Shown here: in pieces, positions 1-31,220 of the stretch
How positions within the stretch are numbered: position 1 is the first letter of the stretch
How the letters are laid out: each line of letters starts with the position of its first letter
IMG/VR virus record: IMGVR_UViG_3300030101_003097
Span: 1 to 31,220 of that record
Source of the DNA: a virus
Lineage: Duplodnaviria > Caudoviricetes
Strand: one strand, 5' to 3'
DNA length: 31,220 nucleotides
The notes under the pieces: generated by a model
Databases searched by the model: none
What the model was told of the DNA's origin: nothing
What the model saw: the letters and a program-made list of their open reading frames with translations, nothing else
Made by a program: the position numbers and the translations under genes

Positions 1-2
1 AC

Positions 3-164
3 TCCTTACATATAAAGCCGGCTTGGAACGAAGACGAGCATACAATGTTTGGAGGAAACTACGCCGCATCTAGCGATAGTAGATTATCAAAAGCTATGGA
101 CGACTTAACCGGTAATCGGTTTTATGGGGCTATAGCTATACACGATAGAGTGGAGGATTATTAG
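3..164 (+). CDS. 5'-truncated conserved phage hypothetical protein (C-terminal part)
   Basis: My translation: ...HTMFGGNYAASSDSRLSKAMDDLTGNRFYGAIAIHDRVEDY*, open from the window edge, TAG at 162-164. The MFGGN...SDSR...YGAxxIHDR pattern resembles a recurrent uncharacterised phage family (from memory). Confidence 0.65.
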   Translation, partial: SLHIKPAWNEDEHTMFGGNYAASSDSRLSKAMDDLTGNRFYGAIAIHDRVEDY

Positions 165-166
165 TT

Positions 167-328
167 ATGAATCAAAAGGAGTACCACGAGGCGTTAGGTA
201 GGTTAAGCGACCAGTATATGTTCGACCAAACTATGACCAACGCCGAGTACCTCCAACAAAAAAACAAAATCGAAATTACTTTTTTAAAAACAATTTACAA
301 CAACCCCCAAAATGAAACTACTAACTAA
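167..328 (+). CDS. small hypothetical protein (53 aa), not in ORF track
   Basis: ATG at 167 preceded by GGAGG (152-156); MNQKEYHEALGRLSDQYMFDQ...NNPQNETTN*; fills the gap between neighbours. Confidence 0.6.
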   Translation: MNQKEYHEALGRLSDQYMFDQTMTNAEYLQQKNKIEITFLKTIYNNPQNETTN

Positions 329-638
329 AGAACTATTAAACAAACTTCCAAAGCTTTACAGCCAACCCGCTCACGAAAACCCCGAAGAAGAAATGGTGTT
401 TTACGTTAAGCTTTTTACACCCGATAGTAATTGGACTTGGTTTATGGCCGAGTACGACCCCGAAACCGAAATAGCTTGGGGTTTAGTAAAAGGTCACGAA
501 CAAGAGTTTGGCTCTTTTGATATGAAAGAAATTAAAGCTATTAAAGGACCTTTTGGCTTACCGGTAGAAAGAGACATTTGTTTCGAAACTATTAAGGAAA
601 AAGAGCTTTTAGAAAAAATTAAAAAGGGAATCGATTAG
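312..638 (+). CDS. DUF2958-like protein
   Basis: KLFTPDSNWTW...EYDP...GLVKGHEQEFGSF...GPFGLPVERD matches the DUF2958 pattern as I recall it. Confidence 0.8.
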   Translation: MKLLTKELLNKLPKLYSQPAHENPEEEMVFYVKLFTPDSNWTWFMAEYDPETEIAWGLVKGHEQEFGSFDMKEIKAIKGPFGLPVERDICFETIKEKELLEKIKKGID

Positions 639-967
639 TGACTTTTTTTAATACTATTGGCGAAAACCAAGACGAGTTATCTAAATCAATAGCTCAAGCT
701 AAAAGCCAAGAAGCCAAAATTATGAGGTGCTTTAAATATTACGAAGGTAAATATCCCCGCCTTCGTTTTAGCCCTTCTATGGTTTTAAAGATGTCGGGAC
801 TTAAATGTCCTATAACGTCTATTAGACGAGCTATGACTAACCTAAGTAATGAAGGTAAGCTTGTTAAAACCGATGAAAAAATAAAAGGCTTATACGGCAA
901 ACTTGAGCATCTTTGGAGCTTACCGGAAGAACCGGAAACTTTTAAGCAAAATACGCTTCCTTTTTAA
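638..967 (+). CDS. putative winged-helix DNA-binding protein
   Basis: ITSIRRAMTNLSNEGKLVKT helix followed by a wing-like hairpin; GTG start overlaps the upstream stop. Confidence 0.55.
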   Translation: MTFFNTIGENQDELSKSIAQAKSQEAKIMRCFKYYEGKYPRLRFSPSMVLKMSGLKCPITSIRRAMTNLSNEGKLVKTDEKIKGLYGKLEHLWSLPEEPETFKQNTLPF

Positions 968-969
968 TA

Positions 970-1038
970 TTACGGACCCGTAACATAGGGGTAGTAAATA
1001 GGCTAATTAGTTGTTATGATTTGGGTAAGCCGAGAGGC
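970..1038 (+). promoter_or_regulatory. putative early promoter: palindrome, extended -10 and GNRA leader hairpin
   Basis: TTACGG-ac-CCGTAA (970-983); TGtTATGAT (1012-1020); GCC-GAGA-GGC (1029-1038); lies in the only sizeable gap of the early region. Confidence 0.5.
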
Positions 1039-1055
1039 ACAACCCCCTTACTTAA

Positions 1056-1241
1056 ATGACCGTTTTATTTACAGCCCGCGACCTTCTTAAAGAGATCGAG
1101 TTCGAGTTAGGCGACAAACTTACACCCGCACAACGCATAGCCGGCGGTGTTGCTATTTACAACAAGTTCGGTTTTGACTGCCGTATCGCTCCCGAGCAAA
1201 TCGAGGAAGCTACACAAACTATCATGACCGCTATTTTTTAA
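1056..1241 (+). CDS. small hypothetical protein
   Basis: 61-aa ORF in the co-oriented early cluster; AACCCCC motif upstream. Confidence 0.65.
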   Translation: MTVLFTARDLLKEIEFELGDKLTPAQRIAGGVAIYNKFGFDCRIAPEQIEEATQTIMTAIF

Positions 1242-1254
1242 ACCCCTTAAAACA

Positions 1255-1455
1255 ATGAACATCAAAGACACTACTAACATTCAAGAACAACTTGACGAAG
1301 CTAAAAAGCTTCTAGAAGAAAAGCAAACGGCGTATATGCACGCTTTTGCAAGCGGTAACTTACAAGACATCAGCAAGCACCGCAAAGAAGTATTTAGCCT
1401 AACTAGACAAATAGGCCAACTCGTTAAATACAAACTACAAACAGGAGCTAAGTAA
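1255..1455 (+). CDS. small helical/coiled-coil hypothetical protein
   Basis: 66-aa ORF with heptad-like helices; abuts the next gene. Confidence 0.65.
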   Translation: MNIKDTTNIQEQLDEAKKLLEEKQTAYMHAFASGNLQDISKHRKEVFSLTRQIGQLVKYKLQTGAK

Positions 1456-1716
1456 ATGAATTTTATTATCGACCCTAAATACGGAAACACTATTAACAGC
1501 GAAATGTTTGGTTGCACTTTCTTTCTTATTCCTTCTTACAGCGAAAAATATAAGATGATGCAATATAGTTTATTTTCCGCCCCTACTTTTAAAGACGGTT
1601 CCGTCGATTGGGATAGGCAAGTCTCTATTACCGAGTGGGATACCGAATCTTTTACTAAAGAGCAAGCGGAGGAAGTTGGTACAAAGTGGGCCGCTTTATT
1701 ACAGGAGGTAGGCTAA
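1456..1716 (+). CDS. hypothetical protein
   Basis: 86-aa ORF; starts immediately after the upstream stop; TAATG coupling to the next gene. Confidence 0.7.
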   Translation: MNFIIDPKYGNTINSEMFGCTFFLIPSYSEKYKMMQYSLFSAPTFKDGSVDWDRQVSITEWDTESFTKEQAEEVGTKWAALLQEVG

Positions 1717-1847
1717 TGAAACATTTTCTTTTATACATAGCGGTAGGCGGCATACTACTTACCGCCTTCGATTCCACCCTAACCCAGATGACAATGGCAG
1801 ATTGTAACGCCGGTATAGAGGCCGCTTGTAGGGAGTTAGATAAATGA
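1716..1847 (+). CDS. 43-aa single-TM/exported peptide with Cys pair, not in ORF track
   Basis: MKHFLLYIAVGGILLTAFDSTLTQMTMADCNAGIEAACRELDK*; TAATG and ATGA overlaps on both ends; AGGAGG at 1703-1708. Confidence 0.75.
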   Translation: MKHFLLYIAVGGILLTAFDSTLTQMTMADCNAGIEAACRELDK

Positions 1848-2194
1848 CTTTTTCAATGCCTTTTACCGAAAACGAAACTAAGCACCTTATTTACTTACTT
1901 AACTGCGAGTACAGAGAAAAAAGATTACTTAGAGAAACTATCGTAAAAAACATAATGCTTTGTAAATATACCGAAGATAGAGTTCGGCATACAAAGCAAG
2001 AGTTAGATCATTTAAAAGACGAGCTAATAGCAAACCAACTATTAGTACATAAATTAGATGACCACCTTACCGACCTTATTAGAGGTCATCAACTACAAAG
2101 CCTAGAGGAGTTAGAAGAGCCTAACTTCTTAGGGCCGGAGGCTAACCGCCACTTAAAACTATTAACTACTAAACCCCAAAATGAAACAGACTAA
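1844..2194 (+). CDS. hypothetical helical protein
   Basis: 116-aa ORF with ATGA coupling. Confidence 0.65.
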   Translation: MTFSMPFTENETKHLIYLLNCEYREKRLLRETIVKNIMLCKYTEDRVRHTKQELDHLKDELIANQLLVHKLDDHLTDLIRGHQLQSLEELEEPNFLGPEANRHLKLLTTKPQNETD

Positions 2195-2981
2195 AGCTAT
2201 TACTATCGACGCGGAAACTTACCACGCTGACCCCGCCTATAGTGCCACCGATTGCAAAACTATTATCGGTAAAAGTCCCGAAATATTTCACAAAATGAAG
2301 TACGGGGAGGAAAAACTAGACCACGAACCCGCCGTAAAAAAAGCTTTTAGAGCCGGCGAACTATGTCACGCCTTTACTTTAGAACCCGATAGAGCTAAAA
2401 AAGCTTACGGTGTTTGCCTTAGTAAAGCAACTAAAGCCGGTAAGATACAAGCCGAAGAAATGGCCGCTAAAGGTATAGAGCCTATAACTTCCGTAGAATA
2501 TGAGCTTGCATCTAACGTCGCTAACGCCGTACACGCTAACCCTATAGCTAAAAAACTTTTATCTAAAGGACATGCCGAAGCTAGTTTTTGGAAAACCGAC
2601 CCCGAAACAGGTTTATCTTGTAAAGCTAGAACCGACTTTATTAACGGCGATACTATTATCGACCTTAAAACTACCGGCGAAGGAGGGGCGGAGCCTAATA
2701 CGTTTGTTAAAAGTGTGGCTCGATATTTATATCACTTACAAGCCGCCCACTATTTAGAAGTTGTCGGTGCTAAGAGATTTATTTTTATCGCTGTAGAAAA
2801 GGTTTATCCGTTTGCCGTTAGCGTTACCGAGCTTGACGAGGCTTCTTTGGAATGGGGTTTAAAACTTCGCCAAGATGCTCTAAAACTCATAAGTCAATGC
2901 CATACCGATAGTTATTGGCGTGGTTATACCGAAAAAATTACAACCTTAAGCCTACCTAGTTGGGCGTATTCACAAAATTAA
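2181..2981 (+). CDS. RecE/exonuclease VIII-like PD-(D/E)XK exonuclease (DUF3799-type)
   Basis: YHAD..S, G...H...LEP, E.SFW.......CKARTD, IIDLKTT, YHLQAAHY, FIFIAVEK motifs; adjacent to an annealase. Confidence 0.9.
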   Translation: MKQTKAITIDAETYHADPAYSATDCKTIIGKSPEIFHKMKYGEEKLDHEPAVKKAFRAGELCHAFTLEPDRAKKAYGVCLSKATKAGKIQAEEMAAKGIEPITSVEYELASNVANAVHANPIAKKLLSKGHAEASFWKTDPETGLSCKARTDFINGDTIIDLKTTGEGGAEPNTFVKSVARYLYHLQAAHYLEVVGAKRFIFIAVEKVYPFAVSVTELDEASLEWGLKLRQDALKLISQCHTDSYWRGYTEKITTLSLPSWAYSQN

Positions 2982-2983
2982 TT

Positions 2984-3664
2984 ATGGAATTTACTAAAGA
3001 ACAAGTCGAGTTATTAAAAGAACCTATACTCGCAAAAAACGTAAAAGAAAGAGACGGAAACCAAGCCGGCACTTTTCAACTAGCTTACGTCGAAGGTTGG
3101 CACGTTATAGACGAAGCAAACCGCATATTTGGTTTTGACGGTTGGACTAGCGAAACTATAGAAACTAAACTTGTAGCCGAAGAGCAAAAATGTATTTCTT
3201 ATACGGCTAAAGTTAGAATTACTATAGGCGACGTTATTAGAGAAGGAACCGGTGCGGGACATGGGCGTTTTGGTAGTTTAGGCGAAAAGCATGAGTCGGC
3301 TATAAAAGAAGCCGAAACCGATGCTCGTAAAAGAGCCTTTATGCAGTTTGGCAACCAGTTTGGCCTCTCCCTTTACAACGGTAAGGATAAAAGTTGGAAA
3401 ACTAATAAAGGTAAATCCCAAATAAATAAAGGGGAGGTAATAGAAACTTTACGCGAGCAAGTTGCGGAAGTTGCCGATAATAAACCTCAAAGCGAAAATA
3501 CTTTTTTACTTGCTAAAAACGCTGTAGAAAACGCAAAGAGTGTCGACCAGTTATTAGACCACCAAAAAAACATAGCTATCCGTTTTAGAGACGGTAAGCT
3601 TACACAACAACAAAAAACCGAGTTAGATAACGCGGTCGCAAAAATGAGGGTAAAACTAAAATGA
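2984..3664 (+). CDS. Rad52/Rad22-family (Sak-like) single-strand annealing protein
   Basis: LAYVEGWHVIDEANRIFGFDGW, VIREGTG.G, KEAETDARKRAFMQFGNQFGLSLY; ATG at 2984 preferred over 2960. Confidence 0.92.
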   Translation: MEFTKEQVELLKEPILAKNVKERDGNQAGTFQLAYVEGWHVIDEANRIFGFDGWTSETIETKLVAEEQKCISYTAKVRITIGDVIREGTGAGHGRFGSLGEKHESAIKEAETDARKRAFMQFGNQFGLSLYNGKDKSWKTNKGKSQINKGEVIETLREQVAEVADNKPQSENTFLLAKNAVENAKSVDQLLDHQKNIAIRFRDGKLTQQQKTELDNAVAKMRVKLK

Positions 3665-3894
3665 CCGACCAAGCTTACTTATCTACGAAAGACCTCTGTA
3701 AAAGATATGGGGTCTGTATGGCTACAGTTAAACGTTGGCGGACTTTAACTAGACGCGGCGAACCTACTGGCCCTAAGTGGTATGAAGTTCCGCGTACCGC
3801 TTCTACTATCGGCGAACCTTACGTTCGATATGAATTACACCAAGTTCTAGCTTGGGAGGAAACAAACTCTATTACACCTATTAACTCTTTTTAA
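3661..3894 (+). CDS. excisionase/AlpA-like HTH DNA-binding protein
   Basis: YLSTKDLCKRYGV..ATVKRWR...GPKW...VRY...V.AWE. Confidence 0.8.
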   Translation: MTDQAYLSTKDLCKRYGVCMATVKRWRTLTRRGEPTGPKWYEVPRTASTIGEPYVRYELHQVLAWEETNSITPINSF

Positions 3895-3897
3895 ATT

Positions 3898-4272
3898 ATG
3901 GCTTACGAATCTAATTTTGAACCCGCGTTTCAAGTTCCCGTAAATTTTACTGTTTCGGATAATAAATACGAGCCTACTAAAAATAAATACTCTAAAAAAA
4001 TCGGTTTATTTATACCGCTAGAAACAGTTTTAGACTTTGCTCAACACGTTATGAATGTGGCCGATAAACCCGAAAACCACGCAAAGGGTAAAGTATTTGA
4101 TATGCGTACCGGCGAACGTGAAGAGGTACAGGGCATATATATTTACGGCAACGGTAATGTTAGTAAATACGACGAAGATGACTTCGGTGCTTACGGAACT
4201 ATTAACCCACGAAAAGTAGTAGTGGAAGTAGAAGAAAGTCCCGAAGAAGTTAACGAGGAAAGTCCATTTTGA
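3898..4272 (+). CDS. putative single-stranded DNA-binding protein
   Basis: Follows the exonuclease/annealase pair; acidic tail ending EEVNEESPF, like SSB C-termini; fold not verified. Confidence 0.45.
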   Translation: MAYESNFEPAFQVPVNFTVSDNKYEPTKNKYSKKIGLFIPLETVLDFAQHVMNVADKPENHAKGKVFDMRTGEREEVQGIYIYGNGNVSKYDEDDFGAYGTINPRKVVVEVEESPEEVNEESPF

Positions 4273-4616
4273 AAGAACCCAAACTACCTTTACAAGCCCA
4301 GATATTTATAGATCATTTAACTATTGGGCTTGATAGTTTTGATCTTAATTTTGAAGATTACGGTGCTACTTACGTTAACCATAAAGAGCATGGGGTAGCA
4401 ATTATGTTTTCGCAAGTAAAAGTCGCTGAACACTCCGAAAGTTGTCGCTTAAAAAACTCTATTATCGTTAGCGGTTTAGGCGTTCACTTTAGTAAAGAAC
4501 AAATATTTCCTTTTACCAATGAACAACCGCCCTCGCATCTAGCGATATTAATTTTATCGGCGATAGTAAAAGATACACCTTTGCAGTTTATTTGCGAGGA
4601 ATGTCATGGAGCATAA
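4269..4616 (+). CDS. hypothetical protein
   Basis: 115 aa; TTG start overlaps the upstream stop; C-terminal CxxC (C110/C113). Confidence 0.6.
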   Translation: MKEPKLPLQAQIFIDHLTIGLDSFDLNFEDYGATYVNHKEHGVAIMFSQVKVAEHSESCRLKNSIIVSGLGVHFSKEQIFPFTNEQPPSHLAILILSAIVKDTPLQFICEECHGA

Positions 4617-5940
4617 AAAACCTTTTAATAGAGCTTTAAAAAGAACCTTAGAAAGAAAAGCAAAAGAAAGTCCTTATACTTTCGCACAGATTGCAGAAGT
4701 TTATAGAAGAGGTCAAGGAGCCTATTTATCTAAAGGTAACCGAAACGTATCTATGGCTCAGTGGGCTATGGCTAGAGTAAATAAATTTTTAAGGGGAGGT
4801 GGAATAGACACCGATATTGCTAAAAATCGTAAAAGACAAAAAAAAGAACTTGATTATTTAGAACGTTATGGAAAAGGCTTACCAAAAGAAGTATCGCAAA
4901 CTATAGGTATAGAAGGAGGTCAAATTCTTACTTTACCTTCCGGCGTGACCGTTTCTTTAGCCCCAAGCGGTAAGTATGAAATATTAGAAGAAAAACCGAA
5001 AGAAGAACCTAAAGACGAGATCCCTAAAGAAATCAAAAGAAAGTTTCCTCATATAACCGTAAGCAAAAACTATAGCGAAACGGAAATAGCTTTTCTTTTT
5101 AAATACATTTCCCCCGTTGGTTATTACGAGTGGCATAAATTAGCTTCTAATTTAATATTTAATTCTAAAAATTGGAACGCCCAACAGATATTTCAAGTTT
5201 TTTCTGCACCGGCTTATTATTTAACAGATGAACTAAGTACCGCCTTTTTAGATACTCCTATACACGAATTAAAAATAGAAAAAAACCCCCAAATAATTAA
5301 TAACCACTTTTTTGTTTTACAAAGTAATGAAATAAATTTAGTTAATTATATGTTTATAGATACCGAGACCGGTCTTAATGATGTCGAGGTAGTTTGCCAT
5401 CTAAGCACCAAAAGTAGGTTTATAAGGTCCGAAGGCATAACGTTAGGCAAAGAAAGTAAACAACGTTTTATGTTTGGTTTTAATTGGAATAACCTTAACG
5501 CTATAAGAACTAACAATATTTCTAAGGCCGTAAACTCCCCGTTATGGATAAATAAAAGTAAAGACTACACGTTCGACGAACTTCCTAGAACCTACCAACA
5601 GCAGTTTTTGATAGTAGTAAATTTAATTTTATTTATGAATCAAGAGCCGGATATAACCGTCGAATACTTACCGCCGAGCCAAACTATACCTATACAACGA
5701 GAAATGAATAGGTCCGGTAAATTTAAGCCTAGAGCGGTTACTTGGATTGGTAAGGAGTTTAGCGAGCGTGTAATTAAGTTACGCCCTAAAACCGATATGC
5801 TAGAGGTAAAAGAAGCCGGTATTCCTAGACGACCTCATTGGCGAAGGGGACATTGGCATACGGTCTGTCAAGGTTTTAAACGTAGGCAACGCAAACTTAA
5901 ATGGTTTGAACCTTGTTATGTAAAAGGAAAAAATTTATAA
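4606..5940 (+). CDS. 444-aa protein: N-terminal DUF5824-like basic module fused to a domain ending in an HWRRGHW motif
   Basis: N-terminus paralogous to the ORF at 27219-27470; C-terminal PRRPHWRRGHW...KW..P..V motif seen in uncharacterised phage proteins. Confidence 0.75.
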   Translation: MEHKKPFNRALKRTLERKAKESPYTFAQIAEVYRRGQGAYLSKGNRNVSMAQWAMARVNKFLRGGGIDTDIAKNRKRQKKELDYLERYGKGLPKEVSQTIGIEGGQILTLPSGVTVSLAPSGKYEILEEKPKEEPKDEIPKEIKRKFPHITVSKNYSETEIAFLFKYISPVGYYEWHKLASNLIFNSKNWNAQQIFQVFSAPAYYLTDELSTAFLDTPIHELKIEKNPQIINNHFFVLQSNEINLVNYMFIDTETGLNDVEVVCHLSTKSRFIRSEGITLGKESKQRFMFGFNWNNLNAIRTNNISKAVNSPLWINKSKDYTFDELPRTYQQQFLIVVNLILFMNQEPDITVEYLPPSQTIPIQREMNRSGKFKPRAVTWIGKEFSERVIKLRPKTDMLEVKEAGIPRRPHWRRGHWHTVCQGFKRRQRKLKWFEPCYVKGKNL

Positions 5941-5941
5941 T
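5913..5941 (+). promoter_or_regulatory. sigma70-type promoter (TTGTTA-17 nt-TATAAT), probably for a leaderless mRNA
   Basis: -35 at 5913-5918, -10 at 5936-5941; ATG at 5948 after a 6-nt gap. Confidence 0.5.
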
Positions 5942-5947
5942 AAAAAT

Positions 5948-6238
5948 ATGAGAAGAGATCAAACGCCGTCAGGTTTCAAGCTTAAAAAGCTAAAAGAACT
6001 AAGACTACAAAAATTAGAAAAAAATTTATTAGAGGTTCACTTAAAAGGACAAGATCATTATATATTTATGAACGAAAGAGGAAAGGCTCAAATAGTAACG
6101 GGCGACGGTAATTGGGTTACGGAACATATAAGAACCGCCGTTTTAAAATTTAATTATGAAGTAGATAAAACCGAAAAAATGTTAATAAGAGACTTTACCG
6201 ACGAAGAAATTATTGCTTTCGAAAAAGCTTACGAATAA
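5948..6238 (+). CDS. hypothetical protein
   Basis: 96-aa ORF; overlaps the convergent gene by 29 nt. Confidence 0.7.
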   Translation: MRRDQTPSGFKLKKLKELRLQKLEKNLLEVHLKGQDHYIFMNERGKAQIVTGDGNWVTEHIRTAVLKFNYEVDKTEKMLIRDFTDEEIIAFEKAYE

Positions 6239-6482
6239 ATTTAAAACGTTTTTTTCTCATTTCAAAAACTGCATTTAGGGCCTCTAGCTCTACTAACCTT
6301 CCTAACATAGAAGCCATAAAAACATCTTGTTTCATTTGATGTCGTACTAAATGTGTGCAATATCGTTTAATACTTACAATGTCATCACTAGCCATAATAT
6401 CCCTACAACGTAATTCGACCGATAGCTCTAACTCTGCGGGAGCCGGTTCTATATCTATGTTAAGGAATTTAGTAACTTTCAT
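6210..6482 (-). CDS. helix-loop-helix protein, possibly NblA-like
   Basis: 90 aa with two amphipathic helices in an NblA-like hydrophobic register (see finding); ATGA-coupled to the upstream 53-aa ORF. Confidence 0.55.
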   Translation of the reverse strand: MKVTKFLNIDIEPAPAELELSVELRCRDIMASDDIVSIKRYCTHLVRHQMKQDVFMASMLGRLVELEALNAVFEMRKKRFKFIRKLFRKQ

Positions 6483-6640
6483 TTGACCGGAAACAATTTT
6501 TCTTCGATCATTTTGACGATCGCGTCGTCGACGTCATTGTCTGATTTAGCTGCCAAATCTTTTAAAAGGCTTAAAGCCGCCTTGCGTAGACTTTCACTTT
6601 TTCCAAACTTGATAAATAAACCAATTAGAAATTTAGACAT
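6479..6640 (-). CDS. 53-aa conserved cyanophage-type amphipathic protein (SDNxxDD motif), not in ORF track
   Basis: MSKFLIGLFIKFGKSESLRKAALSLLKDLAAKSDNDVDDAIVKMIEEKLFPVK*; promoter-like box 21 nt upstream. Confidence 0.8.
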   Translation of the reverse strand: MSKFLIGLFIKFGKSESLRKAALSLLKDLAAKSDNDVDDAIVKMIEEKLFPVK

Positions 6641-6661
6641 AATTTTATGTGTTACTTTCCT

Positions 6662-6684
6662 AACTTATCATTATTTGATAAATT
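6662..6684. promoter_or_regulatory. back-to-back divergent extended -10 promoters
   Basis: Minus strand TGATAAGTT (6670-6662) and plus strand TGATAAATT (6676-6684) together make the palindrome TTATCA-N5-TGATAA between divergent genes. Confidence 0.5.
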
Positions 6685-6690
6685 TGGCAT

Positions 6691-6744
6691 ATACTACCCT
6701 AATAAAGCGGTGGTCATCCTGTTTTTTCCCCAGTAGGGTAGTAT
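6691..6744 (+). promoter_or_regulatory. structured 5' leader (perfect 11-bp stem closing a 32-nt interior)
   Basis: ATACTACCCTA (6691-6701) is the exact reverse complement of TAGGGTAGTAT (6734-6744); ATG follows at 6750. Confidence 0.6.
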
Positions 6745-6749
6745 TTATT

Positions 6750-7022
6750 ATGGAAGAAAAAGAAGAAAAAGACGGTTTAGGTTTTTTAGGAAACGCCGTT
6801 CAAATTGTAATTTTAGCTTGGTCTTTAGCTGTTATTTCTTGGTCTTATTTTAATCCTAATCCTACTAGGCAAATAGATACCACGTTCGCCGCCGGCTTAC
6901 TAAGTGCCGTAATGTCTAACTACGGGCTAAATGTCAAAAAGGCTACGGACAAAAAGAAACAAAATGGTAATGTTAATATAGTAGATAACAAAGATTCCAA
7001 AGTTGGAGTTGTAAAAAAATGA
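6750..7022 (+). CDS. two-TM membrane protein, holin-like (90 aa)
   Basis: Likely true start ATG 6750 (MEEKEEKD...); two hydrophobic segments around IDTTF; basic C-terminal tail; holin function inferred from topology. Confidence 0.6.
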   Translation: MEEKEEKDGLGFLGNAVQIVILAWSLAVISWSYFNPNPTRQIDTTFAAGLLSAVMSNYGLNVKKATDKKKQNGNVNIVDNKDSKVGVVKK

Positions 7023-7534
7023 AGAAAGCTTTAGCACTTTTTTGTTTATTACCTACGGCGGCATTTGCCGATATAAAACAGGAATTTGTAACTTCGGCTC
7101 AAATAACAGTCGATATGCCTTATTCAGTAACTAATAAAGTCGGTACAACTTATAGCTTAAGTGGTAACAATATTACGCCTTCGGTAACTATAGGAGATAC
7201 TACAACATCGGGAAAGATCGGGGGGATAAATGTAGGAAGTCTTACAAGTGGTGTCCCCGCTATGATTCAAACCGATACTACAGTAACCACGAGCGGCTCT
7301 GCTTTCAGCAAAACGGAATCTGTAATCATGGGCGATTCGTCTCCCTCAGCGATAACGCCAAGTAGTGGAATCGCGGCTTTACCTCACTTAGGGGGACAAA
7401 CTACCGTTGGTTCGGGCGGCACGGCGGGGACTTTAGCTTTAACGTCATTGAGTTCCGGTGTTCACACTTGTACCGCCGGCGGGTCGGGAACTAGCTGTAT
7501 AGGCTCGACTAAAGTTACTATTACAATTGACTAA
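7019..7534 (+). CDS. exported Ser/Thr/Gly-rich beta protein
   Basis: Signal peptide MKKALALFCLLPTAAFA|; C-terminal Cys pair; ATGA coupling. Confidence 0.8.
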   Translation: MKKALALFCLLPTAAFADIKQEFVTSAQITVDMPYSVTNKVGTTYSLSGNNITPSVTIGDTTTSGKIGGINVGSLTSGVPAMIQTDTTVTTSGSAFSKTESVIMGDSSPSAITPSSGIAALPHLGGQTTVGSGGTAGTLALTSLSSGVHTCTAGGSGTSCIGSTKVTITID

Positions 7535-7958
7535 ATATTGGATATTAATATTTTTACTAATACCGGTAAAAGCTTTAGCAGTTCCGGTGGTTCCTCAATT
7601 CAGATCGGGCTCAAGTACGACTTCTAGCACAAGCGAAAGTGTAATAAATGAAACCATAACTAGCTATCAATTTAGAAGCGGATATACCTATAGTGCAAGC
7701 GGCCATAATATAAAAAGTAATACGGATTATATAAACCCTACCGCTACTACTTTAGACCAACAAACCGTTAACGGTGTAAATTTTAGTTGGACTTCCCCAA
7801 ATTTAGAGGCTATTCCTCGTTGGTCTATTGTCAATCAGGGAGCGGCTTTTTCACTACAAGAAACGTTGATTACACCATCGTTAGATACTATAACTACAGT
7901 AACTAGGACTATAAACACATCAACAACTACAGAAACTACAACTACGTTTGGTCAATAA
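7527..7958 (+). CDS. exported Thr-rich beta protein (VPVVPQF motif)
   Basis: Signal peptide ...LIPVKALA|; TTG start overlaps the upstream gene. Confidence 0.75.
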   Translation: MTKYWILIFLLIPVKALAVPVVPQFRSGSSTTSSTSESVINETITSYQFRSGYTYSASGHNIKSNTDYINPTATTLDQQTVNGVNFSWTSPNLEAIPRWSIVNQGAAFSLQETLITPSLDTITTVTRTINTSTTTETTTTFGQ

Positions 7959-8533
7959 TTTTACTGTTATTACCTGTTAAACCTGTTTTTGCTAACACAA
8001 CCGTAGCCTCGCCTCAAAGCCAAAGTACAGGCGTAGTGAATAATAACGCCCAAATGATATTACCGTCGGCCACGCCGCAGTTTAGAATGTCGCAAGGAAT
8101 AGTTTGTAGTTCACCGAGCCTAACGATTACTCCCTACTTAACCGACGCTTGGAGTTTTAACCGACCTATCGAAACCGTTACGCGGCAAGCTATATATGAC
8201 GAAAATACCGGCGAAATAAAATATTACCAAGAAACGCCAAGATTCGAGAAAGATAATTACAACCTAAATTACGGTATAAGTATGCAAATAAATATTCCTT
8301 TAGGTAAAGCACCAGCACTATGCCACGAAGCAACCGAAGTTAATATAGCGGCCCAAAAACTTTTAATAGCCAAAACTAAAATGGAAATGGAATTATATAG
8401 GCTTAAATTATGCTCTGAGCAAGTAAAACTCGGTGTTCAATTTGTTGGTAAATACGCTACTACTTGCGAAGGTATTAAAGTTTCTATTCCGCCAAACCAA
8501 GTTTTGCCACATACACACAAGATTGAAAAGTAG
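7919..8533 (+). CDS. exported protein with amphipathic beta-hairpin and Cys-containing helices; start uncertain
   Basis: Frame is open from 7907 and encodes a signal-like WSIILLLLPVKPVFA upstream of the tracked GTG 8036; no ATG/GTG/TTG before it (ATC 7919 used provisionally); YGISMQINIPLG strand; four Cys. Confidence 0.65.
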   Translation: MNNYRNYNYVWSIILLLLPVKPVFANTTVASPQSQSTGVVNNNAQMILPSATPQFRMSQGIVCSSPSLTITPYLTDAWSFNRPIETVTRQAIYDENTGEIKYYQETPRFEKDNYNLNYGISMQINIPLGKAPALCHEATEVNIAAQKLLIAKTKMEMELYRLKLCSEQVKLGVQFVGKYATTCEGIKVSIPPNQVLPHTHKIEK

Positions 8534-8563
8534 ATAAGCTTACGGGTTTTTTAGCCTATCTAC
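8530..8563. terminator. hairpin at convergent gene junction
   Basis: GTAGATAAGCT (8530-8540) / AGCCTATCTAC (8553-8563); 11 bp with one G-U pair on the minus-strand RNA; both stop codons lie in the stem; no long U tract. Confidence 0.45.
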
Positions 8564-9200
8564 CGTTATTTATTTTATCTTTTTTCTTAGTCATTTTAGT
8601 AATTATTTGTTTTACTAACGGTTTTACAGCGTTAAGTATAAGCGGAGCAGAAGAGCCAACCAAAGCAAGACTAAAAACGCCAACAAATTGAGGTGCGGAG
8701 GGTATGTACTGGTCTTTCCATTCGACACTTTCATACAAAGTTATGCACTCACGCTTATTATCCGATAATTTATGGCCGATGACGACCTCTAATTTTTTTT
8801 CGTTACGAAAGTCACCCCGCCGTAAATCTTTATTAGAGGGACATTCCGGTATTACTATTTCTTCTTCTTTTTTTACTTCGTTGTTTACTTCCGGCATATC
8901 CGGTTTTGGTATTTCGGGCGTTTGGTCGTTAGATAAAGGTTCTTCGACCATAATTAAATTTTCCGGCGTGTAATCTAAAGGGAAAAAACTAGGGAATGGA
9001 AAGTCGCACGTCGTAAAAACTCCGTTAGGGTCGTCTAATAATAAATTTCTATTACCGGTATTTTTTATATCTCTATGTTGGTAAGTACAACCGATAACTT
9101 CTATATCTAAATTTTTAACCGAATGATTAATATACGGCGTATAGATAGGAACTATATCCGGTATATAAATATCCGGAATAGAAATATCTTTTATATCCAC
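8556..9200 (-). CDS. membrane-anchored protein with four Cys and a Pro/Glu-rich linker
   Basis: GC..H, C, CP, CI motifs; hydrophobic segment FVGVFSLALVGSSAPLIL followed by a basic tail. Confidence 0.75.
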   Translation of the reverse strand: MDIKDISIPDIYIPDIVPIYTPYINHSVKNLDIEVIGCTYQHRDIKNTGNRNLLLDDPNGVFTTCDFPFPSFFPLDYTPENLIMVEEPLSNDQTPEIPKPDMPEVNNEVKKEEEIVIPECPSNKDLRRGDFRNEKKLEVVIGHKLSDNKRECITLYESVEWKDQYIPSAPQFVGVFSLALVGSSAPLILNAVKPLVKQIITKMTKKKDKINNGR

Positions 9201-9424
9201 TAATTAGTTTTTAAAGGAGTGGGGATAGGTAAGCCAGTTGATCTTGGCATACGTTGGTCAATAATATCGGGGACAGTTGGCTTTAGATTAGAAAGTACCT
9301 CGTTAATCATTCGTGCCTTAAACTGCTCCGATGTAACGTATTTATATCCGAAATATCCCCCTCCTAACATTGACGCTGATATTATAAAACTTAAAATAGA
9401 TAATATTTGAGAAATTTTTGCCAT
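9200..9424 (-). CDS. small N-terminally anchored membrane protein
   Basis: TM ILSILSFIISASMLGGGYFGY, then a helix and a Pro-rich tail. Confidence 0.75.
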   Translation of the reverse strand: MAKISQILSILSFIISASMLGGGYFGYKYVTSEQFKARMINEVLSNLKPTVPDIIDQRMPRSTGLPIPTPLKTN

Positions 9425-9554
9425 GATAAAATTTGCTATTTTAAAAGCACTATCTTTTTCAAGTGTACTTGTATTACTGCTTATTGTAGCCCTATCCCCT
9501 CTCTACGTCACTATGGGGATAATGACAAGGCAAATGCACGAAAAGGTTAACTAA
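9423..9554 (+). CDS. 43-aa single-TM peptide, antisense to the late operon, not in ORF track
   Basis: MIKFAILKALSFSSVLVLLLIVALSPLYVTMGIMTRQMHEKVN*; spans the whole gap between two minus-strand genes. Confidence 0.55.
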   Translation: MIKFAILKALSFSSVLVLLLIVALSPLYVTMGIMTRQMHEKVN

Positions 9555-9733
9555 TCAGCAGCTTCGGCTGTGTTTCCCTCTGCTACCCAAGCAAGGTACT
9601 CTTGGTAGTCTGTGTTTGCTTCGTCAAATGGAATAATTGTAACAACATTTCCATTTTGTTTTTTTACTTGATCTGTAACCCCTGTTATTGGATTGTTAAC
9701 TAATTTATAGATTGGATTTGTTGGAAAAGCCAT
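9551..9733 (-). CDS. small tail-fibre-associated (chaperone-like) protein
   Basis: IPFDEANTDYQEYLAWVAEGNT motif typical of genes following marine phage fibres. Confidence 0.75.
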   Translation of the reverse strand: MAFPTNPIYKLVNNPITGVTDQVKKQNGNVVTIIPFDEANTDYQEYLAWVAEGNTAEAAD

Positions 9734-9735
9734 AA

Positions 9736-10923
9736 TTACAACTCCGCAGAAAAGGAAACTTTTGCATCATTATGGTTAGCAATAACCATAGAAGAATGAC
9801 CAGCAGTTCTTCCTGATATTCCATCATTGCTATAAGCATTTAAAACTGACATATTTTCATTACTATTCCACAATGAACTAAATGTATTAAAACCATCGTT
9901 TGAATCGTTTGAATATACCAAATAATAACTTGTACCTGTTACAACTTCCAAAGAAGGTTTTGCTCTCATAGTTGTTGGAAAATAAATATAAGTAAAGAGG
10001 TTGTTATTTGCATACATAACTCCAACACCTACAGAGTCCTGTCCGTCACCAATTATACCCCCAACGTGTCGGTAGTAATACCTCTGACATAAAGCAAGCT
10101 CCTGACCGAATGACTTAAATTCGAAGTCGCTCGAAAATGACCCTACTTCTAATTGAACTCCCGTCACATCAAATGTTGCATTAGTTGTAGTTGCCCATGT
10201 TGTTGTCATATCAGGCCAACGAGTCAATCCACTTCCTGTAGTGTTCCAAGCGTTAAAAGTACCACTTCCACCAGTAAATTGTGTTCCATAATATGGAATA
10301 AATGAAAGTATAAGGCCAATGCCATTATCATTGTTTACTGTGATACCAGAGTTGCCGGGGATGGTTTTTGTTATTTTTGTCCATTGGTCAGCAGTTAAAG
10401 AAATCTCAAAAGGATAATGTCGTTGTGTTCCGTCATGGGAAGTGAGTACCCCAACATAAGATTGTGTGACACTAGCTCTAACCCAAAAAGAAACTGTAAC
10501 AAAACTAGAACTTGAAGTATAATCCCAACCACTTTGAGCAACATCTTGTGCTTCTATTCTTTGATCTATTTGTAAATATTGATTAGTTGCAGCACCAATA
10601 CCACTTTGATTTAAAAGTCTCATATACTTTCTAAATCCAAAAGTGTATGGTGTATCAGTTGTAGCTAAATCTTGTTGTGATTCTGTAATTGTACCAACTG
10701 ATATTTGCGTCATAAATCTATCTAAAGTGTGATAAGTACTTTGAGCACCAGTTGTATTGTTTGTAGTCGCACGTTGAGCCACTTGCATAGCTCCGTTAAT
10801 TATTAAATTACGATTAGGTTTATTAGTAATATTAGCAGTACACGTTCCAGCAGAACTATCAAGCGTGATAGCAGCCGTACTAGCTCCTGTTCCTTTTATG
10901 CTGTTGACTTTTATTTCTGACAT
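9736..10923 (-). CDS. tail fibre/receptor-binding protein with putative carbohydrate-binding module
   Basis: NRNLIINGAMQVAQR, TGVQLEVG...FE, ELALCQRYY, MRAKP motifs. Confidence 0.8.
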   Translation of the reverse strand: MSEIKVNSIKGTGASTAAITLDSSAGTCTANITNKPNRNLIINGAMQVAQRATTNNTTGAQSTYHTLDRFMTQISVGTITESQQDLATTDTPYTFGFRKYMRLLNQSGIGAATNQYLQIDQRIEAQDVAQSGWDYTSSSSFVTVSFWVRASVTQSYVGVLTSHDGTQRHYPFEISLTADQWTKITKTIPGNSGITVNNDNGIGLILSFIPYYGTQFTGGSGTFNAWNTTGSGLTRWPDMTTTWATTTNATFDVTGVQLEVGSFSSDFEFKSFGQELALCQRYYYRHVGGIIGDGQDSVGVGVMYANNNLFTYIYFPTTMRAKPSLEVVTGTSYYLVYSNDSNDGFNTFSSLWNSNENMSVLNAYSNDGISGRTAGHSSMVIANHNDAKVSFSAEL

Positions 10924-10925
10924 AA

Positions 10926-11240
10926 TTAACTAGGCTTTGGGTTAGCGTCTTTAACCGCTTTGATGTGGCTTGCCCACGTTCCAGTTGTATCTAGTTTACC
11001 TGCAAGCATATCGTCATACAACATTGCTAATTGCTCTCTCCAAAAACCATAAGTTTTAGAACCTGTTTCTATTCTTTTATTAATATAATCCTGTTTTGTA
11101 AATTCAGCTTCAACTGCACTCATATCTATAGAAACATCATTTCCTGATGAATCTTTAGCGGTGTAAGTTGTTCCGTCATAATTTACAACAACAACATTTG
11201 AATATAGTTGATAAATAATATTTTCTTTTTGTATTTTCAT
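10926..11240 (-). CDS. fibre-associated small protein (chaperone-like)
   Basis: EQL.MLYDD...W..HIKAVKDANPKP; paralog of 11833-12123. Confidence 0.7.
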   Translation of the reverse strand: MKIQKENIIYQLYSNVVVVNYDGTTYTAKDSSGNDVSIDMSAVEAEFTKQDYINKRIETGSKTYGFWREQLAMLYDDMLAGKLDTTGTWASHIKAVKDANPKPS

Positions 11241-11836
11241 GCTGCCACCTCCGCTAAAAATATTTGTGCAGGGCTGTAATTAGGATCGCCAACTGGAGCA
11301 TAAACAGCGTCAGAACCAAATACTCTTGAAAGTCTAAAAGAATAAGTTGTTGCTGAAGTAGTGTTTGGAGAGTCTAAATAATGTATTGTCCAAGAACCAT
11401 AGCTAGAAGCATGACCGCCTACATAAGCCAAGCCATGCGTAGAATGTCCTAGATTAGTACTTCCTCTAAAAAGGCTTAAGCCCGCAGTAGTGGTATTAGT
11501 TGTATAATAATTTCCTGATGCCAAAACGAAAACTTTGCTACTTGTAGCTGAAGGTGTAATATCTGCTGTTAATGCTGTTGTGTAAAAAGTACCAGTATTT
11601 GATGAAGCAGTTGTTCTTGCTTGTGTTTCTGCACGAACAGTTTGAAGAATTTTACCTCCCCCTGCTGCTGCAAAAGCTAAATTTCCCGAACCATCTGTTT
11701 TTAAAAAAGTATCAGCACTACCATCAGCTACAGGAAGTTGTAATTCTACAGCAGCATTGCCTGTAGTTGTTGAAGGTGCTTTAAGGCTTACTGACCCACC
11801 ACCTGATGCTGCGTTTAGTTTAATCTTTGCTGTCAT
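11237..11836 (-). CDS. short tail fibre/adhesin-like protein
   Basis: LPVADG....LKTDGSGNL.F fibre motif; GKILQ...ITPS..SSKV...EVAA C-terminal domain. Confidence 0.7.
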   Translation of the reverse strand: MTAKIKLNAASGGGSVSLKAPSTTTGNAAVELQLPVADGSADTFLKTDGSGNLAFAAAGGGKILQTVRAETQARTTASSNTGTFYTTALTADITPSATSSKVFVLASGNYYTTNTTTAGLSLFRGSTNLGHSTHGLAYVGGHASSYGSWTIHYLDSPNTTSATTYSFRLSRVFGSDAVYAPVGDPNYSPAQIFLAEVAA

Positions 11837-12123
11837 GGTTTAGGATATTTGTCTTTGGTTACTTTGATAGTAGCTTTCCAAGCATCTATACCATTATGAT
11901 AGATGTCATCTAGCTGATCTTCAATAGTTGGGTATTCTGCTTTACGTTGGCCTTGATAAGCTATCGCAGCAGCTTCGGCATTTAAAGTAACTCTTGCTGC
12001 GTCTATATCAGATTGAACAAGTGTTATTTGCGTTCCATCTTCTTTAAATGCTCCTACGCTGTCATCTATTCTTACAGCGTCAGAGTAAGCCTTGCGTATT
12101 GCTTCGTGATCTAATTTTGCCAT
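11833..12123 (-). CDS. fibre-associated small protein (chaperone-like)
   Basis: YPTIEDQLDDIYH.GIDAWK..IK..KDKYPKP. Confidence 0.7.
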   Translation of the reverse strand: MAKLDHEAIRKAYSDAVRIDDSVGAFKEDGTQITLVQSDIDAARVTLNAEAAAIAYQGQRKAEYPTIEDQLDDIYHNGIDAWKATIKVTKDKYPKP

Positions 12124-12773
12124 TACGCTCCCACCTCAATTACATGAAAAGTAGAAACGCTTTGATAATCATCATTATTAAATCTGTTTAAATAAAAAGT
12201 ACCACCGCCAGTTCTCCAAAAAGGACTGTAAGTTCTTGCAGTAGTATTACCAGAAGTTTCGTAAGCTACAATCGGAACAACCATCATAAAATTGGTATTA
12301 ACATAAAAACTTCCTATACCATCTTCATTTGCACTAAAATCATCTGGCTGCATAACTTCTGATGATGTTCCAGAAAAATCAGTTGCCGTATTTCTTCTTA
12401 ATCTTATAGTACCTGCATTGTTATTAAGATTTACCATAAGAAATGCTTGAACGATAATAAGACTATCTGAAGCCGTTGGCGTTAATGTAATCCGAAAATC
12501 ACTACTTATTTCTGAATAAGTTCCAGAAGTAGTAGATGGCGAATTAGTTTTTTTAGAGGTTTTCCATTGAAGAAGTTTTCCATTACTTATTCCAGTACCA
12601 GTAACACCGCTATTACTTATTGACATTCTTTCAACACCACCAGTAGCAAACTTAATAGTGTCAGCAGAAGGGAATGTTATACCAGTATTGCTATCCGTTC
12701 CAGTTACAGCAGGGGCAGATACGCTTCCATCAACCCCAGAAATACCAGTAGTGCCGTTAATGTTTAAAGCCAT
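12123..12773 (-). CDS. short tail fibre/adhesin-like protein
   Basis: DSNTGITFP.ADTI.F.TGG.ERM motif; GKLLQ...ITLTP...EVGA domain paralogous to 11237-11836. Confidence 0.7.
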   Translation of the reverse strand: MALNINGTTGISGVDGSVSAPAVTGTDSNTGITFPSADTIKFATGGVERMSISNSGVTGTGISNGKLLQWKTSKKTNSPSTTSGTYSEISSDFRITLTPTASDSLIIVQAFLMVNLNNNAGTIRLRRNTATDFSGTSSEVMQPDDFSANEDGIGSFYVNTNFMMVVPIVAYETSGNTTARTYSPFWRTGGGTFYLNRFNNDDYQSVSTFHVIEVGA

Positions 12774-12775
12774 AA

Positions 12776-13360
12776 TTAAAGAATAACTAAAATTGCTCCG
12801 CTTGGCACGGTTATTGTGACACCCGAATTTATAGTCGGGCTGACCGTGTGAGCGTTTTTACCGCTACTAAGGGTGTAACTTGTAGTGGCAGCTTGGTCGG
12901 ACTCAAAGAAAACTTCGTCGGTCCCGCCTCCGGTAGCTCCCGCACCTCCACCTATCGCACCCCACGCACCGTTATTATATCCTTCGAACTGATTTAAAGT
13001 ACTATTATGACGAAACATTCCAACCGCAGGGGAACCGTCTCTTTGTGCCGTCGTTCCACTCGGGATATTTAAACTTGACGTATAATTATGAATTACTTTT
13101 CCGGTAAAAGTACCACCCGTAAGAGGTGCTAAACCGAAAGCCGTAGTAGCTACAGGGCCTATCGTAACGTAACCATTATTCGCGGCGTTTCTAATTTTTA
13201 AGTTTCCATCAGATGTATCAACGTGCCATTGATATGCATAGTTTGTAGTTAAAGCACCGGACTTACTATTATTAGACGCTATAGCTTGAAATAAATTATT
13301 TAAGTCAGTTCTTACCGCACTTCCCGTTCCGTTATCAATTATAAAATCATGTTCAGCCAT
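12776..13360 (-). CDS. tail fibre base/proximal structural protein
   Basis: HDF.IDN.TG.AVR.DLN, IPSGTTAQR...G.FR.N....FEGY motifs; directly downstream of J. Confidence 0.7.
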   Translation of the reverse strand: MAEHDFIIDNGTGSAVRTDLNNLFQAIASNNSKSGALTTNYAYQWHVDTSDGNLKIRNAANNGYVTIGPVATTAFGLAPLTGGTFTGKVIHNYTSSLNIPSGTTAQRDGSPAVGMFRHNSTLNQFEGYNNGAWGAIGGGAGATGGGTDEVFFESDQAATTSYTLSSGKNAHTVSPTINSGVTITVPSGAILVIL

Positions 13361-13386
13361 TTTACGGAATGTTTTATTTTATTTTA

Positions 13387-16300
13387 TCAGCCTTTACCAA
13401 ATCCGACAGCTTGATATGTAAAATTTCTATCTATTGAAGCATTTGAACTGTTTTTAAATTCTACGGTGAAACCGGTAGATGCTACGTTGGTTACTAAAAA
13501 ATAATCCCCGCTAACCATATTTTGTGCATTGATACCAACCGAAGGTAAATTACTGTTGGCACCTAAAATAGAACTCGTTCCAACAAAAAACGGGTGTTGA
13601 AAAGTAATATTTTTTTGTCCCGCCCCGCTTGCGGTTACGTTTCCTTGCTCGGTTCTTCTTTGTATAGAGGCTGTATAACCTATTTGCGATACTTTTATAT
13701 CTTGAGCGACATCATTGCTAGTAAGTTTTGCCCTAAATTGGAATCCTCTTCCTTTATATGTACCGTTTGCAAATGTTTGGAAATCAGTATAAGTAGGCGA
13801 ACCTGAGGGATTATCTTGCGTTACACGGACTAGCATTTCAGCGTTGACTTCCGTAGCAGTAGCACCGTCAAAATCCGTAATACTATCAATTAAACCTCTA
13901 GAATCGAATAAATCGGAAGGATAAAAAGCTTCGGTTAAAAAATGTCTTTTTAAATCTAAACTAAATACTCCACCTAAATCTAAAGTATCGCCACCGGCTG
14001 TACCTCCAAAATCATAAGTTCCTAGAGGTACTATGCCACCAAAATCATCTAAAGAGCCAACAGCATCAAAATCGGTTATATCGTCAAAATTTCCTCCACC
14101 AACAAGGTTTATAGTATTTGTAGTCGCATCAAAGGCCACATTACTTTTAGTCCCTTGAAACTTAGGACTATCTAAATCTTCTCTTCTAGTTTGTGCTATT
14201 AAAGGAGCAAGGTTATCCGGTAAATCAATTATTACGCTCGTTTCTCCCGCACTAAATCTTCCGCCATCATCACGAAATTTTAAAATATATTCGCCTTCTA
14301 GATAAGGGACTTCCGCTGTTGTAGTATTACCGGCCAAAGCTTCTATAAGATCGGTACTATTAGAAAAAGTTGCGTTTCCATTTGTAAGTGGAGAGTGCCT
14401 TACATACACTCGGCCACCGTGCGTCACATCCAGATCGGTTGCTAAATTCCAACGAAGTCTTACTAATTTTTCGTTAATAGGTTCCGCCGACAAACCCGTA
14501 ACGTTACTAGGAACTGCAGTTTTTCCTACCGCGTTAAAAGTTAAGTTAGTAGAGGTTGCGGATAATTCTAAAGCCGTATTAAAACTAAAAACTTCTATTT
14601 CATAAGTACCAATAGACGTATTAAATATTTCGAAGTCGGGGCTAGAAACAGTATTAGAAACAAAATTACCATTATTAAATCTATAGTTAACTTGATATTG
14701 AGTAACGCCGGTAATAGGTTGCCAACTAATTATCAATTTACTTACGGCCTGATTATTTATAACAACTAATTTTTCTTCAGCTTGTAAAGCATTAGGGGGG
14801 TCTTTTAATTCATTTAAAATACTTACGGTCCTTGTAGGTAAAGAGGCCCCGTCTTCTATAAAGGCATATTTTTCATTAACGTAAGATAAAGCTGTAATCG
14901 TATAATTAATTCCGTCAACTTCTTCGACCGTTATAACCCTATAAAGTTGGGATTTAACGGTATCATTTGAAATAATCCAATTAGCATTAACGTTAGGAGT
15001 TTGAGAAAAAGCAGATGCAACTGTAATCGTCGCACCACTTACGGAGCTTATATTTTTACTTTCTATAGTGCCGTCGGGCATAATTACACTTAAAACCGGA
15101 TTGTTTGCGGTAGGTAAGTCTGTATTAGCCGAATTATCAACCGTAAGGACCGTCGTAGAAGTAACCGAAGCAATCTTACCTCCGCGTCTTAAACCGCTTC
15201 TAACAGGGTCTGCAATAGCTATTACAGCACTTGGTCTTACTACTACGCCGCTATCTATAGAAGTAGAAAAAGTAACGACTTCTGATTCATTTTGCTCTGC
15301 GAATAATATTGCTTTTCCTAAACGGGCCGCTTGACCTCTAGAAGTACACGCGAAAGCTTTTACTTGTTTTATTATCGAACCAAATTTAGCTATAGCGTTA
15401 GCATCTTCTACGACTTCAAAATCTATTTCTTGGGTATCCATATTAAAATAAGAAACCGAAACTACACTGTGTCGTTGCTTTAAACTACTACCGCTATAGT
15501 TAAAACCCTCGCTTGTCACGTTACTGAGGTTAAATAAATAACTTGCCGACGCAGGGCTATCTTGCTTAAGGCTTATACTTCCGGCGGTCCATATAGGCAT
15601 ACATCTCATTACGCCGGATAATTCATTAATAAGGTCGAAGGCCTCGCCGGAACCTTGAATATTTACATTGCATGAGAACCTCGCCTCTTGTCCTCCGAAA
15701 CCGTCGCTAACTAGAGTATTAGCAAACTTACTAGCCGTTACAAACGAAAATAAATCTAAATTACTATCGCTTATATGATCGCCAAAACCATAACGACTAT
15801 TAGTCAAAAGGTCTAATAAAATCATAGCGGGGCAAGATGTCCATACCGCCGCTCCCATAGTTCCGTTAAAAATATAACCTTCGGGATAAACTATTCTTCC
15901 GGTCGTGGCGTCAACTGTCGGAGTGCCGGAACTATTTGCACCCGCCGCCGGAATACGGACCTTTATACCTCTAACTCTAAATTTACGGCGTGGGATAGAC
16001 CCAAACTGCATTGAATCTAACCTTATAGCGGCGTACGCACTATTAGCGTAAGTATTAGAGTCGTCTATTATTTCAGCGATACTTGTCCACTGAAAAGCAT
16101 TAATTAAAGATGAGTTTGTACTATCCGGAGTAATTCTAGAAACCCTTATATCTACCGGAAAAGCACCGGTTAAATTAACGCGATAATCTCTTTGATAAGC
16201 GTCTGCAGTTCGGCCCGTTACTGTATCGGTAATAACGTCGGTAAAACCTCCCGAATTATATTGCACCGATATTTTAAATTGAACACTAGAACCTAATAAA

Positions 16301-16788
16301 TCTCCTTTATCGGTAGCCTCTTGAATTTGCGGAAAACTTATCGTTATTTTAGCCGCGTCAACATTACTATTTGTTATTTGTCTTGTTACCGGAGCAGCCA
16401 CAGTAACGGTAGTGCCAACCCCAGTTACAGATGAGCTACTTTCTATACCCGCTATTTTTGTTTGGTTACTCGTACCAAAACGGGGTGTAAAATCAACGTC
16501 TTTAAAATTAAAATCTACATCGGTAGGACTTGCGGAATTTGCGTTTGATCTTAAAACGGGCGTGTCGTTAAGAAAAACATCTTTAAGAGCGGCGTTATTA
16601 TAAGCCGTAGTTCCTTTAGTTAACCCTTCTTTAGATGCTGATGCAAAACCTTCGATTTCGCCTTCACTTATCAAATCTAAGAAAGTTGCAAACTGCCTAC
16701 TATGTAAAGTATCAGGAGTTCTAGTCGGTTGGGGTGGTGGTGGCGGAGAACCTCCTCCTCCGGAACCTCTAATAATTTTTTTAGTCAT
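13387..16788 (-). CDS. tail tip attachment/host specificity protein (lambda gpJ-like)
   Basis: 1133 aa; DLISEGEIEG, RF.CN, ACTSRGQA.RLG motifs, FN3-like segments; M-L-K-I-J synteny. Confidence 0.92.
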   Translation of the reverse strand: MTKKIIRGSGGGGSPPPPPQPTRTPDTLHSRQFATFLDLISEGEIEGFASASKEGLTKGTTAYNNAALKDVFLNDTPVLRSNANSASPTDVDFNFKDVDFTPRFGTSNQTKIAGIESSSSVTGVGTTVTVAAPVTRQITNSNVDAAKITISFPQIQEATDKGDLLGSSVQFKISVQYNSGGFTDVITDTVTGRTADAYQRDYRVNLTGAFPVDIRVSRITPDSTNSSLINAFQWTSIAEIIDDSNTYANSAYAAIRLDSMQFGSIPRRKFRVRGIKVRIPAAGANSSGTPTVDATTGRIVYPEGYIFNGTMGAAVWTSCPAMILLDLLTNSRYGFGDHISDSNLDLFSFVTASKFANTLVSDGFGGQEARFSCNVNIQGSGEAFDLINELSGVMRCMPIWTAGSISLKQDSPASASYLFNLSNVTSEGFNYSGSSLKQRHSVVSVSYFNMDTQEIDFEVVEDANAIAKFGSIIKQVKAFACTSRGQAARLGKAILFAEQNESEVVTFSTSIDSGVVVRPSAVIAIADPVRSGLRRGGKIASVTSTTVLTVDNSANTDLPTANNPVLSVIMPDGTIESKNISSVSGATITVASAFSQTPNVNANWIISNDTVKSQLYRVITVEEVDGINYTITALSYVNEKYAFIEDGASLPTRTVSILNELKDPPNALQAEEKLVVINNQAVSKLIISWQPITGVTQYQVNYRFNNGNFVSNTVSSPDFEIFNTSIGTYEIEVFSFNTALELSATSTNLTFNAVGKTAVPSNVTGLSAEPINEKLVRLRWNLATDLDVTHGGRVYVRHSPLTNGNATFSNSTDLIEALAGNTTTAEVPYLEGEYILKFRDDGGRFSAGETSVIIDLPDNLAPLIAQTRREDLDSPKFQGTKSNVAFDATTNTINLVGGGNFDDITDFDAVGSLDDFGGIVPLGTYDFGGTAGGDTLDLGGVFSLDLKRHFLTEAFYPSDLFDSRGLIDSITDFDGATATEVNAEMLVRVTQDNPSGSPTYTDFQTFANGTYKGRGFQFRAKLTSNDVAQDIKVSQIGYTASIQRRTEQGNVTASGAGQKNITFQHPFFVGTSSILGANSNLPSVGINAQNMVSGDYFLVTNVASTGFTVEFKNSSNASIDRNFTYQAVGFGKG

Positions 16789-17399
16789 GCTCTTACTTGT
16801 TCAGTATCTACGGCCCCGCTTATTACTACCGAGCCAGTAAAAATTTCTCCATAAACTAAAGGAACTGGAGTTCCCGCCCTCGTAGTTTGTTGTGTACCAC
16901 TAAAATTAAAAGATATTCTAGGGTCTTGCTCGCTATTAAAGTCCGGTAATTTTGGAACCGGAAATAACATATCACTAACGCCGGATAATAAAAGTCCGGC
17001 ACCTATACCAAAAGCTGCTTTAGCTCCCATACCGGCGGCAGCAAATCCAAAACCTTTAGCACCAAAAGCTAACGGATTAGCAAAAAGACCTCCTACGCCA
17101 AAAGATAAAGCTATTAATGCTCCGCCTAATAATATTTTTCCTATGCCTCGACCGGCACCTTGTATGACCGGCACAAAATGTATATCCTCTTGTCCTATAG
17201 GGTGGTGTATTTCGTTTTCGTCTATCGAATAATTACCAACTTTAACTTGGTAATATTTAGGATTCATATATTCTTCTATTCCTGCAAAATTATTAATTAA
17301 AAAACTTACGGCTTGACTTAAAGTTTCTACTTTTACTTCAAACTCTTTATGACCAACAAAATTGGCTAACTCTCCGTAAACTTTTATTTTACGCAACAT
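16785..17399 (-). CDS. tail assembly protein (lambda gpI-like)
   Basis: Ubiquitin-like N-terminus ending VPVIQGAG, hydrophobic Gly-rich middle, G.PVPLVYGE..TGSVVIS. Confidence 0.9.
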   Translation of the reverse strand: MLRKIKVYGELANFVGHKEFEVKVETLSQAVSFLINNFAGIEEYMNPKYYQVKVGNYSIDENEIHHPIGQEDIHFVPVIQGAGRGIGKILLGGALIALSFGVGGLFANPLAFGAKGFGFAAAGMGAKAAFGIGAGLLLSGVSDMLFPVPKLPDFNSEQDPRISFNFSGTQQTTRAGTPVPLVYGEIFTGSVVISGAVDTEQVRA

Positions 17400-18090
17400 A
17401 ACGTAACCTCTTGCCGGTACATTTTAAAAGCCACTCCGAGTAAGGCTCTATACAACTTAGTCTATCGGTTAAATGATGTAAAACATCGCCGTCTAAAAAA
17501 ATTGCCACATGATTTAAACCCGAAGTTAAAATAGACATAAATAAAAGGTCGCCATATTTAAGTTTTTCGTCGGGTCTTAATTCTCTAAAACCTGTTCTCC
17601 AAGCACACCTTTCAAACATAGGGTCTTTATTAAAATCTTCTAAGGTAGTGGGTCTTTCCCAATCTTTTAAATTTATATTTAGTTTTTCTTTATAAAAGTC
17701 CCTTACTAGCGTATAGCAATCGTTTACCGCCCACGCCCACTCTCTACCTATTAGGGGAGCTTTATATCCGGAGGGTTCTAAACTACCCCAAGTTTCTGTT
17801 TTAGGATTTACTATATGCCATTTTAAACCACTTTGTTCGCAAGCAACTTTATCGCTTTGACTAGGAACGGGCGGTGTTACGGGGTGGCTATGAACTATCG
17901 CAATAATATCGCCTAAATTATCTCCTTTTACATAATCTTCGGGGTCTAAAATAAAACATTGATGAGCGGTCTGACTTAAATTACCACAAGGAAAATATTT
18001 TTCTTTGCCCCTTATATTTAATAACAGGCCACAGGATTCTTTAGGGTCTTGGTCTTTCGCATGAGCAAGTGCTTCTTCTTTCCAAGTCAT
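17389..18090 (-). CDS. tail assembly protein (lambda gpK-like; JAB/MPN + NlpC/P60)
   Basis: ESCG, HSHP....PSQSD JAMM motif; DCY.LVRD...NH.AI NlpC/P60 motif. Confidence 0.92.
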   Translation of the reverse strand: MTWKEEALAHAKDQDPKESCGLLLNIRGKEKYFPCGNLSQTAHQCFILDPEDYVKGDNLGDIIAIVHSHPVTPPVPSQSDKVACEQSGLKWHIVNPKTETWGSLEPSGYKAPLIGREWAWAVNDCYTLVRDFYKEKLNINLKDWERPTTLEDFNKDPMFERCAWRTGFRELRPDEKLKYGDLLFMSILTSGLNHVAIFLDGDVLHHLTDRLSCIEPYSEWLLKCTGKRLRYVA

Positions 18091-19085
18091 GCTATAAAAG
18101 TTCCTATCGAAGGAAAATCGGCTCTAGTGCATTGTCTTTTTGGAGCTCTAATACCGGCAAGATCAAAAACGGCGGCAAGTTCAAAAGTAACTACTTCTCT
18201 ATTTTCACTAGCTTTTCTATCTATTTTATAAACTTCGCGTGGAAACTCTGCGGTAGGGTCCGGTGTTCCTAAATTATTTACTTGTTGCGTAGATGTAGTA
18301 GTAGTAGTTTGCGTAGTGGTATTAGGATTATTCATAGTAATAGTATTACCCATAGCGTTTCCGTGTACGGTGCAATAATATCTTAAATCCGAAGGAGCGT
18401 CAGGGTAAGGAGGTTGAAAAGTAACCGAGCTGCCGGCGGACCCTTGAGTTCCCGCAACAGTAACGCCTGTTGAATATGAAGCACCCGAATTTTGTTTTAT
18501 TCTTAGCGGGTGTCCACTATTTGAAGAATCTGATTGATCAAAAATATAAGTAGACCCACGTTTCATAGTTATAACGGGGTTGTTAACTCCGTTTAAAAGA
18601 AATATATTTACACCCCCGACATTTGCAACCGTTACCGTATAAGTTACCGTTTCCGCGTCGGCGGGGTCGGCTATAGTAGTAGTCGAGGTAGATGTGGTTG
18701 TAGTTACGGGAAAATTTATATTATCAAGATAGCGGGCAAGGGTTCTTATTCTTGTAACCGTCGCTCCGGTCAAATCATTACCTACGGTAACGGCGTTAAC
18801 GTTTAACAAAATAGCGGTTATAGTTCCTAAAGCATTTGATACCGTAAGGGTAGGGCGTGGAAGTTGCCCTCTTTGATATGCAAAACCTTCAGCTTTTATA
18901 GGAAGTTTTATATAACTATTACCGGCCCAAACAACATCGCCTTGATTATTTAAACTCGTACAATTATGAAACCTATAAGTTTGAGATGAGCCGTGTAAAG
19001 CTAAAGTAGTTTCTAAAGTAAAAAGTTCTATTATCGAAGAAGGATTTATTTTTTGTAAATCGCTAATAATAGGGCCTGTGCTCAT
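18087..19085 (-). CDS. minor tail protein (lambda gpL-like) with inserted cupredoxin-like domain
   Basis: IELF, W.G..Y...PI..EGF, PRPTLTVSN, DL.GA.VTR.RT.A.YLD..NF, IDRK..E....V.FELA motifs; about 140-aa insert. Confidence 0.88.
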   Translation of the reverse strand: MSTGPIISDLQKINPSSIIELFTLETTLALHGSSQTYRFHNCTSLNNQGDVVWAGNSYIKLPIKAEGFAYQRGQLPRPTLTVSNALGTITAILLNVNAVTVGNDLTGATVTRIRTLARYLDNINFPVTTTTSTSTTTIADPADAETVTYTVTVANVGGVNIFLLNGVNNPVITMKRGSTYIFDQSDSSNSGHPLRIKQNSGASYSTGVTVAGTQGSAGSSVTFQPPYPDAPSDLRYYCTVHGNAMGNTITMNNPNTTTQTTTTTSTQQVNNLGTPDPTAEFPREVYKIDRKASENREVVTFELAAVFDLAGIRAPKRQCTRADFPSIGTFIA

Positions 19086-19429
19086 GGCTCAAAAACCTCC
19101 CGAAAAGTAGCAGATATAGTCGCTCGATCTTTTGTATATATATTTTTAGACCATTTATCACAAACAAATTTCATAGCACTAGGTTCTTCTGGCGGGGTAA
19201 AATCAAAACTAGCTTGGTCGTTCGCACGAGCATCTAAAAAAGTTTCAATAGTATCGGCATCTGTTTCGCTTACGTTAAAAGTTAAGTTAAATATTTTTGG
19301 GTTTTGGTTTTGGGCTAACCCAAACATAATTCTATGCTCATAACCGTCGGCAAATCTAACGGTCCTAGTTACCGGTGCATTATTTTTTCTAGTTCCGTAT
19401 GTAGGTTGTATTGAAGGAAAAGTAGCCAT
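19082..19429 (-). CDS. minor tail protein (lambda gpM-like, distal tail)
   Basis: V.F.DGYE.R...G, FLDAR....SFDFTPP, ATFREVFEP. Confidence 0.9.
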   Translation of the reverse strand: MATFPSIQPTYGTRKNNAPVTRTVRFADGYEHRIMFGLAQNQNPKIFNLTFNVSETDADTIETFLDARANDQASFDFTPPEEPSAMKFVCDKWSKNIYTKDRATISATFREVFEP

Positions 19430-21525
19430 TATGCAAGTAAACCTCCGGCACGTTTTTGTTGAACTATTTCAGATTGTACTGCCGCCGCTATAAGACGACC
19501 TAACTCCCGACCCTCTTCTTCATCTCCTTCAACATTACTACCGGTAGCATCAACGCTGACGTTGACCGTTACGGCACCCCCGCCACCTAGTTTGTTATTA
19601 GGAATAACGGTTCCCGCTACGGAAGGAACAAAAAGTTCTGGCCCTTTTTCGCCAACTAAAGCCGCCTGACCAACGGTAGGTCGACCGCCGGCTGCAAAAG
19701 TAGGTAAATTTTTAAATATTCCACTAGAACCTCCAAAAACGGAAAATAAAGCAGTATTTATTCCAAGTCTTAAAAACTGTTTCGCTATATCGTTTAATAA
19801 AGCTTTTGCACTTTCCGCTAAAGATTTTGTTTGCATAACAGCATCAACTAAAGCATCGGAAACTCCCGTAGCTATAGAGTCTCCTATTTTTTCAAAAGTT
19901 TCGGCAAGTTTTTTTGCGGCCTCGTTTGCTTCTTTAATTTTATCTGCCTTTCGTTCTAACTCAAAATTATTTTTCATTAGTCTTTCTAATTCTTTTGCCT
20001 CGTCACCCTCAAATTTTTCTTTCATAGCGGCTATTTCTTGTTCTAATTCCGCCTCTTTACGTTTTTCTTCATTAGCTACTAATAAAAGTTCATTTCTATT
20101 TTTTAGTTTTGTAGCTTGATCTTCTAAAGCTTTTTTCTGTGCCTCAAAAGATTTTGTTATTTCCTCCGCTTGAGCATCTTTTAATCTTTTATTTAACTTA
20201 TCTAATCTTTTAGTTAGAACTTCTACATGATGATTAAGCATCATCGAACTGCCGGCACCGTGAGCAAAAATATCTGAAAGAATATCAAAAACAATATTTG
20301 TTTTCTTAGCTTTTTCATTAAGGTCCGCAATTCTATCTTCAGTTTCCGCTATTTTTGCATTTAACTCAGCAACAGTTCCTTCTTTGAATAATCTATTTAG
20401 TTCTTTTTGTTGATTTACCGTTTTCATTATTTCTACGGCTAAAGCACTAAAAGCTATAACCGCTACACCGATACCTGTTTTAGCTAAAGCTATTTTAAAA
20501 GCATTAGCCGCAGCCGTCGCTTTAGCAAAACCGCCCGCCGTAGCGAATGCCATAGTCGTAGTCATACCTAAAGTACCGTTTGCCGCCATCGCCGCCATAG
20601 ACATAGTCGCAAAACTAGCTTTTAAAGCAATCACTTTCGCACTTACTAAAGCAAAAGCAGCCGTAAGTCCTTTAACACCTAAAGCTAAACCCGCAACTAT
20701 AGCGGTAACTTGACCGGCTTCCGAATCGGCAAAATCCGCTAATGCTCGAACAAATCTAGTTAATAACACCGTAGCGTCTAAAACTACCGGTCCTAATAAA
20801 TCGCCTACCGCGATAGATAATTTTTCTAATTCATTATTTAATATTTTAAAAACCATTGTCGGGTCATCTGCCATAAGTTGTTTTAACATTTCCGAACCGC
20901 CTTCTTCTATTTTCTTAAATGCTTTAACCATTACATCGCCGGTAATTTTTCCTTGTGCCGCCATATCTCTTAGTTGCCCGACCTCTACTCCTAATATTTC
21001 TGCAACCGGTGCTAATACAACCGACATTTGCTCGGCAATACTATTAAATTCATCTCCCCTTAAAACTCCGGAACCTAAAGCTTGCGTTAACTGCCGCATA
21101 GCTCCGGCTTGTTCTTGAGTTGATGCTCCCGACAATATTGCGGCGGTATTAAAACCGTTAAAGATCGTAGCAACATCTTCCATAGAGGTTCCTAACGGTC
21201 CTAAACGTGCTTGTAAATTAGTTACCGCTTCTAGAGCGTCGGTAGCACTAAGTCCAAACTTTCTTTCCGCTTCGGCAGCTAAATTTAGGCTATCTCTAAA
21301 CGTGCCATTTTCTTCAGTTAATAATTTCAGCCTTGTTTGTAGTTTTTCAAAATTAGCAGACGCAAAAACAGTTTGTTTAGCTAAAGCCGTAAAACCTACA
21401 CCGACTAAAGCTGTTTTTAAACCGCCAAACGCTCTTTGTAAAGTATTAGTTTGATTCTGGACACCCTTTAACGCTCTAGTCGCCTGACTCGTATCTACTC
21501 TTAGGGTTACTATACTTTCGGCCAC
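19429..21525 (-). CDS. tail tape measure protein
   Basis: 698 aa, helical; QL.QALGSG.L.GDEF.SI.E tape-measure motif; C-terminal A.GG...VGE.GPELF.P. Confidence 0.92.
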   Translation of the reverse strand: MAESIVTLRVDTSQATRALKGVQNQTNTLQRAFGGLKTALVGVGFTALAKQTVFASANFEKLQTRLKLLTEENGTFRDSLNLAAEAERKFGLSATDALEAVTNLQARLGPLGTSMEDVATIFNGFNTAAILSGASTQEQAGAMRQLTQALGSGVLRGDEFNSIAEQMSVVLAPVAEILGVEVGQLRDMAAQGKITGDVMVKAFKKIEEGGSEMLKQLMADDPTMVFKILNNELEKLSIAVGDLLGPVVLDATVLLTRFVRALADFADSEAGQVTAIVAGLALGVKGLTAAFALVSAKVIALKASFATMSMAAMAANGTLGMTTTMAFATAGGFAKATAAANAFKIALAKTGIGVAVIAFSALAVEIMKTVNQQKELNRLFKEGTVAELNAKIAETEDRIADLNEKAKKTNIVFDILSDIFAHGAGSSMMLNHHVEVLTKRLDKLNKRLKDAQAEEITKSFEAQKKALEDQATKLKNRNELLLVANEEKRKEAELEQEIAAMKEKFEGDEAKELERLMKNNFELERKADKIKEANEAAKKLAETFEKIGDSIATGVSDALVDAVMQTKSLAESAKALLNDIAKQFLRLGINTALFSVFGGSSGIFKNLPTFAAGGRPTVGQAALVGEKGPELFVPSVAGTVIPNNKLGGGGAVTVNVSVDATGSNVEGDEEEGRELGRLIAAAVQSEIVQQKRAGGLLA

Positions 21526-21551
21526 TAATTAAATTAATTATTAATTATATA

Positions 21552-21728
21552 TTACCGGTTTTTTGCTCTTTGCCGCAAAAGTTTCTCTTTTTCGTGTTTG
21601 TTTTCGTAATAAGCAGCCCAGTAAATAAATTCTTCTTCGGTTAAACCTTTACGAAGTTCTTCTACAGTCTTACCTAATTCAGTTGCGAGGAAAAACTCAA
21701 AGTTAAGCCAGTTATTCCTCTTTATACT
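21552..21728 (-). CDS. gpT-like extension of the tail chaperone, reached by -1 frameshift
   Basis: The -1 frame reads SIKRNNWLNFEFFLATELGKTVEELR...EFIYWAAYYE...RAKNR*; it has no ATG of its own. Confidence 0.85.
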   Translation of the reverse strand, partial: SIKRNNWLNFEFFLATELGKTVEELRKGLTEEEFIYWAAYYENKHEKEKLLRQRAKNR

Positions 21729-22069
21729 TTTTTTGCAGTATCTAAATCTAATTTAACTTCAAATAAAAATAACTCTACGTCGTTTAAAACTTTTTCCGGC
21801 AATAATCTTTGTAAGTCGGGAACGTCGGCCATAGAAAAGAATTTGGTACCATCTTCTTTTTCGGCCATTTGACAAAGTAGTTGCGTAGAAACAACAAGAG
21901 CGTCATCAGTATTAGCGGCTTTTTGAGCTTTTTGCCTATCGTATCTAGTAAGGGGCGGAAAATATAAATCTATTTTACTTCCGTTAGGTGTTTCTAATTC
22001 ATACTTACGTCTTTTAGACATTACGTCGCCGTAGGCTTCCGTAAGTAGGTCTATGCCTCTTTTAGTCAT
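21722..22069 (-). CDS. tail assembly chaperone (gpG-like)
   Basis: Position between tail tube and TMP; terminal slippery sequence. Confidence 0.85.
   Translation of the reverse strand: MTKRGIDLLTEAYGDVMSKRRKYELETPNGSKIDLYFPPLTRYDRQKAQKAANTDDALVVSTQLLCQMAEKEDGTKFFSMADVPDLQRLLPEKVLNDVELFLFEVKLDLDTAKKV
21728..21734 (-). other. -1 ribosomal slippery site A AAA AAA
   Basis: GCA AAA AAA GTA TAA at the end of the chaperone gene; canonical G/GT position between tail tube and TMP. Confidence 0.8.
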
Positions 22070-22097
22070 AAATTATTTTTTTAATTACCCTAATCTA

Positions 22098-22520
22098 CTA
22101 TATAGCTGAAGTTATGGCACCTGATGTTATAAACGAAACATTGATAACTTGAGTCTCCCCTAAAGTTGCACCGTATTCCGCATTCGTAATAATACCGGAA
22201 AAACTTATTTTTTTAGCTGCGGTCGCTGAATCCGGAAATAATTCAAACAAGGCATCTGCGGCATCTCCCGTCACTAGAACGTCATCTATAAAAGAACCAT
22301 AATCACTATTTCCGGCAGTATCATAAAGAAGTTCTACAGAACCTTCTCCAGAAATAAGACCACCGACAAAACTTTTAGATGTATCGCCTTGAGCGGTTGT
22401 TTCATGAGTATCTTTGTTAACAGTTAAAGACCATGATCTTGTTCCCGCTACATCGGCTTCAGTACCGGCAGCGTTATGAAACATAATCTTGCCTACATCT
22501 CCTCTAATAGCGGTAGCCAT
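22098..22520 (-). CDS. major tail tube protein
   Basis: SWSL......ETT..GD....F.GGL..G.GS.E, G.IT, V.F..SG.IT pattern; synteny. Confidence 0.85.
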   Translation of the reverse strand: MATAIRGDVGKIMFHNAAGTEADVAGTRSWSLTVNKDTHETTAQGDTSKSFVGGLISGEGSVELLYDTAGNSDYGSFIDDVLVTGDAADALFELFPDSATAAKKISFSGIITNAEYGATLGETQVINVSFITSGAITSAI

Positions 22521-22548
22521 GACTTAAAAAATAATATTTATATTAATA

Positions 22549-22701
22549 TTATCCTTTTTTAGCTTTTTCTGCATCTTTTTTAGAATTTTGTTGCGACTCA
22601 AAATACTTTCTGCATTCGGGGTCCCAATAATTAGCTTCTCTTCTTCCTTTAACGTGTTCGATAGCATCGAGCATTTCTTCGGTAATTTCTAATTTAGGCA
22701 T
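22549..22701 (-). CDS. 50-aa hypothetical protein, not in ORF track
   Basis: MPKLEITEEMLDAIEHVKGRREANYWDPECRKYFESQQNSKKDAEKAKKG*; starts 2 nt after the upstream stop. Confidence 0.75.
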   Translation of the reverse strand: MPKLEITEEMLDAIEHVKGRREANYWDPECRKYFESQQNSKKDAEKAKKG

Positions 22702-22703
22702 AA

Positions 22704-23126
22704 TTAAAGTGATTCAAATGTTTCAAAAGTTATTCGAAGTTGAGTAACAAATTTACCTTCGGGTGCAACCGTAAGTATTTCTGGCCCAACCGCCGCGTCA
22801 AAAATAACACCGGAAACTGTAATTCTATTGTAAAGGTCCCTAAGACGTTTGCAAATAGTAAAATTTACTCCCGACCCTATACCGTCTTCCGTAAATACAT
22901 TTAAAACAATTAAACCTACGATAGAATTATTACCGTCAGTTTGATTCCCCTGAGAAATTAAAGTACCTCCACCAAAACTTACCTCGCATTGAACAAAACT
23001 ATCCTGACTTTTAGAATCAAAAGGCATATTAGAAAATACAACCGGAATAGCCGGACTACTTGCCAACTCTGTAGCTAACCTACTTTCTATAGTTGCTCTT
23101 ACGGTATTAAGATCAGTAGCGGCCAT
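22704..23126 (-). CDS. tail terminator-like protein
   Basis: 140 aa; position before the tail tube; V.F.N..F, G.I...VF...G.G pattern. Confidence 0.7.
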   Translation of the reverse strand: MAATDLNTVRATIESRLATELASSPAIPVVFSNMPFDSKSQDSFVQCEVSFGGGTLISQGNQTDGNNSIVGLIVLNVFTEDGIGSGVNFTICKRLRDLYNRITVSGVIFDAAVGPEILTVAPEGKFVTQLRITFETFESL

Positions 23127-23480
23127 TTAACTCTCCCTAATTATTTTTTTAAGTTGTTGCGGTATATATTGTTGCGTAAGTTGCTTTGCTTGTAGTTCGG
23201 GGAAACCTTTTATAGTACCGCGTCTAGTTCTATATCTACCTTGCCAACTAGGGGGTAAATTAGTCCCGTAAATAACAGGTTCGGCATACTCCACGGGATT
23301 AATAATAGTTCCTTTAAATTTTTGTATATCAGTTTGCCAACCTCTAAATAAATTACCGGTATCTTGCGGGGTTGCTTTTTTTGCTCTTCTAGTCCAATCC
23401 AAAGTTACTTTAGCAACAAGTTTTTGTACCGCTTCGGCCATAACATCATCTATTTGGTCTAACCTTATTTGTCTAGCCAT
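23127..23480 (-). CDS. HK97 gp10-like tail completion protein
   Basis: TP.DTGNL..GW, N..EYA..V.YG motifs. Confidence 0.8.
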   Translation of the reverse strand: MARQIRLDQIDDVMAEAVQKLVAKVTLDWTRRAKKATPQDTGNLFRGWQTDIQKFKGTIINPVEYAEPVIYGTNLPPSWQGRYRTRRGTIKGFPELQAKQLTQQYIPQQLKKIIRES

Positions 23481-23836
23481 TAGGACCTCAAAAATAATTC
23501 AAAATAGATAGCGGTATTTTCTTGCTCTTCGGTCACTACTCTTACTATTTGATATACAACAGAACTAATAACAACTTTATCTTTAGGAGTAGGCGTAAAA
23601 GTTAAATCTTTAGCGGCTACGGTAATTTTTTTATCTTCCGCTTGAATTAGATCATTTACCTCGTTATTATTTACGTTTTGAACTAAACCTTTTATAGTAA
23701 CGTCGGTATTACTTTCACTAACCGTGCCGGTAGACGTATCGTATGCCCCGTTTGTTATTTGTCGTATAGTAACGTCGCCGGTAAGTTTATTAACTACCTT
23801 CGAAGTAACTTTTCTTAGTCCCGAAGTAAGACCCAT
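23480..23836 (-). CDS. head closure / head-tail joining protein
   Basis: G.YD..TG, I...D.K, P...D.V, Y.I..V pattern; synteny. Confidence 0.7.
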   Translation of the reverse strand: MGLTSGLRKVTSKVVNKLTGDVTIRQITNGAYDTSTGTVSESNTDVTIKGLVQNVNNNEVNDLIQAEDKKITVAAKDLTFTPTPKDKVVISSVVYQIVRVVTEEQENTAIYFELFLRS

Positions 23837-24057
23837 TAGACTAAATATGCGATTACGGTTCCGCTATCTAATTTAACGCTCGTAATAACTCCTTCTATAG
23901 CCGTATTACTTTTGAATTGTAAGTCGGTAAGATCGCCGGATATGTTTTCCGCTACTAAAGTATTAATAACAGAATCTTGCAAAGCTTTTATACAACCAAA
24001 ACGACCCGTATGGGCAGCTGTATCGTTAATAATCTTTGCGGCGGGATAGTAGTTCAT
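23836..24057 (-). CDS. small hypothetical neck-region protein
   Basis: 73 aa; TAATG-coupled within the neck module. Confidence 0.7.
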   Translation of the reverse strand: MNYYPAAKIINDTAAHTGRFGCIKALQDSVINTLVAENISGDLTDLQFKSNTAIEGVITSVKLDSGTVIAYLV

Positions 24058-24059
24058 AA

Positions 24060-24620
24060 TTAACTCCTTTTAATAGCTATGTTACTTGGACCGCTAATTC
24101 TTAAACCGGTAAAATACCTTTCGAATAACGGCGGTACTCTATCGGCACCAACGGCACCAAAAAAATTAGGCTCTACGTCTAGATTACCAAGTTTTACTTT
24201 TTTGTAATCCTCTAGACCCGATAATCCTAACCCATCTCTATTGTTGTTTAAATAAACCGACAATATAACTTGAGCTTTTTTAACTTGTTCCGGTATCTCA
24301 TCTTCCGCAAAATAATCTGTAGAAATACGAAAAGGAAATCCAACCGAATAAGTATTGATATAAGTATCAGGTTTTCTTACCCCCTGACGAGGCCACTGTA
24401 ATGCTTGCGTGTTAGTAACTCTCGCACCGATAAATCTTTCACGGTCGATTCTTATCGTTGCGGTATATAACGCTCTATTTTTATTATCATCATTCGACCC
24501 GTCCCAAGCCGATACATCATCATCTAATATTAAGCCTTCGACAATAGCGTTGGCCTCAGATAACGTAACGTAACTATTTGCTGACGCGTTGCCTACCGTC
24601 GCGTTTATCGAGATTGCCAT
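24060..24620 (-). CDS. head-tail adaptor (DnaT-like family)
   Basis: ANSYVTL.EA, AL..AT..ID...F.G, QALQWPR, IP..VK.AQ motifs. Confidence 0.8.
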   Translation of the reverse strand: MAISINATVGNASANSYVTLSEANAIVEGLILDDDVSAWDGSNDDNKNRALYTATIRIDRERFIGARVTNTQALQWPRQGVRKPDTYINTYSVGFPFRISTDYFAEDEIPEQVKKAQVILSVYLNNNRDGLGLSGLEDYKKVKLGNLDVEPNFFGAVGADRVPPLFERYFTGLRISGPSNIAIKRS

Positions 24621-24723
24621 TTTTTACTTTAGGTTTAGTTTTTACTTTTTTTATAAGAGGTTTAGAAGCCACCATTTTGGCAGCTTCTTGTTCCCTCATA
24701 CGCCTAAAGGCGAACATACCCAT
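24574..24723 (-). CDS. 49-aa basic protein, not in ORF track
   Basis: MGMFAFRRMREQEAAKMVASKPLIKKVKTKPKVKNGNLDKRDGRQRVSK*; TAATG-coupled to the upstream gene; overlaps the adaptor 5' end. Confidence 0.65.
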   Translation of the reverse strand: MGMFAFRRMREQEAAKMVASKPLIKKVKTKPKVKNGNLDKRDGRQRVSK

Positions 24724-25088
24724 TAACTAGATGACCCTTTAGAAACACCAAAGTTAATTACGATAGCTTCGGATAAAGATCCCCCTGACACGTTGGAAAG
24801 AGAAATCTTAAAAGAACCCGCCGCTACAGCACTTACGGTAGCTAAGTAGGCACCCGCAGTTCCACCTGATGCAATAGCAATTTGTGGAATGTCGGTTGCA
24901 GTTACCTTATCGTTATTAACTTGAAAAGTAACTTCCGCTGCGTCAGCTAAAGCCGCGTTATTAGTTGTAATAACACCGGACTCAGTGTTTAAAGTAACCG
25001 CCGTACCTTTGTTTGTAGCTTGAGTTACGGACCCACCATTAGTAGGACCAATAAGCTTACCGGCTGTGGCTTCGAAAACAGATGGCAT
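24723..25088 (-). CDS. putative capsid decoration protein
   Basis: Small Ala/Gly/Thr-rich beta protein immediately downstream of MCP; function inferred from position. Confidence 0.55.
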   Translation of the reverse strand: MPSVFEATAGKLIGPTNGGSVTQATNKGTAVTLNTESGVITTNNAALADAAEVTFQVNNDKVTATDIPQIAIASGGTAGAYLATVSAVAAGSFKISLSNVSGGSLSEAIVINFGVSKGSSS

Positions 25089-25100
25089 AATAAATTACCT

Positions 25101-26129
25101 CTAATCTTGTGTGGAAACGTTAGTCGCCCTAACGATACCGATGTTCTTTGTCTCGTAAACTTTCGACCAGTTAGCTACGGTTCCCAATTGAGTTCTAGTT
25201 GGGTTAACTGTAGTAACAGCCCATTTAGAACCTACGGGGTGATAACAATAATGAAGGTCAACCGCCATAGCGTCTGATTTAGCCAGAATATCTCTGTCTG
25301 TTTCAGTTGTAAGACCAGCCTGCTCTCCACTAGCAACTGCACCTTGCGTAAAGAAATAAGTGCTGTATTCCGTAGAAGACCCACTACCTGTAGTAGAAAC
25401 ATCATCGGAAACAATTACTCTTAGTCCGCAATAAGTTGGTACAGTACCGTCGCCACCGTATGCCGGTGCGATAGTTCCACCACTCGCTGTAGCTGAACCG
25501 CCGTTACCGTCGGAAGCTAAAACGTAATCAACCATTTTACGCTCTACGAGGTCATAATAAACCTTACTGTGCATACAAACGGCTGTAAGCTTATCGCCCT
25601 GATCTCCTAAAATAGAACGTGCTTTAGCAACGTGTTTAGGACTTAAACCTGTAGGTGTATCTCCTGATTCGGAATCTATAGTTAAACCGAAGAAAGCGGA
25701 GTTACTATCGTTAGCGTTAATAGAGCCGAAAACTCCATCTAGGCAAGAAAGTAAATCTTTTTGTCTTTGGTTAGCTATATAAGCACCAATTTTTTGACCG
25801 ATAGCAGCCATAGGGTCGGCACCCGATGCTAAAGCAGCTAAGTCACGAGATTCAAAAGCTCGACCACGATGCAAAATAACACCAACTTGTTTGTCGGTAG
25901 AAATTTTACTAGGTGTTAAAGAACTAGAATCAGATAAAACCTCAAAGTCTCCGGTTAGGTTCGCAGAGAAAAAAGGTACATTAACGAAATCACCACCCTC
26001 AGTAGCATTTAACTCGGCCATAGGTGCAACCACACCACTTGCAAGAAATGAATCTCGTGCAGTTGTTTGCTCTATGACATACGGAGTAAAAATCTCTGGA
26101 ATGATTAAATCGCTCCTCAAAACTCCCAT
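25101..26129 (-). CDS. major capsid protein (HK97 fold)
   Basis: 342 aa; D.IIPEIF.PYV, GG..VN.PF, DLA....G.DPM..I, MHS..Y..L, GLRVIV.D, ETDRDIL motifs. Confidence 0.9.
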   Translation of the reverse strand: MGVLRSDLIIPEIFTPYVIEQTTARDSFLASGVVAPMAELNATEGGDFVNVPFFSANLTGDFEVLSDSSSLTPSKISTDKQVGVILHRGRAFESRDLAALASGADPMAAIGQKIGAYIANQRQKDLLSCLDGVFGSINANDSNSAFFGLTIDSESGDTPTGLSPKHVAKARSILGDQGDKLTAVCMHSKVYYDLVERKMVDYVLASDGNGGSATASGGTIAPAYGGDGTVPTYCGLRVIVSDDVSTTGSGSSTEYSTYFFTQGAVASGEQAGLTTETDRDILAKSDAMAVDLHYCYHPVGSKWAVTTVNPTRTQLGTVANWSKVYETKNIGIVRATNVSTQD

Positions 26130-26204
26130 GTTTTTAAGAAATAAATTTACGGTGTGGGCGTAACCCTATTAGGCTCGGCGTAGCTCTACCATTTGATATA
26201 TATA

Positions 26205-26891
26205 CTAGCGTGATTTCGCGACATCTCTCAACTTTTGCCAAAGTTCTTTATCCTTTAGGTAAATTTGGCGTTGCTCTACTAAGCTTTCGGTTTCTTTTAA
26301 AAATGGTTTAAGCATTTCTTCACTAAAATTATCGTTAGTGGGTCTAGCTACGGGTGCACCACCACCGCTAATAGTTTTATTTTTAAGTAAATAAGGTTTT
26401 TCTTTTTCTAATTTATTTTTTACAAATTCTTGAACCGGCAACTGTTCATAGCCGTCGACAACTACCGGCACCCCATCTTTCATTTGTATTTTTTCTTTAG
26501 GAACTAAATTATTTAAAACAAGTTCGGGGTCGTGTGTTATTTCAGTTAAAGCTTGTAAAGCGGGCGCAATTAGTTCTAATTCTTTATTTCTAGCTTCTAA
26601 AAGTTCTATCCGTTTTTTATCTTCAGAAGAACGGTCGCGATATTGTTGTTCTAAAGCCTGTTTTGATTCTTCATATTTACCGGCTTTTTCTAAATCTTCT
26701 TGTTCCCTTTTTTGTTTAAACGCTAACAGACTATCGTAGTCGTCTGGTAAGGACTTCTCATCTTTTTGGTTTTTTAACTTACCTATAAGCTCGTAATTTT
26801 TAGCTTCTAATTTTTTAACGGATTCTTTTAAAAGTTCGATCTCGTTGTTATTTGTTGGGGGCGTAGCCACCTCTTTGTTTTCTTCAGACAT
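26205..26891 (-). CDS. capsid scaffolding protein
   Basis: Charged coiled coil with P.L.K....GGGA motif; directly upstream of MCP. Confidence 0.8.
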   Translation of the reverse strand: MSEENKEVATPPTNNNEIELLKESVKKLEAKNYELIGKLKNQKDEKSLPDDYDSLLAFKQKREQEDLEKAGKYEESKQALEQQYRDRSSEDKKRIELLEARNKELELIAPALQALTEITHDPELVLNNLVPKEKIQMKDGVPVVVDGYEQLPVQEFVKNKLEKEKPYLLKNKTISGGGAPVARPTNDNFSEEMLKPFLKETESLVEQRQIYLKDKELWQKLRDVAKSR

Positions 26892-26955
26892 AAAATAGTC
26901 GTAAACTAAGTATTATTAATAGTTATACTACCATTTAAAGAAATAAACTCAATAT

Positions 26956-27222
26956 TTAACAGTTCCATTTTTCTAAAGCCAAAGCTTTTCTTGTTTTACG
27001 ACCTTTACTATCTCTAAGAGGTCCTTTAACACCGGCCATTCTTGCACAAAACGATTTTTTTCTTGCTTTTTCTGATTTAGTTAAATTTTTTGTTTTAGTA
27101 ACGGGTGCTTTTAAATTACTACCGGTTTCCCTGTTTATTTTATCTCTTCCTTTTTTAGTTAAACCGCCCGTAGGACTTTTATGTTCCTTTTTAAGCTTTA
27201 CCGGTTTTCTTTTCTTTTTCAT
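26956..27222 (-). CDS. basic small protein (DUF6321-like)
   Basis: GGLT.KGR...N..TGSNLKAPV...RKKSFCARM...W.C; family name from memory. Confidence 0.7.
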   Translation of the reverse strand: MKKKRKPVKLKKEHKSPTGGLTKKGRDKINRETGSNLKAPVTKTKNLTKSEKARKKSFCARMAGVKGPLRDSKGRKTRKALALEKWNC

Positions 27223-27470
27223 TTTCGATACCTTTTATAAATAGCCATATCAACGGTCCTTGCTTTATCGCCACGCATATAACTATTAACACGACCCATC
27301 GCCCAAGCAGCCATACTTACATTTCTAGAGCCACCGCCTAAATAAGCTCCCTGTCCTTTTCTATAAACAGCAGCTAACTCGCCATACTTAAATTTAGTAC
27401 CGTCAGCCTTTTTTTTAAGAGCTTTTACGACGTTTGCGTTTAGTGGTTTTGCTTTTGGTCTTGTTGACAT
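27219..27470 (-). CDS. basic small protein (DUF5824-like, C-terminal half)
   Basis: L..VY..G.GA......R......WA..RVN.; ATG 27470 preferred over TTG 27479. Confidence 0.75.
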   Translation of the reverse strand: MSTRPKAKPLNANVVKALKKKADGTKFKYGELAAVYRKGQGAYLGGGSRNVSMAAWAMGRVNSYMRGDKARTVDMAIYKRYRK

Positions 27471-27648
27471 TTTGTGCAACCCTTGATTTTTGTACGGCTT
27501 TTATATCTATAAATAACCCTTTTTTATAGAGTTCGGCGGTTTTTTTTATTTCAGCAGCTTTAGCTGCCCTATTTTTAGAACCGCTAAGATACTTTTTAGG
27601 GACGTTTGTTTTTTTATCCCTTGCTACTCTTCTTAGTTTTCGGCTCAT
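27415..27648 (-). CDS. basic small protein (PKKYL.G motif)
   Basis: 77 aa, very Lys/Arg-rich; overlaps both neighbours. Confidence 0.7.
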   Translation of the reverse strand: MSRKLRRVARDKKTNVPKKYLSGSKNRAAKAAEIKKTAELYKKGLFIDIKAVQKSRVAQNVNKTKSKTTKRKRRKSS

Positions 27649-27709
27649 CTTTTTTTAGTTTAGGTTTTTGTTTGCCTTTTGAGAGCTTTTCAAATAACTT
27701 AGAGGCCAT
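27614..27709 (-). CDS. 31-aa Lys-rich peptide, not in ORF track
   Basis: MASKLFEKLSKGKQKPKLKKDEPKTKKSSKG*; TAATG-coupled. Confidence 0.55.
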   Translation of the reverse strand: MASKLFEKLSKGKQKPKLKKDEPKTKKSSKG

Positions 27710-27795
27710 TATTTTTTACCGCCTTTTTTAATTTTCTTTTTTTTCTTAGGTGGTCTACCTACTTTGGAACCATAAGTCCCTTTTCCCATCGGCAT
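27709..27795 (-). CDS. 28-aa basic peptide with AT-hook-like GRP, not in ORF track
   Basis: MPMGKGTYGSKVGRPPKKKRKLKKGGKK*; promoter-like TAAACT 21 nt upstream. Confidence 0.75.
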   Translation of the reverse strand: MPMGKGTYGSKVGRPPKKKKKIKKGGKK

Positions 27796-27819
27796 AATTT
27801 TAAAGCAACTACGTTTAGT

Positions 27820-28995
27820 TTATCCGACTTTTGGATATTTTTCTATTAAATCTCTTAAACTTAATTCCGTTCCGTCCTCGCTTATTATTTTTCGCAAGGC
27901 GTTACGAGGACTTTCTTTTTTTGTTTCTACTAAATAATTAAAAAACTTTTTTTTATTACCTAAAGCCTTACTTTGCATATCAGGATTAGCTTTTAACCAA
28001 TTAGGATAACTAACATCTTGTGGCACCCTTCCTACTTCACTTGGTCTAGTATCGGGAAACCTACGGCGTAAATCCTCATCATCTATTACCGGTACGGTAC
28101 TTGAACGGCAGTTGAAATGTTGCGGCGGCATAGGTCCTTTACCGTATTCGAAGTGCTTACCGTCTAAACTTCCACATAACGCGGTAGTCCTTGCATCTAA
28201 TATCGCGACGTATTCATATTTTTTAGTGACATCTTGATTAGCCATATAAACGGCTTGGCTTGCCATATTTTGTACTTGATTTACAGAAGTTCTTACGATA
28301 GTCCTTACTTGGTTATTAGCTAACCTTACTCCGGTTCCACCCGCTAAAGCTTGTGCTTTTGCCGTCATTTCTTGGTTTTTACCAAACTGCAATCGACCTC
28401 TAAGACGTTTAGCTATTTTAGGAATAGATTCGCCTTCGGTAATACCAACTCTAATTTCTCTAGAAATAAACTCAGCTTGCGAAGCGGCTATACCGCGAAA
28501 AGCTTTTTCTACTACCTCGCCGTTAGGTAAAGTAATAGCCGAACCTTTAGCGGCCGTTAAATTAAAAGTACGTCTTACTTGGCTATCTAAAGTAGGTAAA
28601 GTTAATACGTTAATTTCTGTAGGGTCGGTATAAACAATACTTCGGGCAAAGTCGCCGGATATTTGTACGCTATTTACATTGGCGGCACCTATCGGTAAAG
28701 CTTTTTGTAATTCGTTTCGAACAAAATCGCTTTGAAATAAAGAAAGACTTTGAAGTTGATCTGTTATATAAACAGTATTTTCTACGGACCAACCTTCTAA
28801 ACTTTCTTTCATCTGTAAAAGCATACTTCTAATACGAGCTACGGTAGCCGGCGAAGTTACTTCATCTATAGTCGCTAATTGAAACGTAAGGTCTAAAATT
28901 ATATCGTTGTAATTCGTTACAATACGACGTGCAATCCGGTTGCTATATCTATTTAAGTCAATAGCTTCTCTATAAAAACTTTCCGGAATAGACAT
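27820..28995 (-). CDS. minor head protein (MuF / SPP1 gp7-like)
   Basis: T.VRT, Y.A.LD.RTT..C..LDG, PP.HFNCRS motifs; follows the portal. Confidence 0.9.
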   Translation of the reverse strand: MSIPESFYREAIDLNRYSNRIARRIVTNYNDIILDLTFQLATIDEVTSPATVARIRSMLLQMKESLEGWSVENTVYITDQLQSLSLFQSDFVRNELQKALPIGAANVNSVQISGDFARSIVYTDPTEINVLTLPTLDSQVRRTFNLTAAKGSAITLPNGEVVEKAFRGIAASQAEFISREIRVGITEGESIPKIAKRLRGRLQFGKNQEMTAKAQALAGGTGVRLANNQVRTIVRTSVNQVQNMASQAVYMANQDVTKKYEYVAILDARTTALCGSLDGKHFEYGKGPMPPQHFNCRSSTVPVIDDEDLRRRFPDTRPSEVGRVPQDVSYPNWLKANPDMQSKALGNKKKFFNYLVETKKESPRNALRKIISEDGTELSLRDLIEKYPKVG

Positions 28996-28998
28996 TTT

Positions 28999-30420
28999 TT
29001 AAGCCGCGTCATCTTCTTCGGTAGGCTCGTCGGGTTCGGCTTGCGGCGTAGGTCTAGCCATTTCTACTAAACCACCACTTTGGGTAGCCTCGACTTCTTC
29101 CTCAACATCAAATTCATCGCCTAATACTTCGCCTTCGGTAAGTTGGTCTAATAATGTTTTTTGCGTAATAGAACCCGAAGTATATAGCTGTAAGTAAGCT
29201 TGTATTTCTTGTGGCTCTAAACGTTGCGATAAGAAGTCTCTATTAACAAAACAAGTACCGGCTTCCGAGTTTAAATATTGACCGTGAAACTTAAGGCAGT
29301 TATCAATCATGTCTTGCACTTGTTGGGCTACGACCATCATTGTTGAGTCGCCTTGCGAGCGATCTATACGTTTAGCTTCCGCAGTTTCGGCCGATAGCTT
29401 TTGACCAAGTACCGCCGCTAGTCCTAATTCATTTATTTGGCCTTCTAATTTATCTAACCTTTTAAACTGAGCCTCGTAACTTTTGCCGTCGGGTTCAATA
29501 TATTCCGCTCTACCTTCGGGAGGAAAAGCAATCGCTTCGCCTACGCCGGCAGATACTTCCTCTGCGTTTTGAGGGAACCCATAAAAAGCCAACATAGGAA
29601 CGGCACTTATATGTAATTGATTATCGAGGTCAGATTGTATTTGATAAGCTTTTAAATTTAGTTCCGCTATATCCGACATCGGCGGTCTACTTTCTAATAA
29701 ATTAAGACGATTACTATAAGCAACGGAAAAAGGTATTCGGCCTAAAGACATACGGCCTTCATCATGTTTAACATAAACGCCTTTACTATTTTTACGGTGT
29801 ATTTCGAAACTATCGGGGGTAAGTAACCTAACTTGCTCTACTATTTTTTCGCCGTAAAGACCCTCCGGCTCGGCTACTTTTTCTTTAAGACGTAGTTGCG
29901 TTAGTTCGACTTGACCGTTAAGCATATCGGTTCTATATCCTAAAATGTCACGCGGCGTGTAAGTAACCCAATAAGGTCTACCGCCGGCACCCGAAGCAGG
30001 GGCATCTACTAAGACTCCGATATGCCCATAACGAATCATTTTTCGAGTAGTTTCGTAGGTCCAAACGTTTAAATCATTACCTTGTAAATCAATATCGAAA
30101 AGTTGCTCACGAATATTATCGGCGGTATCGTTTAGCCTTACTGGTTTACGGGTTAGCATACCGGCAAGCATACGTTCTAATCTGATGTAATAAGGAGGGC
30201 AAACACTACGAGCAAGTCTATTATCGTAACTTTCGTCTAATTCTCTAGGTTCTTGCATCAAATACTTTCTATGCTTACTACGCATTTGATATGTACCGCC
30301 TAATAAATCTTCTATTAATGTCCAATGAGGTTCTTGAGCAAACCAAGTATTATTAGGGTCGTCTATATCATTACCTTGCCTATTAGTTTGCCTATTAAAG
30401 TGGTTGTAACCTGAGTACAC
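28999..30420 (-). CDS. portal protein (DUF4055-type)
   Basis: GT..MR.....YL...P.E....Y..RL, G..GVLVD.P, PP...IAELN motifs; follows TerL. Confidence 0.9.
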   Translation of the reverse strand: MYSGYNHFNRQTNRQGNDIDDPNNTWFAQEPHWTLIEDLLGGTYQMRSKHRKYLMQEPRELDESYDNRLARSVCPPYYIRLERMLAGMLTRKPVRLNDTADNIREQLFDIDLQGNDLNVWTYETTRKMIRYGHIGVLVDAPASGAGGRPYWVTYTPRDILGYRTDMLNGQVELTQLRLKEKVAEPEGLYGEKIVEQVRLLTPDSFEIHRKNSKGVYVKHDEGRMSLGRIPFSVAYSNRLNLLESRPPMSDIAELNLKAYQIQSDLDNQLHISAVPMLAFYGFPQNAEEVSAGVGEAIAFPPEGRAEYIEPDGKSYEAQFKRLDKLEGQINELGLAAVLGQKLSAETAEAKRIDRSQGDSTMMVVAQQVQDMIDNCLKFHGQYLNSEAGTCFVNRDFLSQRLEPQEIQAYLQLYTSGSITQKTLLDQLTEGEVLGDEFDVEEEVEATQSGGLVEMARPTPQAEPDEPTEEDDAA

Positions 30421-30458
30421 TTTGACCTCTTAGTTTGTTTTTATTTTAGACAATAATC

Positions 30459-31220
30459 TTAATAAAGCCTAATTCCGGTTCGACGACCCGCACCCATGTG
30501 TAAGGGATTGAACAACCGCCAAGTTATATATCCTAGAGCGTCGTTCATGTGATCATAACCCGCATCTTTATCGGGTTCTCCCCTTTCGTTATAACTTTGC
30601 AATTCTAAACATTCAATAAGTTTTACCGCTTTTTTAGAAATCATTAATCTATTTTCGCCTTTTGCATTTAAAAACATTCCTTGAACACTATTTACCCTAT
30701 CCCTAACGGGCGGGTTGGATAAAGCACTTTGATTTATAAAACCGTGACTTTCTAAAATTTGGATATCGGTCTTAGAAGCATTTGTACTTCGGTTTCCGCC
30801 CGAAGCGTCTGGATATATATAGATTTTGTTAAAGGGGTAACGCCCTCTAATTTCTTTAGCGATTGAATCTGTGTCGTGACTTTTTGCAATTTCATCTATA
30901 ACCATAAATTTATTCCCAACCGCTACGCCGATAACAGCGTTCATATTTCCAATATTAAAGTCGATTCCTATTCGTAAAGGCTCGTTGTCATCTACAAAAG
31001 GCTCGTTAGCTAAAACGTGTTCGCTTCGATTAAATTTATCGTAGACCTGACCGGTAGTTAAGTTGCAGAAGTTTCCGTTTAGGTAGGCCTGTATTAGTTG
31101 GGGAGGATAATTTTCTAGTAAAGAATCAACAAATCCTTCGGGCAAAAATGGATTATCGGTCGATTTTGCTTTTATTAGCCGCGTATCGGCTTTAGCATTT
31201 TTTTCAAAAGTGTCGAACGC
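30459..31220 (-). CDS. terL: terminase large subunit, C-terminal nuclease part (5'-truncated)
   Basis: Frame is open to the window edge (AFDTFEK...STDNPFLPEGF...); GIDFN, YPDASG, DH..DA.GY motifs. Confidence 0.92.
   Translation of the reverse strand, partial: AFDTFEKNAKADTRLIKAKSTDNPFLPEGFVDSLLENYPPQLIQAYLNGNFCNLTTGQVYDKFNRSEHVLANEPFVDDNEPLRIGIDFNIGNMNAVIGVAVGNKFMVIDEIAKSHDTDSIAKEIRGRYPFNKIYIYPDASGGNRSTNASKTDIQILESHGFINQSALSNPPVRDRVNSVQGMFLNAKGENRLMISKKAVKLIECLELQSYNERGEPDKDAGYDHMNDALGYITWRLFNPLHMGAGRRTGIRLY

What the first reader, a model, noticed from the sequence alone, without database searches (positions are those of the whole stretch)
6750..9554. Seven-gene cell-envelope module at the lysis position with no recognisable endolysin or lipoprotein spanin
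Seen: every ORF here has a TM segment or signal peptide. They are a 2-TM protein, three coupled exported beta-rich proteins (two with Cys pairs), a convergent C-anchored 4-Cys protein, an N-anchored helical protein and a 43-aa TM peptide. The third exported protein has a long amphipathic hairpin ending YGISMQINIPLG followed by helices, reminiscent of oligomeric outer-membrane channels (TolC/CsgG-like architecture). I recall similar hypothetical genes in other cyanophages but know of no assigned function. Inference: a phage-encoded trans-envelope machine, such as a non-canonical lysis/outer-membrane disruption system, a secretion or surface-fibre system, or a receptor-masking complex.
Basis: partly seen in the sequence, partly recalled or inferred. 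Interest (0 to 1): 0.78.

Follow-up and report, generated by a model that had tools for sequence, protein, structure and literature searches.

The report
Candidate spanin substitute of marine cyanophages
A set of membrane and exported proteins shared by viruses of ocean cyanobacteria of all three tail types, one of them related to an uncharacterised protein in cyanobacterial chromosomes, likely forms the long-missing machine these viruses use to breach the host's outer membrane at lysis.

Summary
The module is real. It appears to be the cyanophage cluster of hypothetical genes plus 'plasmid stability protein' noted by Sullivan et al. 2010, still without a function; this scan flagged it twice before on other DNA. 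Its core (A, C/gp166, D/gp165, E) occurs in myo-, sipho- and T7-like podoviruses of picocyanobacteria. It sits between tail fibre and small terminase in P-SSP10, has an endolysin gene in the same locus in 25 of 25 long loci of one group, and follows a late-promoter-like motif in T4-like phages. D is predicted to be an exported amphipathic beta-hairpin plus long helix, E a C-terminally anchored inner-membrane protein. No lipobox, and no TolC, CsgG, spanin or holin family match. New here: D has chromosomal, non-prophage homologues in cyanobacteria beside other exported beta-proteins, and D usually begins 45-56 codons inside C in the -1 frame; this lineage has a stop in that leader. Best reading (0.45): a non-lipoprotein outer-membrane-breaching (spanin-like) system, probably co-opted from a host envelope apparatus. 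Main rival: a non-lytic surface structure or channel (0.28). No function or interaction is shown.

The parts
6479..6640 (-).
6750..7022 (+). A: 90-aa DUF6450/phrog_721 inner-membrane protein, one strong and one weak hydrophobic segment; holin candidate (inferred)
7019..7534 (+). B: 171-aa signal-peptide-bearing Ser/Thr/Gly-rich beta protein ('OMP1', gp167, phrog_564), paralogue of C
7527..7958 (+). C: 143-aa signal-peptide-bearing DUF6322 protein (gp166, phrog_650); model has two ~23-residue antiparallel terminal strands, polar on both faces, and a small beta head
7787..7906 (+). Remnant of D's overlapping -1-frame leader inside C (TTG ...
7907..8533 (+). D: gp165 (phrog_848/1755), exported protein with amphipathic beta-hairpin, 40-residue helix and four conserved Cys; start in this lineage uncertain (near-cognate ATC at 7919 is the best candidate)
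8556..9200 (-). E: 214-aa gp164 (phrog_570); no signal peptide, four Cys, Pro/Glu-rich linker, C-terminal TM then basic amphipathic tail (predicted N-out/C-in); i-spanin-like candidate
9200..9424 (-). F: 74-aa gp162 (phrog_568, labelled 'plasmid stability'); N-terminal TM plus amphipathic helix
9423..9554 (+). G: 43-aa single-TM peptide, real but lineage-specific accessory gene

Best explanation
These genes likely encode a late-made, lipoprotein-free machine that breaches the outer membrane of the picocyanobacterial host at lysis, doing the job that spanins do in other phages. Proposed steps, all inferred: D, C and B are exported by Sec. D oligomerises with its amphipathic hairpin in the outer membrane and its disulfide-tied helix in the periplasm. 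C and B add polar beta-strand stems, forming a periplasmic tube. E (C-terminal anchor) and F (N-terminal anchor) hold the assembly to the inner membrane. A, with H and G as helpers, permeabilises the inner membrane and times the event. Once the wall is weakened, the linked membranes are joined or torn. The D component was probably acquired from a chromosomal cyanobacterial envelope operon of unknown function.
For: Morphotype-independent but host-specific: D matches 445 phage records, named as Synechococcus, Prochlorococcus, cyanophage, Tiamatvirus, marine or uncultured virus, from 37 kb to 244 kb. Position: in T7-like P-SSP10, E-A-C-D-H lie between tail fibre and small terminase, where T7 holin 17.5 lies (recalled); in this window and P-HS2 they lie at the end of the tail operon. 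In a third phage group a PHROG 'endolysin' (phrog_10051, E 1e-50 or better, 3 of 3 tested) and a cyanophage OMP-barrel gene are in the same locus in 25 of 25 long loci. In T4-like loci NATAAATA lies upstream of B in 20 of 45 and of A in 27 of 54, versus 1.9% background, 1 of 59 for F and 0 of 67 for E (motif recalled as the late promoter). Topology: D has an outer-membrane-type alternating strand and plain signal peptides in distant homologues; E has a C-terminal TM followed by net +8 charge in 158 homologues. Kongari et al. 2018 (PMC6139136, section 15 read) found no spanins in 20 Prochlorococcus/Synechococcus phages and suggested that a type I C-anchored inner-membrane protein plus an OMP could act as spanins. 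In S-TIM5 the module genes are annotated hypothetical while flanking genes are annotated virion structural.
Against: No function is shown. D's host homologues sit in ordinary chromosomal context with no phage or lysis genes seen, so the family can do a non-lytic job. S-PM2 lacks the cluster (Sullivan 2010 passage) and is lytic (recalled). The P-HS2 record has a one-base loss in a T run that puts D out of frame with its leader, unlike MED4-117; this may be a sequencing error. No wall hydrolase family was found in this window or among 58 of 64 annotated P-HS2 genes (the other 6 are the cassette; the last 3 kb are unannotated), so wall breakdown is unexplained there. In T4-like phages the cassette sits beside psbA, hsp20 or metabolic genes, not structural genes. 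E has no signal peptide, so how its Cys domains would reach the periplasm is unexplained; the podovirus E lacks them. Kongari et al. also note that these hosts may need no spanin.
Confidence: 0.45

Rival explanations
1. The cassette builds a non-lytic surface structure or channel on the infected cell, as its host relatives may do. D would be the outer-membrane anchor or exit pore and B/C the polymerising beta-strand subunits of a fibre or tube, serving receptor masking, superinfection exclusion, aggregation or grazer deterrence.
For: D homologues occur in 9 of 401 genomes sampled across the phylum and 33 of 401 in one picocyanobacterial family, typically next to one or two signal-peptide-bearing Ser/Thr-rich beta proteins, in picocyanobacteria often a paralogous pair ending in aromatic residues, like the B/C pair beside D. 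C's long strands are polar on both faces, as in a soluble tube. The cassette is absent from S-PM2.
Against: Phage B/C show no detectable homology to the host partners (hhalign below 1%). The inner-membrane genes A, E, F have no counterpart in the host loci. Lysis-type position and neighbouring endolysin. A late-promoter-like motif fits exclusion poorly.
Confidence: 0.28
2. The cassette is a complete alternative lysis system that also replaces the endolysin, for example a trans-envelope pore that ruptures the cell osmotically or recruits host autolysins.
For: No hydrolase family in this window or in P-HS2's annotated genes. Weak structural likeness of C and D to beta-barrel pore stems. An earlier scan note reports near exclusion with lysozymes (unchecked).
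Against: The full cassette coexists with an endolysin gene in 25 of 25 long loci of one group. S-SCSM1 carries both the cassette and wall hydrolases. The fold hits are not significant (E above 0.1, Z 2.6).
Confidence: 0.12
3. The proteins are virion or DNA-entry components, such as a tail-collar-like tube or trans-envelope ejection channel.
For: Adjacent to tail-fibre genes in small phages. C's best PDB hit is a podovirus upper-tail protein (8egr_I, E 4e-3, TM 0.26).
Against: Signal peptides and TM anchors imply export into the envelope. The same genes occur in three tail types. They are not annotated as structural in S-TIM5. I could not see virion proteome lists; in S-SCSM1 D was unannotated, so it could not have been detected.
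Confidence: 0.08
4. The cassette is a solute or nutrient channel, or an envelope-stress aid, that supports the infected cell.
For: In T4-like phages it sits among metabolic genes such as psbA, zwf, gnd and hsp20.
Against: The late-type motif, the lysis position in small phages, and no porin or transporter family match.
Confidence: 0.07

Closest known systems
[quoted passage not shown] 2010 (PMC3037559); Syn9 gp162-gp167
   Same: Same gene families and convergent layout (S-CAM22 and S-SCSM1 annotations); F matches phrog_568.
   Different: Published as a mobile cassette of unknown function in T4-like phages. Here it is in a lambda-like siphovirus, lacks gp163, and adds H and G. F looks like a membrane protein, not a plasmid partition factor.
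Two-component spanins (lambda Rz/Rz1, T4 PseT.3/PseT.2) and u-spanin (T1 gp11)
   Same: Works like (inferred): late inner-membrane-anchored and outer-membrane-directed proteins at the lysis position, periplasmic Cys, overlapping genes with start sites that gene callers miss.
   Different: No lipoprotein, no sequence match, more components, and a predicted integral beta-hairpin instead of a lipid anchor.
TolC/OEP channels, CsgG, FlgH L-ring
   Same: Amphipathic beta-hairpin ending in x-P-L, followed by a long helix.
   Different: One hairpin, about 170 residues, disulfides, no lipobox; no Pfam match; only weak FlgH hits (E 0.23) in the fold search.
Uncharacterised chromosomal cyanobacterial operon (loci L262-L264, L269, L274-L303)
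   Same: D homologue with the same four Cys (hhalign 98.5%, E 3e-15) beside exported beta-rich proteins.
   Different: Host D has a shorter hairpin and a normal signal peptide; its partners are not detectably homologous to B/C; no A, E or F.

Membership tests
Sullivan 2010 cyanophage cluster (Syn9 gp162-167) | Clustered hypothetical genes with the 'plasmid stability protein' | tested here: met
   phrog_568, 570, 848, 650, 564, 721; synteny with gp162-gp166 and OMP1 labels
Sullivan 2010 cyanophage cluster (Syn9 gp162-167) | One-to-one match to the T4-GC numbers | not tested
   Fig. S9 and the supplements of that paper were not opened
Two-component spanin | o-spanin: outer-membrane lipoprotein with a lipobox Cys after a signal peptide | tested here: not met
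   Only lipobox-like match is in E (residues 35-38), with no signal sequence before it
Two-component spanin | i-spanin: N-terminal TM plus periplasmic helices | tested here: inconclusive
   F has this layout but only about 50 periplasmic residues; no spanin family hit
u-spanin (T1 gp11) | N-terminal lipoprotein signal, C-terminal TM, no periplasmic Cys | tested here: not met
   E has the C-terminal TM only, and four Cys (features from PMC6139136)
TolC/OEP efflux channel | Pfam OEP match; two hairpin-helix repeats per protomer (recalled) | tested here: not met
   No Pfam hit at E 0.05; model has a single hairpin
TolC/OEP or CsgG | Structural match | tested here: inconclusive
   No Foldseek hit at E 0.001; best Z 4.9, to generic helices; model pLDDT 69
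CsgG curli channel | Lipoprotein with N-terminal Cys (recalled) | tested here: not met
   No Cys at D's mature N-terminus
Aerolysin-type beta pore-forming proteins | Shared fold with an amphipathic insertion hairpin | tested here: inconclusive
   C hits such stems only at E above 0.1, Z 2.6, and its long strands are polar on both faces
Holin | Small membrane protein in a lysis cassette that forms lethal inner-membrane lesions | not testable with these tools
   A has a fitting size and position; no holin family hit; second TM weak
Endolysin | Peptidoglycan-hydrolase domain | tested here: not met
   None in A-H by Pfam, PHROGs or NCBIfam
Plasmid stability protein | Soluble DNA-partition or toxin-antitoxin fold (recalled) | tested here: not met
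   F is TM-anchored in 171 homologues and has no such Pfam hit
Spinae/spinin | Subunit sequence | not testable with these tools
   No subunit gene in the passages read of PMC3517982 and PMC4390875

The most novel reading that the evidence does not exclude
Marine cyanophages of all tail types share a new class of lysis machine, unrelated to spanins. It is an oligomeric beta-barrel that starts in the outer membrane (D), is extended across the periplasm by polar beta-strand subunits (B, C) and is tied to the inner membrane (E, F). It was captured once from an undescribed cyanobacterial secretion or appendage system, and D's output is set by a conserved leader of about 45-55 codons overlapping C.
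Probability: 0.3. Interest if true: 0.92.

Novelty: categorically new. Interest (0 to 1): 0.72.

Why it matters
How Prochlorococcus and Synechococcus phages get through the host envelope is open: 20 of the 91 spanin-less phages in Kongari et al. 2018 infect these hosts. This cassette is a small, nameable, deletable candidate present across morphotypes, so the question becomes directly testable. The host homologues point to a second undescribed system on cyanobacterial chromosomes. The gene cluster itself is not new (2010); what lies outside known kinds is the protein machine, none of whose parts matched a family of known function. The 'plasmid stability' label appears wrong, and D is often missed or mis-started in annotations.

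Tried and rejected
Four copies of D in the complex predictor: no answer (median 0.39, mark 0.42, controls 0.00); not used as evidence. PDB sequence searches with profiles of B, C, D, host D and host partners: nothing significant. Foldseek and VIA-align on the C and D models: only weak long-hairpin or helix likenesses; the viral library returned C's own family. ESM Atlas: only the same unnamed families, no model held. Homology of B/C/E/F/A/H to host neighbours: not detected. A -1 frameshift fusion of C and D as the general mechanism is disfavoured: I saw no conserved slippery site by eye, stop depletion begins at a conserved ATG/GTG, and a third group uses an ordinary start with a short signal peptide. 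The TAG at 7904 is not a sequencing error: it is in L006-L009 and in contigs of runs from two further studies. The genome-contig scan gave 11 close hits that look like phage contigs in bins and single cells (judged from identity and cassette synteny). No RNA holder listed for this stretch. Sigma-70 and terminator scan at chance level. Spinae: no gene known, untestable. B was not folded (cap reached). Eight literature searches listed no paper giving the cassette a function; this library lacks most subscription papers, and I saw no per-gene expression or virion proteome table.
Full report
Setting. The window is a 31.2-kb virus record of a lambda-like siphovirus: terminase, portal, capsid and tail genes run on the minus strand to about 9551, and recombination genes run on plus (for relatives). 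Its closest named relatives are Prochlorococcus phages P-HS2, MED4-184 and MED4-117. The module lies between the two arms.

Observation. The seven ORFs are present, here called A-G. Each has a hydrophobic segment in a hydropathy scan. PHROGs places A-F in families of unknown function, except F, labelled 'plasmid stability'. Pfam gives only DUF6450 (A) and DUF6322 (C); NCBIfam gives nothing. B and C are paralogues (hhalign 89.7%, E 2e-6). A's second TM segment is weak. G is under purifying selection but confined to close relatives. H (6479-6640) belongs with the module.

Already noted in print. Sullivan et al. [quoted passage not shown] The match to this module rests on F and on the gp162-gp167 labels; I did not see their Fig. 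S9. Two earlier notes of this scan call the same cassette a probable lysis module.

Distribution and order. D matches 403 phage records with the window's protein and 445 with a more central homologue, including T4-like, S-TIM5-like, sipho- and T7-like phages. Three sets of 80 viral loci were fetched. Among those with at least 3 kb upstream and 2.5 kb downstream of D, B, C and E were present in 19 of 19, 24 of 24 and 25 of 25; A in 19, 22 and 25; F in 19, 21 and 25. In T7-like P-SSP10 a reduced set (short E, A, one B/C gene, D, H) lies between tail fibre and small terminase. In the third set a C39-peptidase gene matching PHROG 'endolysin' and a Phage_OMP gene occur in 25 of 25 long loci. In T4-like loci NATAAATA precedes B in 20 of 45 and A in 27 of 54, against 1.9% background; I recall this as the late promoter and saw no expression data.

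Anatomy. The C model (pLDDT 78, pTM 0.40) has two long antiparallel terminal strands and a small head; the strands are polar on both faces. The D model (pLDDT 69, pTM 0.38) has a long hairpin and a 40-residue helix; residues 90-104 alternate hydrophobic and polar across 119 sequences, and four Cys are at least 90% conserved. Distant D homologues have ordinary signal peptides. E lacks one but ends in a TM segment and a tail of mean net charge +8 (158 sequences). No structure search gave a significant match outside the families themselves.

The start of D. In 127 of 129 distinct junctions D lies in the -1 frame of C; the exceptions are P-HS2 and L148, where D is interrupted. Stops in that frame are depleted over C's last 45 codons in the close group (1 seen, 83 expected; 34 dereplicated of 73) and last 55 in the T4-like group (0 seen, 110 expected; 56 of 71, L148 left out), but not further upstream or in B. 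The boundary coincides with ATG/GTG in 67 of 74 and ATG in 71 of 71 loci; P-SSP10 has a similar leader. In this lineage TAG 7904-7906 closes the leader (window, L006-L009, and contigs of two more studies), yet 15 of 16 changes between 7958 and 8035 are synonymous in D's frame. So D is still translated from upstream of GTG 8036. ATC at 7919 would give a normal 25-residue signal peptide; read-through or a frameshift is not excluded.

Host homologues. The D profile hit 4 of 400 other genomes in the host phylum; a host profile hit 9 of 401; one picocyanobacterial D hit 33 of 401 in its family, two of them marginal. Homology is firm (hhalign 97.5% and 98.5%; PHROG hits). Sources label such proteins Nostoc, Calothrix, Fischerella, Merismopedia and Synechococcus hypothetical proteins. 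The three 18-kb contexts read hold housekeeping-type genes and no phage genes I could recognise from the translations. Neighbours are exported Ser/Thr-rich beta proteins, often a paralogous pair (98.5%), with no Pfam match and no detectable homology to B/C. In an unrooted tree of 55 D proteins the 21 host rows form one side of a branch (93/95), which fits one old transfer but gives no direction. Genomes with clear matches are 2.0-4.1 Mb, which suggests Synechococcus/Cyanobium rather than Prochlorococcus (inference).

Mechanism. Shown: co-occurrence, position, predicted topology, host homology of D. Inferred: late expression, assembly into one complex, and function. I favour an outer-membrane-breaching role (0.45), because a tail-independent, host-specific, late envelope module beside endolysins fills the gap that Kongari et al. 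2018 describe (PMC6139136; passages and section 15 read), and E plus D match the alternative topology they propose. Against it: the non-lytic host context, absence from S-PM2, the P-HS2 frameshift, no hydrolase found in this window or in 58 scanned P-HS2 genes, and E's unexplained export. A non-lytic surface structure or channel is the main rival (0.28).

Other papers seen. PMC9602691: passages and supplement part 3 of 7; the virion protein list was not seen. PMC7885011, PMC9860041, PMC3517982, PMC4390875: passages only, none addressing these genes. PMC8776855 and PMC12695635: listing only.

Verdict. Real and conserved; the cluster has been known since 2010 but is unexplained. No part belongs to a family of known function by the tests run. 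Interest 0.72.

Noticed in passing
window 7787-7958; L006-L165; L305:3881-4090: A conserved -1-frame overlap gives D a 45-56-codon basic leader inside C in sipho-, myo- and podoviruses; closed by TAG in this lineage, implying a near-cognate start or read-through.
   Followed up: yes
L262-L264, L269, L271, L274-L303: Undescribed chromosomal cyanobacterial operon: D homologue, exported beta-rich proteins, and often small exported Cys-rich proteins; no Pfam match. Candidate appendage or secretion system.
   Followed up: partly
L001:6940-6960 vs L306:3940-3960: The P-HS2 record has seven T where MED4-117 has eight, just after C's stop, shifting D out of frame with its leader; error or real variant.
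   Followed up: partly
window 6210-6482 (-): 90-aa gene that co-occurs with the module (33 of 80 and 43 of 80 loci); by eye it resembles NblA (recalled) but had no Pfam or PHROG hit.
   Followed up: partly
window 4606-5940 (+) and 27219-27479 (-): The 444-aa protein begins with a DUF5824-like segment also found as a stand-alone gene in the head region: a fusion or duplication.
   Followed up: no
L003:8396-8989 (-): gp163, present in 50 of 80 T4-like loci but not here, has a Gly/Ala-rich hydrophobic C-terminal stretch resembling a glycine zipper (by eye).
   Followed up: no
L203:9954-10307 (-) and relatives: Phage_OMP (PF24653) beta-barrel gene near F in 60 of 80 third-group loci and 17 of 80 T4-like loci; may be a further cassette member.
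   Followed up: partly
L148, after the end of C: D is displaced from C by an insertion that looks like a homing endonuclease (by eye), and stops reappear in the overlap frame.
   Followed up: partly
L166-L176: Several bacterial or archaeal bins and single-cell genomes hold cyanophage-like contigs with this cassette, probably contamination or infected cells.
   Followed up: no

Follow-up and report, generated by a model that had tools for sequence, protein, structure and literature searches.

The tail hub protein gpL of the phage studied here is a lambda-type hub that lacks the Fe-S domain and carries, in one loop, a 142-residue insert whose core is predicted to adopt a cupredoxin fold and whose sequence holds a conserved type-1 copper ligand set. 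Comparison with related genes indicates that the insert is optional, with repeated gain, loss, and swapping, and that it is independent of Fe-S loss. We give about an even chance to the interpretation that this is an "evolved" gpL, in which the optional cupredoxin cassette serves as a copper-holding, non-essential host-contact knob. In the open literature that was searched, neither a cupredoxin nor a copper-type metal site is described for phage tail proteins, although some members of the domain family carry automatic blue-copper labels.

The window, which is the whole stretch of DNA analyzed, comprises 31,220 bases with a GC content of 38% and a CheckV completeness of 81%. Its minus strand encodes a siphovirus morphogenesis operon with genes for terminase, portal, head, connectors, major tail protein, and tape measure, the M-L-K-I-J series, and small fiber genes. 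The 332-aa gpL hub gene (18087..19085, minus strand) matches PF05100 and TIGR01600. Its neighbors, all on the minus strand, are gpM, the distal tail protein in a plain 115-aa form that in some relatives has an insert of ~74 aa (19082..19429); gpK with JAB and NlpC/P60 domains (17389..18090); the tail assembly protein gpI (16785..17399; phrog_32); and the central fiber gpJ (13387..16788). A side-fiber module at 9736-13360 contains two related fiber-tip genes (216 and 199 aa), with one of a pair of related ~100-aa genes (phrog_9114) behind each of them, and then a 395-aa fiber-like gene. The major capsid protein shares 70 to 79% identity with its counterparts in cyanophages KBS-S-2A, S-H1, MED4-184, P-HS2, and MED4-117. 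The phage is marine, and its low GC content and gpL type suggest a host that is likely of the Prochlorococcus type. In MED4-184, the ORF next after gpL (L081:6555-7523; 322 aa) joins a gpK-like JAB N terminus to gpI-like sequence; the NlpC/P60 part is missing by eye.

The window gpL scored 91.2 bits against PF05100 (cutoff, 25) and 114.3 against TIGR01600 (cutoff, 70.75). In the full-length model, residues 5-317 aligned only with residues 5-164 of lambda gpL, which constitute hub domain I (PDB 8IYK chain L; PMC10721106; Z 16.6, rmsd 3.9, 157 residues). These scores, the shared hub domain I fold, and the M-L-K-I-J gene order place the protein in the lambda gpL family. Hub domain I is encoded in two parts, residues 1-126 (18708..19085, minus strand; PF05100 and structural alignment with lambda gpL) and residues 269-317 (18135..18281, minus strand; structural alignment). 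The lambda protein holds a 4Fe-4S cluster through C173, C182, C205, and C212, according to PMC10721106, where the function of the lambda-type cluster is called uncharacterized. In contrast, the C terminus of the window gpL (18087..18134, minus strand) is short, and alignment with KBS-S-2A and S-H1 shows that ~55 residues with the four Fe-S cysteines are deleted. The initial annotation had proposed that this gpL lacks the Cys-rich Fe-S C terminus, which is borne out by the alignment and by the structural comparison with lambda gpL. It had also remarked that the C terminus keeps one Cys. That residue, C319, is present, but it is not a former ligand: it aligns to lambda M168, five residues ahead of the first ligand, C173, and a close relative that keeps the Fe-S domain (L131) has the same "RQC" cysteine, also aligned to lambda M168, plus all four ligands. 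Since C319 occupies a nonligand column, all four Fe-S ligands are gone from the window gpL, and C319 as a relic ligand is ruled out.

Homologs of gpL without Fe-S have been reported before, in PMC13243795, which also cites an earlier report on lambda homologs that lack the cluster. According to the same paper, gp25 of Alishewanella phage LSH1 is a gpL-like hub that, as in the window gpL, lacks the Fe-S cysteines; it differs in being fused to gpJ and in its C-terminal region, and the passages on it mention no cupredoxin. PMC13243795 and PMC10721106, which both cite Tam et al. 2013, differ on the universality of the Fe-S cluster. The gpL proteins of MED4-184, P-HS2, and MED4-117 resemble the window gpL in a short Cys-free C terminus, 45% identity, and low GC content, but the gpL insert is absent from these phages, which carry a gpM insert instead. 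The Fe-S-less hub of the cultured MED4-184 and P-HS2 offers a route to asking what the lambda-type cluster does.

The gpL insert comprises residues 127-268 (18282-18707) between ..NINFP and ..NNLGTPDP, in agreement with the earlier observation of an insert of ~140 aa between YLDNINFP and NNLGTPDPTAE. Compared to lambda gpL, it lies in the short loop after FLDAVNF. The window holds one copy of the domain. A contig of another run covers 18056-19300 with 1 difference, and at least 120 gpL homologs (120 listed) with 77 to 92% identity span 99 to 100% of the protein; the independent contig and the full-length homologs rule out an assembly artifact.

Within the insert, the cupredoxin-fold domain (residues 145-252; 18330..18653, minus strand), delimited by the predicted fold and the structure searches, is flanked by two Thr-rich runs, at residues 127-139 (18669..18707, minus strand) and 256-268 (18282..18320, minus strand). 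These runs had been described as Thr-rich linkers. The Thr-rich flanks are there, but instead of loose linkers they are predicted beta-strands (DSSP E127-139 and E256-268; pLDDT ~86-93), the first outgoing and the second returning. The lengths of the Thr runs and the domain were almost constant in 195 of 200 scored insert-bearing proteins, with 177 sharing one common pair and 11 differing inside the domain. In the few short Thr-run forms (6 proteins), the runs were shortened on both sides, so that the two strands co-vary in length. The Thr runs likely form a two-strand stalk. The full-length gpL model had a pTM of 0.54, and the position of the knob is therefore unsure.

The AF2 model of the 108-aa insert core, built with 66 sequences, had a pLDDT of 96.3 and a pTM of 0.88 and is a beta-sandwich of the cupredoxin superfamily. 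The top 11 Foldseek matches and the top 30 matches from VIA, a Foldseek-independent structure search of 48,161 chains, were all cupredoxin-fold proteins. The best structural match was a nitrite reductase cupredoxin domain, the N-terminal domain of the Hyphomicrobium enzyme (6TFD/2DV6; Z 9.6, rmsd 2.3, 96 aligned), and among the other small type-1 cupredoxins, rusticyanin (Z 7.8), amicyanin (Z 6.4), and plastocyanin (Z 6.2 to 6.6) shared the fold. In Foldseek, the PDB entries that ranked highest, at TM 0.51 to 0.63, were rusticyanin, two-domain laccases, and the nitrite reductase of Hyphomicrobium. Automatic annotation labels one viral cluster of the ESM Atlas, matched at 0.93, as a blue type-1 copper domain. 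The cupredoxin-like domain proposed in the initial annotation thus stood up to the AF2 and Foldseek check, with only cupredoxin matches in the top rows, and the model predicts that the insert core has the cupredoxin fold.

The insert shares with the small type-1 cupredoxins the order His...Cys-x2-His-xn-Met but differs from them in its identity of only 12 to 22%, its C-x2-H-x3-M spacing, the absence of a signal peptide, and its place as part of a virion protein. None of the Pfam models matched the insert domain. The plastocyanin models PF00127 and TIGR02656 matched neither the insert domain nor 65 relatives; a true phage PetE passes both. HHalign against phage plastocyanin gave a probability of 1.4%, with the C/H/M loop alone aligned to the plastocyanin loop, and a domain-profile search of solved structures gave a single weak match (E 0.88), with H192 on a copper oxidase HP motif. 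The insert as a plastocyanin auxiliary gene is ruled out by the failure of the plastocyanin models and the HHalign result. Four of the 66 aligned family members weakly match PF25489, an At5g54830-like domain (best E 0.002), which may point to a eukaryotic relative.

The putative ligands of the insert are His192 (18510..18512, minus strand) and the Cys238-x2-His241-x3-Met245 loop (18351..18374, minus strand), both assigned by alignment. The translation confirmed H192, C238, H241, and M245 where they had been placed, and the type-1 (blue) copper set that they were proposed to form, His...Cys-x2-His-x(2-4)-Met, is present in the insert sequence and conserved across relatives. In the model, the His lies before a strand and the Cys, His, and Met lie on the last hairpin, which we take to be the cupredoxin layout. 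C238 and H241 were invariant in 66 of 66 aligned sequences, picked by similarity, and H192 and M245 occurred in at least 90%. Conservation was also counted over the domain copies of the 150 best family representatives out of 3,880. Of 119 domains that occur singly, 117 have all four ligands (108 by pattern and 9 by eye, with the His in another context); the figure is 41 of 49 for copies from proteins with two or three domains and 7 of 78 for copies from proteins with at least 5 repeats. The last figure indicates that the ligand set is dispensable to the persistence of the domain. Met245 may be structural, since it is retained in many ligand-less repeats. In 80 of 80 gpL alleles, for which C238 and H241 were part of the selection filter, H192 and M245 were unchanged, and the His uses both codons. 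However, 41 of the 108 positions in the domain show no variation among members of the gpL clade, so that ligand invariance there is not special. The domain probably binds metal at this putative site, and it is somewhat more likely than not that the metal is copper.

The insert is missing from close relatives of the window gpL. Two loci (L087 and L089) are 91 to 95% identical to the window flanks with exactly the insert missing, and in a contig obtained by another study the stretch 18278-18729 is absent. The existence of nearly identical tail modules without the domain makes the redox-triggered ejection suggested in the initial annotation unlikely. The presence or absence of the hub cassette in near-identical phages is a natural experiment, in which the function of the site is testable with matched plus and minus phages. 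A core tree of 37 rows requires 6 changes in insert state, and well-supported branches force at least 4 of them; a single change was compatible with 0% of 200 bootstrap trees. Relatives with 92% identity in N-terminal DNA had domains that were just 79 to 80% identical, and two relatives with 66% identity in N-terminal DNA had domains that were 85 to 86% identical. These comparisons indicate that the domain is swapped, recombining separately from its gpL gene.

The domain family, which is without a Pfam model, comprises 3,880 clusters at 50% identity, a size that makes the role of the site a real question. Matches were found in 340 of 50,697 phage records, named Synechococcus (239), Cyanophage (64), Prochlorococcus (25), Pelagibacter (4), Methylophilales (4), Marine (3), and other (1), and also in 936 long proteins. 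By annotation and family matches, the bearers are tail fibers, baseplate wedges, wedge-fiber connectors, and virion structural proteins, which indicates that the family is located on exposed virion sites of marine phages. Cultured phages that carry the family include P-SSM2, S-TIM5, and Pelagibacter phage EXVC032P, whereas P-HS2 is a noncarrier. A scan of bacterial and archaeal genomes with one pattern and no range estimate gave 16 loci. A cellular origin was rejected, as the five best loci lie in phage-like contexts by eye. A 46%-identical copy in a large ORF on a Vibrio sagamiensis contig (L303) may be cellular. Five giant proteins (P0243, P0247, P0253, P0275, and P0369; 1,447 to 3,815 aa) contain 6 to 25 tandem domain copies whose His and Cys ligands are mostly lost, and one of them also has LamG and F5/8 domains.

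The family can be mistaken for a photosynthesis gene. ORF202 of phage S-SCSM2R (L295:4743-5249; PQ898602.1) is listed as petE in PMC12801897. This 168-aa protein has a tail-type cupredoxin domain at its end and fiber-like gene neighbors. It matches neither PF00127 nor TIGR02656, with only a subthreshold match to the amicyanin model, and ORF1 of the same phage is a true plastocyanin. Judged by sequence, ORF202 is likely a miscalled auxiliary metabolic gene.

How the knob might work can be sketched by analogy. The cassette would project from the tail tip on the predicted two-strand Thr stalk, with three gpL copies per tip and one knob on each, if the lambda gpL trimer is a guide. The knob would take up copper, perhaps after lysis, and the knobs would then add weak cell surface contacts before gpJ or the fibers commit. 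A close parallel is offered by the evolved Dit and evolved Tal proteins of Gram-positive siphophages (PMC7291167). These are core proteins of the tail tip in which, for some phages of a group, a loop likewise holds an optional accessory domain. The window protein has the optional loop-inserted domain but not the carbohydrate-binding module fold; its insert is a cupredoxin with a metal ligand set in a cyanophage hub. The same source describes host binding by the inserted modules of evolved Dit as weaker than that of the main receptor-binding protein. From the carbohydrate-binding inserts of evolved Dit and Tal, an accessory role of the knob in adsorption could be argued with roughly balanced chances. 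The main weakness of this argument is that adhesion alone does not explain keeping a full type-1 ligand set.

The ligand set might instead be kept because it forms a type-1 copper site that is redox active on free virions. Electrons would pass between this site and reactive oxygen species or a cell surface protein, and the site would serve in particle protection or host sensing in sunlit water. Type-1 sites in known families are electron transfer sites, and the nearest folds to the insert are electron transfer cupredoxins. The H/C/H/M set is complete, with weak side-chain alternatives being rare, and the 340 phage records are all cyanophage, Pelagibacter, Methylophilales, or marine by name, bar one. 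However, the domain has no partner and no catalytic type-2 or type-3 copper site, tail modules without it exist, and three sites per particle would presumably amount to a small capacity. We regard this explanation as unlikely. It is also rather improbable that abundant ocean phages carry true, redox-active blue-copper sites at the tail tip and that the metal takes part in contacting the host, through docking or through electron or copper exchange with a cell surface protein. If true, this would amount to a virion metallo-adhesin of a new kind, and viruses would then contribute to the bound-copper pool of the ocean.

Alternatively, the metal may be purely structural, with Zn or Cu stabilizing a small beta-sandwich, and the cassette may be a near-neutral decoration spread by recombination. 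The patchy distribution and the swapping fit this explanation, as do the ligand-less repeats in the giant proteins. Free copper is scarce in the host cytoplasm, where the protein folds. Single copies, however, keep the site (117/119) though the family persists without it, the codons of His192 vary synonymously while the amino acid is constant in 80/80 alleles, and the stalk length is fixed. Such a purely structural role is rather unlikely.

Metal receptor mimicry, raised in the initial annotation as mimicry for metal uptake receptors, would be a copper version of the Ferrojan horse in which the Cu-loaded domain binds a host metal uptake or copper-sensing protein. It would account for a conserved putative metal site at the tail tip. 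It sits poorly with the occurrence of one domain in phages whose hosts belong to four unrelated groups (Synechococcus, Prochlorococcus, Pelagibacter, and Methylophilales) and in nonfiber structural proteins, and the domain is dispensable in a phage type that has gpJ and a separate fiber module. We consider mimicry quite improbable.

The association between insert and Fe-S loss was addressed by a gpL survey of four targeted scans and three records, which yielded 285 loci with complete gpL and 218 distinct proteins; the nearest 80 were taken per scan, and the counts are not natural frequencies. Neither Fe-S domain nor insert was present in 80 of the proteins, 79 had the insert without Fe-S, 59 had Fe-S without the insert, and none had both. 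The cultured MED4-184 has a 190-aa gpL with a Cys-free tail region and no match to the insert domain in its whole record. The initial annotation had linked Cys loss to the insert and had named a survey of gpL homologs as the test that could refute it. Cys loss proved to be general in the lineage irrespective of the insert, and with 80 of 159 distinct Fe-S-less gpL proteins insert-free, as well as MED4-184 lacking both, the coupling is ruled out. The insert was seen only in Fe-S-less gpL (0/59 distinct Fe-S gpL proteins and 0/120 listed long Fe-S gpL proteins), but this one-sided pattern is expected from a single entry into one lineage. It is very improbable that the copper domain stands in for the Fe-S domain as a needed part of a hub without iron, or that it acts as a redox trigger of ejection. 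With GC content as a host proxy, the loci without Fe-S were at 32 to 41% (202 loci) and those with Fe-S at 46.5 to 56% (83 loci), counts that are not de-duplicated, indicating that Fe-S loss follows the low-GC lineage. Loss of the Fe-S domain likely came first, in this low-GC (Prochlorococcus-type) lineage; on a quick tree, the loss needs 2 changes, and 1 is also allowed. Iron saving, which by lambda stoichiometry would amount to 12 Fe per particle, is a possible reason for the Fe-S loss alone, a case built on one or two evolutionary events.

Long gpL proteins that keep the Fe-S domain carry other additions. A search for them gave 142 proteins; 120 of 120 listed keep the four Cys and have other inserts, with a cupredoxin in 0 of 120. 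In 79 of them the additions lie at the N terminus, in others they interrupt the Fe-S domain, and in 4 they lie in or next to the loop of the cupredoxin insert. Ten that were scanned contain Gly-rich, beta-barrel, and propeller domains, along with B-lectin and CBM5/12 matches that were weak and below the Pfam cutoffs. These comparisons indicate that gpL is a general platform for add-ons. The listed proteins (P0390-P0509; 358 to 583 aa), with large inserts in Fe-S domain loops or at the N terminus that look lectin-like, CBM-like, beta-barrel, or propeller, appear to be an undescribed set of "evolved" hubs. Among Fe-S-less proteins, one gpL with the cupredoxin insert (P0252) also has an N-terminal Big_5 Ig-like domain, and two relatives (L127 and L128) have a different, acidic insert of 27 aa at the same loop. 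In gpM, an optional beta-rich insert of ~74 aa occurs in phages resembling MED4-184 and in some of the window's relatives (L081:5414-5986; L105, L116, and others). All four combinations of gpL insert and gpM insert occur (63, 5, 71, and 13; the picking of ORF starts was crude, with some lengths of 1), and replacement of the gpM insert by the gpL insert was rejected on this basis. One locus (L231) encodes a 233-aa gpM with an apparent tandem duplication of the gpM domain.
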